Origin: an uncultured Candidatus Saccharibacteria bacterium
GTDB taxonomy: Bacteria; Patescibacteriota; 4484-211; JAGQKX01
Length of the DNA stretch: 64,000 nucleotides
Assembly (NCBI GenBank): GCA_964392315.1
Contig: CAYMOT010000001.1
Span: 9,042-73,041 of the forward strand
Reading direction: 5' to 3'
Part shown: positions 1 to 64,000 of the stretch, one piece after another
How positions within the stretch are numbered: position 1 is the stretch's first letter
How the letters are laid out: each line of letters begins with the position of its first letter
Made by a program: the position numbers and the translations under genes
The notes under the pieces: generated by a model
Told to the model about the DNA's origin: nothing
Databases searched by the model: none
What the model saw: only the letters and a program-made list of their open reading frames with translations

Positions 1-2507
1 ACTGAAAGTGTACCGCCAAAGGTTGCGATTCCAGTACCCAACAAACTAAACCCTGGATTGGTAGTGGTGTTGCCTAAAGAAATCATTTCGGACGCATTCG
101 AGGTGTTGATAGCAAGATAGTTATTCGCTCCTTCCGAAATCGTAAGCGCACCCGGTAAGGCATCGTCAATGTCTATATCAGTGGCATTATCGAAATTAAC
201 ATTCTGTCCTTGTACCGTTAAATCTCCAGCCAAGGTAATAGTGCTGTCCAAATTCACCGTCACCGTATCACCGGCATGAGACGATGTCAGATTCGTCCCA
301 CCAGAAAGCGTAACCGTCTCACCTTGTATTACCGTACCGGAGCCACTATCACCCGCGAGCGTAATGAGGGTACCGAACAAACGAGATGTTGGAATGGTGC
401 CATCACCATCTATGACCGTCGTACCATTGTAATTCAGAATATCGTCCCAGCCAGTTCCTACCCGCATTGCTATTTCATTCACGGTACCACTTGCCAACGA
501 CAGATCATTAATCGAGATTCCATATAAATTGTCTGCATCGCCAGTCGCGGCACTGGTCGCGTCCACGTTGATCGCTGAAACCGTATCAACACCGCCATCA
601 TCCCCAAGAGTCAACGAGAACCCAGCCTGAGACGCTGAATTTGTTAATGTATTTGCCCATGAATGTTCTCCAGTCCATACAAAATTGGTTGCCTGATTAA
701 CTGAAATATCGTTTGCGCCTACGATAATTCCAGTGCCTGCCCCAACATCGACTGTAGCTGAGCCAATGGTGCTACCACCGGTCAACCCCGCACCAGCTAT
801 TACTTCCGTAATGTCTCCCGCCCCCCCACCAGTCACCTCAAGCCAGGTAAAACCTCCTGTCGCACTGTCATATGAAAGGAAAAAGTCTTCTGTTGGCGCA
901 TTCGTCGTTTCCAAATCTACTGCTTCTATGGTGCCGTCGGTAATTTCTCCGCCTTCTATGGATGTTCCGAGTGTTGAACTGAGACTCACACTGCCGCCTA
1001 ATGTTACCAATCCCCCACCACTCAAACCTGTACCCGGACTTACGGTCAAGGAATCATTCACCAATTCTGCATTACTGATTGATTGGCCTAACAGCGAAAA
1101 CTCACCAGATGCATTAGGCAGGGTATATACACGGTCAGCCGAAAGATCTCCAACATCTATGTTCCCGTAAAACGTGCCACCTGAGCTTTCAAGAATTTGA
1201 AGTTCGGATGATGCATTGCTTAATATAACGTCAAAAGGACCGGTTTGTTGCCAGTCCGCGGTTAATGCCCCAAGTGACAGCGTGTGTTGTGTGCCCTCGC
1301 CAGGCGGGACAGCGTTTGTCTGGATACCCGAACCACTGACTACCGAAGCTACATAATTACCAACGGTCTCAGACCCTAGAGAAACACAGTCGACACAATT
1401 GAACTCTGCACCCGAAGCAAGTGTCAAACTTGTACCCGTATTAAAGGTAAGCACACCAGTGGTATAAAAGTCGCTAGCATCGGATCTTAATAACTGCTCA
1501 GGAGTTAAGTCTCCTAATCCACTGATATCTAAATCTGACTGATTCATCCACGTTGGCGCTCCTGCCCCTTGACTTATCAGTATTTGTCCTGCAGTGCCAG
1601 GCCGAGACACGTTTAATCCATCTGTTTCAGAATATACAATCCCTCCCGCTTGCGTATTGAGCTCATCGAGCAAATTTAACTGGTCAGCCGAGGAGGTGAG
1701 TTCATCGCCGTCTAGTAATAAAGAGCCGGTAACATTTAGTATCCCTGAGTATGTTATGGTATCAGCGAGTTCATTATCGGTTATAACATTTGCAGCGATC
1801 TGGACGTTTTGTAGACCTTCGCCAGTTACATCACCTTGTATATCCAACGCATTCTCTATTGTGGTCTCAGTGGTTTCGTCAATAGCCTCTAATTCTTCAA
1901 TCGTTGATAAGCGGGCCACTCCATCGACATCCAGATCATCTTGTACTTGGACACTGTTTAAGAAGTTGACTCCTTGTGCGAAGCGGCTGGGTATATTTAC
2001 GACATATTCTAAGCTTGGTGCATTACTTCGAAGCGCTAAGACATTTCCTATTTCGGGTCGAAGCGCGAGACTATCACCCACATGTTGGGATGTTTTTGAA
2101 CGATATGTAAACGATAGGAGCGAAGCAAGTACCAGACAAACGGTAACAATAGATACCGTTTTGGTAACTTTCCTCAGCAGCTTTCTCTTCGTCCGCTGGT
2201 TAGCGTCACCCTTTGGTATTGATCTATTAACTGCTACTGTTTCATTTAGTGGCTTTTGTTTTGCGTTCTTTTCTGAATGTTCATGCACAAGCGCATCCTT
2301 TAATGCCCTTACGTCTCCGAGGCCATAATGCCGATAATGGTTTTTGTCTCGCACTGAACTTATCTTTCCTTCTTGCTCAAGGCGCCGAAGTGTCGAGGTA
2401 GAGATGTTTAATATGCGGGCGGCTTGCGAGATAGACAAACGTTGAGCGTTTTGCATCTCCTTTTGAGGATCAAAGTGGGCAGGTTTAAAGGCTTGAGTGC
2501 TATCCAT
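1..2507 (-). CDS. large membrane-anchored surface protein: N-terminal excisionase/MerR-type HTH, single TM helix, >700-aa extracellular beta-helix-like repeat region; the C-terminus runs off the window edge
   Basis: Manual reverse translation from the ATG (reverse complement of 2505-2507) gives MDSTQAFKPAHFDPQKEMQNAQRLSISQAARILNISTSTLRRLEQEGKISSVRD, an HTH_17-like motif. A hydrophobic segment TVSIVTVCLVLASLLSF follows. After that come long G/T/S/N/D-rich repeats (GDVTGEGLQNV..., TVIDGDGTIP..., TLAGDLTVQGQNV...). No in-frame stop was seen down to position 1. The listed + strand ORFs 733..1170 and 1594..2328 are low-complexity antisense shadows. Confidence 0.55.
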   Translation of the reverse strand, partial: MDSTQAFKPAHFDPQKEMQNAQRLSISQAARILNISTSTLRRLEQEGKISSVRDKNHYRHYGLGDVRALKDALVHEHSEKNAKQKPLNETVAVNRSIPKGDANQRTKRKLLRKVTKTVSIVTVCLVLASLLSFTYRSKTSQHVGDSLALRPEIGNVLALRSNAPSLEYVVNIPSRFAQGVNFLNSVQVQDDLDVDGVARLSTIEELEAIDETTETTIENALDIQGDVTGEGLQNVQIAANVITDNELADTITYSGILNVTGSLLLDGDELTSSADQLNLLDELNTQAGGIVYSETDGLNVSRPGTAGQILISQGAGAPTWMNQSDLDISGLGDLTPEQLLRSDASDFYTTGVLTFNTGTSLTLASGAEFNCVDCVSLGSETVGNYVASVVSGSGIQTNAVPPGEGTQHTLSLGALTADWQQTGPFDVILSNASSELQILESSGGTFYGNIDVGDLSADRVYTLPNASGEFSLLGQSISNAELVNDSLTVSPGTGLSGGGLVTLGGSVSLSSTLGTSIEGGEITDGTIEAVDLETTNAPTEDFFLSYDSATGGFTWLEVTGGGAGDITEVIAGAGLTGGSTIGSATVDVGAGTGIIVGANDISVNQATNFVWTGEHSWANTLTNSASQAGFSLTLGDDGGVDTVSAINVDATSAATGDADNLYGISINDLSLASGTVNEIAMRVGTGWDDILNYNGTTVIDGDGTIPTSRLFGTLITLAGDSGSGTVIQGETVTLSGGTNLTSSHAGDTVTVNLDSTITLAGDLTVQGQNVNFDNATDIDIDDALPGALTISEGANNYLAINTSNASEMISLGNTTTNPGFSLLGTGIATFGGTLS

Positions 2508-2987
2508 TCGAAATCTTATCATTCGCCGATATAATGGGAGATGATAATGTTAATATTTACATAGTAACCAGACCCATGATGTGTGTCAACGAGGTATTGG
2601 GTAGAATAATTGCTCAGATAAATGGTTACAATACTGTTTGAAAACAATGCTCTTGAAATGCTTGTGAAATGCCTAATCTTTAGAAGTGCAAAATTTGCTC
2701 GTCAAGGAAAGTGCAGGATATTTAAAAACTAATTGACAACAGATATCATTCATACCTACACTTAGCAGTTAATGGATGAACACTTAAACAATCTACTTTT
2801 GTCATCCCTAGCACCCACCCTTGATACACCCACCGATACATACAAAAGAAGCATACTTAAAACCCTTACCAAAACCTAATATAAAAGCAAAAAGCAAGGT
2901 ACTATCCTGAGCACTATCACTCGCACTGCAGCACTGATAGTTGGTACGATTGACTTACGTAATAATTATAGTTACTCTTATTATAGA

Positions 2988-3740
2988 ATGAAACTTAAAC
3001 TCCTCTTCGCATTAGTACTTTTTTGTATCTTAACCCCTTCAATAAAGGCGCAGGAATATACGACTGCTGGCGCAATCGCCATTTCCACCACTGAAGAAGC
3101 TATCCCGGTGGGTTCTATTATAAGTAGTAGCAGAGGTTCATACGTAACCTCAACCACTGCCTATGACCCCCAGATGTTTGCGGTTACAACCGATGCGCCA
3201 AGCACTTATATTGACGACCATGCGATTGAAAATAAGCATCTCGTAGTTACCAGCGGTGAAACGAGGCTTCGAGTTTCTACCCAAAACGGCACAATACAAG
3301 AAGGAGACTTCCTTACCTCTTCGCAAATTCCCGGCGTCGCTCAGCGAGCAACACAAACAGGGACAATCGTTGGAATTGCATTAGAAAATTACGATGGATC
3401 TGAGGAAGGGTATGTCATGGCATTTGTAGATATAGGTACACAGTATATTAGTACTGATCTGCAAACCACCTTATTAAACAGTCTGCGGAATGCATTCCAA
3501 GCGCCTTTCCTCACACCCGTTCTTTCGCTTCGGTACCTGGTCGCTGCAGCACTCCTCACCACTGCGTTTATCATTGGATTTCTCAACTTTAGGAGAATCT
3601 CAGGCAGCAGCATTGAAGCACTTGGCAGAAATCCTCTTGCCCAAAAGGCAATCCGCACAACAGTAGTCTTAAATTTCGCTATCACGTTTTCGATTATGTT
3701 AGGCGGTGTAGTCCTGGCCATAGGAATTCTGATATTATAA
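2988..3740 (+). CDS. atypical ATP synthase Fo subunit c-like protein: signal peptide, ~150-aa N-terminal extracytoplasmic domain, C-terminal c-like helical hairpin
   Basis: It sits in the atpE position directly upstream of atpF. The N-terminus MKLKLLFALVLFCILTPSIKAQE looks like a cleavable signal peptide. The C-terminus ...SSIEALGRNPLAQKAIRTTVVLNFAITFSIMLGGVVLAIGILIL aligns to the c-subunit loop and helix 2 (..ARQPEA...I.T.VL..A..S......V.A..L.). Phe occupies the position of the ion-binding Glu/Asp, and helix 1 lacks the GxGxGxG motif. Confidence 0.5.
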   Translation: MKLKLLFALVLFCILTPSIKAQEYTTAGAIAISTTEEAIPVGSIISSSRGSYVTSTTAYDPQMFAVTTDAPSTYIDDHAIENKHLVVTSGETRLRVSTQNGTIQEGDFLTSSQIPGVAQRATQTGTIVGIALENYDGSEEGYVMAFVDIGTQYISTDLQTTLLNSLRNAFQAPFLTPVLSLRYLVAAALLTTAFIIGFLNFRRISGSSIEALGRNPLAQKAIRTTVVLNFAITFSIMLGGVVLAIGILIL

Positions 3741-3759
3741 GAGTTATTAAGAGACCACT

Positions 3760-4518
3760 ATGCTTAACCATCCACTTGTTTCATTAGCATTCTATTCATT
3801 ACTCGCACTCATCATATTGCTTATCCTTTTAATAGCGATTTTGATCTTTAAGATATTGGTAGAAATATTTGAACTTGCCCAACAACGTGCTGATCAAACG
3901 AGAGTAACGCTTTTAAAAAATGCTCAAAAAAGAGCAGCGCAAATTTTGGATGAGGCACACAAAACTGCTCATGATACATTGGCCGAATCTTCTACAAAGG
4001 CAAAAGAATATCTCACAGAAACGATATTTACTGCGGACACACTCAGGGGAACTCAAGTCCATATGCTTGAGGATTATGCAAAAAAACAAGAAGAGCAGCT
4101 TGCGCGACACACAGAAGAACTCAAAGTCCAATACGCATCAACCGTAACTACCTTAACAACGACATTAACTCAAAACATCCAGCAACTCGATCAAGCAGCT
4201 AGATCACAAATGCAAACTGCCCTTAGTACCCTTAACACACAAATCGCCGATGAGATCGATTTTATGCATGACGAAATTACCAAGCGAGTCGAAGAATCTC
4301 ATACTGCATTTGAAGAAAAGTCATCAAGCGCATACCAAGAATTATTAACTCAATTAAACGATTATAAAAAACAAAAGACTGAACAAATTGATAAGTCGGT
4401 TAATCGCGTGCTTGTCGATATATCGAAACGTGTTTTTGGCAGAACGTTAACCTTAGAGGAGCATCAAGACTATATACTCAAAACGCTTGAGGATGCGAAA
4501 CAGCTACTCAATGAATAG
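3760..4518 (+). CDS. atpF: F0F1 ATP synthase subunit b
   Basis: One N-terminal TM helix (LVSLAFYSLLALIILLILLIAILIF) followed by a long charged coiled-coil. Position between the c-like gene and delta. Confidence 0.7.
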   Translation: MLNHPLVSLAFYSLLALIILLILLIAILIFKILVEIFELAQQRADQTRVTLLKNAQKRAAQILDEAHKTAHDTLAESSTKAKEYLTETIFTADTLRGTQVHMLEDYAKKQEEQLARHTEELKVQYASTVTTLTTTLTQNIQQLDQAARSQMQTALSTLNTQIADEIDFMHDEITKRVEESHTAFEEKSSSAYQELLTQLNDYKKQKTEQIDKSVNRVLVDISKRVFGRTLTLEEHQDYILKTLEDAKQLLNE

Positions 4519-4563
4519 CAACAACGCGAAAACATCTCTCGTTGCTACACAGCATCACCAACT

Positions 4564-5049
4564 ATGGAAAGCCTTTCGCAATACATACGAACAACTGATG
4601 AACGGGACTTAATCATTACTGAACTCCACCAGCTTTTTGATTCCTTACACAAGGTAGATAAGAGTCAATTCTCCGCCATTCTAAATAAAGAGGTCAGCGT
4701 TAGAACTGCTGAGGTCGTACACACCGCAATTGCCGAGGCCAATGTCCCAAATGAAGATTTTTCTGCTCTAGAAAACTGTTTACAAACATTAAAGCAAGAG
4801 CTGATGCTCCTCACAACCGTTGAAATTACCCTTGCTATTAAACCGCAGCATGAATTTCTCACCCAACTGTATCGTTGGGTTCAAGAACATGTCGGCAAGC
4901 AGACAATTATCCAGCTTGCTATAAACCCTGAGATAGTTGGAGGGATAATCCTGGTATACCAAGGAAAGTATATAAATCTTTCTCTGAGCAAGAGAATAGA
5001 TGATGTGTTTACTCAGCACTCGCATGAAATACTCTCATTATTATCATAA
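4564..5049 (+). CDS. atpH: F0F1 ATP synthase subunit delta (OSCP)
   Basis: 161 aa, OSCP-like, immediately upstream of alpha. The C-terminal region ...GGIILVYQGKYINLSLSKRIDDV is typical of delta. Confidence 0.65.
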   Translation: MESLSQYIRTTDERDLIITELHQLFDSLHKVDKSQFSAILNKEVSVRTAEVVHTAIAEANVPNEDFSALENCLQTLKQELMLLTTVEITLAIKPQHEFLTQLYRWVQEHVGKQTIIQLAINPEIVGGIILVYQGKYINLSLSKRIDDVFTQHSHEILSLLS

Positions 5050-6511
5050 GACGTACAACGAATATTTAAACGAAACTGGCGAAGCAGGTAATGTACGGCA
5101 GGTACTCCACCCTATTGTGTATGTTGATGGATTGCCGTTACTTCGGCTAGATGAAGTCGTTTTCTTTGAAACAGGAGAGATTGGCATTACCATGGGATTA
5201 TCAGAAAACTACGCTGAAGTGCTCGTTCTGTCAAAGAGTCCTATTAGCCCAAACATTCAAGCGACCCGTACTGGCAAACTACTTTCAGTACCGCTAAGGA
5301 CAGAGCTTCTCGGCAAAACAATTGACGCACTGGGGATTCCCCTAGACCTCTCTCCTATCACCCAGGAAATTGAAGAATACCGAAGCGTCCATGCAAAGCC
5401 CCTTTCGATTGGACTACGTAAAAAGATCAACCGCCCATTCTTTACTGGTGTCTCCATTGTGGATCTATTGATTCCGTTAGGACATGGACAGAGAGAATTA
5501 GTTATCGGTGATCGAAAAACGGGAAAGAGCAGTTTCCTGCTTCAATGTATTCTCTCCCAAGTGCGCCAGGGAACAATCTGTATCTATGCAGCCATTGGAC
5601 AAAAAAGCCAAGACATCCAAAAGATACGCGCGTATCTTGAACAACATCAACTATTACAAAACACCATTCTTATTGCCACAAGTCCGGCAGATGCAATCGG
5701 GATGATCTATTTGACTCCCTACACTGCCATGACGATTGCCGAATATTTTCGCGATAAAGGTCATGATTGTTTAGTCATTCTCGATGATTTAACCACCCAT
5801 GCCAAATTCTATCGAGAACTTTCTCTTATAGCTCGAAGATTCCCTGGTAGGAGCTCATACCCCGGAGATATGTTTTTTGCACATGCACAACTTCTAGAAA
5901 GAGCGGGGAACTTTGGTGTTGGGGATGGAAGAGAATACTCGATTACTTGCCTGCCGGTTGCATCAACAACCGAAGGCAATATTTCTGGATATATTCAGAC
6001 AAACTTAATGTCTATAACAGATGGTCATATCTTTTTAGATGAGAAACTATTCACCATGGGCCGACGTCCTGCGGTAAACCATCACCTATCAGTTACCCGC
6101 GTCGGTCGTCAGACACAATCGCTAATACGCTGGGGCGTAAACAGAGAGCTCAATACTTTTCTTGCCTGGGTTGATAAAACCCGTGCCGTAGCCCATTTTG
6201 GTGCGGAACTTAACACCGGCATCAACTCTATTCTCGAAATGGCCGAGCGTATTGAGACGTTCTTTAATCAGCACAATGATGTTGTCTTACCAATCAATGT
6301 ACAAATCTTGCTATTCAGCCTCCTATGGATTGGTGAGTGGCAAGGTAAAGATCGTGCTACCATAAATGTTGACTTACAAAAAATTGCCACAAATTATGAA
6401 AAAAATCTCGAATATCGACAAATGGTAGATACATTAATCAAAGAATCGAAAGACTTTAACAATCTCCTTGGTAAAGTAACACCAACAAAACAAGCTTATT
6501 TGCCTACGTAA
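5000..6511 (+). CDS. atpA: F0F1 ATP synthase subunit alpha (the true start may be the internal Met near 5024; the ORF overlaps the atpH 3' end)
   Basis: Walker A GDRKTGKSS, then ...ICIYAAIGQK..., ...ILDDLTTHAKFYRELSLIARRFPGR..., ...SITDGHIFLDEKLF.... Collinear with E. coli AtpA. Confidence 0.9.
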   Translation: MMCLLSTRMKYSHYYHKTYNEYLNETGEAGNVRQVLHPIVYVDGLPLLRLDEVVFFETGEIGITMGLSENYAEVLVLSKSPISPNIQATRTGKLLSVPLRTELLGKTIDALGIPLDLSPITQEIEEYRSVHAKPLSIGLRKKINRPFFTGVSIVDLLIPLGHGQRELVIGDRKTGKSSFLLQCILSQVRQGTICIYAAIGQKSQDIQKIRAYLEQHQLLQNTILIATSPADAIGMIYLTPYTAMTIAEYFRDKGHDCLVILDDLTTHAKFYRELSLIARRFPGRSSYPGDMFFAHAQLLERAGNFGVGDGREYSITCLPVASTTEGNISGYIQTNLMSITDGHIFLDEKLFTMGRRPAVNHHLSVTRVGRQTQSLIRWGVNRELNTFLAWVDKTRAVAHFGAELNTGINSILEMAERIETFFNQHNDVVLPINVQILLFSLLWIGEWQGKDRATINVDLQKIATNYEKNLEYRQMVDTLIKESKDFNNLLGKVTPTKQAYLPT

Positions 6512-6512
6512 T

Positions 6513-8758
<2,246 letters not shown>

Positions 8759-8760
8759 AT

Positions 8761-9015
8761 ATGTCCAACCTGCCGACAATTCAAACTACCATTCGCACTC
8801 GTGAAGGCACTACATTCGACGAACCGGTTCTTGCACTCACAGCAACGAATGATACGGGGATGTTTGATATCCTGCCGCAACACGCTAACTTCATCACACT
8901 CGTGTTTGGAGATGTAAAAATCTTACTACAGAACGGAACCTACAAGGATTTCACCCTCACCAAAGGCCTCATCCGTGTTAAAAACAACAGAGTAACACTC
9001 TTCATGGAGGCTTAG
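8761..9015 (+). CDS. atpC: F0F1 ATP synthase subunit epsilon, short form with only the N-terminal beta-sandwich domain
   Basis: 84 aa directly after atpD. Beta-rich sequence with no C-terminal helical hairpin. Confidence 0.6.
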   Translation: MSNLPTIQTTIRTREGTTFDEPVLALTATNDTGMFDILPQHANFITLVFGDVKILLQNGTYKDFTLTKGLIRVKNNRVTLFMEA

Positions 9016-9042
9016 AACTATTTTTATCACACCAGAAGAAAA

Positions 9043-11328
9043 CTACTGAGCGGGAGTAGGTGTTATCGTAAATACTGGCGTCGGAGTCACGAGCCCTACC
9101 GTTGGTGTAGGCGTTGGTGACGGACTTATAGCTGGAGTTTCATCAGTTACTGCCGGAGTTGGCGTTGGTGATACTTGTAACTTTGCAATTTCATCAGATA
9201 CCCGCTTATAATCCTCATTCCCCTCTTCCAATAATGATTGGGTCGTTTGGAGTTCCTGCAGTGCGAGATCAGTTCTACCTGCCTCTTTATATGCTGCGGC
9301 GAGATTAAAGTGCGCGTTTGCGAGGTCAGCTTTCAGACGGACTGCATCTTGGAAAGCGGAAATAGCTCGGAGCAGGTTCGCTTGTTTGGTTTCGGGAACC
9401 GTCGGAACATTTTCACCAGGCGCATCTCCTTGATCCCCAGGCTGCACATTCGTTGTCGCAAGGGCGAAGTAGAGTCCACCCAAATCAATCCTCAGTTGCG
9501 GGTCTTGGGGCGCTAACAAAATTGCCTGTTGATATGCCTGGAGTGCCCAACGATCTGCACCTTGTGCAACACCAAGAAGGTTTTGATATATCCTGCCCCG
9601 GATCTGCCAATTCTGTGCTGAATATCTATTTAGAAGTTCAGTTGCAATTCGCACCTCTCGAAGTGCCTGCTGTACCAATTGTATGACATCTTGCCGCTCT
9701 GAATCAGTGATCGTCTCCCCTCTCTCTGCCGCAATTGCCTGGGCAGTGCTAATGTTGGTATTTGCATATGCACGTCGGTATGCATCTCTTCGGTTGTTTA
9801 GCGCAATTGCCTCACGCTGTGCATTATATATGTCACGAGCGGGCTTGTTCTCAACTAATAGTTGTAATGATTCAGCAAATGCAAGGTTGCTTCTAAAATC
9901 TTGCAACACATACCACCCACCTATCACGCTAATCAGGATAAACAGCAAACCCGTTATAAAGGGAAGTGCAGCGGTTGACTCAAAGCTTCTTGGTGTTTGC
10001 ATATTTAACCGATCAGTAACTATTTCAAGATTAACATCAGCGATGGATACCATACTATCTCTATCATCCACGCGCTCAGCAAGCATCCACAATATCATGA
10101 TCAAGAAAAATACCCCCATAATGACTAGCGTAGAAGCGGTAAACACGTATGCAATCAATGTTCCGACAACAAGCATCGCGAGAGTTGCACGCATTTTCCT
10201 GATACCTTCACCTTCTAATGGTAGGCCCACCTGCGCTTGAGACTTTCTACTCAGCAATGAACGCTTGGCTGCTCGCAGAACTTTTGCTGCAAAATATAGC
10301 AATAGAACAACCCCAACCAGTCCTGTGGTAGTAAGCCAAGTAAAATATTCATTCCCCGCTCGATGAAATGCGACATTCCACTCGTCGCCTTGGTTCATCT
10401 GGACAGAACGATACGCGTTATACGCAGTATTGTAGGTTGATGGCCCAGTCCCAAAGAGCGCATTGTCTCGTATCGCTGAAGAGGCGATCCGCCAAGACTC
10501 TGACAAACTGAGTTGCGCTGGAACGGCAAATCTCACCGGTGCTCCAGGAATATACGAGCTAACCGTTACAAAAAGCGCCATAATGGTTATTCCTAAGCTG
10601 ATATACACAAACACTTTGGCAATGGAAATCGAGCCGAGCACGGGAAGGACTGACGCAAGTGATCCATCTTTGTGGAAAGACAATTTTGCAAGCGACCCCA
10701 AGAGAATAACCCCAATAGCCAACACATACCACGTAGAAAGCGTATTTCCAGCGGGAGAAAATCCATCAACCGCTAATACCGAAAGAACCGACAATCTTGT
10801 CCCTTCCTGAGCTAAACCATCAAAAACATTTCCGTATGACAAGAGTACCAAAAGACTTACTACGGTAGCGCCGAGAATAAAACCGAACAGATATTTTCTG
10901 AATGCTTGTTTCGTATCTTCGACTGAACTGAGTACAAAAAATATCATGACAAAAGCCACTAACTCAGGCAACGTAAAATGCCATACATTAAATTGTCCGT
11001 ACAACGATACAAACTGGCTGACAGAAAAGATGGTGGAAAGCAAAACCGCGATCACCAACAGTATCAATGATAAATTAAATGGAGTCTTTACGATTGTTAT
11101 TCGACGCGCAACAAGCACCTTTACTCCCCATGCAGCAAGTAGTGACACCGCAAAAAACAGCGTTAGTACTAACTTTGGATACTCAGTGAATTCTGTGGTT
11201 GATGTTAAATAAAACGAAGGAAGTAGAAAAAAGAAGATACTACCTAGAAGAATAACAACCTTATCCACAAAGCCCACTGCTGAAGACATATTTTGTTCGT
11301 AGGTAGCCCTTAATGATTCACGTGCCAT
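9043..11328 (-). CDS. polytopic membrane protein (O-antigen ligase/Wzy_C-like) with C-terminal TPR repeats and a Pro/Thr-rich tail
   Basis: About 10-12 predicted TM helices in the N-terminal 450 aa. The C-terminal half has TPR-like repeats (...AYQQAILLAPQDPQLRIDLGGLYFALA..., ...ANAHFNLAAAYKEAGRTDLALQELQ...). It ends with PTPTP repeats. Confidence 0.45.
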   Translation of the reverse strand: MARESLRATYEQNMSSAVGFVDKVVILLGSIFFFLLPSFYLTSTTEFTEYPKLVLTLFFAVSLLAAWGVKVLVARRITIVKTPFNLSLILLVIAVLLSTIFSVSQFVSLYGQFNVWHFTLPELVAFVMIFFVLSSVEDTKQAFRKYLFGFILGATVVSLLVLLSYGNVFDGLAQEGTRLSVLSVLAVDGFSPAGNTLSTWYVLAIGVILLGSLAKLSFHKDGSLASVLPVLGSISIAKVFVYISLGITIMALFVTVSSYIPGAPVRFAVPAQLSLSESWRIASSAIRDNALFGTGPSTYNTAYNAYRSVQMNQGDEWNVAFHRAGNEYFTWLTTTGLVGVVLLLYFAAKVLRAAKRSLLSRKSQAQVGLPLEGEGIRKMRATLAMLVVGTLIAYVFTASTLVIMGVFFLIMILWMLAERVDDRDSMVSIADVNLEIVTDRLNMQTPRSFESTAALPFITGLLFILISVIGGWYVLQDFRSNLAFAESLQLLVENKPARDIYNAQREAIALNNRRDAYRRAYANTNISTAQAIAAERGETITDSERQDVIQLVQQALREVRIATELLNRYSAQNWQIRGRIYQNLLGVAQGADRWALQAYQQAILLAPQDPQLRIDLGGLYFALATTNVQPGDQGDAPGENVPTVPETKQANLLRAISAFQDAVRLKADLANAHFNLAAAYKEAGRTDLALQELQTTQSLLEEGNEDYKRVSDEIAKLQVSPTPTPAVTDETPAISPSPTPTPTVGLVTPTPVFTITPTPAQ

Positions 11329-11378
11329 AATGAGTATGTAGCCTGATCATATACTAATTCCAAAATTGACTCAACGTC

Positions 11379-12485
11379 TCAAAAGAACCGTATAACGTCG
11401 TATACCGTAACAAGGACAAATAGCCCTATCAGAACAGCAAATCCTGCGAGGTGTGCCCAATATTGATATTTGTTATCAAGTGATTTGCCAACCAATATTT
11501 CTAATACAACAAAAAACACTCGCCCACCATCAAGTGCAGGAAACGGGAGAAAATTTACCAGCGCAAGATTGAGCGAAATGAGGGCAACAAACTGCAAAAG
11601 TGCAATAAACCCTTGCTTAGCTACATCCGCCGAGACAACGGCTAAACCAACCGGACCAGCTACATCCTGTGGTACTTCCCCACGGAGTAGTTTGCTCCCC
11701 AAGTCCGCTAAACCATCAACCATGAGACCCGTCAAATAGCCGAGTTCACGTATACCTTCATACGGAATTTGATACCACGGTATCTTTGTGTAGGTGGGTA
11801 CAATACTTACTCCGATACGGACACCCAACGAACCGGTTCCTTCTCCATAATAATCAGCAGGCGTTATGGTAATCTGGCGGGGATTTTCATTGGGTAGTGC
11901 GTCAACGACTTCAATAATCACCTGCTCATCTAACTTACCCTGTATGAAGGAAATAAATGTTTCTAAATCTGTAACAGGAGTAAATGTTGTCGACAGAGTA
12001 TCCTTATATTTCGTAATAACGGTGCCGTTTGCAATCTCTGCTTGTTGGGCTGGCCCTCCGTCAAAGACTTCTTCTAGAGCAAGTCCGGTGTGCAACTCTT
12101 GCTTACCTGACATCCCCAATACAATCATAATAATGACGTATGCTGTCGCCACATTCATCAGCACACCACTCGATAAGATCACCAATCGCTTCCAAGAAGG
12201 CTGTGCTCCAAACGAACGATTTTTGGGTACATTCTCTTCTTCTGAAGCTGACTTCGCATCTTCGCCATATAAGCTGACATAACCTCCCATGGGTATAAGC
12301 CCAAGTTTATACTCTGTCTCCCCTATTTTTTTAGTGAATAAATGCGGTGGAAATCCAAGAGAGAATTGCTTAACCCACACACCTGATAACTTAGCAGCAA
12401 GAAAATGTCCAAGCTCATGAACAAATATCAGAAACGACAACACGAGCAAAAAGCGGATAATTGTGACTGCGGTCTCTGCGATCAT
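11379..12485 (-). CDS. rseP: RIP metalloprotease RseP (site-2 protease, M50 family)
   Basis: HELGHFLAAK HExxH motif in the first TM, a central PDZ-like region, and LNLALVNFLPFPALDGG near the C-terminus. Confidence 0.8.
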   Translation of the reverse strand: MIAETAVTIIRFLLVLSFLIFVHELGHFLAAKLSGVWVKQFSLGFPPHLFTKKIGETEYKLGLIPMGGYVSLYGEDAKSASEEENVPKNRSFGAQPSWKRLVILSSGVLMNVATAYVIIMIVLGMSGKQELHTGLALEEVFDGGPAQQAEIANGTVITKYKDTLSTTFTPVTDLETFISFIQGKLDEQVIIEVVDALPNENPRQITITPADYYGEGTGSLGVRIGVSIVPTYTKIPWYQIPYEGIRELGYLTGLMVDGLADLGSKLLRGEVPQDVAGPVGLAVVSADVAKQGFIALLQFVALISLNLALVNFLPFPALDGGRVFFVVLEILVGKSLDNKYQYWAHLAGFAVLIGLFVLVTVYDVIRFF

Positions 12486-12527
12486 TCGACCATTGTAGCA
12501 TGATTGAAAATGCAGGTAAGAACGAAA

Positions 12528-13082
12528 TTAAGAGGATAGCGCGGCAATCTTTGATTTCTTGATCTCTTCTATTTGTTCATTCGCCTTATCGATGAGTTCC
12601 TGAATGTACTCTTTCGCATCTTCGTGCTCATCCTCCGATATTTTCTTCTCCTCCTTCAAATCATCAATTGACTTAATCTTTTCCTGACGAATTTGTCTGA
12701 CGTTGATTCGCGCTTCTTCGGTAAGCTCCCCAACTTCCTTAATCATTGCCTCGCGGCGTTCGTCAGTAAGTTGCGGAATTGGCACTTTAATGGTCTTACC
12801 ATCTACCACCGGATTTACTCCAAGGTTGGATTGTTGCAATGCCTTTGCAATGGTTTCTACAATCGTGTCGTCCCAGCAGCTCACCACAAGAAGATTTGGC
12901 TGCGGAGCAGAAATAGCTCCCAGCTCTTTAAGCGTCATTTGAGTTCCATATGCCTCTACGGTTAAGTCTTGGATAAGTGATGGGGCTGCCTGGCCTGCAC
13001 GAATTGTCGCCAGATTCTGCTGGAGAGATTTGGTTACGTGGTCTAACTTTGATTCAGCATTATCAAAAATAGTCTGCAGCAT
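12528..13082 (-). CDS. frr: ribosome recycling factor
   Basis: 184 aa. MLQTIFDNAESKLDHVTKSLQQNLATIRAGQAAPSLI... is the typical RRF N-terminus. Confidence 0.9.
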   Translation of the reverse strand: MLQTIFDNAESKLDHVTKSLQQNLATIRAGQAAPSLIQDLTVEAYGTQMTLKELGAISAPQPNLLVVSCWDDTIVETIAKALQQSNLGVNPVVDGKTIKVPIPQLTDERREAMIKEVGELTEEARINVRQIRQEKIKSIDDLKEEKKISEDEHEDAKEYIQELIDKANEQIEEIKKSKIAALSS

Positions 13083-13097
13083 CTTTCAATACAATTA

Positions 13098-13586
13098 TTA
13101 ATCCTCGGTTTCTGTTTCGTCAATTATTTCCCCTAGTTCATATCGTACAAATCGTCTCAACGTAATATTCTCGCCAATCTTTCCAATGACACTACCTATC
13201 AAATCTTTTATGGTTTGTTTTGCATCACGGATGTACGGCTGTTCTAAGAGTTCGTCCACATCCTTTGGCGCCATAGCCGCGATTTGCATGCCGATCTCTT
13301 TTGCAAGAAAACCAAACTCGTCTGTCTTTGCAACAAAGTCAGTTTCGCAGTTTAGCTCTAAAAGAACCCCAACCTTATGATTTCCATGGATATACGCGTA
13401 TACAAAACCTGCCTTTGCTTCACGATCACTCTTCTTCTCGGCTTTTGCAAGACCTTTTTGAAGAATAATCTCTTTCGCTTTTTGTACGTCGCCATTTGCC
13501 TCTTCCAACGCACGACGGACATCCATGACACCGGCTTTTGTTTCTTCTCGGATTTGTTTAATTACTTCTAAATCGTATTGGGCCAT
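13098..13586 (-). CDS. tsf: translation elongation factor Ts (short form)
   Basis: ...IKQIREETKAGVMDVRRALEEANGDVQKA... is the UBA-like N-terminus. ...LELNCETDFVAKTDEF... matches the EF-Ts core. Confidence 0.85.
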   Translation of the reverse strand: MAQYDLEVIKQIREETKAGVMDVRRALEEANGDVQKAKEIILQKGLAKAEKKSDREAKAGFVYAYIHGNHKVGVLLELNCETDFVAKTDEFGFLAKEIGMQIAAMAPKDVDELLEQPYIRDAKQTIKDLIGSVIGKIGENITLRRFVRYELGEIIDETETED

Positions 13587-13600
13587 AGGTATAAATAATA

Positions 13601-14356
13601 CTATTTACTCTTGGTAGTTGCCTTTTTGCGCTTTGGTTTTTCCACTCGCTCTCCATCTGTAGCGGTACCGGAATCTTTTCTCCCCCGCAGTATTGCGTCT
13701 ACAATATATTGCGTCACCGTCTCAATGCTTTTGATCGCATCATCATTTCCCGGAATCGGAAAATCGACCATACGCGGATCAACATTCGTGTCAACGAGCG
13801 CGATGACGGGAATGCCTACCTTACGCGCCTCTTCGAGTGCAGTCTGCTCACGCTTAATATCAATAACAAAGAGCGCACCGGGAACACTCGTAAGATTTTT
13901 CAATCCACCAACCAGCTTCTCTTGTTTATCTCGCTCTTTTCTCAACGCAAATTGATCACGCGTAGTCAGTTTCGCAAATTCTTTCTCATCGTTAATACGT
14001 GCATTGAGCTGATTGAGGTGATCCCATGTGGTTCGTACACTCTCAAAGTTCGTCAAAAGTCCACCAAGCCATCGTTGAGCGATATAGGGAATAGTGTGCT
14101 GGGTACCAAGCGTTGTAAGCACAACTGAAGCTTGCCGTTTTGTCCCGACCAAGAGAACTTCTTTGCCATTTGCCGCTATCTCTTCCACCACTCTTCCTGC
14201 CTCTTTCATCTTCTCAACAGTCACTGCTAAATCAATAACATGTACCCCGTCTCGCGCGGTGAAGATATATTCTTTCATCTTGGGATTCCACTTTCGGGTC
14301 AAGTGTCCAAAGTGCACCCCAGCTTGCAAAAGATCATTCATGGATATGTTTGACAT
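13601..14356 (-). CDS. rpsB: 30S ribosomal protein S2
   Basis: ...LLQAGVHFGHLTRKWNPKMKEYIF... and overall collinearity with uS2. Part of the conserved rpsB-tsf-frr cluster. Confidence 0.9.
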   Translation of the reverse strand: MSNISMNDLLQAGVHFGHLTRKWNPKMKEYIFTARDGVHVIDLAVTVEKMKEAGRVVEEIAANGKEVLLVGTKRQASVVLTTLGTQHTIPYIAQRWLGGLLTNFESVRTTWDHLNQLNARINDEKEFAKLTTRDQFALRKERDKQEKLVGGLKNLTSVPGALFVIDIKREQTALEEARKVGIPVIALVDTNVDPRMVDFPIPGNDDAIKSIETVTQYIVDAILRGRKDSGTATDGERVEKPKRKKATTKSK

Positions 14357-14445
14357 AAATCGCTGCTATTATAGCACAGGCGGATAATTCGCCAAGAAGT
14401 AGTTGTAGCAGAACAAGCGGTCGGGGATCAGCTTTGGTTTATAGC

Positions 14446-16644
14446 CTATTTACCCTTAGTTGACTTCTTACCTTCCCCAGGCTTGGTCCAACTGGAATAT
14501 TCACACGCCGGATATTGGGAGCAGCCATAGAATACTCTGCCGCGCTTAGTCTTTTTTTGGACTACTTCACCCTCGCCACAGTCAGGACATTTCATGCCAA
14601 TTTTATCCATATAGGGTTTGGTGAATTTGCATTTTGGATAGTTACTACACGCAATAAACGGACCAAAGCGACCCTGCTTGAAGACCAGCGCTCCCCCATC
14701 ATCAGGGCAAAGGCCTTCTAACTGTGTCTGGTCTATGTCACCATTTTCTGTACCGGTGTCTATGGGCGCTGCATACTCGCATTTTGGGTAGTCAGAGCAG
14801 CTGTAAAACTTACCGTATTTGCCGAGCTTAATAATGACTGGCTTACCACACACCGGGCATTTTTCGTTAGTTTTTTCTAGCACAACAACGTCTTCTTTTT
14901 TGATTTCTTTTTTCTTTTTATCCAAAAGCGTACTGAAAGGTCCGTAAAATTCTTTAACCACTGGCTTCCACTTTTTTTCCGCACGTGCAATCCGATCTAA
15001 GTCCTCTTCCATCTCTGCCGTAAAGTCTAAGTCAACAATCTCGGGAAAATGCTTTACCAAAAGATCATTTACAACAAACCCCGTATCTGCAGGCCGAAAC
15101 GCTTTATCTTCCTTCTCAACATATTTGCGCGACAAAATCGTAGCAATGATGTTGGCATAGGTCGACGGACGGCCGATACCGTATTTTTCCAGATCTTTGA
15201 TTAAACTCGCTTCGGTATACCGGGGAGGAGGTTGCGTTGTATGCTCGGTTAGTACAAGATCGATCTGATCTAAGTCATCTCCAACCTGCACCGGAGGCAA
15301 AATTGTTTCCTCAGCCGGCGTGCCTGCGACCTTCATCCAACCCGGAAAGGTAACCCTACTTCCCGTTGCGCGCCACACGACATATTTATCAGTAAGGGGC
15401 TTTTTCTCATCTGAATACACATCAACGCGCATCTGCTGTAGCACCGCGTCTGCCATTTGGCTGGCAACCGCCTTTTCCCAGATCAATCGATAAATCTTCT
15501 GTTGCTCGGGGGTAAGCTTTTTAAATTCAGGACTTTGCAAGGACTTTGTTACATCAGTCGGACGGATTGCTTCATGCGCTTCCTGCGCGGATTTGGACCC
15601 GCTTTTGTAATAACGCGATTCTACCGGAAGGTAATCTTTCCCATACGTCTTTGTGACAAATACACGTGCTTCTTTGATAAATGACTCTGATAATGCGACC
15701 GAGTCAGTACGATGATAGGTGATCAGTCCATTTTCATACAGTTTTTGTGCTACGGACATTACGCGCTTACTCGTAAACCCATACCGATTTACCGCGTTTC
15801 GCTGGAGTCTTGCAGTCGTCAACGGCGGCTGTGGAGACCGTTTCACGGTTTTGTCTTCAATATCTCCCACAATAAAGTGGTGCTTTTTAAAAGCGGAAAG
15901 CAATCGGTCCGCTTCCGGTTTATCGATGAAGATTGACGAAGTGACCGAATACGTTCCCGCAAACAGTTTCAACTTCTTTTGTTTTTCAACTGGCTGCTGG
16001 TTGTATTGCGTAAGCTGAGCGATAAATTGATTTGAACCACTCTTGAGGTGTGCCTGAAAATTAAAATATGGCGTACTGGAGAACTGTTCACGTTCACGTT
16101 CGCGTTCAACAATCAATCGTACCCCCACTGACTGCACACGTCCTGCGGATAGTCCATACCGAATCTTCTCCCACAAAAGCGGCGACAGTTTGTATCCAAC
16201 CAGCCGGTCAAGCACACGACGTGCCTGGTAGGCGTCCACCAAGTCATAATTTACGTCGTGTGGATGTTTAAATGCTTCTTCTATTGCATCTTTCGTTATT
16301 TCATGAAATACCACTCGCTGATATTTTTTGGTTTTTAGACCTTTTGTACCACTTAATGCCTCTTTAACATGCCAGCTGATGGCTTCTCCTTCACGATCCA
16401 AGTCGGTTGCTAAAACAATGATATCTGCATCTTTCGCTGCCTTTTTTAATTCGCTTATTACTTTCCCTTTGCCAGGAATTACCACATACTCGGGCTCAAA
16501 GTTATGCTCAACATCTACCCCGAGACCACTTTTTGGCAAATCAATAATATGCCCTTTTGAGCTAAGAACCTTGTAGTTTTTTCCTAAATATTTACTAATT
16601 GTTTTTACTTTCGTCGGCGACTCGACGATAACGAGAGATTGCAT
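14446..16644 (-). CDS. topA: DNA topoisomerase I
   Basis: MQSLVIVESPTKVKTISKYLG... is the TOPRIM N-terminus. ...LITYHRTDS... carries the catalytic Tyr region. The C-terminus has multiple CxxC...CxxC zinc ribbons. Confidence 0.9.
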   Translation of the reverse strand: MQSLVIVESPTKVKTISKYLGKNYKVLSSKGHIIDLPKSGLGVDVEHNFEPEYVVIPGKGKVISELKKAAKDADIIVLATDLDREGEAISWHVKEALSGTKGLKTKKYQRVVFHEITKDAIEEAFKHPHDVNYDLVDAYQARRVLDRLVGYKLSPLLWEKIRYGLSAGRVQSVGVRLIVEREREREQFSSTPYFNFQAHLKSGSNQFIAQLTQYNQQPVEKQKKLKLFAGTYSVTSSIFIDKPEADRLLSAFKKHHFIVGDIEDKTVKRSPQPPLTTARLQRNAVNRYGFTSKRVMSVAQKLYENGLITYHRTDSVALSESFIKEARVFVTKTYGKDYLPVESRYYKSGSKSAQEAHEAIRPTDVTKSLQSPEFKKLTPEQQKIYRLIWEKAVASQMADAVLQQMRVDVYSDEKKPLTDKYVVWRATGSRVTFPGWMKVAGTPAEETILPPVQVGDDLDQIDLVLTEHTTQPPPRYTEASLIKDLEKYGIGRPSTYANIIATILSRKYVEKEDKAFRPADTGFVVNDLLVKHFPEIVDLDFTAEMEEDLDRIARAEKKWKPVVKEFYGPFSTLLDKKKKEIKKEDVVVLEKTNEKCPVCGKPVIIKLGKYGKFYSCSDYPKCEYAAPIDTGTENGDIDQTQLEGLCPDDGGALVFKQGRFGPFIACSNYPKCKFTKPYMDKIGMKCPDCGEGEVVQKKTKRGRVFYGCSQYPACEYSSWTKPGEGKKSTKGK

Positions 16645-16745
16645 GCGTTAAAGATCAACCATTTGATATTTCTATAAATAATATTTGCTCCATTACTTTT
16701 ATACCCGCCATACTATCACGCTTTAGCAAACGTCCCTCAACCCTA

Positions 16746-17789
16746 TTACTGTATCACATACTGATTGCCACCAATATTTTTTATCAAATTCTCTAGTTCA
16801 AGTTGCATGATTGCGACCGTAACTTCATGCGTAGGTTGGCCTACTGCCACTACCAACTCATCAATATGTTGTTTACGCTGGGAAACAAGCGCAAGGATCT
16901 TTTGTTGTAACGGGTCCTTAATGGTTCGTAGCCTATCAGGGACCTCTGATTTAATAATACCTAGTTGTTCCAAGAGGTCATCAACTGACAACACAATCTC
17001 CGCTCCCTGTCGAATAAGCCAGTGGCAACCAGCACTCTTGTCCGAGTACACCTCACCTGGTACTACATACACATTTTTCCCTTGTTCGGCTGCGATACGT
17101 GCGGTAATGAGCGCACCGCTTTTTGCACCGGCCTCAATAACAATCACTGCCTCGGCCAAGGAAGCTACGATTCTATTTCTTTGCGGGAATGTGTATTTTG
17201 TCGCAAGTTGTTCTGGAAGAAATTCGGAGATAATTGCTCCACCAGCATCAACAACCCGTGGAATAAGCGTCTTATTTTCAGGAGGTACTGGATGCAGGCA
17301 CCCACTCCCCAATACAGCAATGGTCGGTCTGCCTTTCTTGACCGCCGCCCAATGGGCAGTCGTGTCTACCCCACGCATAAAACCAGATACGATTGTGCAA
17401 CCCGTTTCAACAAGTGCCTGGGATATATCCTCAGTAACAGACTTTCCATACGAAGTCATTGCACGAGTTCCCACTACTGCAATACATCGTTCAAATCCAT
17501 CACGTAACGCACCTTTCACAAAGAGCCACAAAGGAGGGTCAGGCAAGATTGCTAAGGCTTTCGGGTATTGTGGGTCCTCACAGGTTACTATGGTGTAACC
17601 ATCATCTGAGGCTTGTTGTAAGCATTCACGAATGCGTACAGTGACCTGCTTTCGGTCGGGTATGCGTGCAGAGTATTTTTCAATAACCGCCTGAATAGAT
17701 AACCCTGCAGCAAGTTCATTGCGTACAGTTCTCGGCCCAACGCCGGTTATATAGTGTGTTAGAAGGTAGTCGATGTCTCTCTCGGTCAT
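16746..17789 (-). CDS. dprA: DNA processing protein DprA (Smf)
   Basis: ...AVVGTRAMTSYGKSVTEDISQALVETGCTIVSGFMRGVDTTAHWAA... is the Rossmann-like DprA core. The conserved dprA-topA adjacency is present. Confidence 0.85.
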   Translation of the reverse strand: MTERDIDYLLTHYITGVGPRTVRNELAAGLSIQAVIEKYSARIPDRKQVTVRIRECLQQASDDGYTIVTCEDPQYPKALAILPDPPLWLFVKGALRDGFERCIAVVGTRAMTSYGKSVTEDISQALVETGCTIVSGFMRGVDTTAHWAAVKKGRPTIAVLGSGCLHPVPPENKTLIPRVVDAGGAIISEFLPEQLATKYTFPQRNRIVASLAEAVIVIEAGAKSGALITARIAAEQGKNVYVVPGEVYSDKSAGCHWLIRQGAEIVLSVDDLLEQLGIIKSEVPDRLRTIKDPLQQKILALVSQRKQHIDELVVAVGQPTHEVTVAIMQLELENLIKNIGGNQYVIQ

Positions 17790-17967
17790 TGAAATGATCT
17801 GATTGAGTTTTGGGCTCTAATTCAAAAACTATATCCCGCTCGTAGAGATTGAAAAAAAGTTCGTCATCAAATCGCACCAACAGATCATGATACGTTTCGG
17901 AAATCGACGTTGATGCCAGCACATTTTTTCTATCGCACTCGCATGCAAATAGTTTTGGAAATAGCCA

Positions 17968-19884
17968 TCACTCATTCTCGTGGCCTTTTTCTGTCACAAT
18001 CTTAACGATTTCTGCTGCTACTTCTGCAGCATATTGCGAACTCCCACCGTTCTCTAATAATACAACAAAACTATACTCCGGCTGTTCATACGGAAAGAAA
18101 CCTTCTACCCAGGCATGCGTTTTGAAAATCCCTTCTTCATCGCGTACGCCAAATTCTGCGGTCCCTGTTTTTGCTGCAACGGGAACCGGAGCATTTCGAA
18201 GTGGCACAACGATACCATTAGCAACTGCCTCGCGCATGCCACCTTTGATAGTCGCGACGTCTCTTGCATCAATCGCAATTTCTCGAATCACTTCAGGCAA
18301 GATCTCACCAATTTTAGTACCATTTGGATCATATATTCCATCTCCTAACTGTGGTTTGTAGAGGGTCCCACCATTCGCAATTGCACTAGTAGCGTTTACC
18401 ATCTGTATTGGTGTTACGAGTAAATCACCTTGCCCAATTCCCACTTGATAATCATCACCCAGGTACCAATTCTCGTTTTTATGCGCCAATTTCCAAGCAG
18501 GGCTTGGAACGACCCCATCAGATTCACCTGCTATATCGACACCAGTTTTTTGCCCTAATCCAAATGTACTAAAGTAATCCGCCATTCTTTTTATACCTAA
18601 ACCCTCTATTTGTTCGTATCCTCCGGCAATCTTGTAATAAAAAATGTTACTACTTTGGGCAATTGCTTCCGTTACGGTCATAGGTCCGTACGCGCCTCTT
18701 CCCCAACTGACTCGCCAATCTGCGAACTGCCCTCCTCCGACCTCAATCACCTGTGGCGTATCTGTAATAATGGTAGATGCGGTAATAATGCCTTCTTTTA
18801 GCGCCGCCGCACCTAGTATCGGCTTTACCAACGATCCAGGTGGATATTCACCTGCTATTGCACGATTGAATAAAGGTCGATCTGGATTTTCAAAAACGGC
18901 TGAGAATTCGTTTTCACTCAGGCCATGAGTAAAGATATTGTTATCGAAACTTGGCAATGTCGCCATTATCTTGATTTTGCCGGTGTGAACATCCTGCACA
19001 ATAACAGCACCAGAAGGAGCTTTATATTTTTCCAATGATTGCTGCAATACCCGGTGCACTTTTTCCTGCAATTCTGCTGATATGGAAAGAGAAATACTAT
19101 TACCTGGCACAGACTCCTCAATAATGCTAACATCAACTGCACTTCCATTTACTTCAGCAGGATGCTGGGTTTTCCCTGGCTTTCCCCTCATAACAAGCTG
19201 GTACGTTGCCTCTACTCCTGACCTACCCACCAACTCCCCTACTTCATACCCTGCATACTCTTTTTTCATTCGTTCTGTTGAGTTTATTTCTCCAAGATAT
19301 CCAAGAATATGCGCCATTATTTCGCTCTCTGAGTAATACCTCGTAAGTACTGGACGAACCTCTACACCTTCCAAGTCGCCATGTTGCGACTGAAACCTGA
19401 TAAACATTTCTTGCGAGAGGTCGGATGTAATAACGACTTCACGTTCGTTTTTATCTAAGGCTTGGGCTATTTGAGTATCGAGCTCGATTGGCTCTAACTC
19501 AAAAAGTGCCGCGATACGACTTTTCCAATCATCTGCACGCAGAACTTCTTTGGAAGTAGACGCAAGCAAAATTACCGCTTCATAGGTCGGGATATTGCGT
19601 GCTATCACTTTGCCGTCCGTATCAAATATAAGCCCACGCTCATAGGGAATAATTTTTTCCGCAGTTCTGTTTGTTTCGGCAAGTACTCGATATTGATTAC
19701 CTGCGATAAGCTGAAGCTGCGCAAGGCGCGCCGTTATGACAACAAATACCCCAAACAACACCAGTGCTACGAGAGCCAGTCGCAAGACAGGTGGCGGTGC
19801 AGTATCCTCATCGTCTTGCTCTACCAAGGCCGGCAACAAACCATCCTTCCATGTTATAGCGGCAACGGTATCTATACGCTTCAT
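17968..19884 (-). CDS. mrdA: penicillin-binding protein 2 (peptidoglycan D,D-transpeptidase of the elongasome)
   Basis: N-terminal TM, SLVK (SxxK) motif in ...YPPGSLVKP..., KTGTAE motif. Lies downstream of mreBCD. Confidence 0.8.
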   Translation of the reverse strand: MKRIDTVAAITWKDGLLPALVEQDDEDTAPPPVLRLALVALVLFGVFVVITARLAQLQLIAGNQYRVLAETNRTAEKIIPYERGLIFDTDGKVIARNIPTYEAVILLASTSKEVLRADDWKSRIAALFELEPIELDTQIAQALDKNEREVVITSDLSQEMFIRFQSQHGDLEGVEVRPVLTRYYSESEIMAHILGYLGEINSTERMKKEYAGYEVGELVGRSGVEATYQLVMRGKPGKTQHPAEVNGSAVDVSIIEESVPGNSISLSISAELQEKVHRVLQQSLEKYKAPSGAVIVQDVHTGKIKIMATLPSFDNNIFTHGLSENEFSAVFENPDRPLFNRAIAGEYPPGSLVKPILGAAALKEGIITASTIITDTPQVIEVGGGQFADWRVSWGRGAYGPMTVTEAIAQSSNIFYYKIAGGYEQIEGLGIKRMADYFSTFGLGQKTGVDIAGESDGVVPSPAWKLAHKNENWYLGDDYQVGIGQGDLLVTPIQMVNATSAIANGGTLYKPQLGDGIYDPNGTKIGEILPEVIREIAIDARDVATIKGGMREAVANGIVVPLRNAPVPVAAKTGTAEFGVRDEEGIFKTHAWVEGFFPYEQPEYSFVVLLENGGSSQYAAEVAAEIVKIVTEKGHENE

Positions 19885-20216
19885 ATAAGGAGATAGGACA
19901 ATACTATGACGCCTATCATGACAATCTTTTTCCGTTTCTCACTTTCCAGTCCTTGCGACGCAAGCTTTCCAAGTAGGATACTTATCAACAACACAATTCC
20001 TGTAGTCCCATATATCTCTGCTTTGACGGTATCAAGAATTATTCCTGTAGCAAAAAGCAGTACATACCCATACCAATTTGAGAAATGTTTCTCTAAAAGT
20101 ACAAAATATACCAAAACAAATGGAGGTAATGCCTGGAGCATCGGATTCGGCAATGCCATCCGCGCAAGGTCAAGTAACAATAGAGCAAAATATACAAGAA
20201 ACAAAAAAAATGTCAT
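19881..20216 (-). CDS. mreD: rod shape-determining protein MreD (putative)
   Basis: 111-aa polytopic hydrophobic protein between mreC and mrdA. Confidence 0.5.
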   Translation of the reverse strand: MTFFLFLVYFALLLLDLARMALPNPMLQALPPFVLVYFVLLEKHFSNWYGYVLLFATGIILDTVKAEIYGTTGIVLLISILLGKLASQGLESEKRKKIVMIGVIVLSYLLI

Positions 20217-20217
20217 A

Positions 20218-21012
20218 TTACGTAAGCGAAATTATCACGACCGTATCTATGTATTCTAACTCCCACAATGGTTGCAATAACGCTTCTTGAAACGCGTTCG
20301 ATTTAGTTGATGTTGTCTGTATCACCTTACCCACGAGAAGCCCTGCCGGATACTCACCATCCAAGCCAGAGGTGAAGACATATTCATCACTCCGGAGCGG
20401 CTCATCCCGAACAAACTGCGTTAATACAAGCCCTGAGTTGAATTCGCCACGTACTACTCCATTGACACGAGTTCCCGTACTATCTTGTACATAGGCAGGG
20501 ATAACACTTTCTGTTGCGATAATGGGTAAAACCACCGCTCTTTGTGCGGTAACCTCGATAACTTTCCCCACAAGCGATTGGCCAATCGTAACCGTATCCC
20601 CTATTTCTACAGAATTCTCCTGTCCCGCATCCAGAATAAGTCGAATGCCTTCTCGAGAACGATCAAAGGCCACGACGTGTGCAATGGTATTATTCCCTTC
20701 TTTACTGATAGGAGCGCCTAACTGCTGACGTAATATGGTATTTTCTTCTTGTAGGTGGCTGTTGCGGGAAACCTCATCACGAAGGCGAGCAATCTCACCT
20801 AGCAATTGATGATTTTGATTGTATACATCATCAAAGGTAGTTAAAAATGTTACTGTCCGCTGAGTAGAAGCGGCAAAATCCCGGACTGTATGTTGAAAAG
20901 GTAATAACGCTTTCTCCATCTGTGGACGGAAAAAATCAATCGTAAGCACGATGTCCGCAAATAACAACAGTACATGTATTCCAATTGCCACAAGCAGTGT
21001 CCTGATTTTCAT
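20218..21012 (-). CDS. mreC: rod shape-determining protein MreC
   Basis: N-terminal TM, coiled-coil, then beta-rich domains. Directly downstream of mreB. Confidence 0.7.
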   Translation of the reverse strand: MKIRTLLVAIGIHVLLLFADIVLTIDFFRPQMEKALLPFQHTVRDFAASTQRTVTFLTTFDDVYNQNHQLLGEIARLRDEVSRNSHLQEENTILRQQLGAPISKEGNNTIAHVVAFDRSREGIRLILDAGQENSVEIGDTVTIGQSLVGKVIEVTAQRAVVLPIIATESVIPAYVQDSTGTRVNGVVRGEFNSGLVLTQFVRDEPLRSDEYVFTSGLDGEYPAGLLVGKVIQTTSTKSNAFQEALLQPLWELEYIDTVVIISLT

Positions 21013-21027
21013 AGCATGTGGTGAGGC

Positions 21028-22122
21028 TTATTTGCCCCAACCGATTTGGAGTTTTTCCAAGAGATCTGGGTGTTCCAGAATATATGCCATACCATTAATA
21101 ACTGAAAGCTCCGGCCGTTCCGCAATGTATACCGGTATTTGAACTTTTTCTGCAAGATATGTATCAAACCCACGAAGTTTTGCCCCTCCTCCGGTTACTA
21201 TTAACCCATTTGAAACCATATCTGCCACAAGTTCCGGTGGGGTGTCTTCTATCAAATCCCGAACAATCTCAACAATCTGGTTTATTGTTGCCTCTAAGGC
21301 CTCTGTAATATCCTGTTCAGGCATTGCAATCTCTTTTGGCAAACCGGTTGAAAGATCCCTTCCTTTGACACTTACCGTACGCTCATCGGACACATCTTTT
21401 GACAGTGAGATTTGAAATTTGAGCTGCTCTGCAGTTTGCTTACCAATCATCAGATTATGTTTATCTCGAACACACTCAACAATTGCTTGATCCAAATCAG
21501 TTCCCGCAACAGGTACTGTCCGGCTCGATACGATTCCTTGCCACGACAGCACCGCAGCCTCTGTAACCCCACCGCCGATATCAAGAATCATACTCGCCCG
21601 CGCATCATCCACTGGAAGGCCTGCACCAATAGCCGCCGCCATTGGCTTTTCTACGAGGTATACGCTACGCACATCCGAAAACAAGCCTGCGTCTATAACA
21701 GCTTTTCTTTCAACCTCAGTCACTCCTGCAGGAACGCCAATAACCATTTTTGTCATAAACGAAAACGTAGCCCGCTTGGGATGTTTCTTAATCTGATTAA
21801 CAAAATACGTAATGAGGGCTTGCGTCATTTCGAAGTCTGAGATCACACCACGCTCCAGGGGTCGGATGATCTGTATATTTTGTGGCGCACGCCCAAGCAT
21901 CTGCTGCGCTTGAATCCCTACTGCAACAATCTTCCCTCCCCGTTTGAGTCGCGCGATGACAGTTGGCTCATTGATAACTATGCCACTTCCTTTAAGATAT
22001 ATTCGTGTATTGCTCGTCCCGAGATCCACTGCAATCTCAGTGAATACACCACCGAAAATCCGTGAAAACGCCGACACCGTAGACTTTTTTAATGCTTTAG
22101 GATGTAGCTTCATTGTTTGCAT
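21028..22122 (-). CDS. mreB: rod shape-determining protein MreB (actin homologue)
   Basis: ...IAVDLGTSNTRIYLKGSGIVINEPTVIA..., ...LDIGGGVTEAAVLS..., ...GIVTGGGAKLRG.... Confidence 0.9.
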   Translation of the reverse strand: MQTMKLHPKALKKSTVSAFSRIFGGVFTEIAVDLGTSNTRIYLKGSGIVINEPTVIARLKRGGKIVAVGIQAQQMLGRAPQNIQIIRPLERGVISDFEMTQALITYFVNQIKKHPKRATFSFMTKMVIGVPAGVTEVERKAVIDAGLFSDVRSVYLVEKPMAAAIGAGLPVDDARASMILDIGGGVTEAAVLSWQGIVSSRTVPVAGTDLDQAIVECVRDKHNLMIGKQTAEQLKFQISLSKDVSDERTVSVKGRDLSTGLPKEIAMPEQDITEALEATINQIVEIVRDLIEDTPPELVADMVSNGLIVTGGGAKLRGFDTYLAEKVQIPVYIAERPELSVINGMAYILEHPDLLEKLQIGWGK

Positions 22123-22173
22123 TATAAGGTACGAAGTGCGTTATGTCGTGCGTATATGGAAATCGCTTTGTGC

Positions 22174-22182
22174 TGGTATAAT
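22174..22182 (+). promoter_or_regulatory. candidate extended -10 promoter element (TGgTATAAT) for def-fmt
   Basis: ctggTATAATcg sits 64 nt upstream of the def ATG, in the divergent mreB/def intergenic region. Confidence 0.3.
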
Positions 22183-22245
22183 CGCAGGTAATAAGGTCTA
22201 TAAACGAATTAATCGAAGTCTAAGCGTAATTACCTATTTATTTCT

Positions 22246-22812
22246 ATGCCAATGAAAGAAATTCTTACCAGAAACGCGAGCACTCTACGAGAAATATCCT
22301 CGGAAGTTGATGCAATGGACCAAGAAACCGATCAACTAATTTCGGATCTCCTTGATACCTTGAAAAGCACAAACGAACTCGGTGTAGGCCTCTCTGCAAA
22401 CCAGATTGGGGTAACCCGACGAGTATTTGTTGCAAAAATTGCGGAAAACGAAGCTGCTCTGGCACAGGTGGAACCCACCATATTTATCAACCCCGTGATC
22501 ACCTGGCAATCAGAAGAGACAACCCTTTCTACTGATCCGGAACGGAACTTCCTCGAGGGATGCCTCAGCCTACCAAACATCTACGCTTTTGTAGAACGGC
22601 CCCTCCACGTAGAGATTACGTATCACACATTAGACACAATGAAAGAAGGACAGCCTGCAGTAACGAAACGTTTGAGTGATTACAATGCTGTCGTTGTGCA
22701 ACACGAGATTGACCACCTGAATGGTATTCTTTTCACTGACCACGCAATCCAGCAGGATCAGAAAATTTATGAAATTATCGATGGCAAAGATCCAAGAGTG
22801 ATTACATTCTGA
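22246..22812 (+). CDS. def: peptide deformylase
   Basis: Motifs ...GVGLSANQIG..., ...EGCLSLPNIY..., ...QHEIDHLNG.... Confidence 0.9.
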   Translation: MPMKEILTRNASTLREISSEVDAMDQETDQLISDLLDTLKSTNELGVGLSANQIGVTRRVFVAKIAENEAALAQVEPTIFINPVITWQSEETTLSTDPERNFLEGCLSLPNIYAFVERPLHVEITYHTLDTMKEGQPAVTKRLSDYNAVVVQHEIDHLNGILFTDHAIQQDQKIYEIIDGKDPRVITF

Positions 22813-22814
22813 CC

Positions 22815-23741
22815 ATGCTCAACGTCGTCTTATTTGGCACCTCACCCTACATAGAACCGATTCTTAAAACACTTATTGAAAGCAAAGTCGTAAACCTAAG
22901 CCTGTTTGTTACAAAACCAGACCTCACGCATTTTTCATCATTGGTGGAAGAACAGAAAATTCCAATATACACAGCTGCTGCTTACACCCAGGAATCGACG
23001 AAGACCCTCCTCGGTTTATTGCAAAAACACGCTATCGACATCGGTGTTGTCGCAGACTACGGCCTGATGATTCCCGAATCTATTATAAAAACGCCGAAAT
23101 ACGGACTTATAAATATTCACTTCAGCATGTTGCCTGAGTTTCGTGGAGCTTGTCCCGTGCAATACACGATACTTCATGGAAAAGAGAACGCTGCGTTTTC
23201 CATAATCGAAATGCTCCCCGACGATACCCCTCATGTAGATAGCGGAAAGATTCTGTATCAGAAAGAATTCCCTCTCGCGGGAACTGAAACCACCGAGAGC
23301 CTTTACACCGAACTTTTTATTAAGGCATCACAAGATCTCGAACGCATTATCAGTGATTATGCAGCAGGAAACATTGCACCGACCGCCCAGGATCATGCAC
23401 AAGCAACGTACACCACTCCATCGGGCAAGTTTGACCGAACGACGCTTCTAAAAAAGGAAGACGCATACATTACCTCGGAAGATCCCGATATCTATATCTA
23501 TCGGGCAATCAGAGCATTCACCCCCTGGCCGCGAGCCTATACCACACTTGGCGAATTAGTGCAGATTGCGCAACGTTTTGATCCAAACATTACAAAAGTA
23601 CAAGACAAGAAAGATCCGAATATACGGGTGCAGCTTTTAGGAGGTCATTTAGAAAAAGACCAACTCATATTAGATCACGTACAAGCAGATGGAAAAAAAC
23701 CTACGTTATGGAAAGAATTCAAAAACGGGTATTTTGAATGA
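22815..23741 (+). CDS. fmt: methionyl-tRNA formyltransferase
   Basis: The formyltransferase N-domain ...INIHFSMLPEFRGACPVQYTILHG... is followed by a C-terminal domain. Forms the conserved def-fmt pair. Confidence 0.85.
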   Translation: MLNVVLFGTSPYIEPILKTLIESKVVNLSLFVTKPDLTHFSSLVEEQKIPIYTAAAYTQESTKTLLGLLQKHAIDIGVVADYGLMIPESIIKTPKYGLINIHFSMLPEFRGACPVQYTILHGKENAAFSIIEMLPDDTPHVDSGKILYQKEFPLAGTETTESLYTELFIKASQDLERIISDYAAGNIAPTAQDHAQATYTTPSGKFDRTTLLKKEDAYITSEDPDIYIYRAIRAFTPWPRAYTTLGELVQIAQRFDPNITKVQDKKDPNIRVQLLGGHLEKDQLILDHVQADGKKPTLWKEFKNGYFE

Positions 23742-23785
23742 GTTCATGAACAAACCACGGGCGGATCGTTACGCGAAGAGATATT

Positions 23786-24013
23786 TTATGAAAATCTCGC
23801 AGCTATCTGTTGTGAGGACATGCCACTTTCACGCAGTTTTTTAATCGTCTTAATGTTGCTGGTTGAGGCAAAATAGGTAACGCCATCGATTGTAACTTTT
23901 TGCATATTTGGGTTTTGGAATCGACCAGTACGCTTTGGAACACGACGTCCTATGAGGCGTGGCACCCAATTTCCGCGAAGTCTTTTTGTGTTGATGTGTA
24001 TTTTGAGTCTCAT
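23786..24013 (-). CDS. rpmB: 50S ribosomal protein L28 (putative; start uncertain)
   Basis: ...RRVPKRTGRFQNPNMQKVTIDG... resembles the bL28 signature ...KRRFLPNLq.... Size is 75 aa. Confidence 0.5.
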   Translation of the reverse strand: MRLKIHINTKRLRGNWVPRLIGRRVPKRTGRFQNPNMQKVTIDGVTYFASTSNIKTIKKLRESGMSSQQIAARFS

Positions 24014-24062
24014 AATTCCTAGTGCTCACATATTATATACAAATTGCCTTATTAAGCAATAC

Positions 24063-24138
24063 TGGAGCCGCTGTCCGGGATTGAACCGGAGACCTCGTCC
24101 TTACCATGGACGCGCTCTGCCAACTGAGCTACAACGGC
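24063..24138 (-). tRNA. tRNA-Thr (anticodon GGU)
   Basis: Hand-folded cloverleaf: acceptor GCCGTTG/CAGCGGC, D-arm GCTC-AGTTGGCA-GAGC, anticodon arm CGTCC-AUGGUAA-GGACG, T-arm TCCGG-TTCAATC-CCGGA. CCA is encoded. Confidence 0.8.
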
Positions 24139-24211
24139 GGGCGTGAATCCAATCTCAAACATTTCCAAACTGGCTCATCGCATTTAAATCCCGGAGCGAT
24201 TTATCACGCGA

Positions 24212-24298
24212 TGGTGCCGAGGGTAGGACTCGAACCTACGAAGGCATATTGCCAACAGATTTACAGTCTGCTCCGTTTGACCACTTCGGTACCTCGGC
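24212..24298 (-). tRNA. tRNA-Tyr (anticodon GUA), long variable arm
   Basis: Acceptor GCCGAGG/CCTCGGC, anticodon stem CAGA/TCTG with loop CUGUAAA, long variable arm, T-arm TAGG-TTCGAGT-CCTA. CCA is encoded. Confidence 0.8.
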
Positions 24299-24407
24299 CC
24301 AAGATAATTTCGCTATTACGGTGAGTTACTGAACCCCATCTTACCAGGGCAAGAACTAATTACTACTCTCTATCCTGAGAAAAGAAATATGAAGACATTC
24401 ATATTTC

Positions 24408-24482
24408 TGGAGCCGGAGAGAGGGATCGAACCTCCAACCTAGTGTTTACAAAACACTTGCTCTGCCATTGAGCTACTCCGGC
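24408..24482 (-). tRNA. tRNA-Thr (anticodon UGU)
   Basis: Acceptor GCCGGAG/CTCCGGC, D-arm GCTC-AATGGCA-GAGC, anticodon arm AGTGT-UUUGUAA-ACACT, T-arm GGAGG-TTCGATC-CCTCT. CCA is encoded. Confidence 0.8.
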
Positions 24483-24530
24483 ATATCGGCATTATAAAGG
24501 TTGGAAAAGCAAAAATGAAGTCTATAAACG

Positions 24531-24559
24531 AAAAAACCCGACAAATGTCGGGATTTTCG
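24531..24559. terminator. hairpin (CCCGAC-AAAT-GTCGGG) flanked by an A-tract and a T-tract; intrinsic-terminator-like, possibly bidirectional
   Basis: aaaaaaCCCGACaaatGTCGGGattttcg. On the minus strand the stem is followed by TTTTTTCGTTT. Confidence 0.35.
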
Positions 24560-24836
24560 TGGATTAGCGGCTCGACAGCTGCACAGGGCAGCGATAATTC
24601 CATCCCACTGTGCCGGTTAAAAAACTCATTATGTTATCCACCCGCTAAACTCCAGGTGAGGAACCTCAGAATGTTTCTTTCGAAGCAATCGATTCAGTTC
24701 CTTAATATGTTAAGTGTCGAGTTTAACAAATCTGAGCATCTCGAACACAGTAGGAAACTGATACCAGATTACACTCTTTTCCATATAGTGTCAAACCCGC
24801 ATTAGCTTGATATATAGACACAATTGCAAAATGACC

Positions 24837-24864
24837 TTGTTTTCTGAATAAATATGGATATAAT
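24837..24864 (+). promoter_or_regulatory. candidate sigma70-like promoter for rpmG (TTGTTT-N16-TATAAT)
   Basis: TTGTTT at 24837-24842 and TATAAT at 24859-24864, 19 nt upstream of the rpmG ATG. Confidence 0.4.
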
Positions 24865-24883
24865 TGTCGAGTACCGACTCTAT

Positions 24884-25054
24884 ATGGCAAAAGACAGACG
24901 CGAAAAATTTAATATGGTGTGTCAGAACTGCGGCGAATACAACTATTCTATTACCAATGTTCGCACAAACGATCCAGTTGAGCACAACAAGTATTGCCCA
25001 CGCTGCAATCAGCACACCCCGCACAAACAGAAAAAAATCCCAAGCGGACGATAG
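24884..25054 (+). CDS. rpmG: 50S ribosomal protein L33 (zinc-ribbon form)
   Basis: MAKDRREKFNMVCQNCGEYNYSITNVRTNDPVEHNKYCPRCNQHTPHKQKKI carries the CxxC...CxxC bL33 pattern. It sits in the conserved rpmG-tRNA-Trp-secE-nusG context. Confidence 0.8.
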   Translation: MAKDRREKFNMVCQNCGEYNYSITNVRTNDPVEHNKYCPRCNQHTPHKQKKIPSGR

Positions 25055-25126
25055 GTAGCACAACCCCCCTACTTTCATTTATAATTCATTTGCATCTTGG
25101 TTTGTTGGATTATTGTCTATTGTTTT

Positions 25127-25201
25127 ACGGCTGTCGGTTAATTGGCAAACCACGGGTCTCCAAAACCCGGACTGCAGGTTCGAGCCCTGCCAGCCGTGCC
25201 A
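25127..25201 (+). tRNA. tRNA-Trp (anticodon CCA)
   Basis: Acceptor ACGGCTG/CAGCCGT, D-arm GGTT-AATTGGCA-AACC, anticodon arm CGGGT-CUCCAAA-ACCCG, T-arm GCAGG-TTCGAGC-CCTGC. CCA is encoded. Confidence 0.8.
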
Positions 25202-25207
25202 GCACTT

Positions 25208-26074
25208 TCACGAGAGAGCAGCTTCGATCTTCTGTGCCACAGCGTGTAGCTGCTGTATATGAACCTCAGAGAGATTAACATCGTCCAGGCTAGTTCGTTC
25301 AATTCCGTTTTTACCAATAACACAGGGCAAACCAATAGCTACATCTGAACACCCGAACTCTCCATGGGTCATGACCCCAACAGGTAACACGGTCTTTTCG
25401 TCATGAACTATTGCAGAAATCAGCCGCACAATTGCTACCGCCGGGGCAAACATCGTAGACCGATTTCCAAGTAGGCGCACAATATTTTTCGCGCTAAACA
25501 CCACCTCGTGTTCCACACGTTCGTCGTGACCTCCAAGCAACATCATACTATCACCATGCTCCCCTACTACCAGTGCATCTGTCGTTCCTGAATAATATTG
25601 AAACCTCAGCGTATCAAGGATATTTCCAAAACCAATAATCTTTTGTTCTGCAAAGTGTGTGTTCCGGTGTACCCATGTCGTCAGTATATCAACAGGATTG
25701 GTTACAATTACGACAACTGCCTCAGGTGCATGTTCATGAAGAAGAGGAAAAATATCAGAGAATATTTTCAGATTGGTCTCTAGTAATTGATCACGGGAAT
25801 AGTGTTGGTCTTTTGGAATAGAAGCGCCTGCTACACCTGCAGTTACAATAACGATGTCACTATCTTTTGTATCGGCATAATCATACGAGCCGGTTATTTC
25901 TATGTCTCGTCCTTCTGATCCAAGACTATGTAAGATATCAAGCGCACGCCCCTGCGCCACCTCGGCGCGAATATCAAGCAATGCGAGAGATCGAGCAAGA
26001 CCTTTATGTGCTGCAAGAAATGCCACCTGCGAACCTACATCCCCTGCACCAATAAAAGAAATTTTCGAGACCAT
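25208..26074 (-). CDS. L-lactate/malate dehydrogenase family NAD-dependent oxidoreductase
   Basis: MVSKISFIGAGDVGSQVAF... is the Rossmann GxGxxG region. Also ...IVTNPVD... and ...GEHGDSMM.... Length 288 aa. Confidence 0.7.
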   Translation of the reverse strand: MVSKISFIGAGDVGSQVAFLAAHKGLARSLALLDIRAEVAQGRALDILHSLGSEGRDIEITGSYDYADTKDSDIVIVTAGVAGASIPKDQHYSRDQLLETNLKIFSDIFPLLHEHAPEAVVVIVTNPVDILTTWVHRNTHFAEQKIIGFGNILDTLRFQYYSGTTDALVVGEHGDSMMLLGGHDERVEHEVVFSAKNIVRLLGNRSTMFAPAVAIVRLISAIVHDEKTVLPVGVMTHGEFGCSDVAIGLPCVIGKNGIERTSLDDVNLSEVHIQQLHAVAQKIEAALS

Positions 26075-26188
26075 AGTTTACCTATTGTACTTTACTGGAC
26101 AAGTCGCAAATATGTGTCAATCTAATCGTTATATCAGGGATTTAATGAACGACAATTTTTAATGCAAACAGCAATTGTGATGATGTTC

Positions 26189-28930
26189 CTACTCCAGCGC
26201 CGCGCGGACTTTGATTTCTGCTTCGACCACTTCCCTATCTCGACCAAACCGCAGACGTGAAAGTTCCCGCACCATTCCGGCAAGTTCATCATTACGGGTC
26301 ACCGATTTCCAACGGGGATAGTCTGAATACATCGAAAACGGCGTCGACGGCTGACCATTGATGAGAAGCTTCACGTATGCATTACCAATCGTGAGGTTCA
26401 TGATGTCATGTGCGACAAATGTCGGACCAAAGTGGCTTTCTAAGTATTGTGCGTCATCTGAACCTGAGCGAAGGGTAACCATACTCCCCACGTTTCCGAA
26501 TACCGCATCCCTGATTTTTTCATCGATTTGCGAAATAAACTGGTTCGCTACCGTGAGTGACAGTCTGAATTTACGCGCTTCGGACAAAATTTGCGCAAAG
26601 TCCGGCGTTGAGAAGTTCTGAAACTCATCAACGTACAAATAAAAGTCCCGCCGCTCCTCCATCGGCATATCAGCACGTGACATCGCGGCAATGAGAATAC
26701 GAGGGACTAATATTAATCCCAAAAACTGGCTGTTTTCATCTCCTAATTTCCCTTTTGCTAAGTTTACGAGAAGTATCTTTCCATCGTCCATGATCCTTCT
26801 GAAATTAAACGCAGATTGGCTTTGGCCGATGATATTGCGCATGCGTTTTTCGGTGACAAACCGGTCAAATTTTGACACGAAGTAACCCAATGTTTCTGAT
26901 TTATGAAAGTCGCTTGTTTGCGCAATTTCTTTTGTCCAATAATCTCTGACTAATGGATCATCAATGATATCGAGCTTGGTTTTAACGAACTCTGGATCGA
27001 TTAAGAGACGCAGAACCTCAATCATTGAGTTCCCTGGCTCAGCCATTGCCGTGAGCATCACGTTGCGTACTGCACGCTCAAGCCGCGGTCCAATAATACC
27101 GGAGTGGTTTGGATCGTATAACTTGTACAAAAGTCCGATAAACGAGTTGACCGCCATGTGTTTCCCTTGCTCGTTTTCCGCTTCAAGAATATTGAGACCC
27201 ATTGGCCGATCATCATCAGCGGGGTCAAAATAAATAACATCTTCAGCACGCTCTTTTGGCACAATCCGAAGAAGCTCTTCTACCGCGTCACCGTGTGGAT
27301 CAATAAATGCTAAACCTTTGCCATTTAGTATGTCTTGTGCGGCAAGTGACATCATAAATTCTGACTTACCGGTACCAGTCTGTCCCAAAATATACAAGTG
27401 CCTACGCCTATCATCATCCCTGAGAAAGATCTCTCGTTTGACACCACGGAATTCTGAATACCCCATATACAAACCTTCTGTCGGTAAATTCGACGGCGGC
27501 TCAGATCGTTTGAATAATAACCATTTAATCTTAGGCGTCTGGACGTTTTTGTTGGGAAAATGCAAAATCGTCGCTAGCTCCTCAACATTAAGAATGCTTT
27601 GATTATTAAATGGTGGAAAGTAGCGATACAAAAAATCAACGACAAAGGACCTATGAAAATTTGATAAGATTCCACCCTTCTTAGAAAACCCGGCAAGATG
27701 CGGGTTGGCAAATTGTTGAAACGTCCCAACGATATTATCCAAGTTTAGCTTTGCCTTCTCATCAGTGTCTGCTACTGATACAACACGAATTATTACCCCA
27801 AGCCCGAGCTTGGTAATTTTCTTCTTTATCCCTTCCATTTTTTCAGAGTCAATTTGCTTGGGTGACTCCCCTTCTTTGGGAGGCCGTTCTTGAGAACGAA
27901 TATAACTTTTGCCCTTGTTGATCCAACTCTTGCTAACCGGTGAAATAACAAATTGGACAATAGCTTCCTCCCCTGGACCCAACTTGCTTAAGGAACTCGT
28001 TATCAAACTCATTCCATCGCTCTTTAACTCTTCGTGAGATTTAATTGCATAATATGCGGGACCAGAGACCCGTAACTCAGCATATGCAACTTTTCCTTCT
28101 TTTTCGAATATGTTGTATTCAGGGACTTCGGTAATTTCGGCAATGGGATAGGCACCATGTATTTGCTTCTCCATAAACTCTGCCATCTTGGCATCTACAC
28201 CGACAATAAATTTAATGACACTCTCGTCCGCCACGATTTCAAAAGAAAACGATGTTTGGCTATCATATATGCTCCCTATGCTCAGCTTTTCCCCGAGCAC
28301 TGGGATATCTTGTATGAATGACCCTTTGTACAAGCTGGTTAAATTAGAAAAAAGTGATTCAGCAGCCCCAATTTCAATCTCATTGTCCTTTGGAATAAGG
28401 ACTTCAAAAAACTTCATCTGAAGCGATGCTCTCTCTCTCGTTTTGTACTTATCAGGATGAAGCTTTTTGACATGCCGTTCGACAAAACTACTCAACCATC
28501 TAACCGCAGTATGTACGGGGGATTTGAGGCCTTTTGTATAATCCTCAGGCGTCAGTTCAACCTTGAGATCTTTAATGACTTCTTCTACTTCATGCAGTTG
28601 CTGTGTTTCTTTTGTTACGGGGACAGGTACAGCTTCAGGTGCCGACTGCTCATGAGTTTGATTAAGCATTTCAACGGATGATTGAGGCTTCTCTACTGGC
28701 TGGTCTACCGTCTTGATACGTATAGTTTCTATCTGTGCTTGGGTTTCGCTCTTTCTTTCTGCTTCTTTCTGTAGTTGTTCAAGCTTTTCTTCTTGCTGTT
28801 GAGAAGGCACTTCTTGTTTGCGAGCCGGAGCCATCAGGTCACGCAAACGTTTCTGATACTCTTCAGGAGATAATGGTCGCACGGGGGTAGATGATTGAAA
28901 TGTCGCTCCAGAGTCATTCTTATTGGGCAT
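26189..28930 (-). CDS. soluble type-IV-secretion-type P-loop ATPase (VirD4/TraG/TraD coupling-protein-like or VirB4-like) with a ~480-aa N-terminal region of unknown function
   Basis: 913 aa with no TM helices. Walker A ...LYILGQTGTGKSEF... is followed by ...FIDPHGDAVEE.... Walker B ...FYLYVDEFQNF..., then ...RKFRLSLTVANQFISQI...FGNVGSMVTLRSGSDDAQYLE..., matches the T4CP/VirB4 C-terminal pattern. Confidence 0.55.
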   Translation of the reverse strand: MPNKNDSGATFQSSTPVRPLSPEEYQKRLRDLMAPARKQEVPSQQQEEKLEQLQKEAERKSETQAQIETIRIKTVDQPVEKPQSSVEMLNQTHEQSAPEAVPVPVTKETQQLHEVEEVIKDLKVELTPEDYTKGLKSPVHTAVRWLSSFVERHVKKLHPDKYKTRERASLQMKFFEVLIPKDNEIEIGAAESLFSNLTSLYKGSFIQDIPVLGEKLSIGSIYDSQTSFSFEIVADESVIKFIVGVDAKMAEFMEKQIHGAYPIAEITEVPEYNIFEKEGKVAYAELRVSGPAYYAIKSHEELKSDGMSLITSSLSKLGPGEEAIVQFVISPVSKSWINKGKSYIRSQERPPKEGESPKQIDSEKMEGIKKKITKLGLGVIIRVVSVADTDEKAKLNLDNIVGTFQQFANPHLAGFSKKGGILSNFHRSFVVDFLYRYFPPFNNQSILNVEELATILHFPNKNVQTPKIKWLLFKRSEPPSNLPTEGLYMGYSEFRGVKREIFLRDDDRRRHLYILGQTGTGKSEFMMSLAAQDILNGKGLAFIDPHGDAVEELLRIVPKERAEDVIYFDPADDDRPMGLNILEAENEQGKHMAVNSFIGLLYKLYDPNHSGIIGPRLERAVRNVMLTAMAEPGNSMIEVLRLLIDPEFVKTKLDIIDDPLVRDYWTKEIAQTSDFHKSETLGYFVSKFDRFVTEKRMRNIIGQSQSAFNFRRIMDDGKILLVNLAKGKLGDENSQFLGLILVPRILIAAMSRADMPMEERRDFYLYVDEFQNFSTPDFAQILSEARKFRLSLTVANQFISQIDEKIRDAVFGNVGSMVTLRSGSDDAQYLESHFGPTFVAHDIMNLTIGNAYVKLLINGQPSTPFSMYSDYPRWKSVTRNDELAGMVRELSRLRFGRDREVVEAEIKVRAALE

Positions 28931-28952
28931 GTGAATAGGTCAAGAATATCCA

Positions 28953-29013
28953 AATAAGCAAATATCAAATTCATTGGCGTATTTGCTTATTCGTATATTT
29001 GCTTCTTAATTTT
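28953..29013. promoter_or_regulatory. inverted repeat AATAAGCAAAT-N17-ATTTGCTTATT plus TATATTTGCTTCTTAATTTT, in the divergent region upstream of secE
   Basis: Read directly. The same ATTTGCTTATT-type element recurs upstream of rplJ, of tRNA-Pro/tRNA-Arg and of the 23S rRNA. Confidence 0.35.
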
Positions 29014-29033
29014 AGTATATCCGTTCCAAACTA

Positions 29034-29062
29034 TTGATACAATTGGGTTTTGTTGCTAAAAT
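29034..29062 (+). promoter_or_regulatory. candidate sigma70-like promoter TTGATA-N17-TAAAAT immediately upstream of secE
   Basis: TTGATA at 29034-29039 and TAAAAT at 29057-29062. The -10 lies only ~6 nt from the annotated ATG, so the transcript is either leaderless or the real start codon is an internal Met. Confidence 0.3.
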
Positions 29063-29068
29063 TGGGTC

Positions 29069-29251
29069 GTGTTTAACAAAGTACGATCGTTTTTACAGAA
29101 TGTGCTTATAGAAATGCGCTTGGTGCATTGGCCCAATCGCACCCGATCTATGAGAATGACCGTTGTTATTTTGGTCATGTGTGTTATTCTAGGCGCATAT
29201 ATTGGCATAATTGACTACGGTTTGACTCGACTTATCACTATACTCATCTAA
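29069..29251 (+). CDS. secE: preprotein translocase subunit SecE
   Basis: 60 aa. ...EMRLVHWPNRTRSMRMTVVILVMCVILGAYIGIID... matches the short SecE form (..EMKKVSWP...). Directly precedes nusG. Confidence 0.8.
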   Translation: MFNKVRSFLQNVLIEMRLVHWPNRTRSMRMTVVILVMCVILGAYIGIIDYGLTRLITILI

Positions 29252-29269
29252 ATGATATAGCGACGCAGT

Positions 29270-29815
29270 ATGACTTTGACAAAAGGCTCCAACGAACCAC
29301 GTTGGTATGTGGTGCATACGTACAGTGGCCACGAAAATAAAGTAAAAGTAAATTTAGAAAGCCGTATTCACCTCTTTGGTGTTGCGGATCAAATTGCAGA
29401 GGTGTTTGTGCCAACGCAAGAAAAAATCGAGATACGCGACGGCAAAAAGACTGAAATAACCGAGCGGATCTTTCCCGGTTATATTTTGGTAAAAATGATT
29501 CTCGATGACCGTACCTGGTCGGTTGTCCAGCACACCCCTGGCGTCACTGCATTTGTGGGTACAACTCAGCGGCCAAAGCCTATTTCTGATGAGGAAGTAG
29601 AAGGAATTCGACGATTCTCACAACAAGAAGCTCCACAGTATAAAGCGAAGTTCTCTGTTGGTGAAGCCCTTAAGATTATCGATGGACCGTTTGCGGATTT
29701 TATCGGAACCGTTGACTCTATAGACGAAGATAAAGGGAAACTACAAATCCTTGTTTCAATTTTTGGACGCGAAACACCAGTTGAACTTGACTTTTTACAG
29801 GTAAGCAAACTGTAA
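29270..29815 (+). CDS. nusG: transcription termination/antitermination factor NusG
   Basis: NGN domain ...RWYVVHTYSGHENKV...FPGYILVKM.... C-terminal KOW ...FSVGEALKIIDGPFADFIGTV.... Confidence 0.9.
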   Translation: MTLTKGSNEPRWYVVHTYSGHENKVKVNLESRIHLFGVADQIAEVFVPTQEKIEIRDGKKTEITERIFPGYILVKMILDDRTWSVVQHTPGVTAFVGTTQRPKPISDEEVEGIRRFSQQEAPQYKAKFSVGEALKIIDGPFADFIGTVDSIDEDKGKLQILVSIFGRETPVELDFLQVSKL

Positions 29816-29869
29816 TCCATTGACAACACGCAGATAAACAACTATATACAGTTGGATAATTTTTGAATT

Positions 29870-30295
29870 ATGGCAAAGAAATTAAAGACGACATTAAAAT
29901 TAAATTTGACCGCTGGACAAGCGAATCCAGGACCCCCACTCGGTCCGACACTCGCGCAACATCGCGTAAACCTCATGGAATTCGTCACTGCGTATAACGA
30001 GAAAACACGTGATCGAATGGGTGAACAAGTACCCGCATTGGTAAGTGTGTATGAAGATGGGTCCTTTTCTTTTGAATTACGAAAAGCTCCTGCGGGCGCA
30101 CTTTTGCTAAAAGCACTGCGCAAGGACGCTGGATCAGGTGAACCGAACAAAAAAAAGATTGGTAAATTAACAAAAAAGGATCTAGTACCATTAGCAGAAG
30201 AGAAAATGGAAGACCTCAACGCGAAGACAATAGATGCCGCGGTGAATACACTCGCTGGCACCGCCCGCTCGATGGGTATTGACGTGACAGAGTAA
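29870..30295 (+). CDS. rplK: 50S ribosomal protein L11
   Basis: MAKKLKTTLKLNLTAGQANPGPPLGPTLAQHRVNLMEF... is canonical uL11. Confidence 0.9.
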   Translation: MAKKLKTTLKLNLTAGQANPGPPLGPTLAQHRVNLMEFVTAYNEKTRDRMGEQVPALVSVYEDGSFSFELRKAPAGALLLKALRKDAGSGEPNKKKIGKLTKKDLVPLAEEKMEDLNAKTIDAAVNTLAGTARSMGIDVTE

Positions 30296-30372
30296 AATTA
30301 ATAAACAAATATACAAATAAGCAAATTTCAAAATAATTGGACATTTGCATATTGGTTTATTTGCTTATTAAA
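30296..30372. promoter_or_regulatory. inverted AT-rich element (AATAAGCAAAT ... ATTTGCATATT ... ATTTGCTTATT) in the rplK-rplJ spacer; candidate internal promoter or L10-leader region
   Basis: Read directly. The motif family is shared with sites at 28953-29013, 40595-40630 and 63903-63957. Confidence 0.35.
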
Positions 30373-30438
30373 CTTTTGTTCCAATGACCGTGAGGGATCC
30401 GACTACACGTCGAGATTTAAATATCCTCCGCAGGACGT

Positions 30439-30963
30439 ATGCCGAACCAAAAGAAAGAAGATACCATTACATCAATCCGTGAAAAGCTCTCCACGTCAGA
30501 GGCGGTAGTATTCTCTGATTATCGCGGTTTATCAGCAACCAAAGTTGAAAAGCTTCGTAATATCCTCCAAGAAAAAGGCGGTTCCTACCATATTTTCAAG
30601 AACACATTAATTAAACTTGCACTTGAACGAGAAGGTTATCCGCAACTTGATGATTCAACTCTTGAAGGTCCTACCGCCATGCTCTTTGCACATACAGAGC
30701 CTGCTGAAATTCTCAAAGCATTACACGAGTTTAGTAGCGAAAATGAGCTGCCTGTCATTAAAAGCGGCTATTTTGGTAAAGATATTATCACCCCTGACAA
30801 AGTAAAGAGTATTGCAAATTTGCCACCGCTACCTATACTTCATGCGCAATTGGTTGGCCAGCTCAATGCACCTATTTCTCAGTTTGTCTATCAATTAAAT
30901 GGAATGCTTTCAAAACTCGTCTGGACATTACAGGCAGTTAAGGAAGCAAAAGAGACACAATAA
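30439..30963 (+). CDS. rplJ: 50S ribosomal protein L10
   Basis: ...[30 protein letters not shown]... is the canonical uL10 N-terminus. Upstream of rplL. Confidence 0.85.
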
Positions 30964-30998
30964 GAGCATATTCTTATTACTCTTACCTTGGAGGTGAA

Positions 30999-31388
30999 TT
31001 GATCATGAACGAAAAAGTACAAGAAATTATCACAAAAGTTGAAGAGTTAACCGTACTAGAACTTGCTGAACTAGTTAGTGCGCTAGAGGAAAAATTTGGT
31101 GTTGTCGCTGCAGCACCGGTTGCCGCAGCAGCTCCAGCAGGAGGCGGCGCAGCTGCAGGTCCAGCTGAGGAAAAGACCGAATTTACTGTCGTCATTACCG
31201 CATCTGGCGATCAAAAGATCAATGTCATTAAGGCAGTACGCGAACTGAATGGCGAACTCGGCCTCAAAGAGGCAAAAGATTTGGTCGACAATACTCCTTC
31301 AAACATTTTAGAGAATGTTGATAAGGAAAAGGCAGAAGCTGCAAAGGCTAAGCTGGAAGAAGTCGGCGCAAAGGTGGAGCTTCAGTAA
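30999..31388 (+). CDS. rplL: 50S ribosomal protein L7/L12
   Basis: The N-terminal dimerisation helix is followed by an Ala/Pro/Gly hinge ([20 protein letters not shown]) and a C-terminal domain ...[25 protein letters not shown].... Confidence 0.9.
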
Positions 31389-31558
31389 ATTTTTGCAGTT
31401 AGGTAAAGAGATCGGTATGGTGAGGGGGTTAGGTTTATAAAGCCTTTCCCGCCTCACTTTACCAAACTCGTTTCTTTCTCACTTCCCTACCTTCCCAAAA
31501 ACCACTTCCTACCCTTTATCCGCTTAACTCAACAACCACTCGCCCAAAATGATACTTT

Positions 31559-31987
31559 TTGATATACTTCAAACCATCAAAACCTATGACAAACACCGTG
31601 CTCTTTCCAGATTACCCCGAACTCCTGACAACTAAAGAAGTCGGCAAAATTTTGGGGGTACAGAAAATTACACTCATAAGATGGGCAAAAAGCGGCAAAT
31701 TGGTTCCTGAAATTCGCCTCAATGAACGAGGAGACAAGCGCTATACTAAAAGACAAATATTGGCATTCCTCGGTCAGACAACCCCTGAGACTCCCCTCTT
31801 TGCTGATTACCCTGACTTGTTAACGACAAAACAGGTATGCGCCATGCTCAGCGTTCGTAAGGTGACCCTCATTCGCTGGGCAAAAAGCGGACAGCTCGTT
31901 CCTGAGATTCGCCTTAATGAGCGGGGAGACAAACGCTACACCAAACCTCAAATCTTTGCATTCTTAGGCCTCACGTATGGCATGTAG
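31559..31987 (+). CDS. protein made of two tandem excisionase/MerR-type (HTH_17-like) helix-turn-helix domains
   Basis: Two ~70-aa repeats: FPDYPELLTTKEVGKILGVQKITLIRWAKSGKLVPEIRLNERGDKRYTKRQILAFLG and FADYPDLLTTKQVCAMLSVRKVTLIRWAKSGQLVPEIRLNERGDKRYTKPQIFAFLG. The duplication is visible at the DNA level. Confidence 0.6.
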   Translation: MIYFKPSKPMTNTVLFPDYPELLTTKEVGKILGVQKITLIRWAKSGKLVPEIRLNERGDKRYTKRQILAFLGQTTPETPLFADYPDLLTTKQVCAMLSVRKVTLIRWAKSGQLVPEIRLNERGDKRYTKPQIFAFLGLTYGM

Positions 31988-32037
31988 GAGGTGTCTTCGG
32001 AAACGAATCAACGCCTCAAGCTTTGAATAGTCTGTTC

Positions 32038-33495
32038 TTACTTCTTCTCAAAAGGAAGCGACTTTTCGTATAGAAGTTTATACTGGGCAGCGGAACGATC
32101 CCACGAGAAAATGCTTTTTAATGCATCGGTAACGATCGGGAGCCATACTGCTTTATCATGGTACGCTGAAACAGCGCGCATGATACCATCCCACATTGCG
32201 TTCCCCGTGTAATCTTTAAATACAAAGCCATTTTTGTTATCCATTACGGTATCATTGAGTCCTCCAACCCCACGAACGATGGGGACCCCACCATACCGCA
32301 TACTGATCATCTGTGTCAGCCCGCACGGTTCGAACCGAGACGGTATCAAAAACATATCAGAAGCAGCATATATCCGGTGCGCAATTTCTTCACTAAATGC
32401 ATCAATGTACTTAATATAGTTTGACTCTGCTGACCATTTTCTAAACCACTCCTCTATCACGGGATCCCCCGTTCCCAAGACAACCAAAGAGAAGTCATCA
32501 TTTGCTACCAGCACTGATTCTATTTCCTTCAGTAAATCAAAACCTTTTTGAAACGCAAGCCTGCTTACCACTCCTATGAGCGGCTTATCTAACTCGACCC
32601 CTTCTATATTGAGTTCTTCGTACAATGCAGCTTTGTTTTTTAATTTAGCGATAAGTGCATCCTTGGGATTATGAACGCTAAATCGGACTGGAATTTTTTC
32701 ATCATTTTCTGGATCCCACACGGTGTTGTCTATGCCGTTGAGTACTCCATAAAGCTTATACCTATTATCCATAAGGACTTTGTCGAGGCCTTCACCAAAC
32801 TCAACTGTCGTTATTTCCTCAGCATACGTTGGAGATACCGTAGTGAGGATATCGCAACTGAGAATACCCTGGAGCAATAAATCGAGATTATCGTCAAGCG
32901 CATCCCACTGTATCGCACCATCACTGATAGTTCTGCTATATCCCAATTTCTCCAAAATACTTAAATCCGAAACTCCCTGGCTTGCAAGGTTATGAATCGT
33001 AAAAATTATTGGAATACGACGGGTCGCGTTTTTTTTGATCAAAAATGGAATAAGCCCGGTGTGCCAATCGTGTGCATGAATGACATCAGGCATCCAATTA
33101 GACTTGTTCACAATATAATCAACTACTGCACGATCAAAAAAGGTAAATCGTTCGAGTTCCGCTATTCTACTCTGTTTTGAATTTACACCAAAGGATGGGT
33201 ATATTTCTCCGTTTCCTATATATTCATCGTTCCCAATACACAAAATATCCAAGCCATCAACCTGACCAGCAAAAATTGTGTATTCAAATGTGTCACCAGA
33301 AAAACCAACCCTCCCGCTATCAACCTGAGTTAGCAAATGCTTATATTTTTCGATAACCGGTTTGTAGAGCGGTATCGCAATCTTGACCCTTACCCCTAAC
33401 TCATAAAGAGCCTTAGGGAGACTCCCTACTACATCTGCAAGACCGCCAACTTTGACCATTGGTGCACATTCAGAGGCAACAAAAAGTACGTTCAT
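32038..33495 (-). CDS. glgA: glycogen/starch synthase (GT5 family)
   Basis: MNVLFVASECAPMVKVGGLADVVGSLPKAL... is the GT5 N-terminal signature. C-terminal GT1-like domain. Confidence 0.85.
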   Translation of the reverse strand: MNVLFVASECAPMVKVGGLADVVGSLPKALYELGVRVKIAIPLYKPVIEKYKHLLTQVDSGRVGFSGDTFEYTIFAGQVDGLDILCIGNDEYIGNGEIYPSFGVNSKQSRIAELERFTFFDRAVVDYIVNKSNWMPDVIHAHDWHTGLIPFLIKKNATRRIPIIFTIHNLASQGVSDLSILEKLGYSRTISDGAIQWDALDDNLDLLLQGILSCDILTTVSPTYAEEITTVEFGEGLDKVLMDNRYKLYGVLNGIDNTVWDPENDEKIPVRFSVHNPKDALIAKLKNKAALYEELNIEGVELDKPLIGVVSRLAFQKGFDLLKEIESVLVANDDFSLVVLGTGDPVIEEWFRKWSAESNYIKYIDAFSEEIAHRIYAASDMFLIPSRFEPCGLTQMISMRYGGVPIVRGVGGLNDTVMDNKNGFVFKDYTGNAMWDGIMRAVSAYHDKAVWLPIVTDALKSIFSWDRSAAQYKLLYEKSLPFEKK

Positions 33496-33570
33496 TCCTT
33501 ATAGCCTATCGAAGGTGGACGTGTTTGGCAACAAACGGTTAGTGCAGGTATAATGTGAATCGCATAAATT

Positions 33571-34806
33571 ATGATACAGTGGTCACCCATTTTTCACTTC
33601 TATCAACCCACAACAAGCACCGAAAAGACCGTCAATACCGTGCTTGAAACATGCTATATGCCTGTCTTAAAGGCATTCCTAAATAACCCTCGTGCACAGG
33701 CAACCTTTCACATTAATGGTTCACTAACCCTATACCTCGAACATGCAGGACATACCCGGTTCTTTGATTCCGTGAAGGAGCTCATACAAAGAGGGCAAGT
33801 TGAGCTCATGGCAGGGCCTGCCTTTCATCCTATTGTCCCGCTTTCCCCTTGGAATATAGTCGAGGAACAAATTGAACAGACGACTAAAATTAATGAGTAC
33901 TTCTATCAGGTACCTCCGTCCGAATTATTGTTTCTACCCGAACTCGCAGCCGATACAGAAACCATTCATCAAACCGGCAATCGCTTCTCATATGTTCTCA
34001 TCGACCAAAGCTCGGTTGATCCAGAGTTTGATACACACCCCATCCCACCAATACGCTGTGTACAATTGGGAGACACTAAACTCGTGGTTAATGCCCGCCT
34101 GATTACTGATATCTTTAGGGCTTATCCACGGGTTATTCAGCCAGACCGCTTAATACAATACCTCCACTCAATTGACCAAGCACAGCTCCCCATCGTCAAC
34201 GCGAACGATGTCGAAGTATTCGGGCATCATTATGAAGAGCGCATACACCTGTTGGAAGATATTCTAAGCCACCCTGACGTTACCTGTATAAAACTATCAG
34301 ATGCGGTGAAGGACCTACCCACAGAAGAGATTACGGAGATTACCGCGTCAAGCTGGCAAACGACCAAACACGAGCTTATTGATAATAAGCCATTTCCAAA
34401 ATGGAATGATACAGCGAACAAACTACAGCAACAGTATGCCCATTTAGCTGAACTTGCGTACAACGGATTACAAAAAGTGGCACGCCCCGACGACGATGTC
34501 GGACTGGTATATAACTCAGCACTACAACACTTTAACCAAGGTATCGCATCATGCCACACTTACTGGCTATCAAACATGCCTTGGTGGCATCCAGAGTTTG
34601 TGGAGGAAGGTGCACAGCATCTCGTTAAAACGCTCCGCACTCTGCCAGTTTCAAAGGAGGATAAACGTGAAGGTGAACATGCGTATACTGAATTACTGAA
34701 AGACATTTGGGATTACCATTGGTCAGGCAAAGTGGAAGAACATTACAAATCGTTTGATGCGCAGCGATACCTGCTTCTGCAAGACTTCCCTAACCTCGGC
34801 GAGTGA
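33571..34806 (+). CDS. glycoside hydrolase family 57 protein (alpha-glucan branching / amylase-type)
   Basis: N-terminal ...IFHFYQP...CYMPVL... matches the GH57 HQP and CYxP motifs. Embedded between two glycogen-synthase genes. Confidence 0.55.
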   Translation: MIQWSPIFHFYQPTTSTEKTVNTVLETCYMPVLKAFLNNPRAQATFHINGSLTLYLEHAGHTRFFDSVKELIQRGQVELMAGPAFHPIVPLSPWNIVEEQIEQTTKINEYFYQVPPSELLFLPELAADTETIHQTGNRFSYVLIDQSSVDPEFDTHPIPPIRCVQLGDTKLVVNARLITDIFRAYPRVIQPDRLIQYLHSIDQAQLPIVNANDVEVFGHHYEERIHLLEDILSHPDVTCIKLSDAVKDLPTEEITEITASSWQTTKHELIDNKPFPKWNDTANKLQQQYAHLAELAYNGLQKVARPDDDVGLVYNSALQHFNQGIASCHTYWLSNMPWWHPEFVEEGAQHLVKTLRTLPVSKEDKREGEHAYTELLKDIWDYHWSGKVEEHYKSFDAQRYLLLQDFPNLGE

Positions 34807-34852
34807 ATGAGATATAAGCTATGAGCTGAATTGATGGTGGTAGTAAGAGCAG

Positions 34853-36430
34853 TTAATCGTGCTCTCCCCGTAACAAGCCTTGCCGATGTACCTGAATTGC
34901 CTTCTCGTACATTTGAACATACTCTTTGGCACGTGACTCCCATGAATTATCCTGCTCCATTGCTTGTTTCTGTATTTCTACCCATATCTTCTTTTGCCGG
35001 TAAATCTCCAATGCTCGCACAATTTGCGCAAAGAATCCCCATACATCAAATTCCTTAAACACAAAACCCCATCCTTCCATGGTTTCGGGTTCAAAATTTT
35101 TGACCGTATCGGCTAACCCCCCAGTTGCGCGAACTATGGGTATCGCACCGTATCGAAGTGCCTCCATCTGTACAATGCCGCAGGGTTCAAATCGAGATGG
35201 GACAAGAATCATATCCGAACCCGCAAACACAAGCCGAGGCAAGGTAAAATCAGGCATTAGATGCACACCCACCTTATTTGGAAAATTCTCATGTAACTCT
35301 TTGAGACGATCGGAGATACGCGGATCTCCCCCACCGACTGCTACAAACTGTACGTTAAAATCCTTCATCAGGGGAGTCATCACATCGGCTATTAAATCAA
35401 CACCTTTCTGCTCTTCCATCCGCCCCACATATCCCAGCATTGGTATAGATGGATCAATCTCTAGATCAAACTCCTCTTGGAGTGCACGCTTATTCTTTCT
35501 ACGTAATTCTAGAGAATTTCGGGTGTAATTCTGCGTTATGAGTTTATCGTTTGAAGGATCGAATTTTTCAAAATCAACACCATTTACTACCCCGACTAAT
35601 TTTCCTCTCACCTCAGTAAGCAGTCTATCGAGGCCTTCGCCAAACTCTGGTTTTAATATTTCTTTCGCGTACGTTTTGGATACTGTTGAGATGTAGTCCG
35701 CATAGATAATTCCTCGACGCAAGAAATTTTGCTTCGACAAACGTTCTGAAAAAAATGGTGCAATCGGGCTATGCCCATCGTCTGAATCCATTTCGCTAAT
35801 CTGATCACGTCGAATGTTGATAAACCAACCTTGCATCATGAGATTGTGAATAGTGAAAAGTGTCGCAATTTTGGATAACTTTGTATTTTGACGATAGGTT
35901 GTTTTTAGGTAGTTTGGTATGTGGCCGGTATGCCAATCATTACAATGAATTATGTTTGGTACCCAATCAGATTGATCAATAAACTCTATTGCAGAGCGCG
36001 ACAAGAGGGCCCATCTTACCGGATCATCTTGATATCCATACACATTATTACGCAGTTCGTAGTACTCACGATTCTCCAAAAAATATACTGGAATGCCATC
36101 TGCACTAACATGTAGCTTAACATTACAGATTAACGCAGATTTGCTCTCATCATCGGTCGGTACTGACAAACTCTCATGGTGCATGTGCATCGGATAGACT
36201 GATTCATCAATAAAGCCAAATTTCGGCATGAATAAGCGAACATCAGCACCCTGTTTTTTGAGCGCACGCGCAAGGTACGCTAACACGTTTGCGTATCCAC
36301 CTACATTTGCAAACGGCGAAACTTCTGCTCCTACAATAAGAATTTTCATCCTTCTGGTATCGGGTAATGTATCGAGCGGGGCAAGCAACTCTTCAAGCTG
36401 ATTAAAGATCTTTGTCGCCATCACGTTCAT
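34853..36430 (-). CDS. second glycogen-synthase-like GT5 glycosyltransferase
   Basis: ...MKILIVGAEVSPFANVGGYANVLAYLARAL... is the GT5 signature. Paralogue of the 32038..33495 gene with a ~35-aa N-terminal extension. Confidence 0.8.
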   Translation of the reverse strand: MNVMATKIFNQLEELLAPLDTLPDTRRMKILIVGAEVSPFANVGGYANVLAYLARALKKQGADVRLFMPKFGFIDESVYPMHMHHESLSVPTDDESKSALICNVKLHVSADGIPVYFLENREYYELRNNVYGYQDDPVRWALLSRSAIEFIDQSDWVPNIIHCNDWHTGHIPNYLKTTYRQNTKLSKIATLFTIHNLMMQGWFINIRRDQISEMDSDDGHSPIAPFFSERLSKQNFLRRGIIYADYISTVSKTYAKEILKPEFGEGLDRLLTEVRGKLVGVVNGVDFEKFDPSNDKLITQNYTRNSLELRRKNKRALQEEFDLEIDPSIPMLGYVGRMEEQKGVDLIADVMTPLMKDFNVQFVAVGGGDPRISDRLKELHENFPNKVGVHLMPDFTLPRLVFAGSDMILVPSRFEPCGIVQMEALRYGAIPIVRATGGLADTVKNFEPETMEGWGFVFKEFDVWGFFAQIVRALEIYRQKKIWVEIQKQAMEQDNSWESRAKEYVQMYEKAIQVHRQGLLRGEHD

Positions 36431-36442
36431 TATACAGCATTT

Positions 36443-37321
36443 TCAATCGGTATTGCCTGCAGTTTTGTAGACATATATGAGCATTTTCAGGGGAAAATAC
36501 GGAAATGCATACAAAATACGCCGAATGCGGGTGGGCTGTGAGATAAGCCGCCAGAACCATTCAAGACCGCTTTTCCTCAATATATATGGTGCACGCTCCA
36601 GGCGGCCGGATAAGAAGTCAACCGTTGCTCCGGCACCAATTACCACATTAGCACTCAAGGTGTTCTTCTGACTACATATCCACTTCTCCTGGAATGGCGG
36701 ACTCAATGACACCACTAACACCTGTGGGCTGAATGAATTAATACGGGAAATTGCATCGTTAAGAACTTTTTTCCCAACTGCGGAATTTATCTGTGTACGA
36801 GATATATCTTCATCTACCCTGTACTTGAGTTGTGGATAGGCATTATGTATATTTTTATGCAACTGCCCAAGGTGTGAATGCCACCCTCCCAAAAAATATA
36901 CCCGCCAAGAATTTTTATTTGCTAATTCAAGTAGTTGTGTCACTAACTCAACGCCTGTAACGCGTGACAGATTAAATTTTTTTTCAAATCTACCAGTTGC
37001 TATGAGAAAGAAAAGGTAGATACCATAGACAAAAAGCTGCATCAGTCTTATAAGGGCGATTCTGCTATAGTTCCTCTCCTTCAGAACTTTTGCCCATAAC
37101 ACACTGATCCCGTCAGGCAAGACTAGATCTGCATCTTCCCATGCGTGTTTAAACTCTGAGTCAAGCTCGGCATATCGCCAAAACGTAGCGTATGGGGTAA
37201 TGACGTTAATTTTCCTTGAATCCTCAATGTGTTGCGCGATCAACTCGATTGCACGATCTGTAGAAACAAAGTGTATCGGTAGATTATGTATTAAAACCGT
37301 ATTATCATTTAGCATAAGCAT
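36443..37321 (-). CDS. WecB/TagA/CpsF-family glycosyltransferase
   Basis: C-terminal ...PFQEKWI...GAGATVDFLSGRLERAPYILRKSGLEWFWRLISQPTRIRR matches the TagA/WecG C-terminal signature. Confidence 0.55.
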   Translation of the reverse strand: MLMLNDNTVLIHNLPIHFVSTDRAIELIAQHIEDSRKINVITPYATFWRYAELDSEFKHAWEDADLVLPDGISVLWAKVLKERNYSRIALIRLMQLFVYGIYLFFLIATGRFEKKFNLSRVTGVELVTQLLELANKNSWRVYFLGGWHSHLGQLHKNIHNAYPQLKYRVDEDISRTQINSAVGKKVLNDAISRINSFSPQVLVVSLSPPFQEKWICSQKNTLSANVVIGAGATVDFLSGRLERAPYILRKSGLEWFWRLISQPTRIRRILYAFPYFPLKMLIYVYKTAGNTD

Positions 37322-37423
37322 TTGATAGGCGTGAACGACAATCCCTTGTCGTGCTCACCATAAAGGCTTAAGGGCCTCTACTTTGCTACTCTGCTAGCGT
37401 TTTTATCTTGTTTCACAGTGAAA

Positions 37424-38461
37424 CTAGCTCTTTGTAACATTTCTTTTATATTTATCCAGATTCTCGATTGCAATCCCTGCACCTCTCACCACACAATGAA
37501 GTGGCTTATCAGCGAGATGCACCGGCACACCTATTTCCCTGCTTATTAATGAGTCAATGTTGCGGAGCTGGCTCGTACCCCCAGACATGACAATTCCCTT
37601 ATCAACTATGTCAGATGAAAGCTCCGGTGGCGTCTCTTCCAATACCGACTTAATTGCGCCGACAAGCTGCGAGAGGTTATATGAAATCGCCTTGGTTACT
37701 TCTGTGGATGTTATGCTAACCGTCTTGGGCAATCCATCAATTGCGTCCCTACCTTTGACTTCAACTGATAAGGCCTTATCTAATGGAAGCGCACTTCCAA
37801 CCTCAACCTTAACTTCTTCCGCCATACGTTCGCCGATTATCAAATTGTGCTGTTTTCTGATATAGTTCGCGATCGCCTCATCGAGCTTATTTCCACCGAC
37901 CTTCTCTGTATTATGCACCACTATTCCGCCCAGTGAGATAACCGCAATATCGGCAGTCCCCCCACCTATATCTACGATCATATTGCCGTGAGGCTCAGCA
38001 ATGGGAAGACCGGCACCAATAGCTGCTGCGAGGGATTCATCTATGAGATAGGCAGAACGAGCTCCCGCAGAAAGTGTCGCATCCATAACAGCTCTTCGTT
38101 CCACACTTGTCACACCTGCCGGTGCACATACCATAACCTCTGGACGTATAAACCTCATCCGTCCCATTACCTTGTTGATGAAATGCCGCAGCATTGCCTC
38201 CGTGATAGCATAGTCTGCAATAACGCCATCCTTCATCGGCCTACTCGCAACAATCGAACCGGGTGTTCTGCCCAGCATTTCCTTCGCCTCGGTTCCTACC
38301 GCAACTACTTTATTATCGTCAGCAGTTACGGCAACAACCGTTGGCTCATTCATCACGATACCTTTCCCGGCCACATAAACCAAGGAGTTTGCCGTACCAA
38401 GATCTATTGCAATACGAGAAGCTGAAAATTTCATGCCTGCATTATATAGCACAAAAGACAA
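37424..38461 (-). CDS. MreB/Mbl-family actin-like protein (second paralogue)
   Basis: ...RIAIDLGTANSLVYVAGKGIVMNEPTVVAV..., ...VDIGGGTADIAVIS..., ...IVMSGGTSQLR.... Confidence 0.85.
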   Translation of the reverse strand: MSFVLYNAGMKFSASRIAIDLGTANSLVYVAGKGIVMNEPTVVAVTADDNKVVAVGTEAKEMLGRTPGSIVASRPMKDGVIADYAITEAMLRHFINKVMGRMRFIRPEVMVCAPAGVTSVERRAVMDATLSAGARSAYLIDESLAAAIGAGLPIAEPHGNMIVDIGGGTADIAVISLGGIVVHNTEKVGGNKLDEAIANYIRKQHNLIIGERMAEEVKVEVGSALPLDKALSVEVKGRDAIDGLPKTVSITSTEVTKAISYNLSQLVGAIKSVLEETPPELSSDIVDKGIVMSGGTSQLRNIDSLISREIGVPVHLADKPLHCVVRGAGIAIENLDKYKRNVTKS

Positions 38462-38515
38462 GCAAGCTTACTTACATTGCAGAGAGGTAGTATTTGTTGA
38501 TATCATAGACATACT

Positions 38516-39685
38516 ATGAATAAACCTGTCATCTCGGGGATTGTCACCATTATTATCTTATTAGGCATATCAGGCGTCATCATGTTTTTCGCACAGGGGT
38601 ATCAGTTCGATATTCGAAACAGAAACCTTGAACAAACCGGTATTTTGACGATAAATTCGGTCCCCGAAGGTGCCCTTGTCTACCTTAATGACGTACCCCA
38701 AGATGTAACGAACAATTCAATCCAAGGCCTCAAACCAGGATCTTATCAACTGCGACTTGAGAAGACAGGTTATCAACCCTGGTCAAAAAAGGCCGATATA
38801 ACAGTAGGCAATGTCACCCAACACACCGCACTGCTAATATCATTATTTCCTGAAATTAAGCCATTAACCCTAACTGGCCTGAGCAACCCCAAACAGAGTC
38901 CCGATGGCCAAAAAATAGCATATACCACATCTCAAAGCGCTAATGATCTGCCAAGCCAGTCAGGCGTTTGGCTTCTAGAGTTCTCCAACAACCCGTTTAA
39001 TATATTGTCTGGTCCTCGGCTACTTTTAACCGACACGCCTACACGAATGTACTCCCAGGCAGAAATAACGTGGGGAGCGGATGAACAAAGCCTTGTGATC
39101 CGAATGCCAGACCAATTATTGTTTATTTACAACACTGAATCACATGATCTGCGCGAAGTAACAAGGGAAAACCTAGAAATTCTTCAAGAAGACTGGGCAG
39201 AACTTGCTACGAAAAAAGAAGAATTACTCCGCGCGCAATTGCCACAAGATATCCAGAACATACTACCTACTACTGCCTCAGGCGCAGTATGGTCACCTGA
39301 TCAAACAAAACTGCTCTATACAGAAATAATAGATAATACCCGTACATATAAGATACTTGACCTAAATCCAACTGAATTTTCGCTACCTGCTCAAAGTGTA
39401 GAAGATGTTGCCTACCACACGGTATTCACTGAGGCGCCTGATAAAAATACTCCCGTTTTGTGGCATCCCGACAGCAGACACATCGTAACGGTAGAAAAAA
39501 TCTCTGAAACAGAAGGGGTGGTAAGTATTATTGAACTCGACGGAGATAACAAATCGGTTATTTATACCGGAAAGATTATGCAGCACAATGTGTTCGTACA
39601 TCCTGATGGGAATAAAGTCCTTATCCACACGAACTTTAGCTCTGAGCAAGGGCAAAACAACCTCTACGCCATTTCATTTAATTAG
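38516..39685 (+). CDS. membrane-anchored PEGA-domain / beta-propeller-like protein
   Basis: N-terminal TM helix. ...TINSVPEGALVYLNDVP...GSYQLRLEKTGYQPW... is PEGA-like. The C-terminal part resembles TolB-like propeller repeats. Confidence 0.45.
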   Translation: MNKPVISGIVTIIILLGISGVIMFFAQGYQFDIRNRNLEQTGILTINSVPEGALVYLNDVPQDVTNNSIQGLKPGSYQLRLEKTGYQPWSKKADITVGNVTQHTALLISLFPEIKPLTLTGLSNPKQSPDGQKIAYTTSQSANDLPSQSGVWLLEFSNNPFNILSGPRLLLTDTPTRMYSQAEITWGADEQSLVIRMPDQLLFIYNTESHDLREVTRENLEILQEDWAELATKKEELLRAQLPQDIQNILPTTASGAVWSPDQTKLLYTEIIDNTRTYKILDLNPTEFSLPAQSVEDVAYHTVFTEAPDKNTPVLWHPDSRHIVTVEKISETEGVVSIIELDGDNKSVIYTGKIMQHNVFVHPDGNKVLIHTNFSSEQGQNNLYAISFN

Positions 39686-39692
39686 ACTGGAT

Positions 39693-40232
39693 TCAATCTC
39701 TAAGGTGTGCTTCTTTCATAATGATGCGCTGCACTTCGCGAGGTTTGGGAACTTTATGGAGTTGTAATTGCGCATCCTGTGAACTGACTTGTACAATAAC
39801 CTCGCCAAACCCGTACAGCGAAGGCTCCATACCGTCTACAAGAGCCTTCACGTCTTGGATCATTGATAACGATGTTTCTCGGTCATCATGGTGAAACAAC
39901 CCATATTGCGAGATCAAAATAATACGTTTACTCGTGACCAGATAAAACGTCCTGCGCCACAAAAAGAGTCTCCATACAAAGAGCACAAAGCCAATAATCA
40001 ATGCAGCACCAGCTAGAAATAGGAGCACGTTGTGTAGCATATCAAGCACCTTCAGATTTTCAATGTAATATGAAGAAATGAACACACCGAATAGAAGAAC
40101 AAATGGTACAAAAAGCCCAATCAACACAGGGTTTCTGAACACGAACCAGTGTTGGCGGATAAGTGCCACAACCTTTTCATTATTTTCCAATTCTATTTGC
40201 TTTGGAACTTCTACATCAACACTATACTCCAT
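39693..40232 (-). CDS. bacterial PH-domain (YdbS/YdbT-like, DUF304) membrane protein
   Basis: Two TM helices followed by ...TFYLVTSKRIILISQYGLFHHDDRETSLSMIQDV.... Confidence 0.5.
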   Translation of the reverse strand: MEYSVDVEVPKQIELENNEKVVALIRQHWFVFRNPVLIGLFVPFVLLFGVFISSYYIENLKVLDMLHNVLLFLAGAALIIGFVLFVWRLFLWRRTFYLVTSKRIILISQYGLFHHDDRETSLSMIQDVKALVDGMEPSLYGFGEVIVQVSSQDAQLQLHKVPKPREVQRIIMKEAHLRD

Positions 40233-40450
40233 ATAGTAACTATAGCACGCTGAACAAGTTAATCTGAACAGCCACCTCTACACATCGTTCTATATCCCCC
40301 AACTACGAGAGATAAGAATCACATCTGCTTAAGAAACGGTAAGCTTTCACGTCCTGCCCTAAAAATAAAAAGCTTGCAAAACCTAGAAACCTTTAGATAT
40401 CTATAGTTACCGTATATTGCGCAAAACACTCATGATGTCGGCGGGAATCG

Positions 40451-40527
40451 TGGTGCCCTTGGAAGGAATCGAACCTTCAGTCTTACCCTTAGGACGGGTC
40501 TGCTTTATCCAATTAAGCTACAAGGGC
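40451..40527 (-). tRNA. tRNA-Arg (anticodon CCU)
   Basis: Acceptor GCCCTTG/CAAGGGC, D-arm GCTT-AATTGGATA-AAGC, anticodon loop GUCCUAA, T-arm GAAGG-TTCGATT-CCTTC. Close to E. coli argW. CCA is encoded. Confidence 0.75.
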
Positions 40528-40594
40528 TGAACAATTTGTCAATTTCTCAATTTCCCACTACAATTATTTTGCAATTGTATCTCATTAAGGACAA

Positions 40595-40630
40595 ATTTGC
40601 TTATTGGTTTATTTGATTATTTGTTTATTT
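40595..40630. promoter_or_regulatory. AT-rich TTTG-phased element ATTTGCTTATTGGTTTATTTGATTATTTGTTTATTT between divergent tRNA-Arg and tRNA-Pro
   Basis: 25 of 27 positions match the rplJ-upstream copy ATTTGCATATTGGTTTATTTGCTTATT. Confidence 0.35.
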
Positions 40631-40642
40631 ATTAGACTTTCT

Positions 40643-40719
40643 CGGGGTGTGGCGCAGATGGCTAGCGCGCAGCGTTCGGGACGCTGAGGTCGGCGGTTCA
40701 AGTCCGCCCACCCCGACCA
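40643..40719 (+). tRNA. tRNA-Pro (anticodon CGG)
   Basis: Acceptor CGGGGTG/CACCCCG, D-arm GCGC-AGATGGCTA-GCGC, anticodon arm CAGCG-UUCGGGA-CGCUG, T-arm GGCGG-TTCAAGT-CCGCC. CCA is encoded. Confidence 0.8.
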
Positions 40720-40743
40720 AAGACCAACATTTCTTATCTTCCC

Positions 40744-41613
40744 CTATTCTGTTAGTAGTGTCTGTGCGATAACTGCAGAAACATCAACATCAGCCTTCCG
40801 ACGAGGAATTGAGTTTGTTGTTATAAGGTCATCATATTTTTTAAGAACTCGCGTGACACCCTTCGGTAGTATGCTGTGGGTGACCAAGGCTACTGCTTTG
40901 TCGGCTCCACATCTTTTGCACTCATCATAAAAACGACACAAAGTACCGCCAGTTTCCAGATTATCGTCAATAACTGCAACCACACGCCGCCTAATCATAT
41001 CAGCAAAACTCTGGTCAGAAATACATTCTGTCTCATACGAATTGATTCTCTTTTTTGTCAGTCCTGCTATGCCTGTTCGGCGTATTGCACCCTGATCAGG
41101 AGTTACAGCAACTATATCACCATAGCGCTCCTGAGCAACTGCAATGAGCTGATCTACGAGGGAGATATTTCTGACTGGATAGGTATGTACCCACTCCCTG
41201 CCATGGAAATGTCCTTCTATATTGTAGATTTGTTTAACCTTATAGTAATTAATGAGCTTTTTTATGAGACCCTCTGCGGCATTCAGCTCCCCATCCAAAA
41301 ACGTATGGTCTTGCATACAATAAGGGAAATATGTAAAAAACACCTCTATATTCTTCACTCCCCATTGATTGAGTAGTTCCAGAATCATATATACCTCTAG
41401 TAAGCCAGAATTTGGACGTGGTGCACCAGAATGGAGTAGTACGACCCTATCTAAATCCCCCGTATCTAGAACAAGCCGTATGTATACTTCTCCATCCGGG
41501 AAGTACCTTCTATTTTCTTTATTCCTCAGGGGATTTATTATTCTGAATGTCCCACACTTTTCTAAATTTTTTGCAAGATGAGCTGCTGTAGTGGTTGGTA
41601 TAACGGTTATCAT
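40744..41613 (-). CDS. prs: ribose-phosphate pyrophosphokinase (PRPP synthetase)
   Basis: ...RYFPDGEVYIRL... and the PRPP-binding loop ...VVAVIDDNLETGGTL.... Confidence 0.8.
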   Translation of the reverse strand: MITVIPTTTAAHLAKNLEKCGTFRIINPLRNKENRRYFPDGEVYIRLVLDTGDLDRVVLLHSGAPRPNSGLLEVYMILELLNQWGVKNIEVFFTYFPYCMQDHTFLDGELNAAEGLIKKLINYYKVKQIYNIEGHFHGREWVHTYPVRNISLVDQLIAVAQERYGDIVAVTPDQGAIRRTGIAGLTKKRINSYETECISDQSFADMIRRRVVAVIDDNLETGGTLCRFYDECKRCGADKAVALVTHSILPKGVTRVLKKYDDLITTNSIPRRKADVDVSAVIAQTLLTE

Positions 41614-41772
41614 CCTTGGTAAAGTATAAAAACATCTCGTTTTAAAACCGATGTTTTTGTTCCGCTTTCTCTCATGCTATTGTAGCGCTTCATCGTCAGC
41701 CTTAAAAGGATACTGTTTTCGCATCCTAGCAATTAAATGGGAACGTAATGTAGTGAATGGTGAATAGCTCGC

Positions 41773-42738
41773 TTAATCTAAGCTTTCTGTCTCAATCCCC
41801 GGCTTTGCAACGAGTGTGTATTCACCGTTTTCATATAAATCGATGAGGACGTACTGTGGTAGTGGATTCTTATAATCACCTGAAGCCCCAACTGTGGTTA
41901 TAGGAATTTCGGTTACTTGATCGGTATACCGGGCAAACACATGTGTGTCGCCGCTGAAAATTTCTCTGACTGGATATTTCCGAAGTGTTAGTAGCACCTC
42001 CGTACCCAACTCATCTTGTTTATCGGGGAAATATGGGTTATACAACGGCCGTGCGGTAAATGCAAAGACATTTCGAGTACTTGGAGAAATGGCCTGGGAT
42101 AGATTATTCTCAAGCCAGGCTACATCATTTTGGTGTGAACCTTCTTGCGAGCTGTTATTTAAAAGTACAAACACAAATCCATGTTGGGTAATAATCCTAG
42201 ATTCTGCATTATTCTTACCAAATACTGAGGCATAGTTATCCAGACTATACGTCGGGGTCCAATTATAGTCATGGTCACCCGGTAACACTTCATACGGAAT
42301 GCCAGCCTTATCAAGAATTTCCTTTATCGCGGTCAGTTGGTCTACCTGCCCAGCGGATGCCACATCGCCTAAGTGGACAATCATATCGATATCATCAGCC
42401 ACTACTTTATTCACCACTTTGCTAAATGTATCGACACTTCCGTGTGAATCTGAGACGACCCCTATACGATAAAGCATAACTGAACTCTCCCCCGTTACTA
42501 CAGGTAGTTTTTGCTTATTCTCAAAAAGGGATTCGATATACTGCTGGATCCCCTGCACATTTAAAACGTTGCTAATCTTCGAAACACTTTCACCATTACT
42601 CGGTACTTTTAGACTGTTTAATTTACCAGAATAGCGTAAAACGGTATAACCCCCAGCAACTATCCCAACTACAAGTATGAGCAAAAGTATTTTGGGGAGA
42701 ATAGATTTACGTTTTTTAGAATAAAATCGTCGCCTCAT
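41773..42738 (-). CDS. membrane-anchored calcineurin-like metallophosphoesterase
   Basis: N-terminal TM. Motifs ...GVVSDSHGS..., ...VHLGDVASAG..., ...VLPGDHD.... Confidence 0.65.
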   Translation of the reverse strand: MRRRFYSKKRKSILPKILLLILVVGIVAGGYTVLRYSGKLNSLKVPSNGESVSKISNVLNVQGIQQYIESLFENKQKLPVVTGESSVMLYRIGVVSDSHGSVDTFSKVVNKVVADDIDMIVHLGDVASAGQVDQLTAIKEILDKAGIPYEVLPGDHDYNWTPTYSLDNYASVFGKNNAESRIITQHGFVFVLLNNSSQEGSHQNDVAWLENNLSQAISPSTRNVFAFTARPLYNPYFPDKQDELGTEVLLTLRKYPVREIFSGDTHVFARYTDQVTEIPITTVGASGDYKNPLPQYVLIDLYENGEYTLVAKPGIETESLD

Positions 42739-42776
42739 ATACTAACATTAACCAAAGGTACCTAAAGGTTTCTTTT

Positions 42777-44486
42777 TTACATTTTATCTGGTGCTTCAAT
42801 TCCTAATAGATACAAACCTTGCCGCAAGATCAGTGCAGTTACAGAGGTAAGTAGAAGTCTTACATCACGCTCTTTTGGGCTATTTGCCGTAAGAATAGAA
42901 GAAGACTGATACAAAGCGTTGTACTTCTGTGCTATATCAAATAAGAAATTGGCTATTAAATTAGGTCCATACATTTCCGCAGCCTTTTCGACTACTTCTG
43001 GAAATTGATAAACTGTTCGAAGCAACGCATCTTCATCCGTATTTAATTCGTAGCCGTCTAATGCAACCGTACCTCGATCCTCCCCTGCTTTCTCTAATAC
43101 ACTTCTACACCGGGCATGTGTGTACTGTAGATAAGGACCAGAATTGCCGTTTAAATTGATTGACTCCTCAATGTCAAACAAGACGTACGCTTTGGGATCA
43201 TTCTTCAGCACCGAATACTTTACCGCTGCTAATGTAACTGCCTCAAGCACACTCTCATAGCCTTCACCAATCCTATCCTGTTGCATTACCTCTTTGACCC
43301 TTTCCCTTACTTCATCTAATAAACCATCGACCGTAATAAGTACCCCAGTGCGTGATGACATTTTTAGTCCCTTAAGGTTAACCATTCCCATTGGCAAATG
43401 ATATTCTTTTCCTTCTAGCTCTGGATAAAGTTCTTCAAGCGCTTTAATAACAACCTTAAAATAGCCCGACTGCTCATCCCCCACTACATGAATAATCCTA
43501 TCGAATTGAAAGTCTTTGTACTGTTTTGGCGCAAGTGCCATATCTTTTCCTTCATAGGTAGGATATCCATCACTCGTAATAAAAACCCGTTTATGAAGAC
43601 CTCTCCTTTCACCATCGAAGATAATCGCCCCATCGCTCTCTTCAAAAACTTTTCCTACATTCTCCCTGACAATGCGTACACCATCCTCGGCCATTTGCGA
43701 TTCAAAGTAAAAAGCATCAAAATTTGTACCGAATCGCGTATAAAGCTCATCATAATAATCAAGACTCCATTGTCTTGTCTGATTGTATATCTCTAAAATG
43801 CTAGAATCTTTTGCGTACAGTTTTTTGTTAAGGTCTTTAATTTCCTCTTCATATAGTTCATAGTCTTTATTCCCTCTTACATATCCCTCTCCCAACAAAT
43901 GTGCCTTTTCTGTGTTACTTAGCTTTTCGACGTCTTCAAAAGACATTCCTCGTTCTCTTAGAATCTCTCTGGTACCATAAATAGCCTTAGCTACATGAGG
44001 ACCAATATCTCCCTGATAATTTGCCCTAAATACAGTTGCCCCTGAGACTTTTAGTATGCGCGCTAATGCTTCTCCTACTATGAGCGTCCGCATATGCCCT
44101 ATGTGCATTTCCTTGTGTGTATTGGGATGAGCGTATTCCACCGCAATCTTACGTCCCTGCAAAGATGCGTTCGCTCCAAAATCATTAGCAATATTATTCA
44201 CGTTGTCTAATAGAACTTCTTTCTTTATATAAAAATTAATAAACCCTGGTCCTGCAACTTCAATTTTTTCTATTACTGCATCAGCTTCAATAGAACCTAC
44301 TATTTTCCCAGCAATGCTTCTTGGGCTGTCATGAAGCTCTTTTGTCAGTTGCAATGCAATATTGCTCGCATAGTCACCATGACTCAGGTCAGCAGGATGC
44401 TCAAGCTGTATATTTTCTACGGCATGAGAGAAAGCTTCTTGTATCGCAGTTTTGACTTTTTGTTCAATAGATGCTTGTATGTTCAT
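42777..44486 (-). CDS. argS: arginine--tRNA ligase
   Basis: ...AHPNTHKEMHIGHMRTLIVGEAL... is the class I HIGH region. C-terminal DALR anticodon-binding-like region. Confidence 0.85.
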   Translation of the reverse strand: MNIQASIEQKVKTAIQEAFSHAVENIQLEHPADLSHGDYASNIALQLTKELHDSPRSIAGKIVGSIEADAVIEKIEVAGPGFINFYIKKEVLLDNVNNIANDFGANASLQGRKIAVEYAHPNTHKEMHIGHMRTLIVGEALARILKVSGATVFRANYQGDIGPHVAKAIYGTREILRERGMSFEDVEKLSNTEKAHLLGEGYVRGNKDYELYEEEIKDLNKKLYAKDSSILEIYNQTRQWSLDYYDELYTRFGTNFDAFYFESQMAEDGVRIVRENVGKVFEESDGAIIFDGERRGLHKRVFITSDGYPTYEGKDMALAPKQYKDFQFDRIIHVVGDEQSGYFKVVIKALEELYPELEGKEYHLPMGMVNLKGLKMSSRTGVLITVDGLLDEVRERVKEVMQQDRIGEGYESVLEAVTLAAVKYSVLKNDPKAYVLFDIEESINLNGNSGPYLQYTHARCRSVLEKAGEDRGTVALDGYELNTDEDALLRTVYQFPEVVEKAAEMYGPNLIANFLFDIAQKYNALYQSSSILTANSPKERDVRLLLTSVTALILRQGLYLLGIEAPDKM

Positions 44487-44535
44487 GACTGCTCAATTTT
44501 ACCCTGTAATACTAAAATTTTGCAGCATTAGTTTA

Positions 44536-45408
44536 CTATTCCAACTCTGTATGTACTCGATACCCATCATTATGCCTTTCAAAGACTATCGCACCGTGTA
44601 GATCAGTGCGTAAAACCTCTATATTGTTGTTTTGGAGTAAAGAAAGAATATCCTCTCCAGGATGGCCAAAAGGGTTCTCCCCTACCGAGATTATCGCCGA
44701 GAGGGGGGATGTCTTATCTAGAAATTCTTGCGTAATTGCGTTCTTACTTCCGTGGTGAGGAACTTTTAGAACATCAATATCCGGAAATCCTATTGTATAT
44801 TCAACCGTCGAGTCCTTTCCGAATTCTGCATCACCGGTGAATAACATCTTGAAATCCCCTGCTGTCACTTCCAGTATTTGAGATACATCATTTTCATCAT
44901 AAAAGGTATCCTCGCATACCTGTTTCCCAGGCCACAACATTGCGACACTAATCATGTCACCAAAACTAACACTGTTTCCGGCAGAAATAGCAGCCATCTC
45001 ACCAACACCTCCAACATATTCCAGCAATTCACCATCAAAACACTCACTTACGAATATTTTCCCTACAGTATAACGTTTAGCAATATACTCCAAACCTCCT
45101 ACATGATCGATATGACCATGTGACAGAAAAATGCCTTCAATGTGGCGGTCGAGTAACGGCATGTATTTTTCTAGCTCATAGAGAACTTCTATACCCGGTC
45201 CGACATCAATCATTACCTGAATACCATGTGATGGCTGAATCAAGGCAGCGTCACCTTGGCCAACATCTAAGAAAGCAATGAATGAAGGCGTATTTAAATG
45301 ATATCCAAACAGCACCCACGGAATGAGTGAGATAAAAACAATTAATAACAGTAGCGTGCCTTTTGGAACATTTGTCTTTACTGTTATGTACATATATGAA
45401 AGAAGCAT
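44536..45408 (-). CDS. ComEC C-terminal metallo-beta-lactamase-fold domain, as a separate ORF
   Basis: N-terminal TM. ...FLDVGQGDAALIQ...HGHIDHVGG... are MBL motifs. Its start codon lies 1 nt downstream of the stop of the ComEC membrane-domain ORF. Confidence 0.7.
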   Translation of the reverse strand: MLLSYMYITVKTNVPKGTLLLLIVFISLIPWVLFGYHLNTPSFIAFLDVGQGDAALIQPSHGIQVMIDVGPGIEVLYELEKYMPLLDRHIEGIFLSHGHIDHVGGLEYIAKRYTVGKIFVSECFDGELLEYVGGVGEMAAISAGNSVSFGDMISVAMLWPGKQVCEDTFYDENDVSQILEVTAGDFKMLFTGDAEFGKDSTVEYTIGFPDIDVLKVPHHGSKNAITQEFLDKTSPLSAIISVGENPFGHPGEDILSLLQNNNIEVLRTDLHGAIVFERHNDGYRVHTELE

Positions 45409-45409
45409 A

Positions 45410-46624
45410 TTACGAAAAGGTATTAATCACTGTTACCAAAACATCGAGTAAGACCCAAACCGGAGTAATTGCAACACTTGCAACGGAAGGACTCACAAGC
45501 GAGACCAAGACGCATAAAAATCCCCAATACATGATCGGCGTTATCATCCAAAGCACTAACGGATTAGTCAGTAAACCTAAGGGTGAAAAGTTCCCAAAAT
45601 GTATATACAGAATGGGTAATGTGAAGAATTGCGCTGCAATTGTTGTTGAGAGATCACCCGCTAAAACCTTTGTAAACGAATGTAGGAATTTTTCAAATAC
45701 GGGAGCCAAAAGAAGTATTCCTAATGATGCACAAAACGACAGCTGAAAACTTGGTTGGGATATTACTCTCGGCTCTAACAGCACCAACACGTACGCAGAT
45801 ATGGCGAGCCACCATAAACCCGCCTTCTCTTCGCCTTTTAAAGAAGCAAGCACTCCCCCGCCTGCCATAATTGCTGCACGAATTATAGGAATCTGAAACC
45901 CTGACAATGCAATATACGGTAACATAAATATACTAAAGGTAGCTATCTGGCCATATTTTCCAAGAATTCTGCCAAGATTCTGTGTAACATTCGCAACGAT
46001 TAATGCATTGAATCCGGACGCGACAACAATATGTAAAAGTCCTACCTTCTTCATGCTCTCGTAGAATGAATCTCGAAAATCGCTATCTATGCCAAAAAGA
46101 ATCCCTATCAACAAACTTGCGTGAGGTTCAGGAAGAAGCACAGTGGAGATACCACGTAGTTTTATCTGTGCTTTATGTATAAAGCCAAAGAAACCAGGTG
46201 GGGGGTTGGTCTCTACTATTTCAGGGTAGTACATAGAGGAAATGACTACATTGTTAGAAAAAGAATTGACTTCATACCCTTCCCATAAACTAATACTTCC
46301 CCTTAGGTGTATATGTGACCATTTCGGTATATCCTGACCCCTCGGTAAAACTACGTATACACGTGACCGAATTGTCGTTTCCGCAACTGATACGTCTGAC
46401 AAGACGAGTCTCATGGTAGTACCCCGTACAGAACTTGAAACAACTCTTCCACTTATCGTCACCTCTGCAGACAAAAAAGGGTTAAGCTCTTCGATATAAC
46501 GCGGCTTCGGAACCTGCAGAAAACGTATAGCAAGTCCAAAGACAAGCACTATTGCTGCACATAGAAAGAAGAGCGAGTCTCGCTTTTGGTATAAGAAATT
46601 GTCTCTCATGGATACCCTGTTCAC
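45410..46624 (-). CDS. comEC: ComEC/Rec2 DNA-uptake channel, N-terminal part (DUF4131 + Competence domain)
   Basis: Polytopic. ...LLHIVVASGFNALIV...YIALSGFQIPIIRAA... is the Competence-domain signature. Confidence 0.75.
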   Translation of the reverse strand: MNRVSMRDNFLYQKRDSLFFLCAAIVLVFGLAIRFLQVPKPRYIEELNPFLSAEVTISGRVVSSSVRGTTMRLVLSDVSVAETTIRSRVYVVLPRGQDIPKWSHIHLRGSISLWEGYEVNSFSNNVVISSMYYPEIVETNPPPGFFGFIHKAQIKLRGISTVLLPEPHASLLIGILFGIDSDFRDSFYESMKKVGLLHIVVASGFNALIVANVTQNLGRILGKYGQIATFSIFMLPYIALSGFQIPIIRAAIMAGGGVLASLKGEEKAGLWWLAISAYVLVLLEPRVISQPSFQLSFCASLGILLLAPVFEKFLHSFTKVLAGDLSTTIAAQFFTLPILYIHFGNFSPLGLLTNPLVLWMITPIMYWGFLCVLVSLVSPSVASVAITPVWVLLDVLVTVINTFS

Positions 46625-46660
46625 GCAAATTCTATATTTGCCTTAGTTACGAGATACTTC

Positions 46661-47113
46661 CTACTCCACCCGAATCAAGTCTCGTAACTTTTGAAATGTT
46701 TTGCTCCCAATACCGGGAATCTGTTGCACTTGCGAAATATTCGTGAAGGGACGTGCATCAATAATGCGCTGGGCATACACAGGGCCAATGCCTGGTAACG
46801 ATTCAAGTTCCGCCCTAGTTGCTGTATTGAGGTTTATTTTTTGCGATGATATTTCCACCACACCATGTGTTAGTGTAGGTGTAACAATTGTCGGAGCAAT
46901 TGTGGGTTCCATGGGAGATGCAATTGGCGTGGTAGGTTCAGATTGTACAGCAATCTCTGCATCAGATGAGTAAAAATGTGCATACACAAACGCGAAGCCT
47001 ATACAGCCAGATAGGAATAAACCTACAAAAAATGAGGCTATTTCTGTACCAAATCTATGCACAAGACCATTTAAAAAGCCTTGGATCGTATAAAAAATCC
47101 TACGTACCGGCAT
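46661..47113 (-). CDS. comEA: competence protein ComEA (membrane-anchored helix-hairpin-helix DNA receptor)
   Basis: N-terminal TM. C-terminal ...INLNTATRAELESLPGIGPVYAQRIIDARPF...IPGIGSKTFQKL... is a tandem HhH. Confidence 0.8.
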   Translation of the reverse strand: MPVRRIFYTIQGFLNGLVHRFGTEIASFFVGLFLSGCIGFAFVYAHFYSSDAEIAVQSEPTTPIASPMEPTIAPTIVTPTLTHGVVEISSQKINLNTATRAELESLPGIGPVYAQRIIDARPFTNISQVQQIPGIGSKTFQKLRDLIRVE

Positions 47114-47141
47114 GTTGTCTCTCTTTCTTTACCAATCCCTT

Positions 47142-49934
47142 TTACCTAACTTGTACTACAAAATTGATCAATTTGTCAGGCACGTAAATAACTTTTTGAA
47201 TCTGTGTGCCTGTCAAATACTTCTGTACGGAATCTAAGGCCTTTGCTTGGTCCGTTATGTCTTCTTGTGTAAAGAGCTCGTCATTCTTCTCCAACGACAA
47301 GGTTCCACGGACTTTTCCATTCACCTGAACGACTATCTCAACCATATCACTCGCCACAAGCGACTGATCGTGCTCCGGCCATATAGAATGATGCACGCTA
47401 CCGCTGTTGCCTAATTGTTCCCAAAGCTCTTCAGTCATAAACGGCGCAAATGGCGAGAGTATCTGCAGGAATTTAGAGGCATCTTCTCGCGAAAGCGTCT
47501 CTCCTTCTTCTTTCCACGCGTTCATAATCTGCATATAAGTTGAAACCGCAGTATTATATTTAAATCGCCCAATATCTTCTGCCACTTTTTTGAATCCTTT
47601 ATGAAGTTGCGCTAAAACCTTCGGGGTACTTGCATCCCCTATCTTGGCATCATTAAAATACATGTCCCAAATCCGCTCAACAAAACGTGCCATAGACTCC
47701 ATCCCGTTGTCACGGAAATCACCGTCGCTTTCAAAGGGCCCCGTAAATGCAAGGTACAAACGTACGGCATCAGCCCCATATTTCTCGACATAATCATCGG
47801 GCACGATGATATTACCCTTTGATTTACTCATCTTAGAGCCTTCCCGCAACATCAATCCATTTGCCACAAGATACGGAAATGGCTCTCCGTTAGGAGAAAA
47901 ACCAAGAAAATCCCAATCATGTAGTGCCATGGTAACAAAACGGGAGTATAAAAGGTGTAAAACTGCGTGCTCAGCCCCTCCAATGTACGCATTTACCGGA
48001 AGCCAGGTCTGGGTGATCGCTTTGTTAAATGGCACTGGACCGTTTTTCCATTCATGAGAAGCTAAATTGGGATATGCTAGAAAGTACCACGAGCTGTCCA
48101 GGAAGGTATCAGACACGTCTGTCTCTCGCTTGGCGCGACTGCTACATTTTGGACAGTTGGTATAGAGCCATTCTTCGGGTGCATTTTCTAATGGTGAGCG
48201 CCCATCACCGGTCGGACGGTAATCTTCGATAAAGGGCAATTCAACTGGAAGCACTTCCTCAGGTACTGGCTGCCAACCACAGGATTCACAATGGACCATA
48301 GGAATAGGAGGTCCCCAATACCGCTGACGCGAAATCAACCAATCACGAAGGTGGTAGTTTACTTCATGTGAAGCACGTCCCTCTAAATCCGCCACAATGA
48401 GCTTTTTCGCTTCTTTGCTGGGCAACCCGTCGTATTTTCCCGAATGTATCAGGACTCCTTCTTCCCCATGGATTATGTGTGACTTATAAAAACTTTCTTC
48501 AGATAACCAACCCCATACCGACACATGCTGCGTCCAACCTTTTTCAATAAATTGTTCAGAGAGTTCATGCACCCTATTCTCCGTTCGAGGGGTTAATACA
48601 ATACGCTCAATAGAACCATCAGTGTGCTTAAATATAAAGACTGTTTCCTCGCCAATGTATTCATTCCAGTAGCCGGGGGTCAGCTTTTCGTTTACGAGCT
48701 GCTCATATGCATGAAGCGATGAAACTGGAATAAGCAGCTTACGATTTGCCTCATCAGTAGTTTCGAGTACCGTAATCCCCAAGCTTTCTAAATCTTCGGC
48801 AGTTATTTCCCCCGCTCCCATCAAATAACTGTACACATTCTCTTCTGCCTTATGGACGACTTGTCGAATGGGTAATTGAAACTTCTTCGCAAATTCATAA
48901 TCCCGTTCGTCATGTGCAGGAACGCCCATAATTGCGCCTGTGCCATAGCCCATGAGCACAAAATCTGCAACCCAAACCGGTATCTCTTCCTGCGTTAATG
49001 GATGAATTGCGTACAAGCCCGTAAAGGCACCGGTTTTATCTTTTTCGGCTATCTTTCGTGCTTGTTCAGTTTTCTTTGTCGCTTCAGAAATATATTGCTG
49101 CGCCTCTTCCGAAATAGGTAATTCTCTCAACACCGGGTGATCAGGTGCTATTACAATAAACGTTGCTCCAAATATCGTATCGACTCGAGTAGTAAAAATT
49201 TCAATTTCATGAGCAGCGTCTTTAACATTGAACTTCACTCTCGCCCCCTCAGATCGCCCGATCCAATTTCGCTGTGCAGTCTTGATTTTTTCGGGCCAAT
49301 CGATAGCATCAACCCCGTCAAGCAGTCGCTGGGCATATTTGGTAATCTTGAAAAACCATTGTTCCGTGGTTTTTTGTGTGGTTTCGGTATCACAACGCTC
49401 GCATTTTCCTTGAATAACCTGCTCGTCAGCCAAAACCGTCTTACAGCTGGGACACCAGTTTACGGTCGATTCCTTACGTTCTGCAAGTCCATGATTAAAC
49501 ATTTGAATAAATAACCACTGCGTCCAGCGGTAGTATGCTAGATCATAGGTCTCCAATGAGTAGTCCCAGGGAAAACCATTGCCTACCAACTTAAACTGAT
49601 CGTAATACCGCTTTTGTGTCACTTTGGCCTGTTCTGCGGGGTGCTTACCTATCTTGATCGCATAGTTTTCTGCATGAATACCGAACCCGTCCAACCCGAT
49701 CGGCTGAAACACATCATGTCCCTGCAGTCGTTTAAACCTGCCATACGCGTCAATGCCAACAAACGTACGCATGTTCCCCATGTGCATCCCTTCGGCAGAC
49801 GGGTATGGAAACATCATGAGGTTATAAAATGGTTTCTTGGGAGCAGCCATGTCAGGTTGGTAGGTTTTGCCTTCTTCCCACCGTTTCCGCCACTTGTCAG
49901 CTATCACCTGATGATCGAACGATTTCATGCGCAA
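47142..49934 (-). CDS. leuS: leucine--tRNA ligase
   Basis: ...FPYPSAEGMHMGNMRTF... is the HIGH-type motif. ...KMSKSKGN... is KMSKS. Length 930 aa. Confidence 0.9.
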   Translation of the reverse strand: MRMKSFDHQVIADKWRKRWEEGKTYQPDMAAPKKPFYNLMMFPYPSAEGMHMGNMRTFVGIDAYGRFKRLQGHDVFQPIGLDGFGIHAENYAIKIGKHPAEQAKVTQKRYYDQFKLVGNGFPWDYSLETYDLAYYRWTQWLFIQMFNHGLAERKESTVNWCPSCKTVLADEQVIQGKCERCDTETTQKTTEQWFFKITKYAQRLLDGVDAIDWPEKIKTAQRNWIGRSEGARVKFNVKDAAHEIEIFTTRVDTIFGATFIVIAPDHPVLRELPISEEAQQYISEATKKTEQARKIAEKDKTGAFTGLYAIHPLTQEEIPVWVADFVLMGYGTGAIMGVPAHDERDYEFAKKFQLPIRQVVHKAEENVYSYLMGAGEITAEDLESLGITVLETTDEANRKLLIPVSSLHAYEQLVNEKLTPGYWNEYIGEETVFIFKHTDGSIERIVLTPRTENRVHELSEQFIEKGWTQHVSVWGWLSEESFYKSHIIHGEEGVLIHSGKYDGLPSKEAKKLIVADLEGRASHEVNYHLRDWLISRQRYWGPPIPMVHCESCGWQPVPEEVLPVELPFIEDYRPTGDGRSPLENAPEEWLYTNCPKCSSRAKRETDVSDTFLDSSWYFLAYPNLASHEWKNGPVPFNKAITQTWLPVNAYIGGAEHAVLHLLYSRFVTMALHDWDFLGFSPNGEPFPYLVANGLMLREGSKMSKSKGNIIVPDDYVEKYGADAVRLYLAFTGPFESDGDFRDNGMESMARFVERIWDMYFNDAKIGDASTPKVLAQLHKGFKKVAEDIGRFKYNTAVSTYMQIMNAWKEEGETLSREDASKFLQILSPFAPFMTEELWEQLGNSGSVHHSIWPEHDQSLVASDMVEIVVQVNGKVRGTLSLEKNDELFTQEDITDQAKALDSVQKYLTGTQIQKVIYVPDKLINFVVQVR

Positions 49935-49964
49935 ATTTTACCACGAGCCGGTTATAATAAAGCA

Positions 49965-50570
49965 ATGCACGAATTACTCTTTGCCACATCAAACAAAGGG
50001 AAGATCACCAGTATGCGAAAACGACTAAACCCGCTTGGCATTCGTGTAACACAAGTTGAGCTAGATTTGATCGAACCTCAAGCGGACACCTGCATGGAAA
50101 TTTCTTTGATAAAGGCAAGGCAGGCATTTGAGCAGCTCACTCGTCCGGTACTGGTGGACGACAGTGCATTCCACATCCCTGCACTCAATGGGTTTCCTGG
50201 GCCATATGTGAAGTATGTTTTGCATACGATCGGCGGGAAGGGCATTATTAAACTTTCCGAAGACATTACCGATAGACACTCATACTTTGAAGGAACACTC
50301 ACCTACATGTTTGGCAATAACACCTTCAAACAATTTTCCGACCAATCAGAAGTTGGCATTGTGACTGAACAATTTCAAGGGCCGATACGAAAAGACGCAT
50401 GGTCTGAGCTATGGAATATATTTATGCCCTACGGTTCTACTAAAGTCCTGGCGGAATTAGATGAACATGATCGTGCAGCTTTACGGAAAGAAAATTCTAG
50501 AGTTGATTTATATGACCGATTTTCAGACTGGTTTTCCAGCACGTTAGGTCATAAAGAAGTGATAGAATAA
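49965..50570 (+). CDS. rdgB: non-canonical purine NTP pyrophosphatase (RdgB/Ham1 family); true start is the internal Met of ORF 49614..50570
   Basis: MHELLFATSNKGKI...VLVDDSAFHIPALNGFPGPYVKY... matches Ham1 motifs. The upstream part of the ORF is antisense to leuS. Confidence 0.75.
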   Translation: MHELLFATSNKGKITSMRKRLNPLGIRVTQVELDLIEPQADTCMEISLIKARQAFEQLTRPVLVDDSAFHIPALNGFPGPYVKYVLHTIGGKGIIKLSEDITDRHSYFEGTLTYMFGNNTFKQFSDQSEVGIVTEQFQGPIRKDAWSELWNIFMPYGSTKVLAELDEHDRAALRKENSRVDLYDRFSDWFSSTLGHKEVIE

Positions 50571-50583
50571 ACGTCAAGATATC

Positions 50584-50660
50584 GGGCCCATAGCTCAATT
50601 GGCCAGAGCACCACACTGGCAGTGTGGAGGTTTCGGGTTCGACCCCCGATGGGTCCACCA
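50584..50660 (+). tRNA. tRNA-Ala (anticodon GGC)
   Basis: Acceptor GGGCCCA/TGGGTCC with the G3:U70 alanine identity pair, anticodon arm CCACA-CUGGCAG-UGUGG, T-arm TCGGG-TTCGACC-CCCGA. CCA is encoded. Confidence 0.75.
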
Positions 50661-50703
50661 AATTTGAACACTTCACTAATTTTTATCTACCTCCAGCTTT
50701 GCT

Positions 50704-50976
50704 ATGAAGATTGAAGAATATATACGAGAAACCGCAAAACTTGAATATTTCCTCCGCATACTGTTGCCAGCAAATAAAAGCGATAAGCCTTTTACGGAAC
50801 AGTTAAAATATTTGGTCAATAGCAACCAACTAGATCTGGACACCGCAGCTGAAATATTAATAACATGGGAATTTAGAAATGTGTTAGCTTCACTGCCTGA
50901 TGCAAGCAATACGATTCCTCAAGAATACATTGAATTATTAAATCGATTAATAAAAAGGTTATGGTCGAAACGATAG
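50704..50976 (+). CDS. hypothetical small protein
   Basis: 90-aa ORF in an AT-rich islet between two tRNA-Ala genes. It overlaps the downstream ORF by 16 nt. Confidence 0.35.
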   Translation: MKIEEYIRETAKLEYFLRILLPANKSDKPFTEQLKYLVNSNQLDLDTAAEILITWEFRNVLASLPDASNTIPQEYIELLNRLIKRLWSKR

Positions 50977-51797
50977 CTTTTCCCCAACCAGAGGCTGAAC
51001 AGTTTAATGATATTCTAGCAAAACTTCGAAATCCTGAATTTGTACCCTCATATGAGGCACTACACGAGGCAATGTACCGGCATGATGATAATGATACCTG
51101 GGTTGAGCTTATGTGGAGCCGAGAACGCCCCATCTTTGAAGTACTGACGCAAGAATACATAGAGATAATGGCCAACTATATAGTTGACCGAGCAAGAACA
51201 ATGGCCACTGAAGATACCGCTGTCACAGTATTAGAAATTGGTGCCGGAAACGGCAGATTAACCCACCTATTACGAAATGCGGTCAACGCACTAATCCCCG
51301 ATAATTCACCCCAAATACATTTTGTCGCGACGGATTCTGGTGAGTGGGAAATTCAAGCTGACTATACCGTAGAACCCTTAGATCACAAGACAGCATTAGA
51401 AAAATATAAACCAAATATTGTCATATCTTCATGGATGCCCAGTGCAGTGGATTGGACAGAAGATATTAGAGCGATTCCCGAAGTTGAGGAATATATTTTG
51501 ATAGGACCACCAGATGAAATCACTGTAGGGCATCCTTGGCTTACGTGGGGACAAAATCATTTGGAGATAGATTTAACAAATCCAAGCAGGCTAGTGAATA
51601 TCCTAAACAGCATAAAATCCTGGCTTGGCAGAAAACAGGTCTTACCTGAAAAATCACCTCCCTACGAAACAGATGGTTTTACCAGAACTAATATGAATAA
51701 CCTTCGCAATAAACAAATTTGTCGATTAGATAAATTCCGCAGCATCGATTCTCGTAGCGAATCTTCTACTGTTTCGTTCCAACGCAGAAAAGTATAA
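50961..51797 (+). CDS. class I SAM-dependent methyltransferase-like protein
   Basis: ...VTVLEIGAGNGRLTHLL... is motif I (GxGxG), with later ...ATDSGEW.... Confidence 0.45.
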   Translation: MVETIAFPQPEAEQFNDILAKLRNPEFVPSYEALHEAMYRHDDNDTWVELMWSRERPIFEVLTQEYIEIMANYIVDRARTMATEDTAVTVLEIGAGNGRLTHLLRNAVNALIPDNSPQIHFVATDSGEWEIQADYTVEPLDHKTALEKYKPNIVISSWMPSAVDWTEDIRAIPEVEEYILIGPPDEITVGHPWLTWGQNHLEIDLTNPSRLVNILNSIKSWLGRKQVLPEKSPPYETDGFTRTNMNNLRNKQICRLDKFRSIDSRSESSTVSFQRRKV

Positions 51798-51883
51798 TTT
51801 GGTACATTAGACCGGAGCAAACAATCACCACGTTATAAGGCTTTAAGTGAAAACCATCACCCATTGTGGGTCAAGTCTAATCC

Positions 51884-51958
51884 GGGCCTATAGGTAAACT
51901 GGTATACCACACCCTTCGCATGGGTGAATTCCGAGTTCGAGTCTCGGTAGGTCCACCA
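51884..51958 (+). tRNA. tRNA-Ala (anticodon CGC)
   Basis: Acceptor GGGCCTA/TAGGTCC with G3:U70, D-arm GGTA-AACTGGTA-TACC, anticodon arm CACCC-UUCGCAU-GGGUG, T-arm CCGAG-TTCGAGT-CTCGG. CCA is encoded. Confidence 0.7.
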
Positions 51959-51968
51959 AGAGAGTATA

Positions 51969-52337
51969 ATGGTTCCCATGGATATGTTCCTCAGTATTCT
52001 TGCTACGTTCGTTATTATCTTTGTCATCCCTGTCATTGTGTATGCAATATTTGCAAAATATAAGCTCGTTCAAGAGCCTGAGAAGAAAGCACGGTTTTTT
52101 GCAAGTGTAGTCATTCAAAAGATCGGTACCAGCATCGGATTTGTATTACTGTTAGGGTTGCAAAACTCTGACAATTGGCTCATCTACGGGGTGCTTTGGA
52201 CACTCATGTTCGCAATTGTCGAAATAGGACAATCGCTGAGTGATATCTATACAAAGAATGACGCCATCGCTGGTATACTTTCTGAACTAATCTACTTCCC
52301 TCTTGCGGCATACGCGGTACATTTATTATTAACCTAA
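51969..52337 (+). CDS. hypothetical polytopic membrane protein
   Basis: 122 aa with about four hydrophobic helices. Confidence 0.4.
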   Translation: MVPMDMFLSILATFVIIFVIPVIVYAIFAKYKLVQEPEKKARFFASVVIQKIGTSIGFVLLLGLQNSDNWLIYGVLWTLMFAIVEIGQSLSDIYTKNDAIAGILSELIYFPLAAYAVHLLLT

Positions 52338-52642
52338 CTCACCTCTTATAATTGAGTCCTAGTTATTATATAAGGAAGCCTACACTTCGGATGATTTTTC
52401 CATCGTTCAACAAAATTCTACTCGTAGTATTGACTTCAAACTGGTAACAGATATTCAGAAAGATCTTTTTCCTTCAATTATTAATTACTGACCTGTCCGT
52501 ACAAAGCCTATTATCACAACAAAACGATGTTGAAATAGCAAATTTTATTAATCGAGAGAACAGAATTTTGGAATTTTATTAATAATCTGAGAGAGCCCCA
52601 CCAAATGGCTATTATTAGAGAGTTTTTAAAAAATATGCCAGA

Positions 52643-53728
52643 TTACCTACGCAAATCATCCAGTGTAAACACTGGAATAGGTTGCTCCTCATCAAATGTA
52701 ACCTCAGGTGCAGAATCAACTAGTTCAATTAGCGCTTTAGTTAAACTATCTAATCCATCGTGCGTTGCTGCAGATATAGCTACTACATGGTCAAACATCT
52801 GCGCAGCGTCTTCTGCAAGCTCACCACTTTCAGGTATATCAGTCTTTGTAATAACAACCAATTCAGGCTTATCTAGCAATTTATCACTATATTCTGCCAG
52901 CTCGTTTCTGATAGTCTCATATGCCTCTTTAATCGATTGCTGAGAAGGTTGCACGCCTAACTCTTGGGCTGAAGATAAAGGATCAATGAGGTGCACTAGC
53001 ACTCGTGTTCGCTCTACATGTCGCAAAAACTCATCACCAAGCCCCTTGCCTTCCGCCGCACCTTCTATAAGACCCGGTATATCAGCAATCACGATGTCTT
53101 TCCCTTTAACCCGAAGCACCCCGAGGTTTGGAACGAGTGTGGTAAAACGGTACCCCGCTATCTCAGGCCGTGCATTGGTAAGTACAGACAGAAGAGTACT
53201 TTTGCCAGCATTTGGAAAGCCAATAAGCCCCACATCCGCCATGAGCTTCAGATCGAGCTGGATAATCTTCTCCTCCCCTGCTTCACCCGGCGAGGACTCC
53301 CGTGGCACTCTATTTATTGACGATTTGAATCTACTATTACCCTTCCCTCCGGCGCCACCTTTTGCAACCAAGACTTTCTGGCCATCCCTTTGTAGATCTG
53401 AGATCAAGGCCTTCTCATCGGTACCTACAACTTCATATACCATTGTTCCAACTGGTACCATGATCTCTGTGTTTTCACCTGAAGCTCCAGTCATATTTCG
53501 CTTTCCCCCACGAGTCCCATTTTGTCCCTGAAATAGACGCTTTGCCTGAAAGTCTAAGAGAGTCGCAACATCAGCATCTGCCACCAGATATACATCACCG
53601 CCATTACCCCCGTCCCCCCCGTCTGGACCACCTTTATTGATATATTTTTCACGACGAAACGAGACAATACCGTCTCCTCCCTTGCCACCTTGCACCGTAA
53701 TTTTTACTCGATCGACAAATTGTTTCAT
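52643..53728 (-). CDS. obg: GTPase Obg/CgtA (likely start MKQFVDRV; the ORF extends 19 codons further upstream)
   Basis: The N-terminal Gly-rich Obg fold is ...GGKGGDGIVSFRREKYINKGGPDGGDGGNGGDVYL.... G-domain motifs are ...GFPNAGKST..., ...DIPGLIEGA... and ...TKTD.... Confidence 0.85.
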   Translation of the reverse strand: MKQFVDRVKITVQGGKGGDGIVSFRREKYINKGGPDGGDGGNGGDVYLVADADVATLLDFQAKRLFQGQNGTRGGKRNMTGASGENTEIMVPVGTMVYEVVGTDEKALISDLQRDGQKVLVAKGGAGGKGNSRFKSSINRVPRESSPGEAGEEKIIQLDLKLMADVGLIGFPNAGKSTLLSVLTNARPEIAGYRFTTLVPNLGVLRVKGKDIVIADIPGLIEGAAEGKGLGDEFLRHVERTRVLVHLIDPLSSAQELGVQPSQQSIKEAYETIRNELAEYSDKLLDKPELVVITKTDIPESGELAEDAAQMFDHVVAISAATHDGLDSLTKALIELVDSAPEVTFDEEQPIPVFTLDDLRR

Positions 53729-53808
53729 TATTGAATTATAACAGGGAAGCTTACTATAAAAACAAAATCGCCGGCGGGTATCCAACCCTCCGGCGACAGT
53801 AATCGACT

Positions 53809-54192
53809 TTAGTGGCGAGATTTCAGGAACCTCGCAAATACTCCGATGAATAGCAACCCTCCAATTAGTGCTTGGGTTTTCTGAGAAGCCTTTAGGTAAT
53901 GACTAATAAAGGTCTCTCTATACTCTTTAAACCCTAGCGCCCTCCGAAGAATTTGCTCCAAACGTGTTAGGATGCAGTGAGCATCCTTCCCGAACCGGTA
54001 ATTCCTGACGGCGTTGGTTATGGTAACTGTTAGTGAGAGTACCATCCAAACTACTCTCGCTAGCTGTACAATCGGGGCCTTTGTTGAATTAATTACGAGA
54101 ACAATCCCTCCGATTAGCATACCAACTACGAAAGTTAGGTGCCCTCCGACGAGAAGGACAAGTTGCAACAGTCTAATAAACATGACAATCAC
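53809..54192 (-). CDS. hypothetical membrane protein
   Basis: 127 aa with three hydrophobic helices. Confidence 0.35.
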   Translation of the reverse strand: MIVMFIRLLQLVLLVGGHLTFVVGMLIGGIVLVINSTKAPIVQLARVVWMVLSLTVTITNAVRNYRFGKDAHCILTRLEQILRRALGFKEYRETFISHYLKASQKTQALIGGLLFIGVFARFLKSRH

Positions 54193-54264
54193 CTAGAGTA
54201 AGATTGCTTACATTATAGGCTTGATTGGAATAATTTACAAATTAAAGAGAATTGGAAGGAATAT

Positions 54265-55434
54265 CTACAACACACTCATCGGATTCACCGCTCGACCGCC
54301 CTGCTGGACAACAAAGTGAAGATGACAACCATAGGCAATACCAGTAGCACCAGTGTATCCGATGATCTGGCCTTGTGAAACAACCTGTCCCACCGATGCT
54401 GCTACCTGCGACATGTGAGCATACTGCGTTACCCTACCATCTCCGTGCTGAAGCCAAACCGTAAGGCCATACCCGCCTGCCTTTGGTCCTGCAACAATAA
54501 CGGTACCATCATTTGCCGCCCAAATTGGCTCACCACACCCCTTGGCGATATCGAGCGCCATGTGATAATAGCTTGCATACTGGGTTATCTTACCTGCTGT
54601 TGGGATAATATAACTTCCTGGAGCAGCGCTGACCGTTTCTAGTGAAAGTCCACCTGTTGCAATTGGCTGCACAGCAGCACTCGCCAAAACAACTGGAGCT
54701 TTTTGGGCAGGCTGTGGTACTTCCCCGCCTGGAATAATAAGCATGTCACCGGCAAACACATTAAATGGAGGTTTGAGAACATTCGCGTCAACAATAAGTT
54801 GCGGAGAGACGTTATATTTTTCTGCTAATGAGGCAACAGACTCCCCTTCTTTTACCGTATGGGTCAACCCTTCGACAGGAGGGATACTCAGTGTATCCCC
54901 GGGGTGAAGAAACGCGTCTTGTGAAATATTATTGACATACGCAATTGCGTCAGCGGGGACTAAATACTTTTCAGCGATAGCATAGAGTGTATCCCCTGGC
55001 TCCACTACGTGTTCCACCACTTCATTAATAGATGGCAATGCCCCACCCTCTACCTGTATAAGTCGTGAAGATGCAAGGCTTGCAGCTGCGCTGGCAGACA
55101 GTTCTTTGTTGTGTATTAATACTGTTTCAGAAGGCGCATGGGTAATAATATCGTTTGCTTGAGGAGCTAATGGTATAAGGCTAAAGCACAACCCAACAGA
55201 TACTGTAGCAACAGTCACCCCCGAAGAAGAAGCAACTTCATTCCCTCTGCGCATCAGGCTACGCAAAAGGTTGCGCTTTAATACCATTAATTTTCGGGAT
55301 ACATATGTAGCAGGCAGGAACATCACCTGCTTGAATGCCAGTAAGTACCCTATGGTACGGCTCAAAAACGTATATACAAAAAGTTGCAATTCGTTAAAAA
55401 AATGGCCTACAAGCGGCCATATATGGGTAAACAT
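54265..55434 (-). CDS. LysM-domain M23-family peptidoglycan metalloendopeptidase
   Basis: N-terminal TM, two LysM-like repeats (...GDTLYAIAEKY..., ...GESVASLAEKYNV...), and a C-terminal M23 core ...HMALDIA...GLTVWLQHGDG...GCHLHFVV.... Confidence 0.75.
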   Translation of the reverse strand: MFTHIWPLVGHFFNELQLFVYTFLSRTIGYLLAFKQVMFLPATYVSRKLMVLKRNLLRSLMRRGNEVASSSGVTVATVSVGLCFSLIPLAPQANDIITHAPSETVLIHNKELSASAAASLASSRLIQVEGGALPSINEVVEHVVEPGDTLYAIAEKYLVPADAIAYVNNISQDAFLHPGDTLSIPPVEGLTHTVKEGESVASLAEKYNVSPQLIVDANVLKPPFNVFAGDMLIIPGGEVPQPAQKAPVVLASAAVQPIATGGLSLETVSAAPGSYIIPTAGKITQYASYYHMALDIAKGCGEPIWAANDGTVIVAGPKAGGYGLTVWLQHGDGRVTQYAHMSQVAASVGQVVSQGQIIGYTGATGIAYGCHLHFVVQQGGRAVNPMSVL

Positions 55435-55505
55435 AGGCGTTGTCCTCTCTTCCGCAGCATATTATATCGTGAATACAGGGGGCATGCAAATCGACACAAC
55501 ACACA

Positions 55506-56705
55506 CTAAAGCCTTTCGTGGAGGGTTTTTAGGAACTCATCGTTCGAGTCAGTCTTTTTTAGGCGATCCAAAAGCAATGCTGTCGTCTCTGCTCCTTCAC
55601 CCAATGTATCAATCATACGGCGCAGTTTGACAATCATCTCCATTTTCTCCTCCCCAAAGAGGAGTTCCTGCTTTCGGGTACCAGATCGTGTAATATCTAT
55701 CGCAGGGAAAATCCATCGTTCAGCGAGGCGCCGATCCAAGTGTAATTCCATGTTACCCGTCCCTTTGAACTCTTCATAGATAAGGTCGTCCATTCGAGAA
55801 CCGGTATCTACCAGTGCGGTAGCAATAATGGTAAGCGAGCCGCCTTCTTCGATATTTCGGGCTGCACCAAAAAACTGCTTCGGAGGGAATAACGCAGCAG
55901 GATCAAATCCACCAGATAATGTGCGCCCCGATGGCGGCACATTAAGGTTATGCGCACGTGCAAGTCGTGTTATTGAATCAACGAGTATAACAACATCTTT
56001 GCCCATTTCTACCATTCTCTTTGCTTGCTGCAAGCCAAGTTCTGCAACAGTCACTTGGTCTGCAGGAGACTCGTCAAAGTTACTCGCTATTACCTTTCCT
56101 TTAACACTCCTACTCAAGTCAGTCACTTCTTCAGGCCGCTCCCCTATCAAAACAACAATGAGTTCGACATCTGGATTATTTTCAGTAACACCATTGGCAA
56201 TTTCCTTCAACAGTGAAGTCTTTCCTGCCTTTGGTGGGGAAACAATCATCCCGCGTTGCCCTTTTCCAATCGGCGCGACCAAATCTATTAGCCGTGTCGA
56301 AAGGATATGCGATTTTGTTTCAAGCTTTAATTGTTCGTCTGGAAATATTGGTGTTAATCGCTCAAATACTGGTCGATCTCCTGAAACTTCAGGGTTGGCT
56401 CCATTCACTTTTGTAATTTTAAGTAGTCCCCAATATTTCTCGCCTTCCTTTGGGGGACGCGCCGCACCTTCTACAACATCTCCACCTCGCAACCGGAAGC
56501 GTCGTATCTGAGAACTAGAGATATACACGTCATCAGGAGATGGCTTTGGCCCACCGCGTCGCAAAAAGCCGTAATCAGGCAATATATCTAATATACCCTC
56601 GACGGTCTTTACATTATCATCAGCGAGGTCACTCACGTGATTTGTATCGTTAGATTCAGTTTGATCTTGATATTGTTGCTCTGGCATGTAACTTTTAAAC
56701 CCCAC
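55506..56705 (-). CDS. rho: transcription termination factor Rho
   Basis: The N-terminal OB/CSD region is followed by a RecA-like core ...GQRGMIVSPPKAGKT..., ...LIGERPEEVTD... and ...ALVDTGSRMDD.... Confidence 0.9.
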   Translation of the reverse strand: MGFKSYMPEQQYQDQTESNDTNHVSDLADDNVKTVEGILDILPDYGFLRRGGPKPSPDDVYISSSQIRRFRLRGGDVVEGAARPPKEGEKYWGLLKITKVNGANPEVSGDRPVFERLTPIFPDEQLKLETKSHILSTRLIDLVAPIGKGQRGMIVSPPKAGKTSLLKEIANGVTENNPDVELIVVLIGERPEEVTDLSRSVKGKVIASNFDESPADQVTVAELGLQQAKRMVEMGKDVVILVDSITRLARAHNLNVPPSGRTLSGGFDPAALFPPKQFFGAARNIEEGGSLTIIATALVDTGSRMDDLIYEEFKGTGNMELHLDRRLAERWIFPAIDITRSGTRKQELLFGEEKMEMIVKLRRMIDTLGEGAETTALLLDRLKKTDSNDEFLKTLHERL

Positions 56706-57001
56706 AGAGGAGTCAGAGAATTTTTACTCCTTGTAATACTCAATATGCATCAGACGGGCTAGACAAAATAGTTGAAGCTTGTATTACTCATATCTGGAAA
56801 AGAAAACGAAGTAGTACCCCCACTATATCGTAGGAATGTCCATTTGTCAATTTAGCACCATGAGCAGAGGATCCTAGAGCGAAAAACGCGCACTGCCCCT
56901 ACACGCTTCTCGCAGGTTAGAATCCTCCACCCACGCTGCTAAAGGTGAATACCTTATAACACAAACCTATAGTTTGTGTCAACGGTGACTAAAACGAAAA
57001 C

Positions 57002-57916
57002 CTATCTATCGTAGATCTTCGAGAATATCATCCTTCCTGCGTCTGTCTGCAGAAATCGCATCACCTCAACGGATACATTTTCCCCAATATGAACCTCTCC
57101 ATCCTCTACTACAACCATCGTGCCGTCGGGTAAATACCCAAGCCCTTGGCCTTTTTCCTTACCTTTGTGTACCAGATCAATGTCAGTGCGTTCACCAGGT
57201 AGCAGCACTGTCTTCACCATATTGGCAAGCTCGTTAATATTGAGCACCTCAAGACCCATAATTTTTGCCTTTTTATGCAGATTGTAGTCAATAGTAACTA
57301 CTTTCCCTTTGTGCAATCGCGCTGCCTGCACAAGCCGCTCATCTACATCCATCCCTTCGTACAGTGTATTCTTATTAATCCTGAGCATTCGAAAAGGAAC
57401 ATGCCGTGCTTTGCGCAACTCATCCAGAATTTCCAAGGCCCGACGACCACGTTGCCGTTTAAGATCATCTTTTGAGTCTGCGATACGCTTTAGTTCGTCA
57501 AGAATGCAGTCGAGTAACACCAATTCACCGAATAAAAACCCAGTACGTGCCACATCAGCAATGCGCCCATCAATAATCGCTGATGAATCAAGAAACAACA
57601 ACGGAATGGTACGCTGCTTCTTCTTAAGCTTGACCGTCTGTGGCCGATTTTGCCGGCTACCAAATGGCCAATAGTCATTGAAGGAATCAATGATCGTCTG
57701 CCGCTTAATATAAAAAAGCCACCCAAAGAACGACGCAAGGATAGCTGCTGACAACACCGAGGCTTGACCGGTATATTTCCACTCCAGACTTCCAATTGGC
57801 ACTGACACGAGTGCTCCGATGATGAGGCCAAGAATAATGCCAAGGCTTGTCAAAAACACCGTCGAAATTCTTATTTTGTTGGTGAACTCGTTAAATCGGG
57901 TCCGAAGTGTATTCAT
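57002..57916 (-). CDS. PIN/TRAM-domain protein (YacL-like)
   Basis: N-terminal TM helices, PIN domain ...LFLDSSAIIDGRI..., C-terminal TRAM-like ...VEDGEVHIGENVSVEV.... Its conserved position next to radA is present. Confidence 0.65.
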   Translation of the reverse strand: MNTLRTRFNEFTNKIRISTVFLTSLGIILGLIIGALVSVPIGSLEWKYTGQASVLSAAILASFFGWLFYIKRQTIIDSFNDYWPFGSRQNRPQTVKLKKKQRTIPLLFLDSSAIIDGRIADVARTGFLFGELVLLDCILDELKRIADSKDDLKRQRGRRALEILDELRKARHVPFRMLRINKNTLYEGMDVDERLVQAARLHKGKVVTIDYNLHKKAKIMGLEVLNINELANMVKTVLLPGERTDIDLVHKGKEKGQGLGYLPDGTMVVVEDGEVHIGENVSVEVMRFLQTDAGRMIFSKIYDR

Positions 57917-57919
57917 GCA

Positions 57920-59245
57920 CTATGACAAAGTTGCAAACCAGTGCAAGATGTCTGATATCGCCTGATGGGAGCTCGCGTGAATAATATTTTTAAATCCATA
58001 TTGCTGTGCCTCCTTTTTGCGTTGCGCCTCGTTACTTACCGTGTTAATTGTACCAAGTAAGCTTATCTCTCCCCAAGCAACAGTATCCGCTGGGATAGCC
58101 ACATTTTTCAGACTTGATATCAACGCGATACAAATACCTACATCCGGCGTGGTTTCATACACCCGTATCCCTTCCGAGATGTTTATAAAAATGTCATGCT
58201 CATAAAAACGGTGTTTTGAATACTTCTCCAGCACTGCAATGAGTTGTAGTACACGATTGTAGTCATAACCGTTCACTACCCGTCTCGGATTCTGCATATA
58301 CGATTTTGTCACGAGAGCCTGTACCTCAACCGGCAGATAGTGCCCCCCTTCTTTGATAACACTGGTTACAGAACCCACGCGGGACACCCGCTTTGAACCC
58401 TCCTGCGCCATAAAGGACGGCAAAAGATCTTTAAAGTACCCCTCGTTAAAATCGTAAAACGCGATCTCATTCACCGACCCGAACCTGTTTTTCACACTTC
58501 GAAGCACTTTCCGTTCAGTATTGCCTTCTAAATACAACACTACGTCGACGAGATGTTCGGCTGTTTTTGGTCCAGCAAGGTTACCTTCTTTGGTGACATG
58601 CCCAACGAGAATAAATGGTATCTGATGATGCTTGGCAAAATGAACAGCGAGCTGCACCACCATCTGTACTTGAGCTACGCTCCCTTGCTTACTCGTTACC
58701 GAGACTGAAGAAATCGTTTGCACTGAATCAATAATAACGGCAGTGGGTTTAGTATTCTCTTGCGCATCCAAGGTATTAATCACTTCTTCAATATGCCCTA
58801 TCGGTGCAATATTGATTGCATCAGGGGATTTTAATTGTAGTCGTGCAGAACGCAGCGCGACTTGTTCTACCGTCTCCTCGCCAGTAAAGTAATACACTAC
58901 ACCATGTTCCGCAAGCGAATCAGCATATTGAAGCAACAACGTACTTTTACCGCTCCCTGGTTCGCCACCCAAGAGTATAACCGCACCAGGGACGAGCCCT
59001 CCACCTAATACTTTATCGATACCTTCTAGTTTAGAAGTAACTCTTTTAACATTTTCTGGATTAATGGAAGAAAGCGTCTGAGTAGTAACCGTTTGGTCAA
59101 ATGAAGCTACTTTTTGGGAAAAATCTTTCGCGGAAACTTCTTGCAAACTATTCCAGGCGTTGCACGAAAAGCACTTGCCGTGCCAACGGGTTGACTCTGC
59201 ACCACACTCTCGACAAACATAGTACACTCCAGCATTTTTAGGCAT
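57920..59245 (-). CDS. radA: DNA repair protein RadA/Sms
   Basis: N-terminal zinc finger ...[21 protein letters not shown]..., Walker A ...[14 protein letters not shown]..., KNRFG motif, C-terminal Lon-like domain. Confidence 0.9.
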
Positions 59246-60284
59246 TGGACAAACTTAAGTCGATCTGACGTTTGGTTAGATCTAAAGAGTCGATCGTTAC
59301 ATCGAGTGCCTCTCCTACCTTAAGCTGCTTCTTGTCTTCAGAAAGCTTTGAAAGCGGTAACAGCCCTTCTACTTCTGGAGAGACAAGCACATACACACCA
59401 AAGCTGGTAATTTTCTTAACGGTCCCTGTTACATTTGCACCAACCGCGAGAGTCTTTGCTGCTTCCTGCCATGGGTCTACTGCCGCTTCTTTTATTGACA
59501 GTCGCACATCACCGGTTTCTGGGCTAAAATCTAGTACCTTTGCGTCTACCGTATCGCCCACCGCAAACGAAACGAGGCTTACGTTTTGATCCCATGAGAG
59601 CTCATCTTCTGGAATAAGCACTTCTACTCCTGACACTTCGACCATCAGGCCGTACGGCATAATATTTGTCACCGGCACTGAAAGCACATCACCTACTGAT
59701 AGTGTTTTCAGTAACTCTTCCCGTTGCTTTTCTTCCTCACCTTCTCGCATCGCCCGTTCTGATACAATAATCCGATCGTCAGCTTCGTTTAACTCCATGA
59801 GCTTTACTTCTATTTCTTCTCCTCGCATCCGATCAAGCGCACTCTGAAGCTCCGGTTTGCCCATCTTCTGATCTGGTCCATGCTCTAGGTGCGAAAACGG
59901 CAAAAAGCCCCGAATACCCATGACATCGACAATAAGCCCACCTTTATTGTGACTAATAACAGTGACCTTAAAAGAAGTGTCTTCAGCAAGATGTTTTTTA
60001 AGATCCATCCATGCTTTGGCAGCTTCAGCCTTCGATAGTGAAAGCATAATATGCCCACGTTTGCTTTCTGGAGTGAGAACAAATACGTACAGTTCGTCTC
60101 CTGGTTTTAGATCTTGAGATTTAAATTCTGATTTGGGTAAGACACCTTCGGATTTTGTTCCTAGGTCAATTAACGCCTCGCGTTCGGTAATCTGAAGGAC
60201 GGTGCCTTTCACTACATCACCCCGCTGCAAAAGCGGAAATGTATACGATTCATCGAGCAAATCTTGCATCGTCTGTTTTGACAT
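59238..60284 (-). CDS. rpsA: 30S ribosomal protein S1 (short, ~4 S1 domains)
   Basis: Repeated S1 OB-fold units (...[11 protein letters not shown]..., ...GIRGFLPFS..., ...VGDVLSVPV..., ...[18 protein letters not shown]...). Confidence 0.7.
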
Positions 60285-60348
60285 AAAGTGGCAAATCCTT
60301 TCCTGGTTATACGCGTTATTGCGGCTTGGTTCAATTATTGAACCCTTT

Positions 60349-60460
60349 GTGCTGGCGACGACCTATTTTCGCACAAAAGCACTATCGTCGGCGCTGAGGG
60401 ACTTAACGATTCTGTTCGGTATGGTAAGAAGTGTACCCCCCTCGCTAAAATCACCAGCAC
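60349..60460 (-). rRNA. rrf: 5S ribosomal RNA
   Basis: The reverse complement reads GTGCTGGTGATTTTAGCGAGGGGGGTACACTTCTTACCATACCGAACAGAATCGTTAAGTCCCTCAGCGCCGACGATAGTG...TCGCCAGCAC. This carries conserved 5S motifs (CCAUACCGAACA, GUUAAG, CAGCGCCGA.GAUAGUG) and pairing termini. Confidence 0.8.
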
Positions 60461-61020
60461 AAAAGGCTCAATGAGACTCTGAAAACACAAGTCTGCGACG
60501 AAGTGTTTTCAGCCAGTCGAATTAGTCCTGCCGAAGCCCAAGGGCGAAGGCGGACTCAATGAACACATTCAATCAGCGTACCGATTTGAACCCTAACAAC
60601 TGGATATGTTTAATAGAAATATAAATACTTAACGGCCTATTAGTACGGCTCGGCTCGCAATCCAATCATCAAGTCGATTTGTGAAACGATCTATATCAGT
60701 CCGAAGACATCAATTTCACATTTTACATTTCTCATTTCAAATCAGACCACTACACACATTACTATGCTTACACCTGCCGCCTATCAACGTGGTAATCTCC
60801 CACGGACCTTGGTTTTCTTGAGGTTGGCTTCACGCTTATATGCTTTCAGCGTTTATCCAGACCAAACGTAGCTACTGAGCAATGCCTTCTAGACAACTCA
60901 TACACTAGAGGTTTGTCCACTCCGGTCCTCTCGTACTAGGAGTAGCCCCTCTCAAACCGTTCACGCTCACACCAGATAGAGACCGACCTGTCTTACGACG
61001 GTCTGAACCCAACTCGCGTA

Positions 61021-61052
<32 letters not shown>

Positions 61053-61191
61053 AACCTTCTCCAGCTCCAGGATGCGATGGGTCGACATCGAGGTGCCGAA
61101 CTGCGCCGTCAATATGGACTATTGGGCGCAACCAGCCTGTTATCCCCAGGGTAACTTTTATCCGATAATCTCTGGTGCTACCAAACGCGAA

Positions 61192-61290
61192 CTCGTGCAA
61201 AGCACGAGAAAACGAAGTGCATCGTTATGATTACAGAACATTTCTACAAAAATGGTGCTTTTTCTTCGTTCCCTTGTGCTTCGCACAAGT
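61192..61290 (-). other. intervening sequence / expansion in 23S domain V (near E. coli position ~2400), bounded by hairpins CTTGTGCGAAGCACAAG and CTCGTGCTTTGCACGAG (rRNA sense)
   Basis: Where E. coli has ~41 nt (GGUGGUUCUGAAUGGAAGGGCCAUCGCUCAAC) this gene has ~150 nt. The terminal hairpins are near-identical to those of the helix-45 insertion. Confidence 0.5.
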
Positions 61291-62389
61291 TATACCAGAG
61301 GGTCACTAGGTCCGACTTTCGTCTCTGCTCGACTTGTGAGTCTCACAGTTAAGCCAGCTTGTGCCCTTACACTAAAAGCTCGATTTCCAATCCGAGCTTA
61401 GCTGACCTTTGAGCGCCTGCGTTACTTTTTAGCAGGTAACCGCCCCAGTCAAACTACCCGCCAGACACTGTCTTCCTCCGAGCTTCATCGGTAGGAGTTA
61501 GTCGACGTAACCACAGAGGTGGGTGTTTCATTGGCGACTCCACGCAGGCTAGCGCCTGCGCTTCATAGTCTCCCCACTACACTACACAAAGTGTTCACGG
61601 CAACAATATCAAGCTATAGTAAAGCTCCATGGGGTCTTCTTGTCCCGGTGTGAGTAATCCGCATCTTCGCGGATATTGCAATTTCGCTGAGTCCCCCCTT
61701 GAGGACAGTGTCCAATTCGTTACGCCTTTCGTGCACGTCGGAACTTACCCGACAAGGAATTACGCTACCTTAGCACAGTCAGAGTTACTGCGGCCATTCA
61801 CCGGGGCTTCGGTCACAAGCTCGACCCGACAAGCGGATCTTACAAGCTTCGTTAACCTTCCGGCATTGGGCAGGCGTCAGCCTCTATACGTCCTATTACT
61901 AGTTAGCAGAGGCCTGTGTTTTTGCTAAACAGTCGCTTGGACTTCTCGTGTGTCCCCCACAGTATAAATACAGCAGGGCTACCTTTTCCCAAAGTTACGG
62001 TAGTAATTTGCCTAGTTCCCTAAGGAGGGTTCTCTCAATCACCTTGGAATGCTCATCCAGTCTACCAGTGTCGGTTTGCGGTACGGTTCCCATATGCAAT
62101 TAATCACAAACTTTTCTAGCTCCGACGCAATGTCGGATGTCATTTGTGGGTACACATATAGAAGTCACGGAATATTAACCGTGTGTCCATCGACTACCCC
62201 CGCGTTGGCAGGGCTTGCCTTAGGACCGACTAACCCTTAGCGGATCTACCGTGCTAAGGAATCCTGAGACTTTCGGTGTCCATCAATCTCGGATGGATTT
62301 ACGCTACTCATGTCGGCATTCTCACTTCCAATCGCTCCAGCCTTGCTCACGCTTGACCTTCGACGCAATTGGAACGCTCTTCTACCAAC

Positions 62390-62496
62390 CTCGCGCACAG
62401 CACGAGAATAATAAATATTCAAATAGACTAATAAACTAATTATTAATTTGTCTATTAGATTATTCGTCAATTTATACATTCTTGTGCTACGCACAA
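62390..62496 (-). other. AT-rich intervening sequence replacing the tip of 23S helix 45 (E. coli ~1164-1185), bounded by hairpins CTTGTGCGTAGCACAAG and CTCGTGCTGTGCGCGAG (rRNA sense)
   Basis: The flanks GCACCGAAGCAGCGAAAT and GTTGGTAGAAGAGCGTTC match the conserved sequence around helix 45, with ~108 nt of AT-rich inserted sequence between them. Confidence 0.55.
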
Positions 62497-62572
62497 GATT
62501 TCGCTGCTTCGGTGCTTAGCTTGAGCCCCGTTATATTTTCGGCGCAAAGGCACCAAGTAGACCAGTGAGCTG

Positions 62573-62622
<50 letters not shown>

Positions 62623-63215
62623 AAAGTGACTTCACTTCCTTTCCCACTTAGCTAGGACTTAGGGACCTTAGCATGCGATCTGGGTTGTTTCCCTTTTGAA
62701 AATGGAGATTAGCCCCCACTTTCTAACTTGCCTTGTATGTCAGTACGGTATTCGGAGTTTGGTACGATGGAGCCGCCAAAGGCAACTACACCGAATCAGT
62801 ATCTCTACCCCCGTACGACTAAACCAAGACGCTCGTCTTAAAACGATTTCGAAGAGAACCAGCTATTACCGGGTTCGATTGGCGTTTCACCGCTATCCAC
62901 AACTCATCCGAAGATTTTGCATCATCAACCGGTTCGGGCCTCCAGCCGACTTTCGTCGAACCTTCACCCTGGCCATGGATAGATCACCCGGTTTCGGGTA
63001 TACCGATAGCCGCTGAGGCCCTATTTGGACCCTGCCTGCGCAGGCAGGCATTCGCTTTCGCTGCGCCTCCAGGATAATACTCCCTTAGACTATGCGACTA
63101 CCGAGTAACTCGCCGACTTATGCTCCAAAAGACACGCCGTAGCTCATGCAGTAAACTGCACAAGCGTCGACTGCTTGTAGACAACCAGTTTCAGGTACTA
63201 TTTCACTCCCCTCCC

Positions 63216-63262
<47 letters not shown>

Positions 63263-63902
63263 GAGAAAGTATTTAGCCTTAGGAGTTGGTCCTCCCAGAT
63301 TCCCACAGGATTTCACGTGTCCCGCGGTACTCAGGATACCTTCTAGCTATGTACTCAATTTCGTGTACGGGACTTTCACCCTCTGTGGTTCAGCTTTCCA
63401 GACTGCTTCCACTATCAAGTACATACCATAATGAAGGTCCTACAACCCTCCAATAAATTGGAGTTTGGGCTTCTCCCCTTTCGCTCACCGCTACTCAGGG
63501 AATTATTTCTTTTCCTCGGCTTACTGAGATGATTCACTTCAGCCGGTTCCCTCCCATTAGCTAATACACTCTTCAAAAGAAGAATGCTTTCACTAATGAG
63601 CATCTGATGATGAAATCAGATAGGTTTCCCCATTCGGACATCCCCGGATTAACGGTCGTGTGACACCTACCCGAGGCTTATCGCAGCCTTCCACGTCCTT
63701 CATAGGCTTTCTCCGCCAAGGCATCCACCGGTTGCCGTAGCGAGTATTTGCATTCCATTAAACATAATCCAGTTGTTAAAGTTCAATGAAGGTGTATCAC
63801 CATTCATTTCACTGCCCAAAGTGACCGATCGTTTGTTACAAGAAGATGTCGGTCGCTTTTTTGGCTGGATGAGTGTTAACGCTCATCCAAGTTTGTATAT
63901 TC

Positions 63903-63957
63903 AAACAAGCAAATACCAAACATTTGTATATTTGTTATTTGTTTATTTGCATATTTT
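63903..63957. promoter_or_regulatory. AT-rich TTTG-phased element upstream of the 23S rRNA (rRNA sense: AATATGCAAATAAACAAATAACAAATATACAAATGTTTGGTATTTGCTTGTTTG)
   Basis: It shares the ATAAACAAATA / CAAATATACAAAT / TATTTGCTT blocks with the sites upstream of secE, rplJ and tRNA-Pro. Confidence 0.35.
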
Positions 63958-64000
63958 CTGTACCCGTTCTTGCCAGAGCAAGAATCTATTCAGAATCTCA

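Follow-up and report, generated by a model that had tools for sequence, protein, structure and literature searches.

The 913-aa ATPase encoded between tRNA-Trp and secE in the 64-kb window (the whole stretch of DNA that was analysed) belongs to a Patescibacteria-wide family, known but uncharacterised, in which a DUF8128 domain is joined to an ATPase of the kind found in the coupling proteins (T4CPs) of type IV secretion systems (T4SSs). Its members are inherited vertically as a core gene, and at least 597 GTDB species genomes of Patescibacteria encode a relative. On the basis of its gene context we tentatively propose that the protein is a domesticated coupling-protein-type DNA translocase which works in chromosome processing.

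The locus and its gene order

The left edge of the junction is rpmG (ribosomal protein L33; 24884..25054, plus strand; translation MAKDRREKFNMVCQNCGEYNY...), at whose equivalent position PF00471 is annotated in the relative L087. It is followed by tRNA-Trp (CCA; 25127..25201, plus strand), located with ARAGORN. Two minus-strand genes come next, one for a short and divergent LDH/MDH-family dehydrogenase of 288 aa (25208..26074), the other for the DUF8128/T4CP-like ATPase (26189..28930, the entire ORF including the stop codon). The right edge is secE, a 60-aa ORF (29069..29251, plus strand) which is transcribed divergently from the ATPase gene and whose orthologues in the relatives L001 and L002 are annotated PF00584. 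The ORFs of nusG-rplK-rplJ-rplL (29270..31388, plus strand), with Pfam-annotated orthologues in relatives, lie beyond it. This arrangement agrees with the preliminary description of the locus, and so does the orphan status of the ATPase: inspection of the surrounding ORFs revealed no T4SS genes within ~20 kb, and the window as a whole has none. The neighbours are housekeeping genes (MreB/C, PBP2, DprA, TopA, def, fmt, glycogen synthases, aminoacyl-tRNA synthetases and ATP synthase), with dprA 9 kb from the ATPase gene. Xer, DivIC and ruv genes are absent from the 64-kb window.

The preliminary description also regarded the block as inserted at a conserved tRNA-Trp/secE junction, and this part has to be abandoned. 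Relatives at 79%, 67%, 66% and ~58% identity all have the order rpmG/tRNA-Trp–ATPase–secE–nusG, and the G+C content of the block (0.42-0.45) is that of the rest of the window. Because the gene order is fixed and the composition native, the ATPase gene does not represent an insertion event at this junction, nor a recent arrival. In the family as a whole the gene is found at varying chromosomal positions with housekeeping neighbours, depending on lineage.

The only part of the block specific to the window lineage is the dehydrogenase gene, which is missing at the corresponding position in L001, L002, L086 and L087. It lies downstream of the ATPase gene and is probably co-transcribed with it. The product matches the Pfam models Ldh_1_N (E 4e-33) and Ldh_1_C (E 8e-16), scores under the NCBIfam equivalog cut-offs, and has three close relatives only, the remaining matches being at 37% identity or less. 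It retains the catalytic R/D/R/H residues and has two deletions.

Domain structure of the ATPase

The motifs by which the protein was initially recognised are all found in the 913-aa ORF, among them Walker A, GQTGTGKS (residues 516-523; 27362..27385, minus strand), the IDPHGD which comes after it, and Walker B, FYLYVDE (residues 763-769; 26624..26644, minus strand). Among 120 sequences G516, T518, G519, G521 and K522 of Walker A are invariant, as are Y766, V767, D768, E769, F770 and Q771 around Walker B.

The N-terminal half had been described as lacking any recognisable motif, which is not the case: precomputed Pfam annotation assigns PF26449 (DUF8128) to the window protein and to every homologue. 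Structure prediction of this domain (residues 170-485; 27476..28423, minus strand) gave a confident model (pLDDT 91.2, pTM 0.90) of an alpha/beta fold, and TrwK/VirB4 chains make up the top 13 Foldseek matches in the PDB (E 2e-7 to 2e-5, TMq ~0.5), so that DUF8128 is predicted to fold like the N-terminal domain of VirB4. TrwK/VirB4 is also the best Foldseek match of the full-length model (pLDDT 85.6), over ~886 columns with E 3e-16.

The nucleotide-binding domain (residues 486-875; 26306..27475, minus strand) resembles TrwB both by sequence (E 2e-6) and by fold, the C-terminal half giving a Foldseek TMt of 0.56-0.61 with ~415/427 residues aligned, and the TrwB alignment covers almost the whole TrwB chain. 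The Pfam and NCBIfam T4CP matches of the domain are weak. Between Walker A and Walker B the model places an all-helical insertion (residues 587-716; 26783..27172, minus strand) of eight helices, from H587-605 to H710-716, which corresponds to the all-alpha domain of the T4CPs. At the C-terminus alignment and model define a helix pair, ELSRLxxGRDxxxVExEIxxRA (residues 881-913; 26192..26290, minus strand), modelled as helices 881-895 and 899-909; S891 is invariant and R892, G896, E905 and R909 are nearly so.

The N-terminal fusion and the membrane helix

The protein was first taken to be soluble. This is true of the window protein itself, in which no TM segment was found (the Kyte-Doolittle 19-residue maximum is 1.46 and lies within the ATPase core), but it is a derived state, since an N-terminal TM helix is present in 97 of the 120 close homologues and in 113 of 120 members of a second subfamily. 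The charged low-complexity start, which had been noted at the outset, turns out to be a fused partner protein. In other lineages the partner has a gene of its own, 0-30 bp upstream of the ATPase gene; among 24 such loci, 22 have a spacing of -11 to +31 bp to the ATPase start. A profile HMM built on the C-termini of these small upstream proteins matches residues 126-159 of the window protein (E 2e-7) and, among the homologues, matches the TM-less ones only (E 2e-7 to 3e-14); the partner motif is also found by tblastn (E 3e-4). In the window this motif, LTPEDYTKGLKSPVHTAVRWLSSFVERHVKKLHP (28454..28555, minus strand; from HMM and alignment), is an amphipathic helix with a hydrophobic moment of 0.58. 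The arm in front of it (residues 1-125; 28556..28930, minus strand) is charged, of low complexity and predicted to be largely disordered, with pLDDT <50 at residues 1-16, 36-42 and 76-106. Comparable low-complexity N-termini are found in the separately encoded partner proteins, and residues 1-125 are inherited from the fused partner. The WWE3-type clade of the window differs from most members of the DUF8128 family in that the fused partner helix stands in for the TM helix.

The family and its ancestry

The 120 best homologues all carry PF26449 together with T4CP-type ATPase matches, and homologues are annotated at source as 'type IV secretion system DNA-binding domain-containing protein'. Within Patescibacteria the homology is full-length (49-80% identity), with the same DUF8128 and ATPase layout and invariant catalytic residues; ~50% identity is kept across Microgenomatia, WWE3 and Dojkabacteria. 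DUF8128 alone matches 1579 clusters at 50% identity.

The significant sequence matches in the PDB are TrwB and DotL only. With TrwB and VirB4 found by Foldseek, this puts the protein in the VirD4/VirB4 clade of the HerA-FtsK superfamily and bears out the original T4SS-type assignment. The link to T4SSs is borne out by plasmids as well. The B. subtilis plasmid NRS6116_2 encodes a homologue of 913 aa (25% identity over residues 228-873, E 6e-45). Its gene immediately precedes a replication-relaxation gene, and the conjugation locus, of the Tcp type, also holds TcpD/E and an AAA_10 VirB4. On haloarchaeal plasmids a DUF8128-like gene abuts a TraG-D_C ATPase, beside pilin and conjugal-transfer genes. 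In both Bacillus and haloarchaea these plasmid homologues occupy the site of the coupling protein in true conjugation loci.

A survey of Patescibacteria counted 5713 VirD4-type homologues in 2918 genomes, just 148 of them near virB4, and found relaxases to be almost absent (Quinonero-Coronel et al., 2025; PMC12102498). These homologues are, like the present family, chromosomal and away from virB4, and the family is probably among them.

Comparison with known systems

With the T4CPs (TrwB of R388, TraD of F, DotL, Cagbeta and the Tcp/CD1115 type of Firmicutes) the ATPase shares a RecA-like nucleotide-binding domain with an all-alpha insertion, the surroundings of Walker A (GxTGTGKS...DPxGD) and a TMt of ~0.6 to TrwB, and its plasmid homologues adjoin a relaxase-type gene. 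It differs from them in having a 300-aa VirB4-NTD-like domain instead of the two-helix N-terminal membrane domain, and in being a core chromosomal gene without relaxase or T4SS neighbours.

With VirB4 (TrwK of R388, TraC of F, PrgJ of pCF10) it has in common the two-domain layout, the fold of the N-domain and a small protein directly upstream, at times fused to the N-terminus; the small upstream gene of the VirB3-VirB4 pair is sometimes likewise an N-terminal fusion. In contrast to VirB4, the N-domain has no sequence-level match to TraC or PrgJ (hhalign probability <1%), TIGR00929 gives E 0.15, and the partner is without a TM segment. Patescibacteria moreover have a separate bona fide VirB4.

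The likeness to HerA and to the Ced ATPases is at the level of the superfamily, with DUF87 above its Pfam cut-off (27.4 vs 23.2) and a Foldseek TMt of ~0.5 to HerA; HAS-barrel and NurA or CedA partners are lacking, and the equivalog cut-offs are missed by a wide margin. Every Pfam T4CP model remains under its gathering threshold, and AAA_10 and CagE are unmatched.

FtsK, SpoIIIE and SftA belong to the same ATPase superfamily, and in SftA a soluble form has its precedent. Published work reports FtsK in Saccharibacteria. The family resembles these proteins in the membrane tether of most members and in its genomic linkage to Xer, DivIC and RuvABC, partners of FtsK-dependent dimer resolution. It differs from them in several respects: FtsK_SpoIIIE reaches 14 bits against a Pfam cut-off of 24, the alignment to the E. 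coli motor comprises 27 columns around Walker A only, no gamma winged-helix domain was detected in the ATPase, the alpha/beta/gamma organisation is absent and the N-terminal domain is different.

Genomic neighbours and possible function

T4SS genes almost never adjoin the chromosomal members of the family. Among 70 informative loci Xer is the commonest neighbour, occurring at 35 with 0-4 genes between, and DivIC is found at 29. The neighbouring recombinases score as XerA/C/D (E 1e-46 to 1e-77). The Xer/DivIC linkage is seen with several differing upstream contexts; the synteny within Microgenomatia may in part reflect shared ancestry. Seven loci of the second subfamily were examined, and in six of them a LytR_C protein, the ATPase, yebC and ruvC follow each other, with a Xer-type gene further downstream in five and ruvA-ruvB also in three; in the WWE3 locus L090 the contig ends after yebC. 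The cluster has the form LCP–ATPase–yebC–ruvC–ruvA–ruvB–x–xer. Some family members carry a C-terminal S1 (OB-fold) nucleic-acid-binding domain (E 1e-20).

It is because of the Xer/DivIC or yebC-ruvCAB-xer context, the rarity of T4SS neighbours and the S1 fusions that we suggest a function in chromosome processing. The protein would be a P-loop translocase, presumably hexameric, tethered in most family members by the single N-terminal TM helix. It would use ATP to move or remodel DNA, tied to the products of homologous recombination and to cell division, and would act in the manner of FtsK or SftA, not by feeding a relaxase-DNA complex into a secretion channel. Against this speak the loss of the anchor in the window clade, which a pump tethered at the septum should need, the absence of Xer, DivIC and ruv genes from the window, and the lack of an FtsK-like alpha/beta/gamma organisation.

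That the ATPase instead serves a chromosomal Patescibacteria T4SS encoded elsewhere in the genome, whether as its true coupling protein or as a second ATPase of the VirB4 kind, seems rather unlikely to us. It would then recruit DNA or protein substrates and energise their passage during the epibiotic interaction with host cells. The T4CP ancestry and fold and the plasmid homologues in T4CP position fit such a role, the VirB4-NTD-like domain could dock on VirB3/VirB8-like partners, and at three Dojkabacteria loci the ATPase gene has T4SS pilin arrays 7-8 genes upstream of it. Since T4CP genes are often far from virB4, and ~80% of Patescibacteria genomes carry VirB4 and a chromosomal T4SS, the protein could act in trans. 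However, VirB4, VirB6 and VirB8 adjoin the gene in 0 of ~95 loci, where Xer, DivIC and RuvABC are the recurrent neighbours, and the genomes with a T4CP homologue (2918) outnumber those with VirB4 (2417). Relaxases are nearly absent, and in S. epibionticum the T4SS is essential but t4cp non-essential (PMC12102498).

A motor for DNA import or export, like the archaeal Ced/Ted ATPases or the T4CP of Neisseria DNA secretion, would work without a classical T4SS and provide DNA for recombination or nucleotide salvage. We consider it improbable, although the membrane anchor of most members, the linkage to ruvCAB and xer and the nearby dprA would suit it: the NCBIfam likeness to CedD (E 4e-6 to 9e-6) and CedB (E 4e-4) is weak and far under the curated cut-offs (25 bits vs 600), no conserved neighbour is a candidate channel (CedA-like, ComEC or VirB6), and Patescibacteria already have ComEC-dependent transformation (PMC12857230). 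A mobile-element remnant, or a phage, plasmid or defence ATPase that came to lie beside tRNA-Trp through recent transfer (a reading close to the insertion idea), is very improbable. Synteny and distribution already go far to refute it, for in spite of the adjoining tRNA gene, the relatives on plasmids, ATPase-only relatives on 13 IMG/VR contigs (27-41% identity) and matches to PHROG 5156 (E 3e-72) and PADLOC mad8 (E 1.5e-18), the block holds no integrase, repeats or other element genes, its G+C is native, its gene order is conserved, its catalytic motifs are invariant and housekeeping neighbours are found throughout the species that encode the family.

On the proposal made here, the coupling proteins (T4CP, VirD4 type) of conjugation in monoderms and archaea would have given rise to an ATPase which Patescibacteria fixed as a chromosomal housekeeping gene.

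Gene order and history of the locus

The block lies in core DNA of the chromosome of a member of the Patescibacteria (CPR). The tRNA-Trp gene (25127-25201, forward strand), identified with ARAGORN, has rpmG just upstream. It is followed on the reverse strand by an LDH/MDH-family gene coding for 288 amino acids (25208-26074) and the 913-aa ATPase ORF (26189-28930), and then, on the forward strand again, by secE (29069), nusG, rplK, rplJ and rplL. The ARAGORN and ORF positions bear out the layout given in the preliminary description. The G+C content of the block is uniform, and the ORFs around it are housekeeping genes (MreB/C, PBP2, DprA, TopA, def and fmt), with glycogen synthases, aminoacyl-tRNA synthetases, ATP synthase and RadA also encoded nearby. 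Promoter and terminator signals in the block did not rise above the shuffled expectation.

The block had been read as an insertion at a conserved junction. The gene order nusG–secE–ATPase–rpmG recurs at 79% identity (loci L001 and L002), 67% (L087), 66% (L086) and about 58% (L006), so the ATPase is kept between rpmG and secE down to the last of these; remoter family members are located between nusA and dnaJ, or near RNR or other housekeeping genes. A recent horizontal insertion is ruled out by the native G+C content, the conserved synteny and the wide vertical distribution, and the ATPase gene belongs to the core chromosome. The preliminary description was thus right about the kind of protein, an orphan and soluble T4SS-type ATPase, and wrong about its history.

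The closest syntenic relatives lack just one gene of the block here, the LDH/MDH-like gene. Its product is a short, divergent form of the family: of 5.8 billion proteins three are close relatives, at 87, 51 and 49% identity, and all further matches are at most 37% identical. The catalytic Arg/Asp/Arg/His residues are retained, but about 8 and about 23 residues have been lost around the His, and the loop that sets substrate specificity is atypical.

It should be noted that dprA (16746-17789, reverse strand), which codes for a DNA-processing/recombination mediator, adjoins topA (14446-16644, reverse strand) about 9 kb from the ATPase gene. Two MreB paralogues (21028-22122 and 37424-38461, both on the reverse strand) are found within this one 64-kb window of a reduced genome, with mreC and PBP2 next to the first of them. 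Directly after rplL is a gene (31559-31987, forward strand) for a 142-aa protein consisting of two tandem HTH_17/MerR-like repeats, and this gene is kept at the same place in L001, L002 and L087.

The DUF8128-ATPase family

PF26449 (DUF8128) is a precomputed assignment for the window protein and for 120 of its 120 best homologues, all of which combine an N-terminal DUF8128 with a C-terminal T4CP-like ATPase. The DUF8128 alignment covers residues 170-485 and has 10 invariant columns. The motifs quoted in the preliminary description were all found: Walker A GQTGTGKS (residues 516-523), IDPHGD and Walker B FYLYVDE (residues 763-769). The invariance of Walker A, Walker B and many other residues in the 120 sequences suggests that the window enzyme is probably active.

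The best homologues come from Microgenomates lineages, WWE3 and the 'Patescibacteria group', and are named 'type IV secretion system DNA-binding domain-containing protein' or 'TraM recognition domain-containing protein' in their sources; P0007, a partial homologue from 'candidate division WWE3', is 72% identical, which makes WWE3 the most likely lineage of the window. DUF8128 by itself matches 1579 clusters at 50% identity, and relatives are encoded in at least 597 GTDB species representatives. A second subfamily (subfamily 2), with about 34% identity to residues 172-906 of the window protein, is present in Dojkabacteria, WWE3 and CPR3. In two of its WWE3 members, P0362 and P0359, an S1 (OB-fold) nucleic-acid-binding domain is fused at the C-terminus (residues ~828-918, E 1e-20). 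Some DUF8128-ATPases are 1000-2000 aa long. Eight of them (P0183, P0214, P0226, P0227, P0252, P0257, P0259 and P0260) measure 1400-2000 aa, and their extra C-terminal ~700-1200 residues gave no Pfam match in the five that were scanned (P0183, P0214, P0226, P0257 and P0259). At L057, L083 and L085 two adjoining ORFs are assigned to the ATPase family, and may be tandem duplicates or a split or frameshifted gene.

In a recent survey 5713 VirD4-type T4CP homologues were counted in 2918 Patescibacteria genomes, 148 of them near virB4, which amounts to about two 'coupling-protein' homologues per genome without an assigned role; of exaptation the authors write that it 'cannot be ruled out' (Quinonero-Coronel et al., 2025; PMC12102498). 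The DUF8128-ATPase family is very probably among these homologues. The name 'DUF8128' occurs in no paper of the literature searched. As its family has been recognised, though not characterised, the gene is not categorically new.

Fold and comparison with known ATPases

A full-length AlphaFold2 model built on 120 homologues (pLDDT 85.6, pTM 0.74) gave its best full-length Foldseek match with TrwK/VirB4 of R388 (E 3e-16, ~886 columns). In this model residues ~486-875 superpose on TrwB (TMt 0.56-0.61, ~415/427 residues), the alignment taking in nearly the full TrwB chain, and the C-terminal half also resembles Cagbeta, DotL and HerA. The relation to TrwB is seen by phmmer as well (E 1.7e-6). The protein ends in a 33-residue helix pair.

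DUF8128 modelled separately (pLDDT 91.2, pTM 0.90) had TrwK/VirB4 chains as its top 13 Foldseek matches (E 2e-7 to 2e-5, TMq ~0.5); the matches after these are unrelated oxidases near E 1e-3. Since the separate model thus matches TrwK/VirB4 chains only, DUF8128 probably has the fold of the VirB4 N-terminal domain, and the DUF8128 part of the N-terminal half, for which a structure prediction had been proposed, is confidently predicted. At the level of sequence profiles no likeness was detected: in hhalign comparisons of DUF8128 the N-domains of F TraC and of pCF10 PrgJ both stayed under a probability of 1%, and the likeness to VirB4 is therefore stated at the level of the fold only.

Curated profiles show weak, sub-threshold similarity of the window protein to T4CP, HerA and FtsK models. 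Two of the T4CP profiles which had been suggested as a check came near the cut-off and stayed below it (TrwB_AAD_bind 19.7 against 20.5, TraG-D_C 20.8 against 22), T4SS-DNA_transf did not match the window protein, and NCBIfam matches of the TraD/VirD4 type reached 30-48 bits against cut-offs of 250-650. Some homologues, P0165 and P0362 among them, do pass curated T4CP profiles.

With the T4CPs (VirD4/TrwB/TraD) the window protein shares a TrwB-like nucleotide-binding domain (NBD) with Walker A and B, and the all-alpha domain within the NBD of T4CPs is matched by a predicted helical insertion between Walker A and B (residues 587-716, pLDDT ~90). It differs from them in lacking the N-terminal TM domain that docks to the T4SS, of which its relatives have one helix instead of the usual two. 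As had been claimed, the protein is soluble: a hydropathy scan gave no hidden TM segment, and the 19-residue maximum of 1.46 falls within the ATPase core. It is also an orphan, with no relaxase or T4SS genes within the 64-kb window; the same association is absent at ~95 related chromosomal loci, and only plasmid homologues have it. The likeness to VirB4 does not extend to profiles (TIGR00929 E 0.15, 10 bits against 643; no AAA_10 or CagE_TrbE_VirB match in the window protein) or to a VirB3/VirB6/VirB8 neighbourhood around the family loci examined. Placement in the housekeeping FtsK family, which would have spoken against a T4SS-type ATPase, did not occur: PF01580 (FtsK/SpoIIIE) scores 14.4 bits against 24, hhalign aligns 27 columns only, and the KOPS/XerD-binding winged helix (Ftsk_gamma) has no match in the window protein. 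The alignment of the NBD is somewhat better with TraD than with TraC or FtsK.

A partner protein fused to the ATPase

A single N-terminal hydrophobic helix followed by basic residues is found in 97 of 120 close homologues and in 113 of 120 members of subfamily 2. The clade of the window protein (P0001-P0021) lacks this helix and has a hydrophilic extension of 100-170 aa in its place. When the neighbours of 85 loci were clustered, 24 loci turned out to have a small protein (90-280 aa) encoded on the same strand directly upstream of the ATPase, at a distance of -11 to +31 bp from its start in 22 of them. The N-terminus of this partner is of low complexity, and its C-terminus holds a conserved motif, LPLTxxxxxxGLxxxxxxSxRWLAEWCxRxxK. 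An HMM of the motif matches only homologues without the TM helix, exactly at the junction (residues 126-159, E 2e-7 in the window protein; up to E 3e-14 in others), and the partner gene has therefore been fused in frame to the ATPase in the window clade, where the amphipathic helix of the partner (hydrophobic moment 0.58) replaces the TM helix. The fusion explains the charged low-complexity stretch of the preliminary description, which is indeed present; contrary to that description, the N-terminal region is not free of motifs, and consists of the fused partner and DUF8128.

VirB3 is likewise a small protein encoded upstream of VirB4, and is fused to it in some systems. The arrangement of partner and ATPase parallels this pair, but the partner is without a TM segment. 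A sortase sorting signal was considered for 'LPLT...' and rejected: a glycine and an N-terminal signal peptide are both lacking, a polar stretch follows, and in the fused proteins the motif is internal. The LytR_C proteins encoded upstream in subfamily 2 are not partner homologues by the HMM.

Relatives on plasmids and viral contigs

A homologue of 913 aa on the B. subtilis plasmid NRS6116_2 (L100, 11827-15918), with DUF8128 and ATPase in one protein, is 25% identical over residues 228-873 (E 6e-45), the DUF8128 part included. Its gene is directly upstream of a replication-relaxation gene and beside genes for TcpD/TcpE and an AAA_10 VirB4-type ATPase. On haloarchaeal plasmids the two parts are separate genes, as in the Haloterrigena plasmid pHTS138 (L098, 7758-12051): a 399-aa DUF8128-like gene, adjoining pilin and 'conjugal transfer' genes, overlaps the start of a 1034-aa T4CP-like (TraG-D_C/T4SS-DNA_transf) ATPase. 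MOB-suite classifies the plasmids of L098 and L100 as non-mobilizable despite their conjugation-type genes. Thirteen IMG/VR viral contigs (L101-L113) code for ATPase-only relatives of 360-680 aa without DUF8128, 27-41% identical to the C-terminal half and thus closer than the full-length plasmid homologues examined (~25%); PHROG 5156 matches the window protein with E 3e-72. These plasmid and viral relatives place the ancestry of the family in the coupling-protein slot of monoderm/archaeal (FATA-type) conjugation systems, in agreement with the origin proposed for the Patescibacteria T4SS.

Chromosomal neighbours and possible functions

The chromosomal neighbours of the family in Patescibacteria are not T4SS genes. 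In subfamily 1, to which the window protein belongs, the commonest neighbour is a convergent Xer-type tyrosine recombinase with 0-4 genes between (35 of 70 informative loci), scoring as XerA/C/D with E ~1e-46, and DivIC/FtsB comes after Xer in 29 of the 70. In Microgenomatia orders and in Dojkabacteria the Xer–DivIC pair is kept while the upstream context takes at least five different forms. Seven loci of subfamily 2 were examined (L090-L094, L096 and L097), and six of them have the co-directional order LytR_C membrane protein, ATPase, 0-2 genes, yebC, ruvC; ruvA and ruvB come next in three of the six, and a Xer-type recombinase is found further downstream in five. At L090 (WWE3) CTP synthase is directly upstream of the ATPase, LytR_C is several genes off and only yebC precedes the contig end. 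In the window itself a search for Xer, DivIC and separate partner genes matched only the partner motif inside the ATPase ORF.

The LytR_C protein of subfamily 2 is LytR_C/LCP-like with a single membrane pass, dnaB is often a few genes upstream, and a protein of ~265-340 aa without a Pfam match is encoded between ruvB and the Xer-type gene. At three Dojkabacteria loci (L073, L077 and L078), T4SS pilin genes (PF18895, E 5e-12) occur singly or in tandem arrays of up to four. They are about 6-8 kb from the subfamily 1 ATPase, on its upstream side, with SpoIID-like, bPH_2 and SmpB genes between, and are the only T4SS-related neighbours at any chromosomal locus seen.

RuvABC, Xer and a septum-associated DNA pump are components in the formation and resolution of chromosome dimers in model bacteria. 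We tentatively favour the view that the ATPase is a domesticated T4CP-type DNA translocase working with the recombination and division machinery, the window protein being its partner-fused, TM-less variant. The substrate would then be DNA, the active form would be a hexamer, and the gene linkage in relatives suggests a connection to Xer and the divisome.

The main rival, which we consider rather unlikely, is that a chromosomal T4SS uses the ATPase in trans, for coupling or as its second ATPase. Such a system is present in about 80% of Patescibacteria genomes, and the pilin arrays 7-8 genes upstream in Dojkabacteria would fit in with it.

The domesticated translocase can also be taken further, to a Patescibacteria counterpart of FtsK/SftA, that is, a T4SS-derived motor in the cell cycle; in this specific form we regard it as improbable. 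A conjugative coupling protein would have been captured early in the radiation and repurposed as a translocase to clear the division site of DNA and to activate or assist the Xer-mediated resolution of chromosome dimers arising from RuvABC, while the partner, fused in the window protein, would be an adaptor to the division site or to Xer. The DUF8128 ATPase may replace canonical FtsK in Microgenomatia, WWE3 and Dojkabacteria. A tblastn search with the E. coli FtsK motor gave nothing at E <= 1e-3 in 1.39 Mb of Patescibacteria DNA, a small and biased sample made up of the window and ~92 loci. In the literature searched we found nothing on FtsK or Xer in these three groups, and nothing on the VirB4-like fold of DUF8128, the partner and its fusion, or the Xer/DivIC/RuvABC linkage.

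Implications

Much of bacterial diversity falls within the Patescibacteria. What is new here is the presence of a VirB4-like N-domain, as modelled, and a VirD4-like motor in one protein, which bears on the divergence of the two T4SS ATPases, and an obligate small partner exposed by a Rosetta-stone fusion. New is also the hypothesis of a role in chromosome dimer resolution or segregation, put forward because the linkage to Xer, DivIC and RuvABC recurs; together with the VirB4-like fold and the partner fusion, this linkage makes the function of the family testable. If the hypothesis is true, a DNA pump of mobile elements would have been domesticated for the cell cycle by bacteria whose genomes are the most reduced, and if the FtsK/SftA counterpart were real, a housekeeping cell-cycle function would be carried out by a T4SS-derived motor. 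If it fails, the family would remain the coupling ATPase that is missing from an essential T4SS without a relaxase. Both outcomes can be tested, as some Patescibacteria are now genetically manipulable.

Follow-up and report, generated by a model that had tools for sequence, protein, structure and literature searches.

Both large insertions in the 23S rRNA gene studied here are members of a family of rod-shaped intervening sequences (IVSs) which occurs across the Candidate Phyla Radiation (CPR) and shares a near-invariant 17-bp basal stem. The gene lies in a 64-kb stretch of DNA, referred to below as the window. Judging from the architecture of the stem and the distribution of its copies, we propose, with a probability of about 0.6, that the insertions are excision cassettes, cut from the pre-rRNA by an RNase that acts as a dimer on double-stranded RNA (probably RNase III) without religation of the pieces, and that copies are duplicated or homogenised at the DNA level.

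The Rfam model of bacterial LSU rRNA matched the 23S gene over its full length, and global alignment with E. coli 23S rRNA (69% identity) revealed two large insertions only, aligned as 92 nt after E. coli position 1167 at the tip of helix 45 and as 104 nt after position 2400 in the loop of helix 88. An earlier note on this DNA had reported two insertions with particular terminal sequences, one at the helix 45 tip, a classic IVS site, and one near E. coli position 2400; the alignment and direct reading of the sequence confirmed both. The minimum free energy (MFE) folds gave rods of 108 nt (IVS-A) and 98 nt (IVS-B). The features of the region are as follows.

60722..63746, minus strand: 23S rRNA gene, host of both insertions (Rfam RF02541, 2340 bits, model positions 1-2925)
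62390..62497, minus strand: IVS-A, 108-nt rod replacing the helix 45 tip, after E. coli 1167 (alignment to E. coli; MFE fold)
62481..62497, minus strand: IVS-A 5' module, CUUGUGC-GUA-GCACAAG (direct reading; exact pattern match)
62390..62406, minus strand: IVS-A 3' module, CUCGUGC-UGU-GCGCGAG (direct reading; pairs with the 5' module)
61192..61289, minus strand: IVS-B, 98-nt rod in the helix 88 terminal loop, after E. coli 2400 (alignment; MFE fold)
61273..61289, minus strand: IVS-B 5' module, CUUGUGC-GAA-GCACAAG (direct reading; exact pattern match)
61192..61208, minus strand: IVS-B 3' module, CUCGUGC-UUU-GCACGAG (direct reading)
63743..63786, minus strand: 5' leader arm of the ordinary 23S leader/trailer processing stem (inverted repeat, 44 nt, 73% complementary)
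60586..60629, minus strand: 3' trailer arm of the same stem (same inverted repeat)
60350..60458, minus strand: 5S rRNA, downstream of the 23S gene (Rfam RF00001, 67.9 bits)

In rRNA sense both insertions start with CUUGUGCG(U/A)AGCACAAG and end with CUCGUGCU(G/U)UGC(G/A)CGAG: IVS-A (62497..62390) starts with CTTGTGCGTAGCACAAG and ends with TTCTCGTGCTGTGCGCGAG, and IVS-B (61289..61192) starts with CTTGTGCGAAGCACAAG and ends with TTCTCGTGCTTTGCACGAG. IVS-B interrupts the terminal loop of helix 88 after its first 4 nt, and the 3' part of that loop and the stem CUCUGGU/ACCAGAG are preserved around it. A repeat search found the two module pairs to be 94% and 89% identical between the insertions. 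Pattern matching located no further module in the 64-kb window beyond these four places; at up to 3 mismatches 0.44 and 0.09 matches were expected by chance in the window, and the observed counts were reached by no shuffle. The interiors of IVS-A and IVS-B, which the earlier note had described as different, are 53% identical, which is the background level. They are thus unrelated and give no sign of recent copying in this genome, and the two insertions were rejected as recent duplicates.

A search of genome contigs with the two-module pattern yielded 46 loci, which were mapped to rRNA by BLAST and local alignment. The asymmetric CUUGUGC/CUCGYGC pair was present in 33 of them, all in rRNA operons, with 31 inside rRNA genes and two in flanking spacers. 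A relaxed search extended the family to 65 distinct elements from 35 genomes or contig groups, nearly all of them CPR, at 13 positions spread over 16S, 23S and spacers, including helices 25, 45, 63, 68, 88, 96 and 98 of 23S and h6 of 16S. The spacer copies lie between the 23S 3' end and the 5S (L059 and L049) and 22 nt ahead of the 23S 5' end (L053), and a variant lies 18 nt past the 16S 3' end (L055). The elements are 52-221 nt long (median 109) and carry no ORF, and one to four copies were counted per rRNA gene. The family is defined by the 17-bp pairing of the 5' module CUUGUGC-NNN-GCACAAG with the 3' module CUCGYGC-N'N'N'-GCRCGAG, and this basal stem is extended by a variable, base-paired apical hairpin; the interior, 18 to 187 nt long, is unconstrained in sequence. 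Both window copies match the stem pattern with no substitution.

Beyond rRNA operons, the remainder of the 64-kb window and the non-rRNA DNA flanking the fetched loci contained no copy. In the 23S-5S spacer of the window, pattern matching and a covariance model likewise detected no module. That model, built from the stem and a shortened interior, performed poorly with long interiors and scored IVS-A as single modules only; it was used solely for the absence of other copies in the window. Rfam searches at the gathering threshold found nothing within either rod.

The earlier note had read the shared ends as terminal hairpins whose arms are also complementary to each other. The complementarity was borne out by folding and covariation, whereas the hairpins were not. 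In both window copies the 5' and 3' modules pair with each other at 16 of 17 positions, G·U pairs included, as 14 bp followed by one A×C mismatch and then further pairs, and therefore each insertion is a single rod rather than two terminal hairpins (IVS-A, -41.6 kcal/mol, z = -7.9; IVS-B, -38.7 kcal/mol, z = -5.7). Of the 65 elements, 63 have the rod as their MFE fold. The MFE rods have z from -5.7 to -8.7, and the alternative in which each module folds on itself is a median of 7.4 kcal/mol worse. Across 61 elements 89.5% of cells are paired, versus 72.5% in shuffles, and the covariation score of 0.454 (0.129 in shuffles) was reached by none of 500 shuffles. The arms are near-invariant and the central triplet is free but complementary: its three positions are paired in 60, 58 and 61 of the 61 elements and use 4-6 pair types. 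Since the triplet of the 5' module covaries with that of the 3' module, the supposed hairpins are the two strands of one 17-bp stem. The pair at the stem centre is U·G in 40 of 61 elements, and G·U pairs are frequent and strand-specific, which is a signature of selection on the rRNA-sense strand.

The same stem is two-fold symmetric, since each strand reads the same 5' to 3'. Each 17-mer forms a perfect 7-3-7 palindrome, with 99.6% of cells paired, and the 3' module covaries internally at positions 5:13 (CG 45, UG 8, UA 7, AU 1, and C with A never). Rare arm variants alter all four symmetric positions jointly, as GUCC/GGAC in L019, L023, L040 and L059 and in a solo 17-mer of that type in L046; further symmetric variants are U1/A17 in L066 and CCGAUGC/CCGCUGC in L048. 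The apical half of the stem has two conserved A×C mismatches, present in 57 and 44 of 61 elements, and either could be repaired by a single transition. Together with the palindromy, they point to an extra constraint, which may act on DNA. The central triplets are all distinct in 11 of 18 multi-copy genomes, which gives little support to their use as an address code within the genome.

For the S1 protein encoded beside the rRNA genes, the closest named relatives belong to candidate division WWE3 (65% and 59% identity), and the gene order of the window is common to WWE3-like contigs; on this evidence from protein similarity and gene order the window organism is WWE3-like and thus a member of the CPR (Patescibacteria). 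Same-species contigs with an identical S1 protein, found in nine places of read-archive assemblies (read sets with the S1 gene include ERR2586216 and SRR15237799-SRR15237816), end 140-760 nt upstream of the S1 gene, inside the 5S or the 3' end of the 23S and short of the insertions, and contigs of the relatives P0002, P0003 and P0009 likewise end before reaching them. The closest available relative, L066 (83% 23S identity), has the helix 45 and helix 88 copies of the window plus two more, four versus two, so that both window copies were inherited in this lineage. The helix 88 site is also occupied in L059/L063 and L060/L064/L065. Presence among relatives is patchy: the 23S of L046 (WWE3) has no helix 88 copy, L034 and L021 have no helix 45 copy, and CPR 23S genes free of insertion at the two sites exist.

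Interiors were at least 70% identical in 43.5% of the pairs from different sites of the same genome, versus 1.5% and 1.2% of between-genome pairs. Near-identical copies are common at different sites of one genome, 16S versus 23S included, but not at the same site of different genomes. This pattern indicates that the element is copied within genomes. No target duplication of at least 3 nt was found in 61 copies, and no conserved target motif at the flanks, with less than 0.5 bit per flanking position. The idea in the earlier note of a small mobile or duplicated element thus holds for the family, in that the module pair occurs at 13 positions with copying within genomes, but the window gives no sign of a recent event, and its copies are inherited in this lineage.

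We suggest the following course of processing. After transcription the rod would form, a nuclease would cut inside the basal stem and the rod would be discarded, the pieces being left unligated. Symmetric arms around a free triplet are the layout to be expected of a site for a homodimeric, double-strand-specific endonuclease cutting each strand near the dyad, and RNase III would be the obvious candidate. The ribosome would then keep the window 23S in three parts, about 1.25, 1.10 and 0.47 kb long, with each break capped by the retained half of a stem. In other lineages the cassette beside mature 16S or 23S ends would serve as an ordinary spacer-processing site. Duplication or homogenisation between rRNA positions of one genome would take place at the DNA level. 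Spacers are by definition removed, and the family copies in them adjoin mature ends. As an internal comparison, the leader/trailer stem of the window 23S contains no module, and generic RNase III processing in this organism therefore needs no such sequence. The signature motif of RNase III had no match in any of the six reading frames, a result that is uninformative on presence of the enzyme because the search covered small fragments of each genome.

RNase III alone does not explain the near-invariance of the arms. This could instead reflect a DNA enzyme if the family were a DNA-level mobile element whose terminal palindromes are sites for a REP/REPIN-RAYT-like Y1 transposase or another dimeric nuclease or recombinase; any RNA excision would then be a secondary tolerance. 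The perfect palindromes, the internal covariation of the 3' module, the joint change of four symmetric arm positions and the near-identical copies at unrelated 16S and 23S sites of one genome all fit such an element. So does its architecture: REPINs, reportedly described by Bertels and Rainey in 2011 as two inverted palindromes forming one long hairpin, are likewise non-autonomous, multi-copy hairpins of about 100 nt with inverted palindromic modules around a short spacer, mobilised by a RAYT Y1 transposase. REPINs are, however, intergenic, with tens to hundreds of copies and a conserved flanking tetranucleotide, whereas all copies of the present family found in the window and the fetched flanks are within rRNA operons and lack a conserved flank. 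A target motif and target duplications of at least 3 nt are also missing, no long ORF-carrying version occurs among the fetched loci, 2.9 million viral contigs gave no family match, and the strand-specific G·U pairs mark selection on the rRNA-sense strand. MITE identity was rejected on similar grounds, as the ends are inverted repeats but none of 61 copies has a duplication of at least 3 nt, and in the DNA searched no copy is dispersed beyond the rRNA operons. We regard a DNA-level element as a real possibility with the odds against it, and one that is compatible with excision of the rods from pre-rRNA.

A tentative and rather doubtful extension is that the family is read by a sequence-specific dimeric enzyme and not by generic RNase III. 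It might then be a "portable processing cassette" restricted to rRNA operons and able to fold either as one long stem or as a hairpin at each end, with the near-invariant YGC-NNN-GCR core and the A×C mismatches as the signal. The enzyme might act on RNA, in excision, or on single-stranded DNA, in copying between 16S and 23S helix tips and spacers, and the free triplet might aid the finding of partners between the 5' and 3' modules. If true, this would be a mobile RNA-processing element of a new class, and fragmented ribosomes would have a new way of arising.

It is unlikely that the rods stay in the mature rRNA as expansion segments, with the conserved stem as a protein-binding or folding element. 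Most of the occupied sites (helices 25, 45, 63 and 98 and 16S h6) are variable or expansion-prone rRNA regions in other organisms, so that retention is sterically conceivable, and the window and L066 have both preserved their insertions at helix 45 and helix 88. However, identical cassettes stand in transcribed spacers beside the ends of mature 16S and 23S, from which nothing is kept, occupancy is patchy even between relatives, and the interiors are free in sequence and length. Published CPR transcript comparisons also point to removal: according to a passage of PMC9297842 that cites Brown et al. 2015, CPR rRNA insertions are absent from transcripts.

Splicing, in which an RNA ligase or self-splicing would rejoin the ends and leave the 23S unbroken, is highly improbable. 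True introns abound in CPR rRNA genes (PMC11270868), and the half-stems left behind would keep the two ends adjacent. Against this, group I, group II and small-ribozyme models gave no match to IVS-A (62380-62510) at E values up to 10, the elements are plain rods that can measure as little as 52 nt, bulge-helix-bulge geometry is absent from the folds, and classical IVSs of rod shape are not religated. Group I or group II intron identity was rejected, as covariance models recognised no ribozyme core in either rod at the gathering threshold, or in IVS-A at the relaxed E value. Coincidence or a purely local duplication within one gene, with which the unrelated interiors of the window copies would agree, is refuted by the genome and relaxed searches, in which dozens of independent assemblies proved to carry these 34 terminal nucleotides, against a chance expectation below 0.5 in the window.

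The family resembles classical IVSs (Salmonella, Yersinia, Leptospira, Campylobacter and Coxiella, at helix 25 or 45), which likewise replace a helix tip, have ends forming a long stem and are patchy among relatives, and IVS-A occupies the classic helix 45 site. It differs in having one near-invariant, quasi-palindromic 17-bp stem at 13 positions in many lineages and in being homogenised within genomes; cleavage in the CPR family is a prediction. Enterobacterial helix 25 and helix 45 IVSs are not known to share ends. Eukaryotic and organellar processed spacers (ITS2, the insect 28S gap, Euglena rRNA) are also variable-region segments removed unligated to leave the rRNA in pieces, but they belong to another domain of life, involve other enzymes and share no portable stem. 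CPR group I and group II introns with homing endonucleases occupy the same hosts and genes and are patchy with horizontal spread (PMC11270868), whereas the present elements, of 52-221 nt, have no ribozyme fold or ORF and sit at helix tips, not in the conserved core.

Classical 23S IVSs are cut by RNase III with no ligation and are suspected of horizontal spread, and short non-intron CPR insertions at helix 25 and helix 45 sites were considered "probably the same type" (PMC11270868). The survey of Tsurumaki et al. 2024 classed insertions by intron models and ORFs and counted only those of at least 100 bp, a cut-off above the length of IVS-B (98 nt); short insertions (<200-250 bp, neither intron nor ORF-bearing) were concentrated at 23IS2 and 23IS4, were the dominant type in Saccharibacteria, and were counted but uncharacterised (PMC11270868). 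They are almost certainly the same objects as the present family. A text search of that survey and its supplement met no shared stem, palindrome or within-genome similarity of copies (PMC11270868). Our literature search found no description of the shared stem and met the motif letters only in primer lists; on CPR rRNA fragmentation, palindromic IVSs and Patescibacteria RNase III it found nothing relevant beyond PMC11270868 and PMC9297842. An rRNA insertion family with a shared near-invariant 17-bp stem is not described in the literature searched.

A large fraction of bacterial diversity belongs to the CPR, whose rRNA genes hold an unusual number of insertions; among these the introns have been studied before and the short insertions only counted. 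With the shared stem, the latter can be defined and searched for, and their processing site can be put to the test. The predicted consequence is that many CPR ribosomes would contain 16S and 23S rRNA in several pieces. The stem also provides an entry point to rRNA maturation in organisms for which few biogenesis factors are known, and an element copied between the helix tips of one rRNA operon bears on the origin of rRNA expansion and fragmentation. In practice, such rods interrupt the assembly of rRNA genes, alter the length of amplicons and can lead rRNA-based binning and probe design astray.

Thirteen loci of the genome scan, all from non-CPR genomes, were set aside (L022, L026, L027, L029, L030, L031, L035-L038, L043, L051 and L056). 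Most seem to consist of longer, directly repeated units with a similar palindrome inside, and two, L030 and L037, are isolated single matches. The rRNA genes that carry the family also hold short insertions of other kinds, in which these modules are absent.

Rfam placed a complete bacterial 23S rRNA gene, followed by a 5S rRNA gene, on the minus strand of the window. Global alignment with the E. coli 23S rRNA gave 69% identity and two large insertions, 92 nt after E. coli position 1167 and 104 nt after position 2400, where the earlier note had placed them. In E. coli numbering the first falls on the helix 45 tip (1164-1185) and the second within the helix 88 terminal loop (2395-2421); helix names were assigned by us from E. 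coli coordinates. Both intervening sequences (IVSs) are bounded by 17-nt modules, and are listed here in rRNA sense.

60722-63746, minus strand: 23S rRNA, complete bacterial
60350-60458, minus strand: 5S rRNA, after the 23S
62497..62390, 108 nt: IVS-A, CUUGUGCGUAGCACAAG + 74 nt + CUCGUGCUGUGCGCGAG
61289..61192, 98 nt: IVS-B, CUUGUGCGAAGCACAAG + 64 nt + CUCGUGCUUUGCACGAG

No other module was found in the 64-kb window and the chance expectation is <0.5; the shared ends first noticed are therefore exact. The interiors differ, as had been claimed: the two are unrelated, and no other collected element has an interior close to either. IVS-A and IVS-B are each predicted to fold as a single rod (-41.6 kcal/mol, z = -7.9, and -38.7 kcal/mol, z = -5.7), in which the 5′ module pairs with the 3′ module. 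Thus the complementary ends and long stem described before were recovered on folding, but the "terminal hairpins" are the two strands of one basal stem. IVS-B enters 4 nt into the helix 88 loop, leaving the helix stem (CUCUGGU/ACCAGAG) and the remaining 3′ portion of the loop undisturbed. IVS-A matched no Rfam family when the stretch was scanned at E up to 10.

One genome per species of bacteria and archaea was scanned with the pattern CTTGYGC-NNN-GCRCAAG, a gap of 50-80 nt, and CTYGYGC-NNN-GCRCRAG. Forty-six loci matched, 33 of them with the asymmetric pair of the window (5′ CUUGUGC type, 3′ CUCGYGC type), and all 33 lie in rRNA operons, within 23S or 16S genes or in adjoining spacers (loci L049 and L053). 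Their records are named Saccharibacteria, Levybacteria, Roizmanbacteria, Wolfebacteria, Colwellbacteria, Blackburnbacteria, Microgenomates, Parcubacteria, WWE3 or "Patescibacteria group", with a few labelled Gammaproteobacteria (L019, L039, L044, L045, L047), Rhodobacterales (L011) or Nitrospirae (L049). The 23S-bearing loci with these last labels (L045 has only 16S and is outside the comparison) find their nearest 23S in Candidate Phyla Radiation (CPR) loci, with identities of up to 90% (a Levybacteria locus) and 80% (a Roizmanbacteria locus), and are only 69-75% identical to E. coli, so that they look like wrongly labelled or misbinned contigs. The other 13 loci, from non-CPR genomes, were set aside. 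L030 and L037 are isolated single matches; most of the others match because they contain repeats of about 90-110 nt, tandem or interspersed, that each include a CTTG(Y)GC-NNN-GC(R)CAAG palindrome (L027 2027-2523 in Stenotrophomonas maltophilia, L029 and L038 in Clostridia, L036 in Gallionella, L043 and L056), and are probably unrelated repeat families. The search for further copies that the earlier note had proposed was extended by relaxing the pattern on the same loci (at most 2 substitutions per module, gaps of 10-320 nt) and adding metagenome contigs and one close relative; the total came to 65 distinct elements from 35 genomes or contig groups, with lengths of 52-221 nt and a median of 109 nt.

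Positions occupied by the elements (copies)
23S helix 45: 15
23S helix 25: 13
23S around E. coli 270-290: 10
23S helix 98: 5
23S helix 63: 5
23S helix 68: 4
23S helix 88: 4
16S helix 6: 3
23S-5S spacer: 2
16S helix 17: 1
23S helix 96: 1
23S about E. coli 1110: 1
23S 5′ leader: 1

A targeted metagenome scan, querying for the 3′ module together with the conserved GGAUAAAAG that follows helix 88, found helix 88 rods in two more lineages (contigs L059/L063 and L060/L064/L065), at the same insertion point in the loop. Beyond rRNA operons, neither the rest of the window nor the non-rRNA flanks of the loci yielded a copy, and a search of 2.9 million viral contigs returned zero copies. Three partnerless 17-nt modules, CTTGTGCTTTGCACAAG, CTCGCCCGGAGGGCGAG and CTCGTCCATTGGACGAG, lie within 23S genes (L011 3222-3238, L023 7343-7359 and L046 4541-4557), two of them near E. 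coli 1110, a full-rod site in L066 (GCA_964597265.1, the closest available relative); they could be leftovers after interior loss or seeds for new rods. Insertions of 50-170 nt that lack the canonical modules also occur in CPR 23S genes bearing rods (L018 in the helix 45 region; L048 in the helix 25 region and after E. coli 230; L055 after E. coli 654), indicating at least one other kind of insertion, or strongly diverged copies.

Sixty-one elements were aligned in register and their pairing was compared with 500 shuffles and with slid registers. Under the rod model 89.5% of cells were paired versus 72.5% in shuffles, two-sided changes were seen in 241 cells versus 77 expected, and the covariation score was 0.454 versus 0.129, which none of the 500 shuffles and no slid register approached. 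The central triplet positions, unconstrained in the search pattern, were paired in 60, 58 and 61 of the 61 elements and each shows four to six pair types; 40 elements have U·G at the centre, a pair tolerable on the rRNA-sense strand only. Covariation is also seen for about the first five pairs inside the modules, and the rod is the minimum-energy fold of 63 of the 65 elements. Drawn from alignment and predicted folding, these data are evidence that the rod is an RNA structure under selection. The interiors are often made of 7-10 nt units repeated along the 5′ arm (ACGACCAACGAC..., AAUUUUCAAUUUUCA...) and complementary units with frequent G·U pairs on the 3′ arm, as in L046 4997-5106, L015 5626-5731, L025 7184-7290 and L055 3623-3720; this pattern suggests that interiors may grow by slippage with pairing kept.

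Interiors were then compared between elements.

Interior pairs with at least 70% identity
Same genome, different sites (n=46): 43.5%
Different genomes, same site (n=263): 1.5%
Different genomes, different sites (n=1771): 1.2%

Identity reached 100% between the helix 45 and helix 88 copies of L060 and between the E. coli 270 and helix 45 copies of L048, 99% in Wolfebacteria MGIR01 (16S helix 6 with 23S helix 45, and 16S helix 17 with 23S helix 63), and 93% between the 16S and 23S copies of the Saccharibacteria MAG CAZICC01. Relatedness among copies thus follows the genome rather than the site, which means that duplication or gene conversion has acted from one rRNA position to another. The insertion points show neither a conserved target motif nor a target duplication of at least 3 nt, and none of the collected loci holds an ORF-bearing version.

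Position by position, the 5′ module keeps U3, U5, A13 and A15 in 60 of 61 elements; the counts for the 3′ module are 58 for C3, 59 for G15, 45 for C5 and 53 for G13. These near-invariant arms give two U·G pairs in the basal half of the stem and A×C mismatches in the apical half, at position 15 in 57/61 and at position 13 in 44/61, each of which one transition would repair. Each 17-mer is also a perfect 7-3-7 palindrome (99.6% of cells paired under a self-fold model), the self-closed fold being a median 7.4 kcal/mol weaker than the rod. Positions 5 and 13 of the 3′ module covary (CG 45, UG 8, UA 7, AU 1), C never occurring with A. Rare arm variants alter all four symmetric positions jointly, and all retain the YGC-NNN-GCR core.

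GUCC/GGAC: several loci
U1/A17: helix 88 copy of L066
CCGAUGC/CCGCUGC: L048
CCAGCGC/CUAACGC: L055

Classical 23S IVSs are helix-tip rods excised by RNase III, their ends not religated; a 2024 survey of CPR rRNAs found many short insertions at corresponding sites, neither introns nor ORF-bearing, and guessed that they were of this type (PMC11270868). A passage in a paper citing Brown et al. 2015 has CPR insertions missing from transcripts (PMC9297842). Four lineages have a complete cassette within a transcribed spacer, immediately adjoining a mature rRNA end.

L055 1232-1335: 18 nt past the 16S 3′ end
L053 3087-3190: 22 nt ahead of the 23S 5′ end
L049 162-271 and L059 2573-2775: 0-10 nt past the 23S 3′ end, before the 5S

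The window's own rRNA spacers hold no cassette. Since spacer sequence is by definition removed, the rods are most likely excision cassettes, cut in the basal stem. A dimeric double-strand RNase would cut there and release the rod from the rRNA; loss of IVS-A and IVS-B would leave 23S pieces of about 1.25, 1.10 and 0.47 kb. A homodimeric nuclease would suit the two-fold symmetry of the stem; palindromy and kept mismatches could also come from DNA-hairpin recognition or replication-time quasi-palindrome correction, instead of or alongside such a nuclease. A simple RNase III account is opposed by the 23S leader/trailer stem of the same window, which has no module, so that the enzyme's general requirements do not account for the invariant arms.

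As excision cassettes, the CPR elements would by analogy resemble classical IVSs in working mode, and what the 2024 survey (PMC11270868) called "uncharacterised short ISs" are almost certainly these elements. Their architecture is reminiscent of REPINs, but the conserved flanking motif that helps to define REPINs was not found beside the copies. In the literature searched we found no description of the shared quasi-palindromic stem, of its occurrence at 13 positions across the spacers and both rRNAs, or of within-genome copying of its elements.

Beside the 5S the window encodes a four-domain S1 protein whose best-matching named relatives belong to candidate division WWE3 (65% and 59% identity), and the order 23S-5S-S1-radA-TRAM protein-rho is common to the window and those WWE3-related contigs. 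The remaining content looks like that of a small fermentative CPR-type genome. L066, the only close relative with a full 23S (83% identity), has rods at both of the window's sites, helix 45 and helix 88, and two further ones at helix 63 and around E. coli 1110; a single interior type is common to the four, and the arms of the helix 88 copy are degenerate yet symmetric. The window's two copies were thus inherited in the lineage, with occupancy of other sites varying. The proposal of a small mobile or duplicated element finds support in the within-genome copies at different rRNA sites elsewhere; the window's own pair, inherited and with unrelated interiors, shows no trace of recent copying.

Neither a 16S gene nor a tRNA was found in the 254 nt upstream of the 23S (63747-64000, up to the window end); in L066 a tRNA lies about 380 nt before the 23S. 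For the window's species, nine independent read-archive assemblies (L002-L010) all end 140-760 nt upstream of the S1 gene, within the 5S or the 23S 3′ end (window about 60420-61040), probably through assembly-graph branching in conserved rRNA. Owing to such breaks, the insertions are seldom visible in public assemblies. The 5S is short (60350-60458; 109 nt on a 120-position model), consistent with the short class reported for CPR (PMC9297842). Domain III of the 23S is reduced by about 115 nt (about 62100-62185, minus strand, E. coli 1400-1570), the stretch measuring 55 nt versus 171 in E. coli and 173-258 in six other CPR 23S genes; L066 aligns across it free of gaps, and the reduction therefore appears to be a trait of the WWE3-like lineage.
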